NCBI GenBank assembly: GCA_000320545.1
Contig: ADNK01001571.1
Coordinates: 1-34,227, forward strand
Direction of reading: 5' to 3'
Source: Bigelowiella natans CCMP2755
Lineage: Eukaryota; Protista; Cercozoa
DNA: 34,227 nucleotides
Shown here: piece by piece, positions 1 through 34,227 of the stretch
How the letters are laid out: the number at the start of each line of letters is the position of its first letter
Numbering within the stretch: the first letter of the stretch is position 1
Made by a program: the position numbers and the translations under genes
The notes under the pieces: generated by a model
Databases searched by the model: none
Told to the model about the DNA's origin: nothing
The model's input: only the letters and a program-made list of their open reading frames with translations

Positions 1-22
1 GTTAATTTAATTTTTGCACCAG

Positions 23-168
23 GTCAAAACGCATTGTACTTAGCTAACAGGGATCATAGGAACGATATCGTCAATTTTCTCCGCAATGATAAAGAGATTC
101 TGAAAATACGTAATGCATTTGACGATGAGAAGAAAACAAGCGATCATGATGAGTTAAATCCTAGCTGA
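23..168 (+). CDS. Terminal exon of an ankyrin-repeat-containing protein (partial; gene starts upstream of the window)
   Basis: After the acceptor ttttgcaccag, the exon reads (G)QNALYLANRDHRNDIVNFLRNDKEIL...DHDELNPS*. This matches the ankyrin consensus G.T/nALhlA...gh.dIV.fL. Confidence 0.6.
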
Positions 169-174
169 AGAGGG

Positions 175-960
175 AAGATTTCGCATGATTTGTGCAGAGC
201 GCAACCAGTCAATTTTCCTAGTGTGCTGAAGGTTCAAGATTGGAGACATTTTTTTCAAATGATCACAATGCACTGGCATGCGTGCCATGATGCGTGTGTT
301 GATGTGATGGTGCACCAGTGCATTATTGCAACGACTGAGTGGACGCATCGCAAACAAGTGCACGCACAACTTCGCTGGTTGGTTCGATTGATGTGCATCT
401 CTGTGCATGTGGATCTGCATGTGTGTCATCTAACTGTTTCATTCTTGCCACTCGCTGCGATGCGTGCGTGCGTGCATGCATGTGCCGCATGGCACATGAT
501 GTGCCACTGTGCACCGCAACGCAATTGCACAACGTGACGCTCAACAAATGCGTGTGTGTGCATTGCTCCACAGCTAGACAGCGGCGGCCATCAGATCGAT
601 CAAGTGTTTGCATCGCAGCGCGGCCCTTCTGACCTTGCTTGTTGCCCCCCCCCCCCCCGCCTCCCTCATCTCGCATCAGTTGTGCCATCGATTGCGTTAT
701 CAACTGTGCTTCACATGCCAGCGCATGCATGCTCCTCTAAACCTGCTATGGCTTGCTTTCTAGTCCCAGTGTGCATCTCCAGATCTGTCTGACACACCTT
801 CATCATTCGGTGAGCCACACAGATGATGAGCACGTCTGCAAATGCGCACATGAGAAGTCGTTGAGTAGCAATTTTAGTTGAACAAATTTTGCAAACAGTG
901 TGTGATTGAAACATCAGTTGCAAAGTTGGACCACTTCAAACACCGAAACAAACGAGCGGG
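175..960. other. TpA-depleted, TG/CA-rich eroded block A
   Basis: Only about 10 TA dinucleotides in about 780 bp by eye, mostly in CTAG/CTA/TAG context. Runs such as tgcgtgcgtgcgtgcatgcatgtg are present. Confidence 0.85.
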
Positions 961-1018
961 TAATTTGATTGCGATAGAGCATTGACATGAGTAGCACTTC
1001 CTTTGAAAGCCTACTGAA

Positions 1019-2559
1019 TTAACGCTTTTTGCTCGAGGTGAGGAGATCATCTAGGAAATTCTTGAATATGTCTTTGACTTCAGTGTCCCTCCTTTCCTTG
1101 GGAGTGGGGTTGAGTAAGTTCCAATTGTGGGAATCTACATGATCTGAATCGGAGCTGAGTTGTGATAGGGTAGGAGAACAAATGGAAGAGTTTGTAAGCA
1201 CATATGTCTAGATTTGAAGGGTTTATCAGAAACATTACACTTGTCATCATTGTTACCAATGAATAAATTTCTATCTATGACCGAGTGCTTACGGCCGGTA
1301 AGATGAATTGACCCTACTTAGCAAATGCTTGCTGATGCTGCTGCTGCTGCTGCTGCTGCTAGTACTACTACTCTGGCATTGTGAGATCTTCCTTTACAGG
1401 ACGTGGCTTTCGTGTCGGTGCTGCAACCTGATTATTGATGATATCAATCATCCACATCTGTACCAGCAAAGATCACTGCTTGATGACAGTTTTAAAGTAG
1501 AGAATGGCGACTCAGTGATGATGTAGTTTGTGATACAGTTAATAGAAGTATCAAATACAAATTCATCTATGCTTTTTCTCCCGATTGGGCTTCGATGTAT
1601 CACACACTGCAGTGTGTAAGGCAGCTTTTCATTGCCATCATAGTGTGATCAGTTACTACCGGCTCACCAAAGGCCTCTTGTTTAGCCTTCTCCTCCCCAT
1701 AAACGCCACGTGCATAGTACTGGGCAGTGGTGAGAAAGGATGGGGGCTTCGTGGATGTTGTCTTTGGTGTATTTGACTTATTCTGAGATGACGACAGAGA
1801 AACAGGTATTCGCCGACTACTTCGATCAGTCAGATGGCTTTCGAGGTCAAAATTTAATAGAGGGGGGGGAAGCAAGGAGGGACCTATACAAATTAACGAC
1901 AATCAGAAAGGTAAACGTGAAAGTATTATCAATCAATAATACACGATGATGATGACATTATGTGATGTTTATGATTAGATAGCATTCGAAACTGTCCTTG
2001 TAATAGATTGCAATGATGTCAAGCATTATGAGCTACTGAGGATTCTTGTAAAGGCCTCATCGTAGGAACTCTCGTTGGCATTATATTAGCAGAAGAAGAA
2101 GATGATAAAGATGATTTACTAAACTATTATTGCTGGCATTCTGGTCCTCAATTCGTGTAAGGGCGAGTAATAACGATTGCCACCTTTCTTTTTATTGGTG
2201 CCCCTCCTCATCACTGATGCACCACTTGTCGTCGTCAAATTCCTCGTATGATTGATATTGCTACGATCACCACCACTACCACTACCACCACCATCATCAT
2301 CATCATCACCATCATCATCTCCCCTAATTCTTCGATGTTGAATAAGCTTCAGGTCTTGTAAGAATGTTGTTGTATTAGCAATATCGTTGCTAGAGCTTAA
2401 TGGGGATCTAATTTTGGCCATCTGGATAGGTGATGATGATGAAGAGGATGGTAATGGTGTTGATACCCGTGATGAGAAGTTAACACGGGATGATTCGCCA
2501 ATTGCGGGGGTTGTACGTGGCTTAAACCTTAGGAGGAGGAGAGGCAACGAATGAGACAA
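1019..2559 (-). CDS. Hypothetical multi-exon protein (exon structure uncertain)
   Basis: Several non-SSR open segments on the minus strand (2119-2559, 1600-1902, about 1375-1427 VAAPTRKPRPVKEDLTMPE after cag, and 1019-1201 ending ...LLTSSKKR*). No recognisable domain. Confidence 0.35.
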
Positions 2560-2849
2560 CGATCAACCAATATAAGCAAGAAAGAAGTAGCATATTGCAT
2601 CAGGAGGAGGGGTTATGTAATGCTCAAGAAAGAAGAAGAAAAAGACAAAGAAGAGGAATAGGAAGAGACTGTTCTTTTTATATAACAGAAATAATATATC
2701 TTTGTCATACTACCTGAATTTCATACGCGGTGTAGCACCTAAGGAAAAGTTTACGCTCTTTTAGTTTGTATCGTCAAGTGCTAGCTATCATCAATGTCAT
2801 CATCATCATCATCATTATGTTTCATGTTGAGTGTGTCAAAACTATTCTC

Positions 2850-4050
2850 TTAGATACTTCTACTACTACCTTGGGAAAGTGGTACCATGTCGTACTTACT
2901 ACCACTAAAAGCCGATGACGAAGAGGAGGAGGAGGAGGAGGAGCAAGAAGGGGCAAGAGGAGGGGGTGGGTGCTTGATGTATTGTGGATATAATTTTTGC
3001 TGTTTTGCCGTCTTAGCGAGGGCCATATACCTATTAGTAGGAACCAAAAACAGTATACTATAAATATGAGCAAATGACTGAAAGACGATTAAAAAAAAAG
3101 CAATGAATGTATAATGAATGAGTGAGCGAGCGACTGATTGGTGTCATATGATGATCTCCTCATAGAAAGAAGCATGGCTCTATTGCTACTATCATACTAC
3201 AACAACAACTACTACTACTACTACTACTACTACCATTGGCTACGTAAAGCTATTGTTTCTGTTCGGGAAAGAGAGCTTTGTTGTCGTTCAAGAAGTAGTC
3301 AGACCAAAACACAACAATAACAACGACAACATCATCATCATCATCAACAACAACAACGACACAGCAAGTAACACATAGAGGATCGGCAACGATACAGACG
3401 GAACATCCTGCATGTGTAGCATATGCATTATGGACAATAAATACCCTCTGAGATCAGGCTTGCTTGACAGTATTGTGGCCAACACAATACCGGCAGCTAC
3501 ACCGAGGTTCAGAGATTCGGTGAAGCCAAACATAGGATAGTGCACAAGACGATGCGACCTATAATATACAGTGGTATTAGTAGTAGTAGTAGTATGTAGT
3601 AGTAGTTGTTGTTGTTGTTGTTGTTGTTGTTGAGAAATCTAAGCATAGAAGGTAGTGTTATTGGGAATATTTTCAGTGATTATTGCTATTACCAGCTTTT
3701 GATCTCAGGAGAAGCTCCTAAATGACACATCACATGCATGATAGCAGGTGTTAGAAGACCAAACCACAAACGACGACGACTACGGTTAGTACAGCCTAAC
3801 ATTTACATCACATTGCTTGTGTACAACCTGCAATCTCGGAGCCAAACACTACAGCTAACTTCTCTGGAAATACTGTGGATGATGATGAGGGTGATAATGG
3901 TGATGATGATTTGGAACGAGTGGGGGGTAGGCAGAACAAATAAGAGCAAAAAGAAGGAGAAGAATAATAGGAAGAAGAAGAAGAAAATGATATGGTCTAA
4001 TACGTATATCATCTTAATCATCATCATCACCATCGTGCTGTTGTTGTCGT

Positions 4051-4084
<34 letters not shown>

Positions 4085-4525
4085 GCTACTACTACCTGTT
4101 TTTGCATAATTGTGATGCCTTTTCGCACCACCACCACCACCATCACCATCATCATCATCATCATCATGACCATCATCATCATAGCCTCCTCGTTGTCTTG
4201 GTGATGAAGAAGCACCGGCAGATGATGTCGATGAAGATGAAGATTCTTGCAAGGAGGGGAGAAGTGTGAGGAGGTTTTGTGAAGCTGGGGATAGGTCCGT
4301 CACCCATATTTCGTAGCCTTGTGAGTTCAGCTCTCTGTCATTGTGTACATGGAGAGAAGATCATGATGATGAAGAAGAAGAAGATGATGATGATGATGAT
4401 GGAGAGACAGGATAAAGTAGTAGTAGTAGTAGTAGTAAGCGCACATCAATAACAACAAACATACATCATTACAGTCTTCACATCGTTACATCATTACAGT
4501 CTTCACATCGTTATAGACAAATATA

Positions 4526-4565
<40 letters not shown>

Positions 4566-4932
4566 CATTCCTTTATCGAATTCCTTAATTCGGTCAGTGG
4601 ACACATTATGTTAGACGTGGTAGGTGAGTGGGAGACCGTGTGGATACCAACCTTGCACAATCAGCAATGTTCGTATACCACCCAATGGATAGGTAGTGAG
4701 AAGCACTTCGTGTGACATCTTATTATTGAGCACAGAAGTGATAATGTAAAGGGAAAGATAGAAGATAGGGAAGAGGAGGGTGAGAGATAACAGAAATTAG
4801 AGCCATGATCTACGTTGAGGATATGCAGCAGTAGAACAACAAAGAGCTACCACTTTTACAACAATTGTCAACAATACACAATTGATGTTTGGAAAGATTG
4901 CTCTCTATTCCTCTCTCTCTCCTCTCTCTCTC

Positions 4933-4972
<40 letters not shown>

Positions 4973-5059
4973 ATTTATAAATCGTGATATGCATAAGGTG
5001 GTTGAGTATTCTTCCACAGTCACTCATTGATGATGGAGGACGACTCGGCTTTGGTGCTG

Positions 5060-5101
<42 letters not shown>

Positions 5102-5935
5102 GTGGTGGTGGTGATAGCTGCAGTGATAATTTGGATAACACACTCACTCACTCGCTCACTCACACTCACATACGCACTACAGTTATGTCAAACAGCGGTA
5201 TGTAGTACTATTACGTGAAGAAGTGTAGCGATTGGATTTTGGCTGCTGTTTCATGCCTTTTGGAGGGCTGATGTTGTTGTGTTGTTGGCAGGTCGATCTT
5301 TAGCACAAATTCGCTCTGTCTAAGGGGTATTACTAATTAAAACGACTTACGGCTGTTGTTGAAAGAAGTAAGTAAATGTGTGTTGTTATTCGGTATACGA
5401 CGACGACGACTAAACAAGTCATTTCTGGCAGTACCAACCTAATAATACACATTTTGTTTACCTAATAATGCACACATTTTGTATACCAAGCCCCTCGCAC
5501 GTTCGTAGAACTGCATCCTGATTTCGATCATTAACTACTCCTTCCAAGACCACAGTCTAAACAAAAGGATGAAGATACAAAGACGAAGGGAGACAGGAGA
5601 AGGGTCTTCATTACATGTGTGTTACAATGGCTTATCACAGCACTCATCCATCAAATCCGCCATTTGACTTGGCTAATCTTGTTGCAATGTGAGTGACCCA
5701 CACAATGTTAATATTTTACCAGATTCGCCCCAACTCTAGCTTTTAGAATCGATTCAGCTCTCCTTAGACGTCGAAGGTCCATCATTCCTATAGTTTCTTC
5801 TTCAGCTACTGTTGAAGATGATGCAGCATAACCCTGGGGTAGTGGAGAGGTCCGCATTATCGTCGAGGTTGTCGTCATTGCCCCGAGTTGAAACAGAGGC
5901 AGGAGGAGAAGAAGAAGAAGAAGGGTAGGTCGCAT
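2850..5935 (-). CDS. SpoU/TrmH-family (SPOUT) RNA 2'-O-methyltransferase, multi-exon, with N-terminal signal-peptide-like leader
   Basis: Exons give MRPTLLLLLLLLPLFQLGA...RRLRRAESILKAR, TVVLEGVVNDRNQDAVLRTCEGLGIQNV (motif 1), RELNSQGYEIWVTDL, EKLAVVFGSEIAGC (motif 2), HYPMFGFTESLNLGVAAGIVL (motif 3) and YMALAKTAKQQKLYPQY. Start and 3' end are approximate. Confidence 0.85.
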
Positions 5936-6350
5936 GGTACCCAGAGTAGCCGAATACATCATAGACAGTTGAACGCTAAAACGAAGAAACAACGCTGTGT
6001 CATCATCAAACCTATCTCGTCTTGTTAGACGACTCAATGAAAATAGGATTTTCTACACACCAGGGCATTATCTTGACAGCAGATCGTGGTGATGGTTAAC
6101 GATAAACTAAACAGACAATTCGGAAAGGCTGCTCCTCCTCCTCCTTCTCCTCCTCCTTCACATCCCTGGTGCTCGGAAGAGGTTGGGCTGCTGCTGTTCG
6201 TGCGCTATCTGGTACTCGACATCATCATCTTAGATATTTATCCGATAATTTTTTTACTAAAAATTTGACTAGTTATTATGTAATATTATCAGATATTTCT
6301 AGCATAATATTTTCACCAAACGATAACAATTGGCAACAACAATCCGAAAA

Positions 6351-6832
6351 ATGGCAGACAGCTCCGCTCTTCCGGCTTCGAGTCTTCGGTGCCGCTACTG
6401 TGACCTGCCACTCTCCACAGCAGATTCTCATGAAAAGATGGTGTCAAACTTAGTCCAAAATAAGCTCATTAGGAGCGAAAACGTCATCAAGGCGATGAAG
6501 TCTGTAGACAGGAAAGACTTTGTAAATGAAGAGAAGAGAGCGTACTTGGATCGTGCGGTACTTATTGGACATGGGTCGCAAGTAATAGAGTGTACATGCA
6601 TCATCATCCTTTTTCGTTATCGAATAGATCTTGATAGTACCATTTGGGAGTGTTGAGCATCGGGTTGGTGGCGCTCCCTGATATTACTGCAAGAAGTACA
6701 CAATGAGCCAATTGATGACCGACGACGTGATTACGAACGAGGACCTTAAGCTTCGATTTTGTTTATTCGCCAGATATCAGCCCCCCATATCCATGCAAGG
6801 TGAAAATAACGCAAATAGTAACTTGTAGGAGG

Positions 6833-6878
<46 letters not shown>

Positions 6879-7377
6879 CATGTAAGGAGAGACGCACGAT
6901 GAAGCAAAATGCCGCTACAAGCTACTTGTCAAATCATCATCCGTTGCTCTCATTTTTGCTGCTGGCTGCTCCTGCTGCTACGAACTAATTCAGCGGTTTA
7001 GAGCTTCTAGCAACCTTTGCCCAAAATGGAGCTCACATCCTCGACATTGGGTCGGGTTCTGGATACGTTAGCACCTGTCTCGCAAGAATGGGGTCGAAAG
7101 TCACGGGTGGTTATATGTTTGTATTTCATATTTCCTCCACTGAGTAGCCAGACGAAGAGATTTTAGATTCCTATTTATTTATCAAGTAATAATCACAGTT
7201 GAATTGAATATTGTAGGAGTTGAGCACATTACAGCTCTAGTAAAGCAGTCGATTCAAAATATTAGGTGAGTAACATCATGGTAGCATCTTTTCATTATGT
7301 CTTTAATTTAAGCATGCCGCTAATTTACTTGCATCATCGTCGTCGTTGTCGTCATCGTTATCATCATCGTTATCATT

Positions 7378-7409
<32 letters not shown>

Positions 7410-8095
7410 AATATCAGTGCAAATCACAAGGAATTATTGGAAACAAAGCAAGTTAGAATTATATGTGCCGATGCTCGAAAGCTAGTGGCACCTGAGGGCT
7501 GTTCCTTCGATGCTATTCATTGTGGAGCGGTTGATACGAAATGAATAACAATGATAATGACACCACCTTTCCTTCCTTCCACATGTCTAAATTGAGAGAT
7601 ATGCGATACGTGGGCATCAGGCTGCTGAGGAGCTACCTGCATGGATGTGGAAAGCAGTCAAGCCGGGAGGACGTAATATGATGATGATTATAATAATTTC
7701 CCATGTAATAAATTATTGCATCCAATGTAAATGAGTTGAATTAGAAATATATTTTCTTTCCTTCAAGTAACAAGACCTCTTCTCACACTCATCACTATTG
7801 GCCACTAATACACTACAAAGGCATAGTAATGCCAATTGGACCTGAGCATGGCCCGCAGTATCTTAGTTACGTGGATAAAAATAAAGAGCAATCTCAACAA
7901 TCATCTACCAAGACCGATGATGGGAGCGAGAAGATAAAGATTCATAAGCTTTTCAAAGTTCTTTACGTACCCATGACTGACCCTAAGTGGCAAAAGGATA
8001 GGTGGGAATTCATCGAGGTTGATAAATATGATGATGATGATGATAATGATCATGATGATGATGATCATAATGATGGGGACAAGGATGGTCGATGA
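6351..8095 (+). CDS. PCMT1: Protein-L-isoaspartate(D-aspartate) O-methyltransferase (PIMT), 7 exons
   Basis: The spliced product contains VIKAMKSVDRKDFV...AYLDRAVLIGHGSQ|ISAPHIHA|SGLELL...ILDIGSGSGY...|VEHITALV..|FDAIHCGA|AAEELP...KPGGR|IVMPIGP...VLYVPMT. GT-AG junctions keep the frame (exon 1 6351-6581, exon 2 6774-6799, exon 3 from 6994). Confidence 0.93.
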
Positions 8096-8149
8096 TTGGC
8101 AATGATTATAGAAATTTATAACTAATAATAAACAGAGAAAATCATGTTA

Positions 8150-9270
8150 GGAAGTAGTTCTCCGATGTATGTGCGCGCAAGTTGCCAGCTACAACAGTGA
8201 GACAATGCAGACAATCATTTTTTGTTTCGCCACAATCTGCTGCGATGCGTGGCGTCATGGAATGATAGACATCAAATGTGTTGTGCACGCATGCGCGTGA
8301 TCGACGCATGCAAGGAGCACGTGCGCGCTGAAATGTGATGTGCAAATTGATCCTTAGGCACGACAGTCCATTAATTCAAGCACAAGTGAACTTTATTGTG
8401 TTGTGGTGCGATGTTCAAGGCACTCCACTACGCATCACCCACAGCAATCAAAGGTGTCAGCTTCGATCACGCACAGTTCCAGAGTTGTGCGCATCATCAA
8501 GAAAAGTTGTGCTAGTCATTTGACATGGTCGATGCTGTCTCTGATGAGACGTGTTCACTTTTTCCACCATTGCAAGTGTGCGCATTGCAAATGGACAGCA
8601 ACTTCAAAAGTGCTCTCAAGTGCACCCAATTTTCCTGTGGTTGCAGTCAACATGAAACGTGTGCCAAACGCACAGCACCCAACAAAAGTCAATTCGCAGG
8701 TGTGTCCATGATGTCTTGTTTTTCGCATTGCACAGGAAAGTGCTCGAGTGATTCCTTCAAATCACCTTTCAGCACAGATTCTCAAACTGTTCACTTGAGA
8801 TTTGGCAAGAACTCTTTGAACGCAGCAATCACAACATCGACCCCACCGCTGTCATCTCTCCTTCGAGTGCTCATCGACTCGCAATCGCCGCGGAGAGCAC
8901 CTAGACGTGTTCTTCCTCTTGACATGACAAAGATTCCACGTCGTGGATCATTGCCAGAACCACGTCTGTGACACCAACCCATCAGGAAACACCATCTGCT
9001 CTGTCCCTTCTGGCCTTCTAGCCTTCCTACCTCGCACCGACGACACAAAGGTGTGTGGCATTCGCAATTGTTGATTCAACAAGGGAAAAGGCTCAGGTCG
9101 AAAACAAAGGCGACGGCGCCGGTGACGTGAGATCTCAGCCTGCATTTTGGTGTCATTGGGATTGACACCGTGTCATTTTGATTTTCAATGGTGTTCATTC
9201 CGGCAATTGCCCGTGATCTTGAAGCACATGACGCCCTCTCTCATGACATGCAGAATCGCGATTGGGAAGA
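8150..9270. other. TpA-depleted eroded block B
   Basis: No TA seen between about 8521-8900 or about 9035-9290. The few survivors elsewhere are mostly in CTA/TAG context. Confidence 0.85.
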
Positions 9271-9290
9271 AAACCAAGGCCATTTTCATC
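8948..9290 (-). pseudogene. Possible eroded gene remnant within block B
   Basis: ORFs 9185-9505 and 8948-9145 are in the same frame, separated by two TGA codons. The frame includes a signal-peptide-like MKMALVFFPIAILHVM. Excess His/Cys/Met with no Tyr fits TA>TG/CA change. Confidence 0.3.
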
Positions 9291-9543
9291 CCTACGTCAT
9301 GAAACACCATCAACAACACAGGCCCTTTTTTATCAATATCCGGTACTACCGCTACTCGTAGTCTCGCAGGGATTCGAACGGGTGGAAAAACCAACCACGA
9401 GAACCCGTTAACGAACGACCGACAGGTAACCCAGGTCCCCCCCCCCCTCAGACGCATCTCTGTCACTTCCACCCGAAGACGCAAAGGATCATTCCGAAAT
9501 AGCAACGGATGTTTTAAGGTAGGATTCTGAAAATCTCGGTTGG

Positions 9544-10218
9544 ATGGTCATACTAAATTGCAAATGCATATACAGGATGCCATCTTCGTTCCCTTACCTT
9601 GAAAAAAGCAGAAAGTATGGCTCTATCCCTCAGAACTTAATAGATTCAACTGGAACGGCGCCAGTGCGGGAATGTTCGTCTGAATGGCCTCAATTGTCTT
9701 CTCGTCGGGCAAAATGGCTTTTATGTACAAGCCTGATTTCTATAACGTTGTTGATAGTTGCTGGTACATGTTATTCTCCAAGAAGATTGTCGAAGTCACA
9801 TAGTGTGGAAACCGATGAAGATTCTTCCCAATCATATCATCATTCGCATTTCTATCATTCAAATGCTCCAAAAAACTTTACAATGACATCAGATGAGATA
9901 AATAATTCTAAAGCGATCCCATCCATTTCTTATTCGACTGGCAACGAAGTCGGTTTAAGCGGTGCAACTCCCATCACCACCACCGCACGCAAAGCTCTTA
10001 ACCCTACTAAAAAGTTTGATCCAGTAGAGACTGAAGTTAAAATGGAAGTGGAAGGTATTTCGAAAAGTAGAATAGGTAAAACACCACCTTCGCCGATAAT
10101 CTCGAATGCCGATCCTGACACCGAAGCAAAGCTGACTAAGAAATTCTACGAAAGTCAGGCCCCATGTCGAGTCAGACAGCAATTAGTGAATCAAGATGAT
10201 GCGCAAGCATCACTGTGA
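9544..10218 (+). CDS. Type-II membrane protein N-terminal part (one TM segment plus S/T/P-rich stem); 3' part probably pseudogenised
   Basis: 224-aa ORF with basic residues before the hydrophobic WLLCTSLISITLLIVAGTCY segment, then a low-complexity stem. It ends where TpA-eroded block C begins. Confidence 0.5.
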   Translation: MVILNCKCIYRMPSSFPYLEKSRKYGSIPQNLIDSTGTAPVRECSSEWPQLSSRRAKWLLCTSLISITLLIVAGTCYSPRRLSKSHSVETDEDSSQSYHHSHFYHSNAPKNFTMTSDEINNSKAIPSISYSTGNEVGLSGATPITTTARKALNPTKKFDPVETEVKMEVEGISKSRIGKTPPSPIISNADPDTEAKLTKKFYESQAPCRVRQQLVNQDDAQASL

Positions 10219-10720
10219 ATTTGTCTAGTAGTCACCCATGCATGTGGGTCGCATTGTTAAGTGCACTTGTTTCATTTGGTTGTAAAGCTTTCAACAAAAA
10301 TGCGGGCAACCTTTCATGACTGCTGATGACAACAAGGCAATTCTGTCGCCAATGCCACTAAATCCAGAAATGCATGGATGAAATTTTCAACAACGTGCTG
10401 ACATTGCTTGGATCATGCGGTTGATGTCCAAGCTAGACTAGTAGAATTTCATTCCATCTAGCACAACCATGTGCAAAACATCAAGGAGACAAACATTCTA
10501 GCATTGCGCTAGCTCTGACATCATTTCTGCGCCAGCACGTCGAGTCCAGGAGCTGTGCGAATCAATCAGCTGAAGTTTTGCACGCATGAGAAAAACACCA
10601 CAAAGGATTCAGTCGCAGTGAACACATGCGCTGCGCGCACTGCACACGACTGGCTTGCATGACAAAGCTTCGATTCACAGCAAACTTGAAGCAAATCTCT
10701 TGTGAGTCTGAAGCCAGTGA
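10200..10720. other. TpA-depleted eroded block C, left part (interrupted by the retrotransposon)
   Basis: TA is rare and mostly in CTAG (ctagactagtag, catctagc, ttctagc, cgctagc). Confidence 0.8.
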
Positions 10721-11046
10721 TGTAGCGCGTACCACTACGCGGGCACAAGTCACGTGCGACAACAAAGGGGTTGTCGCGGATATAGAATATAGATAACGTA
10801 GATATTAATACAGCATAGGCACGTGGGTTCCGGCGGGACTCATGGCAGCACACCGGAAGTGTGCTGCCCCACGTGCGGCGGCATTCGCGAAAGCTTCGCG
10901 AATGATTACGCAGTGCACGATTTAATAAAAATATAATCTTTAATAAAAATAAACACAACTCTTCAAAAGGAAGCAAACGTGCCTTTCCCCCCCCCTGCCT
11001 ACTTGTGCACGTAGCGCCTCGGCCTGTGAACACCTTACGCGCAACA
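10721..11046 (+). repeat. 5' LTR (326 bp)
   Basis: tgtagcgcgta...tacgcgcaaca with a 10/11 terminal inverted repeat. Contains TATA-like tatagaatata and AATAAA signals. Identical by eye to 16110-16435. Confidence 0.97.
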
Positions 11047-11051
11047 ACCTT

Positions 11052-11069
11052 TGGCTTCCACACACGGGA
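11052..11069 (+). promoter_or_regulatory. Primer-binding site (tRNA-Glu/Asp-like 3' end)
   Basis: tggcttccacacacggga, 5 nt after the LTR. The reverse complement tcccgtgtgtggaagcca ends in CCA and resembles eukaryotic tRNA-Glu 3' ends. Confidence 0.75.
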
Positions 11070-11085
11070 AACGATTTGACTAACA

Positions 11086-12972
11086 ATGTCACAGCAGCTA
11101 GAAGAACAGCAGGACTTTGGCTCGCAGGCCGTGCAAGGGCACGAGCAGAAACAGGAAAGGAAGGGCGATACGGACGCTAAGGAAGGAGGAGGAACACCTC
11201 CACAGGCACCGCCGGGACCAGCACCCGGGATTAAGAAAGCAGATGCAGCAGCAGAGGCACTGGAGAACTTCTACGAGGCGGACGACGAGGACGTGGCCGC
11301 CGAAAGCAAGAAGGTCGTAATGGCATTACGAGCCTTGCGACCCAGGGCGAGCAACTACGCCAAACTGAAAGTATCGATAGAATACAAGTATCAGACACAT
11401 GATGTTTGGGCAGCTATCATGCAGGACATCATGGATTACGAAGCAGACTTACCTCCAGAGTGGGCAGCTTTGTTTAGGAACGACGGGGGTCTGGGCGCCT
11501 CGCGGGGGACGACCCAGAGCACCGTCAAGCAGCAGCAGCCGGTACAGCGGAACACCCAGTTCATGTCTGTTAAAACAGCACCGGTTATGATAACGAAATA
11601 CAACGGGAAAAGAGGTGAGGCAAGGAGGTGGTGGAAGAACGCTAGGAGTATACTCTGCGACTTTACCCCTAACCCCACCGAAAACGACAAGCTCAAATGG
11701 CTAGCTATAATAAAGCAAGCCATGGACCTTTACGAGACAGGCAGGACCCGGATCAGGCAGCTAGAGAAAATACACACTACAGTTAGTGGGCTACGAGACG
11801 TTGAGGCGATAATGAAGGCTTTTGTAAATGAACAGGATGCTAACTCCCTACCCCAGGCTATTAGAAAATACAGAGCAATGATGCAGCATGAGAGAGAACC
11901 TGTTAGAGACTTTGCCACGCGCTTCCAGGATATGATCGACGAACTACATGATTTTAATTACAACACAGGTGATGATCAGGCAAGGTTTGAAGAGTTCAAG
12001 TTAAAGATAAAGGAATCCACTTACGTTACGGAGAAAGGCTACACCACGATGGAGGCAGCAGTGCAGGCTATATCCCTACGCGAGCAGGAGCAGGACCGCA
12101 AGTTTACCAGCCCTAAGGTACCTGGCATAGGAAACATTAACGCTATTAAGCCGCAGCGAGACTGGTACAAGGACAGGGAAGGTAACCGACGTTGCGGATA
12201 CTGCTCACGTAAAGGGAAACACACCGCTAAAGACTGCAGAGACAGGAAAGAAGGACGACCCAGGATGACGATCAGGCAGCTCAACGAACACTACGAGAAG
12301 TTAAAGAGAAAGAAAGGCAGAGGACAAGGATATAACAACAGCAAATGGCAAGGCAGCAACAACGGGAAGAACAATAAATATAAGAACAAAAAGCAGAACA
12401 GTATCAATGCTATACAGCAGCAGATAAACGGAATATTAGATCACCTTAAGCAGGCGCCGACGAAGACAGCAGTACCAGCAACGCAGGACCAAGACAAGCC
12501 CATGACCCTAGACGACATAAAGAACTTAGGAGTATGCAACATTAATGACGAAGACGCTAACAGGACTATCAAAGTTGCTATGACCAAGGTTAAAGTTAAA
12601 GACAGCTACGGAGACTACAAGAAACTACCTGCCCTTTGGGATAGTGGCAGCATGCCGAAGTCCTTCATAAGCCTAAGCACAGTAAGAAGGTTAGGACTAT
12701 TGGATCAAGTGACTAAGAAAGAACGTAAATATGCTCAAGCAGACGGAAGCTCTTCCATGAAGACCGTCGGTGAGCTAATGCTAAAGCTACAGATACCTGG
12801 CAGCGACGCGGAGACCCAAATCAAGACCCGAGTAGCCATGACTTTATCCATGGAACTACTCCTCGGACAGGATGCCCTAGAAAAATTAGGGGGGATCATA
12901 TCATTCTACAATCACAAGATATACTTTGCTAAGTTGCCAAAGAAGTCAGCAGGACCATCAGCCAGAACATGA
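11086..12972 (+). CDS. gag: Gag-protease polyprotein (capsid-like region, zinc knuckle, retropepsin)
   Basis: 628 aa. Contains YNGK...RWW and MQHEREPVRDFATRF (retrotransposon gag motifs), the knuckle CGYCSRKGKHTAKDC, and protease ALWDSGS...LLLGQDAL. Confidence 0.93.
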   Translation: MSQQLEEQQDFGSQAVQGHEQKQERKGDTDAKEGGGTPPQAPPGPAPGIKKADAAAEALENFYEADDEDVAAESKKVVMALRALRPRASNYAKLKVSIEYKYQTHDVWAAIMQDIMDYEADLPPEWAALFRNDGGLGASRGTTQSTVKQQQPVQRNTQFMSVKTAPVMITKYNGKRGEARRWWKNARSILCDFTPNPTENDKLKWLAIIKQAMDLYETGRTRIRQLEKIHTTVSGLRDVEAIMKAFVNEQDANSLPQAIRKYRAMMQHEREPVRDFATRFQDMIDELHDFNYNTGDDQARFEEFKLKIKESTYVTEKGYTTMEAAVQAISLREQEQDRKFTSPKVPGIGNINAIKPQRDWYKDREGNRRCGYCSRKGKHTAKDCRDRKEGRPRMTIRQLNEHYEKLKRKKGRGQGYNNSKWQGSNNGKNNKYKNKKQNSINAIQQQINGILDHLKQAPTKTAVPATQDQDKPMTLDDIKNLGVCNINDEDANRTIKVAMTKVKVKDSYGDYKKLPALWDSGSMPKSFISLSTVRRLGLLDQVTKKERKYAQADGSSSMKTVGELMLKLQIPGSDAETQIKTRVAMTLSMELLLGQDALEKLGGIISFYNHKIYFAKLPKKSAGPSART

Positions 12973-15900
12973 TACGGCTTGACGAGTGGACCTCTGAGTC
13001 AAGCGTTAATGCGTTAGAGTTTATGGACCTAGCGGACAACAAGCTACCTACACCTACCGAGCTACGGAAGAAGAACCCCGGCAAGACCATCCGACAGATA
13101 ACGGAGCTACTGGACAAGACCCCCCCAGCTGATGATTGGGATATCGACAAAGGCAAAAAGTACATTAATAAAATATTAAACGAGAAGTACTCTGACATCA
13201 CCAAGCCGACGACGAAGCCCTCCAGCAAGCTTACCCCAGTAAAGATCGAGCTAAAGAAGGGATACGAAGAGTGCATCATCAATGACCCAGAACATAGGCG
13301 ACCGGAAGCGGACTGGGAAAAGATAGAGTGGCAGATCAATGAATGGGCAAAGGAAGGGAAGATAGAGCCAAGCAACTCACCATGGAACGTGAGACATGTG
13401 CTAGCTAAGAAACCTACTTACCCTTTCTTCCGCCTGGCGCACAACTTCATCCGCCACAACCGAGTAATAAAGAGGATCCAGACACCTACACCAAGGATAG
13501 ATGACGTTATTGAACACGTCATAGGATACAAATACTACTCTTCCCTAGATAAAAATGAATCATACATGCAGACACCCATCCACAAAACCTCCCGCCCCAT
13601 TACCGCGTTCTCCAGCAGGCACAGGAAGTGGCACTTCGTCGTATTCCCTTACGGCCTAAGCATATCAGGGGATGCGTTCAGTAGTCAGAACTACAGGGCA
13701 TACACACATGATGGGATGGCGTCTGTGTTGTGGGTGTTTGTGTTTGTGTATGTGGATGATGACATAATATGTACCAACACAGTCGTCGCTCAGATCTTCC
13801 TCCTGGAAAATATATTTATTAGGTTTGCACACTTCGGTTTTACTATTAGACTGCAGAAGTGTACATTCCTAGCTACAAGAATCAAGTGGTGTGGATATTA
13901 CCTGGAGCAAGGCCGCATCACCCCAAACCCCGAGAAAGTAGCAGCACTACAGCAAGCCCCTAAACCTAAGAATGCAAAGGAGTTAAAGTCATTCTTGCAG
14001 ACTGCAGCTTGGATACTACGTAGGTTCTCCCCTACCTACGCTAGGACTGCAGCTGCTTTTACTACTGCTTACCGGAAGGAGAACTCTGTAGGCCTCAGCT
14101 TCGCTAAGGTGTGGGCCAAGGCTGGCCTTGATGCCCACTTCGATAACCTAATAAAGTTATGCAGCAACACCCTATTGAATGCTAAGCTAGACACTACTAG
14201 ACCAGCTACCCTATGGACAGACTGGTCTAAGCTAGGTATGGCTGCTGTACTTACCCAAGACCAGCAGATCATACGGGTGTGGGGCAGGGCCTGCACAGCA
14301 GCTGAGGCCAAGTACAGCCCTACAAAAGGAGAGTATAAAGCCATGACTGAGGCGCAGAGGAAACTAAGATACTACCTGCTGTCGGTGCCCAGCTTCACCT
14401 TAATGACTGACCACAAGCCCCTCCTAGGCATCGACCGCAAGCTCGAAGCGCCTAACGATGAGTATGCAGCTATGAGGGCGGACACGGAAGAGTTTAGGGA
14501 CAAGAGGACAGTGGTCTACGCACCAGGAGACAAGCAGCTTGCTGACTATTTCAGCAGGCTGTTCGAAAAGAAAGTCCCTACCCAGGTCACCCCTATGGTT
14601 AACGCGATTACCTTCGAGGACGGCGACTTCCTGCCTGAGCCAGAGGAGCTCCAGCACCTTCAAGAACACCTGGATAAATACAAACACAAGCATGAGGTAC
14701 TTAGTGATAGGATATATGTATACACTAATAATGTTAGGCGTACCTACGTGCCACGGCGGACCAGGGGAGCCCTTCTCTTTACCGCCCATGGACCTGCACA
14801 CGTAGGAGAAAACCATATCACTGCTCTACTCTACCATTACTACTGGCCCTACAAGCTAAAAGAGATAAGGACATACCTGCGTGGCTGCAGGTGCTCCAGC
14901 TTGAAGGCGGCAGGCGTCGCCACCAAGGAGTCCAGCAAGAGCCGTGCATCTAAGAAAATCAAAGCAAGGAACTTCTTAGATATCGTGCAAATTGATGTTT
15001 ATAAGTACGATGGCTATCACTACCTTACCTTCGTTGATGTGGCCACTGGAAAGTGCTGGGTTAAAAAGATTATCAAGGTCAACGTTGCTAAGAAGAACAA
15101 AGGCTTATATAAGCAGAGGCTTACTAACTGCTACCGTACCTGGGAGTCTGAGCTCCAGGCTATCCCTGATGAAGTTAGCATAAACAAGATACCAAAGAAG
15201 TTACATGTGGATAATGAGACCTCTCTTCTACAGCTACCACACCCTAATATTGATGCCTCACCTGTATACTATGCCCAGTCCAACTCCAAGGTAGAGCGAC
15301 TCCACCGCACCTTGGCCAACCTAAGCAGGATAAATAGCACCACACCAGACAAGATACAAGGGTTAGTAAACGACACCTTCACGTCTGGGGGAGGTATCAA
15401 GGATAAGGAGAGGGAAGAAGGCGACGACAACGACGACGATACCGAGAGCGAAGACGAGAAGGTCCCGTACGATGGCCGAGTTCTAAAGGAAGGACAGTAT
15501 GTTAGGGCCAAGGTAAATCTGAGATCGAGAAATAAACAAGACCCCTTCTGGGGTGGCGTTGCAAAGGTTACCGAGAGGAAGGGGAGGAAGCAGTACTACA
15601 TCTATGATGGGAACAGGGTCACCTTGCGCCACATCAGTCACCTAAAGAATTATGATATCGGTGAGAAGCTCCTAGAGGATGTTAAAGTAAACCCTACTGT
15701 GTGGGAGCGAGCAATGCCTTGTTTAGGACCCCGACCTAAGTTCGATGTGGAATATGGAAACAATAAGGTCAGGGTGAACGACGATTGGCGCATGAAGATT
15801 GTCTATCTAGGCTACCCTGGATTACGAAATATGGAGAGGGTAGCTATGAAAATAAAGGACGGAAAATATCAGCTACTCTACCTAGCTGTTCCCGACTTAC

Positions 15901-16058
15901 CCTTTGAGCACTGGTATAAGGTCCTGGGGGACCTTGATGCAGAGGGCTGGTATGGACACGAACCTAAGGACGAAGGTGAGTTCTGGGTAAGCGACAAAGG
16001 AGATAAGGTTAGAGAGGAATCTATTACCTGGTGGTTGGTGAAGTTCCGAAAGCGATGA
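12969..16058 (+). CDS. pol: Pol polyprotein: RT, RNase H, integrase, GPY/F-like module and C-terminal Dam-like extension
   Basis: 1029 aa. Motifs: IEPSNSPW, SLDKNESYMQ, PYGL, YVDD (RT); TDWSKLGMAAVLTQ, YSPTKGE, TDHKPL (RNase H); H-x3-H...CRC, QIDV, HVDNE, SNSKVERLH (IN); DPFWGG. Confidence 0.95.
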   Translation: MIRLDEWTSESSVNALEFMDLADNKLPTPTELRKKNPGKTIRQITELLDKTPPADDWDIDKGKKYINKILNEKYSDITKPTTKPSSKLTPVKIELKKGYEECIINDPEHRRPEADWEKIEWQINEWAKEGKIEPSNSPWNVRHVLAKKPTYPFFRLAHNFIRHNRVIKRIQTPTPRIDDVIEHVIGYKYYSSLDKNESYMQTPIHKTSRPITAFSSRHRKWHFVVFPYGLSISGDAFSSQNYRAYTHDGMASVLWVFVFVYVDDDIICTNTVVAQIFLLENIFIRFAHFGFTIRLQKCTFLATRIKWCGYYLEQGRITPNPEKVAALQQAPKPKNAKELKSFLQTAAWILRRFSPTYARTAAAFTTAYRKENSVGLSFAKVWAKAGLDAHFDNLIKLCSNTLLNAKLDTTRPATLWTDWSKLGMAAVLTQDQQIIRVWGRACTAAEAKYSPTKGEYKAMTEAQRKLRYYLLSVPSFTLMTDHKPLLGIDRKLEAPNDEYAAMRADTEEFRDKRTVVYAPGDKQLADYFSRLFEKKVPTQVTPMVNAITFEDGDFLPEPEELQHLQEHLDKYKHKHEVLSDRIYVYTNNVRRTYVPRRTRGALLFTAHGPAHVGENHITALLYHYYWPYKLKEIRTYLRGCRCSSLKAAGVATKESSKSRASKKIKARNFLDIVQIDVYKYDGYHYLTFVDVATGKCWVKKIIKVNVAKKNKGLYKQRLTNCYRTWESELQAIPDEVSINKIPKKLHVDNETSLLQLPHPNIDASPVYYAQSNSKVERLHRTLANLSRINSTTPDKIQGLVNDTFTSGGGIKDKEREEGDDNDDDTESEDEKVPYDGRVLKEGQYVRAKVNLRSRNKQDPFWGGVAKVTERKGRKQYYIYDGNRVTLRHISHLKNYDIGEKLLEDVKVNPTVWERAMPCLGPRPKFDVEYGNNKVRVNDDWRMKIVYLGYPGLRNMERVAMKIKDGKYQLLYLAVPDLPFEHWYKVLGDLDAEGWYGHEPKDEGEFWVSDKGDKVREESITWWLVKFRKR

Positions 16059-16100
16059 AGGTCTAAGGGAATAAGGAAGGAAGGAAGGAGCAACGTGACT

Positions 16101-16109
16101 TGGGGGAGG
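16101..16109 (+). promoter_or_regulatory. Polypurine tract
   Basis: tgggggagg immediately 5' of the 3' LTR, preceded by the purine run aagggaataaggaaggaaggaaggag. Confidence 0.85.
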
Positions 16110-16435
16110 TGTAGCGCGTACCACTACGCGGGCACAAGTCACGTGCGACAACAAAGGGGTTGTCGCGGATATAGAATATAGATAACGTAGATATTAATAC
16201 AGCATAGGCACGTGGGTTCCGGCGGGACTCATGGCAGCACACCGGAAGTGTGCTGCCCCACGTGCGGCGGCATTCGCGAAAGCTTCGCGAATGATTACGC
16301 AGTGCACGATTTAATAAAAATATAATCTTTAATAAAAATAAACACAACTCTTCAAAAGGAAGCAAACGTGCCTTTCCCCCCCCCTGCCTACTTGTGCACG
16401 TAGCGCCTCGGCCTGTGAACACCTTACGCGCAACA
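16110..16435 (+). repeat. 3' LTR (326 bp)
   Basis: Direct copy of 10721-11046, followed by the TSD gtga. Confidence 0.97.
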
Positions 16436-16439
16436 GTGA

Positions 16440-16900
16440 GTCAAGGATGTGAAGCTCTTGCAAAGTGACCAACAGCACAGCACGATGAGTTCGTGTTGCA
16501 CGCACTCACAAGCAAGGAGACAAAAGACGTCACTCGTGCTTGTCAGCAGCCATGAGCCAGTGAATGTGTGAGTGGACGAAGCAATTTCAATTCTTGAATC
16601 GAACCTTCCACTTCGTGAGAATTCCGGTGTGCAGATTTGCAGAACTTCGCATTGTTGGAACAAGGGAAATCCCATGAGTTTGCGACTGCATGAGCAGTGT
16701 GCAGCACAAATGATAAACACTGTTGGCTTTGGGTTGAAAAAGCCTCAGAAGGAAATCATGTTATTGTCGCATTCACAAAATAGCATGCATTCATCCATCA
16801 CACACAATAACTTATTTACGACGACAGGCCTGATTACGATCGATGATGATGAACACTAAGTGTGTGCGCACTACCGACACAACTCTTGACTGCACAGCGA
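16440..16900. other. TpA-depleted eroded block C, right part
   Basis: No TA seen from 16440 to about 16710. TA returns gradually by about 16900. Confidence 0.75.
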
Positions 16901-17102
16901 TCTAACCCAAGTTGGCTACCACAACGCAAAGCAACTCACAAAATAGGAGGCAGGTGATAATGAGACACCTATTCATCTGCATAATGAAGTCAAACATATT
17001 TTTCATAGGAGTCTAATTCTGTAGATCAAACGAAAGTAGCATGCGGAGCGGCGTCAGTAAACAATAACCCATGTTTGTAACATTGTCAGCACAAACGTCA
17101 AG

Positions 17103-19562
17103 ATGGATCTTTCTCCAAGAAGTGGGATGGAGATAGATTCGCTTTCTGCCGCTGTGAATTCCAATCGTTCTAACAACTCCCGTCTAAGCTCCACCGCATC
17201 TTTTAGAACTGATCGTCCCCATCATCAAGTACCATTGTTTCGATTCTCAGAGGATGGAAGTTCCCATAATCGCGGCGGGCTGGGGTCTGATATCTTATTG
17301 AGCCCTCACACCCCGGCTTCTTCCAACTCTCATGATGCCTGGCCTTCTTTTAAAGACCCCGATAAGTTGCATAGGTTTTCATCTCTGACAGGATCAAGTG
17401 GAAGAAATAGTCATGTCATAGACTCCCAAAAACTTTTTGGGTCGATGAGACGTGGAGAGAGCAAGTTTGGAAATAATTCATCAAACTCAGGAACTCCTAC
17501 CACTACCTCGATAAATAAGAATAAAGTAACACTAAATTCCATACCTAGATATAGTCCTCGAGCTACCACTGCTTCTCCTACGCAAAAAGTCCAGATTAGA
17601 GACTCAAATGGCCCGAACAGTATCGCTGTTAGTGAGGGCTCACAAACTGGTGGTGGGAGATTTCACCTACGTAACAATGGAAATTTACAACAACAATCGA
17701 CTAGTAATGGCTTTTTAGAGGCCTCAGTGGCAGCAACAGGTTCTAATTCAGTGATGACCACCGAGGATCCGACCTATCCCCCTTCATCTCCTCCTCCTTC
17801 ATCTCCTCCTCCTTCATCTCCTCCTCCTTCATCTCCTCCTCCTTTGTCTCCTCCTCCTTCATCCCCTGCTCCTCATCCAAGGTCCCAGGGCTGTTTTTCT
17901 AGTATTTCAAGAGCGTTGAAAGGATTAGTTCCTAAACCGCGACTAAGAGTAGCAGTAAGGTTGAACTACCGACCCGTTATTCGAAACCCACATCCCCCTA
18001 CAAGAAGTGCCCTCCCTCCTCCCACCCCTCGTGCCTCCCACCACAGAGATACTCACTGGGCCACCACAAATATAGGCACAGAATCTGGAAACAAGACAGA
18101 AACCTTGATGTTGAGCAATAATAAGCCAGAAATAGAGGACAATATACCAGATAAATTTAAAGATCCTTCTGAAATTCACAGGTTGCTGGTACGCAACAAA
18201 AGCAAGAGGCATCCTTATTCTAGAGATACTACCTGCGATATTGCTATTGGTGCTGAAGAAATAAAGCATGGAACGAGCTCCAACAGGGATAGTGTAAAAA
18301 CAGTAAATACTGAAACCCTAAGACAATCGAATCCACAACAAATGAACAGTGGAGGGCTACGGGCCTTTGCAGGCGCAACAAACAACTGCACCTATAAACA
18401 TGAGGAAAACAGGTTATTGAGGAAAAGCCATCTCCCTGAGGAAAAGAACACTCTGGTCTCAAAGAAACAATATAGCTATCAAAACTTTGATCAGGTCAAG
18501 TCTCCCCGAATCGAAGATAGACGTGTTGGAAACTCATCTTTCCACGGTGCGCAATTCCAACCAGGTGTTCATGGTGGGAATGATGGTGGCGGACAAACTA
18601 AACATCGTATAGTTCAAGACAATGGAATGGCTCAGAGAGAAATGCGTGCCAACAGGAATTTTCGTGATGTTTCAGTGCCAGTCTTCCAGGATATGCAACA
18701 GCAATTTTATTCTAAATCCACGAACGGAAATCCAAATATAGTGAACTCAGACTTACGCCTTCCACATGAGAGAGCTTCTGAATTCCGACCCTCATCAAGA
18801 ATTACCTCACAGAATTCTTTCTCTAAAAATCCTCGGCGACATTCCATTTCTCATCCAATGATGTTGGCCGGAGGAGTCGAGGCTAAATTTGATGCACGTT
18901 CTAAAAGACAAGGTCAAATATCGACCCCTTTTCCAACTTTTCAGTCCCAGCCTATGCAGAGAAGCGTAAGTAATTTGAAGCAGTCAGACTGGAGAGCACC
19001 ACAAAATCATTTTATGGCCCAAGCACCAGTAATCATTAAACAGCCACGGCAGCAATTCGTAATACGGCGGATGTCTAGAGCTCATTCCATGGAAAATCCA
19101 AAAAACAGTGCTTACCTAATGCAAGCGGGCAAAATTTCTCATATGGGGGGTAATTTTAGCCAGACACAGCGTCGGGGGGTAGTTGGGGGGATTTTGTGTG
19201 CAGTTGAAACAAAGATGATGATACCTAGCGACATCACTTACAAAGGAAAAAAGTACATTGGTCCAACCCTTGGCAATCGTCCCACGTACAAATCGAAACA
19301 AACTTGGCGATATTCAATCTATCCACATGGTGTTTCTGAACAGAATGGTAAATTAAGGGTTCAAATAAAACGTAAGGGACTAAATCCAACATACCCTCCT
19401 TATCCAAACACGATAGAAGGACTTTTAGAAGCGGCATATTTTCGAGATCAAGAGACGTTTAAACTTTGGAGGGCTGGAATCCTGGTCAGAAAACCAAAGT
19501 TTAACTTTGAACACAATAGCGGTGGAGGCAAATCTTCCTTCAGCCCAATTGCTTGCAAATAA
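17103..19562 (+). CDS. Intronless 819-aa low-complexity protein with C-terminal AP2-like DNA-binding domain (putative transcription factor)
   Basis: S/N/P-rich disordered body. The C-terminal YPHGVSEQNGKLRVQIKRKG...NTIEGLLEAAYFRD...KPKFNF matches the AP2/ERF pattern (Y.GV...GKw.aqI...T.eeAA.ayD...lNF). Confidence 0.7.
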   Translation: MDLSPRSGMEIDSLSAAVNSNRSNNSRLSSTASFRTDRPHHQVPLFRFSEDGSSHNRGGLGSDILLSPHTPASSNSHDAWPSFKDPDKLHRFSSLTGSSGRNSHVIDSQKLFGSMRRGESKFGNNSSNSGTPTTTSINKNKVTLNSIPRYSPRATTASPTQKVQIRDSNGPNSIAVSEGSQTGGGRFHLRNNGNLQQQSTSNGFLEASVAATGSNSVMTTEDPTYPPSSPPPSSPPPSSPPPSSPPPLSPPPSSPAPHPRSQGCFSSISRALKGLVPKPRLRVAVRLNYRPVIRNPHPPTRSALPPPTPRASHHRDTHWATTNIGTESGNKTETLMLSNNKPEIEDNIPDKFKDPSEIHRLLVRNKSKRHPYSRDTTCDIAIGAEEIKHGTSSNRDSVKTVNTETLRQSNPQQMNSGGLRAFAGATNNCTYKHEENRLLRKSHLPEEKNTLVSKKQYSYQNFDQVKSPRIEDRRVGNSSFHGAQFQPGVHGGNDGGGQTKHRIVQDNGMAQREMRANRNFRDVSVPVFQDMQQQFYSKSTNGNPNIVNSDLRLPHERASEFRPSSRITSQNSFSKNPRRHSISHPMMLAGGVEAKFDARSKRQGQISTPFPTFQSQPMQRSVSNLKQSDWRAPQNHFMAQAPVIIKQPRQQFVIRRMSRAHSMENPKNSAYLMQAGKISHMGGNFSQTQRRGVVGGILCAVETKMMIPSDITYKGKKYIGPTLGNRPTYKSKQTWRYSIYPHGVSEQNGKLRVQIKRKGLNPTYPPYPNTIEGLLEAAYFRDQETFKLWRAGILVRKPKFNFEHNSGGGKSSFSPIACK
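17780..17878 (+). repeat. 15-bp coding tandem repeat (tcatctcctcctcct, encoding SSPPP, about 5-6 copies)
   Basis: Seen directly; translates as PPSSPPPSSPPPSSPPPSSPPPLSPPPSSP. Confidence 0.9.
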
Positions 19563-20010
19563 TTTGTACTTATGCACATTATGTCAAAAAGTTATAGTAC
19601 AAAACTCGCTCACAGATCCAACGTAAAGTCAAGATGATCGGCGTGCGAGGCAATTTCATTTGCAATGCGATGCACGATGCAGCATGGGACGACCGAGTGC
19701 CGTCGCAATATGTCATCATCGTTACATTCAGACATTGCTTGATTGTGCACCTCATCGATGCGCGAACGCACTCAACTGGTCAGTCGCATTCATTCATCTA
19801 GTTGTGTCGTCTTGGCCGTTCTAGTGTTGGTAGCGAGATCGACATGCACATCATTTGTCCTAGCTAGGCTGGTGATGTCGCTCGCGCGCGCTTTTTCCAG
19901 AGTTAGACCTGCTAGCCTGGCTAGCTGGAGGCGTCCATGCTAGCTAGCTAGCTAGGCTAGCTAGCATGCTAGCATGTGTCGGCGCACGTTGATGATGCGC
20001 GACGCTCCAG

Positions 20011-20113
20011 CTAGCCAGCGCTGTGGAACAAACCACAACAAACATCTAGGCTGGACGTGCTAGCCAGCGCTGTGGAACAAACCACAACAAACATCTAGGC
20101 TGGACGTGCTAGC
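20011..20113 (+). repeat. Perfect 49-bp tandem duplication
   Basis: ctagccagcgctgtggaacaaaccacaacaaacatctaggctggacgtg occurs twice. Confidence 0.9.
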
Positions 20114-21182
20114 ATGGCTCTGCGCTCATTTCTAGATTTGTGTTTTCTGTCAGCTAGTCACTTCTAGGGTTCCAGCGTTGGCTAGTTGGTGATGGCTCTC
20201 TTGCACCAAAGTTCCAGAGTTCTGGAGTTGTGCGATGGCGCGACGACAAGCCATTCCAGCATTCTAGATTTTTGCACATCATCTGCGGACCATGCACATT
20301 GCTAGCTAGCTAGATGCACTGCTAGACTGGCACACTTGCTAGGTGAGAGCTAGAGAGTGATGCCACCCACCAACTGCTAGCTGACGCGATGCAGCGCAGA
20401 CCCAGAGCTAGAGAGTGCCGGGCCCACAACTCCAGAACTGCTGTCAAGTCTCTAGGCCTGCACATGCCAGCATGCTGTCATGGGTGAGTCACAACAATGG
20501 TTGCAAGGCAATGTCTAGAATGTGTGTGCGTGCAGCCGACAAGATGCCAGACTTCATTTGCGCCTGCCTAGCCGCGTGCGCAGCTACAGACTAGCTAGCT
20601 GCCAACTGTGGCTAGCAAGACTCACCTAGCTAGCTAGATGGAGACATGTTCGTGACTGCAGTGCATGACGAGGGCATTTCAGCCATCATGCCATGCAGCG
20701 CACCATGCTAGCCACTGTGGAGGCCATGCGATCGGGCCAGCCTAGCCCAGATGGTGGCTAGCGGGGCAGCTAGCTGTGGCGCAGCTCCTTGCAGGCGCCA
20801 CCATCGCAGCACGCAGCAACGATGTCAGCATGCATGTCAACTTCTCTCTCAACACGCAATGCATGGCAGCAATGTCTCGATTGTCGTGCAGCGTGGAGCG
20901 CGGCAGCGATGCAGCAACGACAACAGCGAAAGCGAAGGAGCATCGAGAAGCGCAAGCCAAGGCGCACACGGCAACACAAGTCGCACCGGAGCGCACGTGC
21001 ACAAAGAGTGCGCTTTTTTCCGAGCAGCACCCAGGGCAGAAAGTTCCAGAACTTTCCTTCGACTGGCAACCAGTGCCCAGGGTGAGCTCTGGAGTTGAGT
21101 TCTGCGCATGCGCTCCCTTTGTGCGCTCCCAGTTTGCTCTCATCACTTCGCCACCCGCACACAACACTTCGAGGCCTCGAGA

Positions 21183-21372
21183 AACAGAACTCAAAATCCC
21201 AATTGACAAGACAGAACTCAAAGTCCCAATTGACAAAACAGAACTCAAAATCCCAACAGACAGAAGACTTCAAGCAACAAAGAAAGAACAAAAACCCCAA
21301 ACCACAAAAGTCCCAAAACCACAGAAAACCAAACAAAAGCAAAGAAAACCAAACAAAAGCAAAGAAAACCAA
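21183..21372 (+). repeat. A-rich tandem repeats: 27-bp unit about 3 copies and 20-bp unit 2 copies
   Basis: acagaactcaaa(a/g)tcccaattgacaa about 3 times; aaaaccaaacaaaagcaaag twice. Confidence 0.8.
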
Positions 21373-22372
21373 AAAAGGACCGAGAGACTGACGATGACAA
21401 AAGTTGACAACAACAGCAGACCAACCCTCGAGAACAACAAAGACAAACAACCGACAAGCACGACACCAGCAGAGACACTCCAAGAAGTGGTCACACAGCC
21501 CACTCCACGAGCAAGGCCCACGCACGACGTCGGCGACGAGGCACACCGACACTCAGACACATCGCCCCAACAAGCTTGCACTTCAGTGCCACCCGTTCAG
21601 AAGCACGCAGCCTGCCTTGACCACGAGATCAAGGACGATGGCCCGGCTGCGGCCGTTTTGCATGCGAACGGTTTCAACGACGCGCTGCATCACTGTGCCA
21701 TGCCTGTGGCCGCAGAGCCGCCAAAAGTTTTTCCAATGAACACTCGCATGCCAACGCCTCCCATCAAAAGTGACAGTGATGATGCAACACCGCGCAGCGC
21801 GACATGGCTAGCTCGATCACTCATTCGGTCAAATGAGTCCGCATCATGTTGTTAGATTGCCAGTGAACTCCGCACTGCTGTGCTGTGCTCGCTGCAATTG
21901 ATGTTTGAGTAGATCTGTGGTGCAAGCTAGCTAGACTAGTTGAGATAGACACATGCCATAGCACATGCATGCAGCAACACAATTCTAGAATTGCGCTCTC
22001 GCATTAAATCCCAGAATTATCCAGCCCTGCTACACTGCGCTTCAACACAACACAGCGATTGGTTTTCGCAGAAACTACCAGGAACGCCACTACGGTCTGC
22101 ATGCCACTTCAGCATTGGCTCGAACAAACAGCAGTGACATGACAGCTCTACAGCCTCAACGCACGTGTATTTGAGCCACCAGGCTTACGAGCTTTCGCAG
22201 CTAAGCGCATGTCTAGATGTATGGCTACTCGTGATTTACGTAAACGTCACACGAGAAATTATTCCCAGAGGGAACCTACTACTACTACTACTTTCTGGTT
22301 TAAGTATAACATCTACTGCCAACGACAAGGTGTGTCGAAGAGTTAAATGTTGATCAATCAAAGCTTCAGAGT

Positions 22373-23522
22373 CTAGAAGAGTTTATCTGCAACAGGAACT
22401 CCGGTCTTTGCTTCTTCAGCGAGCACGCCCAATGCAGCGAGCATAGCAAGTCGTCCGTTATTGAGCTCCTGGTTCTTCCTTTTCTCAGCAGCATCAGCAT
22501 TCTTGGGCATCAAGCCAAGGGGGTCGAACCCATAGTTTCCACCTTCCTTGCCATCCTTCAACTGAACAAAAAATTATTTTTCAAAAATAAGATAATAATA
22601 CTTAGATATTGATTTCATAAATGAATTACTGCTCCGATAGCTGCGTGCCATTTTGGAAGACCCTCCTTATCGAAGAAAGTGCTGCTTCGAACCAATTCTT
22701 GAATGACAGCTTGAGCTAGGGCGATTTTTACGATAGACTGAGATACATTAATGTTTGTTATGATCTATAATCCTGAAATTATTAACTAAATTACCGGGTT
22801 CTCAGCAAGAACGTGTTTGTACTGCTGCCAAGCGGTGCCAGCAGCATCAGCGTTAAAAGGATGGAACTTCTCAGCGAGGATCTGTCCAACGACAGCCATC
22901 ATACCGAGGCGACCGTGTTGGAGCTCAGCATCACGATACCTACGACGAGCTAATTGTAAGAGAGCTACCAAATAGCGGGTGCTCAAAAATGATTGTTCGG
23001 CTCTTTTGATACTACTTCAAACAATCGTATCTAATACCTGTTGATCACAGCCTTATCAACATCACGGGAAAGTCCGGCTGGATCCCATCCTTGAGGCTTT
23101 TGGAAGATGATATTGTCGTAAACTTTGCCAGACCTACGATGAATCTAGGTGGTTAGACCGACGATTTACCAAGTACCATGACCTAACTACTCGTCATGTT
23201 TTCTTCTATGTAATAACTCAAACTCACATCTTGTCAAGCTCGTTCCATCCAACGTATCCAGACTTAGCACCGACGTTGCGCTTCAATCCACGAGGAGCCG
23301 CCCTGACCATTGACCTCAGGCCAGTCTTAGGAGCAGTGGTTCGCGCTGCAGGGGCAGCGGAAACGAGTCCAAGTAATGCAACACTGAGATACTAAAGAGC
23401 AAATGCTTGTTAATCGATGATTTCAATTCATTTACACTACATAACTTCTATGCTCCTTCTCCACCGGTAAGCGCTCCCACCATCTTCTACTTCTTTCAGA
23501 TATATAGGAAAAATACCAGCAT
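22373..23522 (-). CDS. Light-harvesting chlorophyll-binding protein, LHCX/LI818(LHCSR)-like, 6 exons, bipartite plastid-targeting leader
   Basis: Exons 23522-23517, 23391-23228, 23133-23038, 22939-22795, 22737-22630 and 22561-22373 splice in frame. Product: MLYLSVALLGLVSAAPAARTT...GWDPAGLS...RYRDAELQHGRLGMMAVVGQILAEKFHP...GGNYGFDPLGL...QELNNGRLAMLAALG. Confidence 0.93.
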
Positions 23523-24419
23523 GTTTTGAATTTGGTTGAGGACTGCACGAGGGGGGTCCGCGTCAGGTGTGCTGGAGTATGTGTGTTACGTGCGCGTTAA
23601 GGTCAAGAGCAATTTCAGACCTATCTTTTGGAATTATCGGTCATTCTTGTCCTTAATTACAGCAATATCGCTCAAGTATTGATGTCGCATCAATTAAAAT
23701 TACATACAATATGTCATCGAAAGAAATACACCAATTCCCGAATTTCTCTTGTATCTATGCTATCACAAACGGGGGTTTTAGGGTAAAATCCAACTCCAAA
23801 TGCTTATTTCAACAAAAAAAGTCCTGCATTCAAGAGCAACATTCAGTTTGGATTCGCATGCTTGCTCTTGTGGAGGTGCATGCGAAGAGAAGAAGAGAAG
23901 ATTGTGAGGATATGTAAAATAGGTGAATATACCCTAATTTATATTCTACGGCAATTAAAGTGCTGTTTGAATATTGAAAAGCCTCAATGTTACATGTCGT
24001 AACACCAAAATACAATGGTATATCCCCTGCCTGTAAGTTGCCGAACAAGCCAAAATATTGGCATGCCTACAATCGTCGCAAGGTTTGTTCATCCTGCATT
24101 TCCTATTCGTCCATAGCCGAAACACATCGACTAAAATGGCCTGGGAATTTGGGTTACGGCATCACATCCAAATCTTCTTCGGAATTAGTTGCGCTGAGTT
24201 TTTACCGAGCCGGCCCATCGCAGCAATCACAGGAGGGGGAGGAAGCAGTCTACATCGAATTAGGTGAATGGACACGATGATCATATTGTCATTATATCGC
24301 TAGATGAGCAGTAGGTGGTTGGTTCTTGTTGCGTAATCCAAGATTGTGTGTGTTAACCAACTTCATCATCGGGACACCTTTCTTTCTTTCTTTCTTTCTT
24401 TCTTAGGCAGGGTTGATTG

Positions 24420-25337
24420 ATGGCGATGATGAGGAGGATCATGTTGCGACGATTGCCACCCTCATCGTCATATACCCGTTCTATACTGCCACCATTTGTT
24501 GAGCCGTTGGTACATCGAGTAATGAATTCGCAGAAACAGCTCGCAACTACTCTTCGTGAAGAACAACTACTAGTCCCCATTCGCATTTGTTCCCGCGGTA
24601 ATAAGTAATAACAAGCACCTTGTGTGGTGTCTCATGTCTAGACTTGTAACATGTCGGTTAATCTGTTCATTTTCGTCTGTAAGTTGAATGATTCACGTAT
24701 AATACAGGAGGAAGTCTTTCAAGAAGCTGCAGGGCACTTCGTAGGACGATGTCCACATCTTCAAAGAGGAGGGGGGCCAGTTGTTATCAACGGGAGGAAG
24801 ATGGTCAAAATTTATCCCCGGGAGAACTTAATACATCATTGGTCAAAGAATTGGAGGGGAAAGTTCATAAGGTAGTCGTTGTAACAACACGCATATCAAC
24901 AACACAACCCTAATAATGCAGCAGCTGTATGTAGCACCTACAGCAGCCATTACTTCTGACTCTGAGAGATAGATTATCTGACTGCTACTAAGTACATATA
25001 TGTGTTAATTGACGGTGATGTACTGATTGGTGACGACGAGATAGGTTCTAAAGAAGCATAACACCAATCGGAAGCAAAAAGCTCGCACCTTGCGCAAGTG
25101 GATCAAAAAGGTTGTGAGCAATTAAATACGAAATATTGCATTTTCTTCTCACTAAAATCCTGTTTGCTGCTGTCTTATTTTGATGGAGATACAAGCACCA
25201 ATTCTTCTTCTTCCTCTTCTTTTTCTTCTTCTTCTTTTTTTGGAACAATTCTGGATTGAATATATGTGTCTACGTGTAACTCCTCACTCTTAGTCAAGTT
25301 CTCCTTACGATCTGATAATGATGATGATGATGATGAT

Positions 25338-25405
<68 letters not shown>

Positions 25406-25666
25406 TATATACACTATACACAGCTCTTCGAGCTATACTGCAAGTTGGAGACTACGACTAGTAGCAAAGTTGACGACGATATGACTTCCAAGGTTGTTTG
25501 ACTTCACACTCACTCATTCCTACTCGCTTCTATCCTAACAAACAAAAATAAGAGTTATTATGCTACTGTATTACAATCTCCTCCTTCTCCTCCTCCTTTT
25601 CATGTTTCTCAGATAGCATCTAAAATGAAGGAGCGGGGTAATAAATCAGGACAATAATAATAGCTG

Positions 25667-25706
<40 letters not shown>

Positions 25707-26740
25707 GTGTCCTACTCACATGCAGGCAATGCATATAAAATCCATAAGAAGTCGTCGTAAAGTGTCGAGGAGGAGGAGGAAGAAGAGGAGGCCATAAGTC
25801 GTCGTAAAGTGTCGAGGAGGAGGAGGAAGAGGAGGAGGAAGGGAGGAGGAGGAGAGGACTAAATCATAAAATTGCAACTGATGTAAATGGTTATTGTCCT
25901 CTGGATGATACTAACTAGGTATTGTGATCAACGAGGGCCTTGCCATTGAGCTCATCTCAAACTCATTCTATGTGAGAAGCAGAAGAAGAAGAAGAAGAAG
26001 AAGAAGAAGAAGATTCCATAATTAGAACACGACTAAATGCTGCAACCCAATCGATCGAAGAACGTTTTGTACATAATATGATAAAATCAATAATAGGTTC
26101 ATGATATGTATAACTACTAGTTGTTAGTAATCTCCTCTTAAGCTACTGCTACTACTACCACCACTACTACCACTACTACTACCACCACTACTACTACTAC
26201 TACTACTGTCACACACATGTATCTATGTATGTCATCATCAGCACAAGGACCCCATAACAGCAGGACGTATATGTGCGGTAGTGAGTAGTCATCAAGGTGC
26301 TGCTACTAGTACTAGTACTAGTAGTAGTAGTAGTAGTAGTAGTAGTACGTGTGGTGGCTTGGTTGGTTTTGTAATGGTATTGTAAGTTCTCCCTCTCTCC
26401 ACTGAATGACTAACAGATTGATTGCCTGATGCTGTAAGAGGTGAAAAGTTCTTCTTCTTTTTCTTCCACTTCTCTTTTCCCACGTATTTCTTCTTCCTCT
26501 TCTTCTCTACTCCTCTTTACATTTGCCTGCACTCTCCCACCAATATCATCACCATCACCATCATCGTCATCGTCGTCATCGTCGTCGTTGACCTCACCGC
26601 AGGAGCCAAGGATTATGGAAGTGTGAAGGAGAATCTAATGAATAAAATGGTGGTCTTCGCGGCAAAAGGCCGCTATTGGAAGGTGTGCTTGTATTTATAC
26701 GATGATCAAAGAGAATATGTAGTAGTACAAGACGAATTGG

Positions 26741-26779
<39 letters not shown>

Positions 26780-26874
26780 ATGTAACAGTGGTGGCAAGTA
26801 AGCTGTAGCTGCCGTAATAGTAGTCCGTATAGTCCGTCTAACAGATAATCACTTATATATCCAGCTACACACAC

Positions 26875-26913
<39 letters not shown>

Positions 26914-27168
26914 TATTGTTTAATATGCATATAAAATATATCTACGGAATAGGAGGCAGAGCGCTATTTAGGATTGCTGTTGGAAGAAGGAGGAGGAGGT
27001 GGTGGAGGAGGAGGAGGGCTTAATCCATCCACGTAATAGTAGTAGTAATAGTAATAGTAATAGTAATAGTAGGCGTGTTAGTAGCAGTACCAGATTAATG
27101 ATATGAAGCAACAACTACCGGGCAGTACCAACACGTGTTTCGATAGAACCTTCCATTAGCAATATCGG

Positions 27169-27201
<33 letters not shown>

Positions 27202-28218
27202 TGTAACTCTCCATCATCATCATCTTTATCTTCTTCCTCTCTTCTTCGAGAATAGAACTGCGGCTTTGATAAATTGCTATGGACAATGCAATCAATACAT
27301 TAAAGCTTCGCGTTTGGCCAAGTACTACTCGTAGCAGCAGCATACATGATAGGATTTATGCTTCTTGGTGGTTGTGTTCCAAAATGGATGGTTGCTTGTA
27401 CTTCTTTTGCAATGAGAATGTTGGTAATCGTGTGTTGTTTTTGTTGCGGCACTGTTGTTGTAAGGGCAACACTTAATGGTGGAAAGATGTTTGGCCAACA
27501 CATTCAAAAAGTAATACATATTTACTATTTGACCTATCTTACATATCACTATTCAAAACTTGGCACAATATGGTGATGATCCATCAGCTACCGAATGGAA
27601 ATCTATGGTATTATTCTTGCTGATGGTAGTAGTAACCGAGAATTTCGATGAATTAAGATTATTTCTGACAGGGCATGGTCACGAGGATATGTGTATGATG
27701 TCGCAGATAGATGTGTAGTAATAATAAACAAATGTTACTTGGTTTGGTGTGTTACTGCTGTGTTCTTTGGTAGTGAAGCATTACTTGGTTCTTTTAAGAC
27801 TAACCGTCGTTGTTGTCTTTGATGTAGGTTGAAGGTGCTGGCAATAAGAGAGCCATTATCATGGAAGCTATGATCGGTAAACAGTAGTAGTAGTAATAGA
27901 GGTTTGGATATATTGTTCAAAATAGATGGATGAATCAGAACAAAAGTGGGGGGGGCTAGATGAAGAGAGCCCCACTCTCTCACTTACTTTCATATTAACG
28001 ACAACGGTTAGGAAAGATTCCTTTTCATCTTTCTTCCACATTTCTTCTTCATTTTATCTTCTAGGGTTCGTCTTAACTGTATGAGTACCTTCTATTGTCT
28101 ATTGCCGCATCTTTATCGTATAGAGAAGAATATGGTGATGACGACGATGATGGTGATGATGGTGATGGTGATAATCAAATGGTAAACAAAATATGTATTA
28201 TATGACCATAATGGGGTG

Positions 28219-28251
<33 letters not shown>

Positions 28252-28435
28252 TTTAGCTACTGCAGCAGCATCTGGATACACAAAAAGAGCTGATGTCTAC
28301 TGGAATGTACCTACTACTACTACTACCACTACCACTACTACTACCACTACCACTACTGCATCATCTGCCCGCATTACTAACACCATAACGATTACTTACT
28401 ATTGCTAGTATATGATGCGGTAATGATTAGATTGG

Positions 28436-28476
<41 letters not shown>

Positions 28477-28498
28477 ACACACACACACACACACACAC

Positions 28499-28541
<43 letters not shown>

Positions 28542-28557
28542 TGTAACAATGTGTGTG

Positions 28558-28596
<39 letters not shown>

Positions 28597-28693
28597 GATG
28601 AAGGCGGAAAAATTGATCATATCTCCAAAAGCATACGGACATTACATCAGGGCTTATTGGCATGAGTATGTGTGGAGATATCATCAAGGAAGA

Positions 28694-28727
<34 letters not shown>

Positions 28728-29795
28728 TAATGAAGAAGAAGAGAGTGTAGAAGAGAAAGGAGTGCATAGTTTTTTCTCATTACTATAATATATGTTACTA
28801 AGTTGTAATCATCAATAATCTTTATTTGATCAGATATATCACAACCACTACTACTACATTCGTTGTTTCTTGCCGTGTATTTCTTTACTAATATTGTAGT
28901 AGCAATAAGGATTATGATACAGCTCTTGAGATATGGAACCAGGCAATAGACGGTACAAGCTATAGTAGAAGTAGTAGTAGTAGTAGTAGTAGGAAGAAGG
29001 AGGAGACAGAGGAAAAGGATGGATGATAGATGATAGATGATGGATGATGGGTAATGAATGTATGTAGCAGTTTGTCTGCGCGGATGGATGATATTTTTAA
29101 CCCAAAAACTGTTGTAGTAGTATCGGTGATAGTTTTTACTCAAAGGTTGTTGTTGTACTGAAAAGGGAAAGTAGCAGCATGTATCTTTACAATTCGGTCT
29201 CTCTCCCTCGCTATAATATATATATCGTTCTCTTTCTTCCTCTTCTATTTCTATATGTTGTGCATTGTGTGCATCCATGATTATCAGCATAATCATCATC
29301 ATCATCATCGTCATCATCATGATGCATCATCAGGAGGAATAATCCCATCATCTGAAGGAGCGACGGCAGTGTTAGACATCTTTGCAGCACTTGGAGATAT
29401 TCCAAACGCTGAGGCTACAATGCAAATCTTGATCCAAAAGTACCTCGATGTTGATGATGATGCTGCTGCTGCTGCTGCTGCTGGTGACGGCAATAAGGAT
29501 AGAGACAATGCAGACCGTGAGATGAAAGGTTACGTAGCTGCTCTTGCTAAGGTCGCGTTTATTATAAATATATTGATGGCGATAACTCAAATGTATCCAA
29601 ATGAATCAGATTACGGCTTATATATATCGTGACTGGCATCATGATGATGATGATGATGTTGTCCTGGTGCTCATGTACGCACGTACTACAGGTCTACTCT
29701 CTAAAAGGGATGAAGGAGCAAGCTGTGAGTCTTTTCACACCTAAAGCAAAGGGGTGAGGAGTGAGACTGTGTACTAGTAGTAGCACTAAGTAGTA

Positions 29796-29829
<34 letters not shown>

Positions 29830-30121
29830 CACTGATTGGAACGGCTATATGATACAACAACAACATCATCATCATCATCATCAACAACAACTAACAACGG
29901 TATCGTAAGAAGGAGAAGAAGAACTCCAAGAACAACTGGAAGAATACAGTTTTTTTCTTCTTATCTACTACTGTAGCACGTCTCTCCCTCGCATGTCTCT
30001 CCCTATCTTCCTTAACACTTGCTGCTGCTGCTGCTGCTACTGCTACTACGTACTTAGTGGAAGACGTATTGGATTCCATCCAGATCGAAGAATGGTTGGA
30101 TATCTCCTGGTATTATCATGA

Positions 30122-30157
<36 letters not shown>

Positions 30158-30258
30158 CAGCAGCAACAACAACAGCAATATAGAAGAAGAAGAAGAAGAA
30201 GAAGAAGAAGAAGAAGGATCAGGAGGAGGAGGAGGAGAATACGAAGGCAAACAGCAGA

Positions 30259-30293
<35 letters not shown>

Positions 30294-31436
30294 TTTATCA
30301 TCAAACTCTTCCTCTGTTTGCTGTTTGTGCTGCTGCTGCTGCTGCTGCTGCTTCCATTGTAGAAAGCACATGCAAGTATTGGGGATGCTGAAGGAGTTAG
30401 GTAAGTTGTGTTACGCAGCTATCTACCATATGACGATGATGATCATGGAAATCAATCATAATTTAGTACTTGCTGTTATCATCTGCAGCTACATTCGTCC
30501 TCTTCTATCCTTTTCACTATTTATCATCGTTGTCTTAGTTGCCATCACGTTCATATGTACAATGATTACATCTTGGTGATCTTCCATTGCTCGTATTTGT
30601 TATCACCAACTCATCAATTATCATCATCACCTTCTATGTGTGCTATTGTTGTTATTGTTGTTGATATTTGTGTAGATTCTGGTTAAATTTCCAGGAAGAG
30701 TCAGTGGCCATCAAACAATATTAATAATAATAATAACAATAATAATACTCTCACAACAATGATGACGATGTATATTTGTTTCGATTTGCTGTCATTATTG
30801 TTATTATTACTACTATTTTTATAGCAATGAAGACGACGACGACGATGATGATGATAATGATCATAAAGTGTATTATATTATACTATATCATTTCTAGTCT
30901 TTCATTACCTTCAAATGATGGACGTGATGAGCGCTCAAGTGAATGGCTTATTAATGCTCTTAGCAATGCTGTAAGTTAGGAAATCTACTAATGATTGCCA
31001 TTACTTGCTTCTTTCTTAACACTAAGTAGTAGTAATACTAGTTGTAGTTGTAGTAGTAGTATTTGTTGTTGTTGTTGTTGTTGTTGTGTATGTCTTTCTT
31101 CATTTAGCATTGTCATGAGCATCATATCTCAGTAACCCTTATGCAACATCATGTGGTCATTCTCATCGTTTGTGTAGAATAATTGTATGGATTGTAATTC
31201 CCATTATGATCCTGAATAATATATGTGATGAAACACATGATGATAAAATATGTTCTTGTTTATATAGGGAGATCTTGACGCTGCGTATCGCCACTACCAA
31301 ATAGAGTACCATGATCGGGTAGTAGAGTACTAAGTCAGAACTTCATGAATAAACAATGCCAAGGATTTGGGGGGGGGGGGATGAGGATTGGATAACAAAT
31401 TATGATGCTAAGCTGCTACCAATTGTGACGGCTTGT

Positions 31437-31468
<32 letters not shown>

Positions 31469-31800
31469 ATTCGTCGTCATTTGTTCAGGCCAAACGATTT
31501 CCACAACCAACAATATTTCGATATTTGCTTCGAGGGGCAGCACTAAAAGGTGGTGGTAGCAGCAGCAGCAGCAGCAGCAGTTTATCTTCTTGTTGTGCTC
31601 TTTCAGTAAGCCCCCCCCACAGCAATCTTGCCATCGTCATCAGGTGACAGTGCTTTCGGCTTAAAGGTTTTGAGAGAAATGATACGTAGAAGGTCTGTCA
31701 ATATCATCATCAGCAGCAGCAGCAGATACACCAATAGCAATATATGAGCTCAATAACAAACTGAGCACGCACTCCGGTTTGATATGTCCAAACACACACA

Positions 31801-31853
<53 letters not shown>

Positions 31854-31910
31854 CATGTGTAGATATTTAATTTTTCCACTGTTATTATCGTTTATTTGCT
31901 GCTATTTGTG

Positions 31911-31943
<33 letters not shown>

Positions 31944-32058
31944 ATATTATTATTATTGATATCCATCAAGTGTGAGAATAGGATCCTCTGATCTAGAAGG
32001 AGCTCTCCGCAGCACAGTGGAGGGAGGAGATGTTGATTCTATGAACAAGATGTACTAA
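24420..32058 (+). CDS. Organelle-targeted pentatricopeptide-repeat (PPR)-like protein; many small exons among SSR-filled introns (model approximate)
   Basis: The N-terminus MAMMRRIMLRRLPPSSSYTRS is presequence-like. Exon peptides include NLMNKMVVFAAKGRYWK|EAERYLGLL, ALINCYGQCNQYIKA, GIIPSSEGATAVLDIFAALGDIPNAEATMQIL, EWLINALSNA|GDLDAAYRHY and PQPTIFRYLLRGAA...GLKVLREMIRR. Confidence 0.6.
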
Positions 32059-32111
32059 TACTACTATTATTATTATTATTAATAATAATAATAATAATAT
32101 ACAGACGATAA

Positions 32112-32143
<32 letters not shown>

Positions 32144-32245
32144 AATGAGCATAGATGTGTCAGTGAGTGGTAATCACGAGAGGACGGAACTATCAGCCGT
32201 TTTTAGTCGTAATATTTTAATTACACATATGTAATATGTGTGCAA

Positions 32246-32283
<38 letters not shown>

Positions 32284-33972
32284 ATTACATACGCACAGAG
32301 ATTGCGAGAGAGAAAGAAAGAGAGAGGGGGGGGGGAGAAAGAGAAATAGGGAGATAAGAAGGAGTACGCGCAACCGTATTGATGTTGAAAACGTATGATT
32401 TTTTTTCCATTGAATCAGGATTAGGTTAGTGGCAATGAATGAAACGAAAAGAAAGGGGGGGGGGAAGGACGAGAAAGAAGAAGAGATTCAAGATGCAAAA
32501 TTGCTAAAGTGTTTATTTCCTTCTGTCATCACTCCAAGAACATTATCGATCATTTTTGGTAATTGTGATTAGTAGTGATAGTAGATTTTAAAATTATTAA
32601 TGATGATAATAAAAAGAGAGAGAGAGGGGGGGGGGGGGGGGGGAGAGCGGAGTAATGATGACTAACTGCTACGATGTGCCTATCCTCCTTTAAATTGACG
32701 AAGTACACATCATCATCTTCATCAGTAGTATCCATAGATACGCTCCTTCTTCTTCTTCGGCTTCAAGCCACTCTCTGCTAATAATGCTATATTTACTACT
32801 ACCACTACTACTATTCTTTCCACCTACATAATACAGATGTGTGCGCTTCCTCATCCAATCCAAATGAGGCTGATAGATGGGTACTACCATCAAGAACTAC
32901 TGAAGTAGTAGTAGTCGTCAAATAAAACCTACATTTAAGTTCCAGTCGTTATCATCGTCGCCATCATCGTCATAACCAACATCCTCATCATTATCATCTT
33001 ATATCTTAGGAGGAATATTTGGAGAGAAAGTGTGATCAAAGCACTGAAATGAAAAGGCGATTTGATAATCCTAGCATCAATCTTGGCCTGGTTGGTGACA
33101 ATGATGATGATGATGATGATGAATACAGTAAGGAACATGAAAGAAGAAGAAGAAAACAAAAAACGAGAGGAATAGTAGTAGGAGAAGGATAAGGGGGGAA
33201 GGAGATGTGTGTTTGATGAAATGATTTTCAGGAGGAAATCCATTGCAGCATATCGATCATCGTGTAATTATCATCATCATTATCATCATCATCATCATCA
33301 TCATTTTTATGGTTCTTTTCTTGAGCAGTAACATCCCATTTAGTATGATCTGTGTGGTTTATCGTCATCATTTGATAGCTCTTCTAAGATTCTCTTGTTG
33401 ATGTTGTTGTTGGTATTATCGTTGGTGGTGGTGGTGGTGGTGGTATTGCCGTACTACAGGCCGCTGTTTATGCTGCCAAGGGGCAAATCAATCAAACGAA
33501 GACTGTATTGATAAATATAGATGTTTCTACTACTACTACTACTACTACTACTATTCCTATGATAAATATAGATGTTTCTACTACTACTACTACTACTACT
33601 ACTCCTTCAATTTTTCCGGTGGGTTAGTACATCTTGTTTGACGTTGATTCCTCTTCTTTCTCCTAAATTATAATAATAATAATAATAATGATAATAATGA
33701 TAATAATAATAGCGGATGAAAAGGTGGGTACAGATGATGCGACGAGTGCAACGAATTGATAGCAGTAGTAGTAGTGCTGGTGATGATGATGATCATCATC
33801 ATCGTCACCATCATCATGGGGAAGAAGAAGAAGAAGAAATCGGAGGACGAAGGATAAGAAAAAGACTACCAATAGAACAACAACAGCAACAACTAGGAAA
33901 GGTGATATAAGGAGGGGGAGGGGGGGGAGGATGCACAATATCTACCAGTATTACAGAATCTACTAGACGGAG

Positions 33973-34007
<35 letters not shown>

Positions 34008-34100
34008 TATCACTACTCCTACTAATTAATACTACTACAACATACAGCTCTCTTCTAGCTCCGAAAATGATGATGATGATGATGACTTCGCATCATTCTT
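24900..34100. repeat. Dense microsatellites ((CAT)n, (TAG/CTA)n, (TA)n, (GA)n, (CA)n, (GAA)n, (GCT)n), mostly intronic; similar density at 2250-5200
   Basis: Seen directly, e.g. 25320-25410, 28205-28590, 30125-30350. Confidence 0.95.
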
Positions 34101-34227
34101 ATCATCATCATGATGAACATCATCATCCAATGTTGCGAATTATGATGAGAAGGCGTGTTCCCGGCAACTCCATCCTCGAGATGAACAATTGCCAGTTAGC
34201 ATCAGGGTGATGATATTATACTTCTCG
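32690..34227 (-). CDS. Hypothetical multi-exon gene, 3' part (partial)
   Basis: Non-SSR open segments such as QAKIDARIIKSPFHFSALITLSLQIFLLR and VPIYQPHLDWMRKRTHLYYVGG lie between microsatellite-rich spacers. No domain recognised. Confidence 0.3.

Follow-up and report, generated by a model that had tools for sequence, protein, structure and literature searches.

TpA-depleted intergenic islands of Bigelowiella natans as probable long-lived targets of both mutation and insertion

Introduction

The nuclear DNA of Bigelowiella natans contains stretches in which TpA is depleted and CpA and TpG are gained on both strands. The stretches described here are probably persistent intergenic islands that are mutated and also receive insertions repeatedly, repeats per se not being the target. 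The window, meaning the whole stretch of 34,227 nucleotides analysed (contig ADNK01001571.1 of assembly GCA_000320545.1, strain CCMP2755, forward strand), holds several such islands, one of which encloses a kilobase with no TA at all.

TpA hypermutation in this species was described by Mettrop, Krasovec et al. using mutation-accumulation lines (bioRxiv 10.64898/2026.01.13.699255). Two integrated viral regions, one a giant-virus insert of 186 kb and the other a virophage region of 25 kb, were reported to have a mutation rate of about 6e-7 per site per generation, where the rest of the genome has 3.5e-10; all changes toward GC in these hypermutable regions fell on TpA and produced TpG or CpA. 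The lines were clonal, the hypermutation was present in some of them only, a subset of the de novo mutations was confirmed by Sanger sequencing, and the principal target was a single-copy viral insert. The same authors delineated 124 clusters, each of 3 kb or more, of windows poor in TpA and rich in CpA and TpG, found transposon domains to be enriched in TpA-depleted coding sequences, and put forward an ADAT2-like candidate, Bn78255, on prediction only. Ongoing hypermutation was limited to the two viral regions and was not seen in islands like the present ones; flanks, LTRs, retrotransposons, and CTAG receive no mention in the main text of that preprint.

The direction of change had been read correctly from the letters of the window by a first-pass annotation. 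The region-limited, strand-symmetric conversion of TpA to TpG or CpA which it proposed is the one measured experimentally in the preprint, and its description of the mutator as undescribed has therefore been overtaken. Remarkable as it is that a eukaryote should convert A:T to G:C at a single dinucleotide within selected regions, such a process has already been reported with direct experiment. The window bears instead on the question that the preprint left open, namely the choice of target: the most successful young retroelement encountered here escapes and short single-copy spacers are saturated, a pattern that speaks against homology sensing and makes a simple reading as defence against foreign DNA less convincing. 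The resemblance to the published hypermutation is close (same species, TpA to TpG or CpA on both strands, localised domains, windows poor in TpA and rich in CpA and TpG, and transposon-derived sequence, here a solo LTR, among the depleted DNA). Unlike the viral regions of the preprint, the targets here are intergenic islands of about 1-2 kb that are largely single-copy, and unlike its account the commonest young retroelement is spared. What is added to the preprint is a solo-LTR family that spread in a TA-free state, a quantified sparing of gypsy elements beside eroded flanks, and the erosion of CTAG scars.

TpA-poor blocks in the window

A TA stands at 20771 and no other occurs before 21809; this gap of 1038 compares with 389 for the runner-up in the whole window. 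Composition predicts about 46 TA for this kilobase, and the minimum across 2000 shuffles was 31. The absence of TA from 20772 to 21808 that the first-pass annotation had noticed was thus confirmed, as was the lack of tyrosine in the 359-aa frame lying there, which is a consequence of the loss of TAA, TAG, TAT, and TAC. Ordinary CpG deamination had been discounted at the same time, and rightly so, CpG retaining a rho of 0.93 within the TA-free kilobase. Four other blocks are depleted, as judged by TA counts, and are set out below; no strand is assigned to them.

175-960: eroded island (10 TA, 48 expected)
8150-9290: eroded island, mostly single-copy, with a low-copy repeat fragment at about 8950-9200 (12 TA, 76 expected)
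10219-10720: eroded single-copy flank to the left of the young gypsy element, with two CTAG scars (11 TA, 37 expected)
16436-16760: eroded single-copy flank to the right of the young gypsy element, matched by independent reads (1 TA, 22 expected)

In each of the four, TG and CA are in surplus by about as much as TA falls short, in agreement with the excess claimed earlier. The recurrence of the signature likewise stood for all four, except that the right-hand block, given as reaching 16900, is depleted only to about 16760. The stretch 19620-20773 could not be retained as part of a TA-poor block in the plain sense: its rho is 0.82 and it carries 50 TA, 44 of them within CTAG. Neighbouring genes do keep TA, as had been remarked, the open reading frames at 17103-19562 and 9577-10218 having normal TA content. 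The footprint is symmetric and has sharp limits at genes; the flank 10219-10720 starts at the stop codon of the second of these genes.

9577-10218, plus strand: intact host gene of 213 aa with normal TA content, at the locus of JGI Bigna1 model 136782

The 213-aa gene has a 99% identical complete open reading frame in an MMETSP transcriptome, and its identity with the locus of the JGI model places the window in B. natans. The JGI model is longer at its upstream end (9290-9576), where it reaches the margin of the 8150-9290 island, and it splices out an intron; the MMETSP frames match the uninterrupted 213-aa frame, and the model may be wrong.

The single-copy parts are identical, with zero differing letters, in contigs from three independent DNA runs, which span 16412-17810, 17815-20039 (18061-20039 in one run), 20084-20803 (to 20720 in one run), and 21776-22300. 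The exact agreement of three runs means that the TA-poor single-copy parts are not an assembly artefact. Few TA remain in them, so no difference between the reference and the three later runs was to be expected, and none was found. The interior of the old LTR is represented by short collapsed multi-copy contigs only, the base-by-base confirmation applying to the single-copy parts alone. An assembly or polishing artefact, which could appeal to the fact that no single independent contig spans that interior, is refuted for the single-copy parts by these runs and is of negligible probability overall, the process having been caught in the form of new mutations, a subset of which was Sanger-confirmed (bioRxiv 10.64898/2026.01.13.699255).

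Alignment of homologous repeats placed TA opposite TG 17 times, CA 16 times, and anything else 4 times, which makes 33 of 37 differences for TG and CA together, in pairs that are not fully independent; the direction from TA to TG or CA in these pairs is taken from the preprint.

The TA-free kilobase as a solo LTR

The TA-free kilobase is a repeat, a solo LTR at 20775-21804, and not unique DNA.

20775-21804, plus strand: solo LTR of an older family, 1030 bp, TGT...ACA, with no TA and no CTAG scar, recognised from copies elsewhere
20771-20774, plus strand: left copy of a probable 4-bp target-site duplication (TSD), TAGC, inside CTAG, assigned from the sequence and from the family's 4-bp TSDs at two other sites
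21805-21808, plus strand: right copy of the probable TSD, TGGC, assigned from the sequence

Five long copies at other loci are 77-91% identical and have a common start base and, where complete, a common end base. Two of these sister copies are solo with perfect 4-bp TSDs; in two others a polypurine tract immediately precedes the LTR and the element extends into internal DNA that is also TA-free. All copies of the old LTR lack TA, apart from one TA inside an insert. Had each copy been eroded separately from an ancestor with TA, any two copies should disagree, CA against TG, at about half of the former TA sites, which predicts tens of CA/TG swaps per pair. Sister copies were found to differ by 0-3 such swaps (1-3 in full-length pairs) against 111-139 shared CA or TG per full-length pair, so that separate erosion was rejected and most of the TA loss is older than the spread of the copies. 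The family was thus already essentially free of TA when its copies spread, having presumably either been eroded first and then mobilised or been natively TA-poor, and no TA-bearing copy was found. Among double changes between copies CA/TG is nevertheless the most frequent (22 pairwise counts), an indication that a handful of TA sites persisted and were resolved afterwards. The first-pass annotation had regarded equally TA-poor homologues as evidence against a mutational process. The copies of the 1-kb block are indeed equally TA-poor, and this speaks for erosion of the family before its spread, the process existing all the same. The TSD pair TAGC/TGGC is suggestive of one TA to TG change after insertion; it is a single site in CTAG-rich DNA and could be chance.

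The 359-aa frame was rejected as a gene since it has no Pfam match, overlies the repeat, and shows almost no RNA. No superfamily could be assigned to the old LTR, 1.5 kb of adjacent internal DNA giving no Pfam match and no match to the young pol. At 20846, 21113, and 21480, inside the old LTR, the window has C and all independent contigs have T; the reference may be in error there, the strains may differ, or copies may have been collapsed. Another repeat family free of TA (L009, L010, and L011) is 91-95% identical over 0.6-1 kb with 1-2 CA/TG swaps; it has more than 15 copies, and about 110-140 bp of it are held in common with the old LTR, at 21552-21692.

The focal spacer and its CTAG scars

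The solo LTR sits within an island bounded by two genes.

17103-19562, plus strand: 819-aa open reading frame, function unassigned, normal TA content, forming the left boundary of the island
19624-20774, no strand assigned: left part of the eroded island, with nearly no TA outside CTAG
21805-22000, no strand assigned: right part of the eroded island, fading toward the 3' end of the light-harvesting gene, with one scar at 21981
22214-22561, minus strand: last exon and 3' UTR of a light-harvesting (chlorophyll a/b-binding) gene (PF00504, E 9e-13)

The two genes converge, and the island is therefore a tail-to-tail spacer. RNA reads lie at 19350-19745, over the 3' end of the 819-aa frame, and poly-T loose ends place the poly(A) site of the light-harvesting gene near 22214. 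The 819-aa frame has no Pfam match; its C-terminal 100 residues (19350-19562), apparently ordered and basic and likewise without a Pfam match, are reminiscent of an AP2-type DNA-binding module.

The left part of the island contains nine intact 8-bp scars, each made up of CTAG following and preceding a 4-bp repeat, and five eroded scars in which the core reads CCAG or CTGG, two of them nested at 20210-20229. A 49-bp tandem duplication lies at 20010-20113. In the focal block an exact direct repeat surrounds CTAG at k=4 in 14 of 49 cases, four of the 14 being in CTAG runs, and flanking repeats at k=2, 3, 5, or 6 were not found there. Pooled over eroded DNA, an exact 4-bp repeat surrounds 65 of 240 CTAG and 40 of 293 CCAG or CTGG, compared with 1.1% for other cores. 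The density to the left of the old LTR amounts to 7.8 intact and 4.4 eroded scars per kb, with none found in the old LTR, in the young element, or in 21 kb of genic DNA.

Many of the surviving CTAGs are thus 8-bp insertion scars which are themselves eroding, to CCAG or CTGG in either direction. CTAG as a context immune to the mutator was considered and rejected on its 2.4-fold enrichment, for which protection alone is insufficient, on the restriction of the repeats to k=4, and on the erosion to CCAG and CTGG. CTAG is being added and is not immune, and a slower rate before G may operate as well. The presence of scars to the left of the LTR and their absence from it suggest that the island is older than the landing of the LTR.

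A young Ty3/gypsy element between eroded flanks

10721-16435, plus strand: young Ty3/gypsy LTR retrotransposon, TSD GTGA, 397 TA, uneroded
10721-11046 and 16110-16435, plus strand: identical 326-bp LTRs
11086-12972, plus strand: gag-protease open reading frame
12969-16058, plus strand: open reading frame for reverse transcriptase (RT), RNase H, and an integrase placed by position only, with no Pfam match

Membership in gypsy follows from the paired LTRs, the TSD, profile matches to protease, then RT, then RNase H, and an integrase region downstream; no chromodomain match was obtained. The family comprises roughly 330 near-identical insertions, its young copies differing at 33 of 68,730 positions, and provides a test set for ordering mutation and insertion. 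Among 49 copies of the 5.7-kb family, TG or CA has replaced TA at 4 of 4623 sites. When six TA sites of the LTR were left free to vary in a genome-wide pattern search, 664 LTRs matched, 658 exactly and 6 with a TA change.

The gag-protease and pol frames overlap by four bases (12969-12972), the start lying within the stop, and a 5-base gap, longer than usual, separates the 5' LTR from a primer-binding-like motif starting TGG (11047-11065). The C-terminal extension of pol (15600-16058) has no PHROGs or Pfam match. The end of the LTR (16380-16435) is covered about 770-fold on the minus strand in a 2026 RNA run, in reads pooled from all copies; 1311 reads continue into the sequence after the 5' LTR and end after about 19 letters. 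Antisense RNA is one possible source; the other is minus-strand strong-stop cDNA primed by a tRNA, a sign of active reverse transcription.

The surroundings of young elements were sampled as 49 flanks, with 11 usable TSD pairs, drawn from low-numbered contigs. The observed/expected ratio of TA across the 49 flanks is 0.26-0.29 in the 150 bp nearest the LTR and climbs with distance, reaching 0.80 at 1.25-1.5 kb, a gradient that is present on both sides of the LTR with TG and CA up equally, by which strand-coordinated editing at a break was rejected. A rho of 0.43 or less was found over the first 500 bp in 34 of 49 flanks and over 1 kb in 17 of 47, the latter against a baseline of 5% of 1-kb windows under the cut-off of the preprint (p 5e-11, paired flanks not being independent). 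Depleted segments were counted in 23/38 near positions and 6/38 far ones (p 1e-5). Left and right halo lengths are correlated over 12 insertions (Spearman 0.66, p 0.02); three insertions are one-sided and lie where a long saturated block ends, eroded DNA covering at least 1.5 kb to one side but just 230-350 bp to the opposite one, and some young insertions have no halo. Old solo LTRs have depleted flanks as well.

Both flanks in this window are single-copy, and several others are themselves repeats; a Pfam scan of 130 flank open reading frames returned three clear host-gene matches. Scars occur in these flanks at 1.56 intact and 0.96 eroded per kb. Young TSDs containing TG or CA are concordant on both sides. 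Two pairs are mismatched, TGTT/CGTT (L037/L036, G000:C249) and GTCA/CACA (L034/L033, G000:C265), neither being a simple TA to TG or CA change. Two young elements lie about 300 bp apart in different copies of one older repeat (L052/L053, G000:C159; L077, G000:C452), and six TA of one copy of that repeat are TG or CA in the other.

Order of mutation and insertion

The arrangement is best explained by long-lived islands. The blocks would be the accumulated footprint of the B. natans hypermutator, which the mutation-accumulation lines of the preprint showed to turn TpA into TpG or CpA, an A to G change on one strand or the other, and which would be directed to discrete non-transcribed domains, RNA being near-absent from the focal block and presumably so from the others. 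These domains would correspond in this window to intergenic islands of 0.8-2.4 kb that persist for long periods. The islands may first collect 8-bp CTAG scars, some of which have since eroded, and would then receive LTR elements, namely the old TA-free solo LTR and the young intact gypsy. The focal kilobase is TA-free mainly because its family was already so when it spread, and the young gypsy family would have been spared, most simply, through late arrival. A chromatin mark or domain might recruit the mutator, with the same sites gathering scars and LTR insertions. The surrounding eroded DNA is mostly single-copy; a foreign origin applies to the solo LTR, as judged from sequence. That the islands came first and the elements second is likely, an order suggested by the scars: flanks with intact and eroded scars beside an element with none have undergone two successive events which the element has not. 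The repeats among the flanks, the insertions at the ends of saturated blocks, those with no halo, and the concordant TSDs point the same way. A search for an empty-site allele in another strain found none. Counting against long-lived islands are the correlation of left and right halos, which flank-directed mutation also predicts, the chance that the old LTR is natively TA-poor, no TA-bearing copy having been found, and the restriction of ongoing hypermutation to two viral regions in the preprint.

The concentration of gypsy elements in one type of non-genic site and the C-terminal extension of the integrase recall the chromoviruses and other targeted Ty3/gypsy elements. Unlike chromoviruses, the young element gave no chromodomain match, and both targeting and survival could operate in a gene-dense genome; the enrichment in islands may in part reflect survival of insertions outside genes.

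The alternative is that an LTR insertion triggers TpA erosion of the adjoining host DNA, the element itself being protected. It would account directly for the smooth gradient of TA outward from the LTR in the 49 flanks, for the near-far difference (23/38 against 6/38) and the two-sided correlation of halos, and for the depleted flanks of old solo LTRs and the TAGC/TGGC pair. The timing is also compatible, erosion by 75% taking about 1e5 generations and the divergence of copies permitting a few 1e5, as roughly estimated from the preprint rates. [quoted passage not shown] The likeness lies in the mutation of non-repetitive DNA beside repeats; unlike the B. natans process, DIM-2-dependent RIP changes C to T via a cytosine methyltransferase. 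Insertion-triggered erosion is nonetheless unlikely: some insertions have no halo and others are strongly one-sided, the eroded scars in the flanks would require two events that both skipped the element, mismatches of the TA type number 0 of 11 young TSD pairs where about 2 were estimated (a weak contrast), and islands with no young element are present in this window. The fuller proposal, in which each insertion provokes erosion over about 0.3-1 kb on each side and shields itself, making an A to G counterpart of DIM-2-type RIP from which the parasite has escaped, is equally doubtful. A milder version is likelier, in which one chromatin mark would both recruit the mutator and guide the gypsy integrase, and the older LTR family would have become immune after losing all its TpA and stayed mobile. 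Mutation of the flanks after insertion, in the DIM-2 manner, is on the whole less likely, the TSD and scar evidence favouring islands first.

A true reversal of RIP, with repeat homology as trigger and repeats as target, is very improbable; the first-pass annotation had proposed repeats or dead genes as the target, and a targeting of repeats in the manner of RIP is not supported. TA is wholly absent from the old LTR family, internal sequence included, and transposon domains are enriched among TpA-depleted coding sequences in the preprint, as this reading would have it. Against it, 4 of 4623 TA sites are changed in 49 young copies and 6 of 664 LTRs carry a change, eroded single-copy intergenic DNA lies immediately beside this almost untouched repeat, and the main target in the preprint is a single-copy viral insert. 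As a general rule it is largely refuted. Fungal RIP in its RID-dependent form does likewise produce transitions at one dinucleotide on either strand, mostly in the neighbourhood of mobile DNA, yet it changes C to T at CpA, the direction opposite to that in B. natans, and it is homology-triggered, confined to duplications, and premeiotic. In B. natans, unlike fungal RIP, a repeat of 664 copies is untouched, the long near-identical copies of the 5.7-kb family are not mutated, and the process runs in clonal lines. The B. natans process does not belong to RIP, its chemistry being opposite and repeats as such not being its target.

Chemistry of the change

ADAR and TadA enzymes prefer a U or T on the 5' side. 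The A to G change with a 5' T/U preference resembles the activity of ADAR and TadA/ADAT enzymes, and clustered, region-limited editing is a further likeness to these and to APOBEC enzymes. ADARs, however, act on double-stranded RNA, and retroelement editing of the APOBEC type is strand-biased and falls inside the element, whereas in B. natans the gain is shared evenly by TG and CA, and the young element carries no editing. The likeliest chemistry, favoured by a modest degree, is that an enzyme of the TadA/ADAT type, directed by a chromatin mark, deaminates adenine to hypoxanthine. A plausible though less favoured alternative invokes a modified thymine at TpA (for example, an oxidised T) that mispairs with G, a modified adenine, or an error-prone polymerase. 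It concerns chemistry only and is compatible with long-lived islands. A search of the genome for TET/JBP gave no match, and its control gave none either. TA is a palindrome in which A to G on one strand is indistinguishable from T to C on the other, and the deaminase candidate of the preprint is a prediction only, both of which leave room for such chemistry; strict TpA specificity with one class of product fits a deaminase, and the TadA/ADAT fold family is represented by six loci in the genome.
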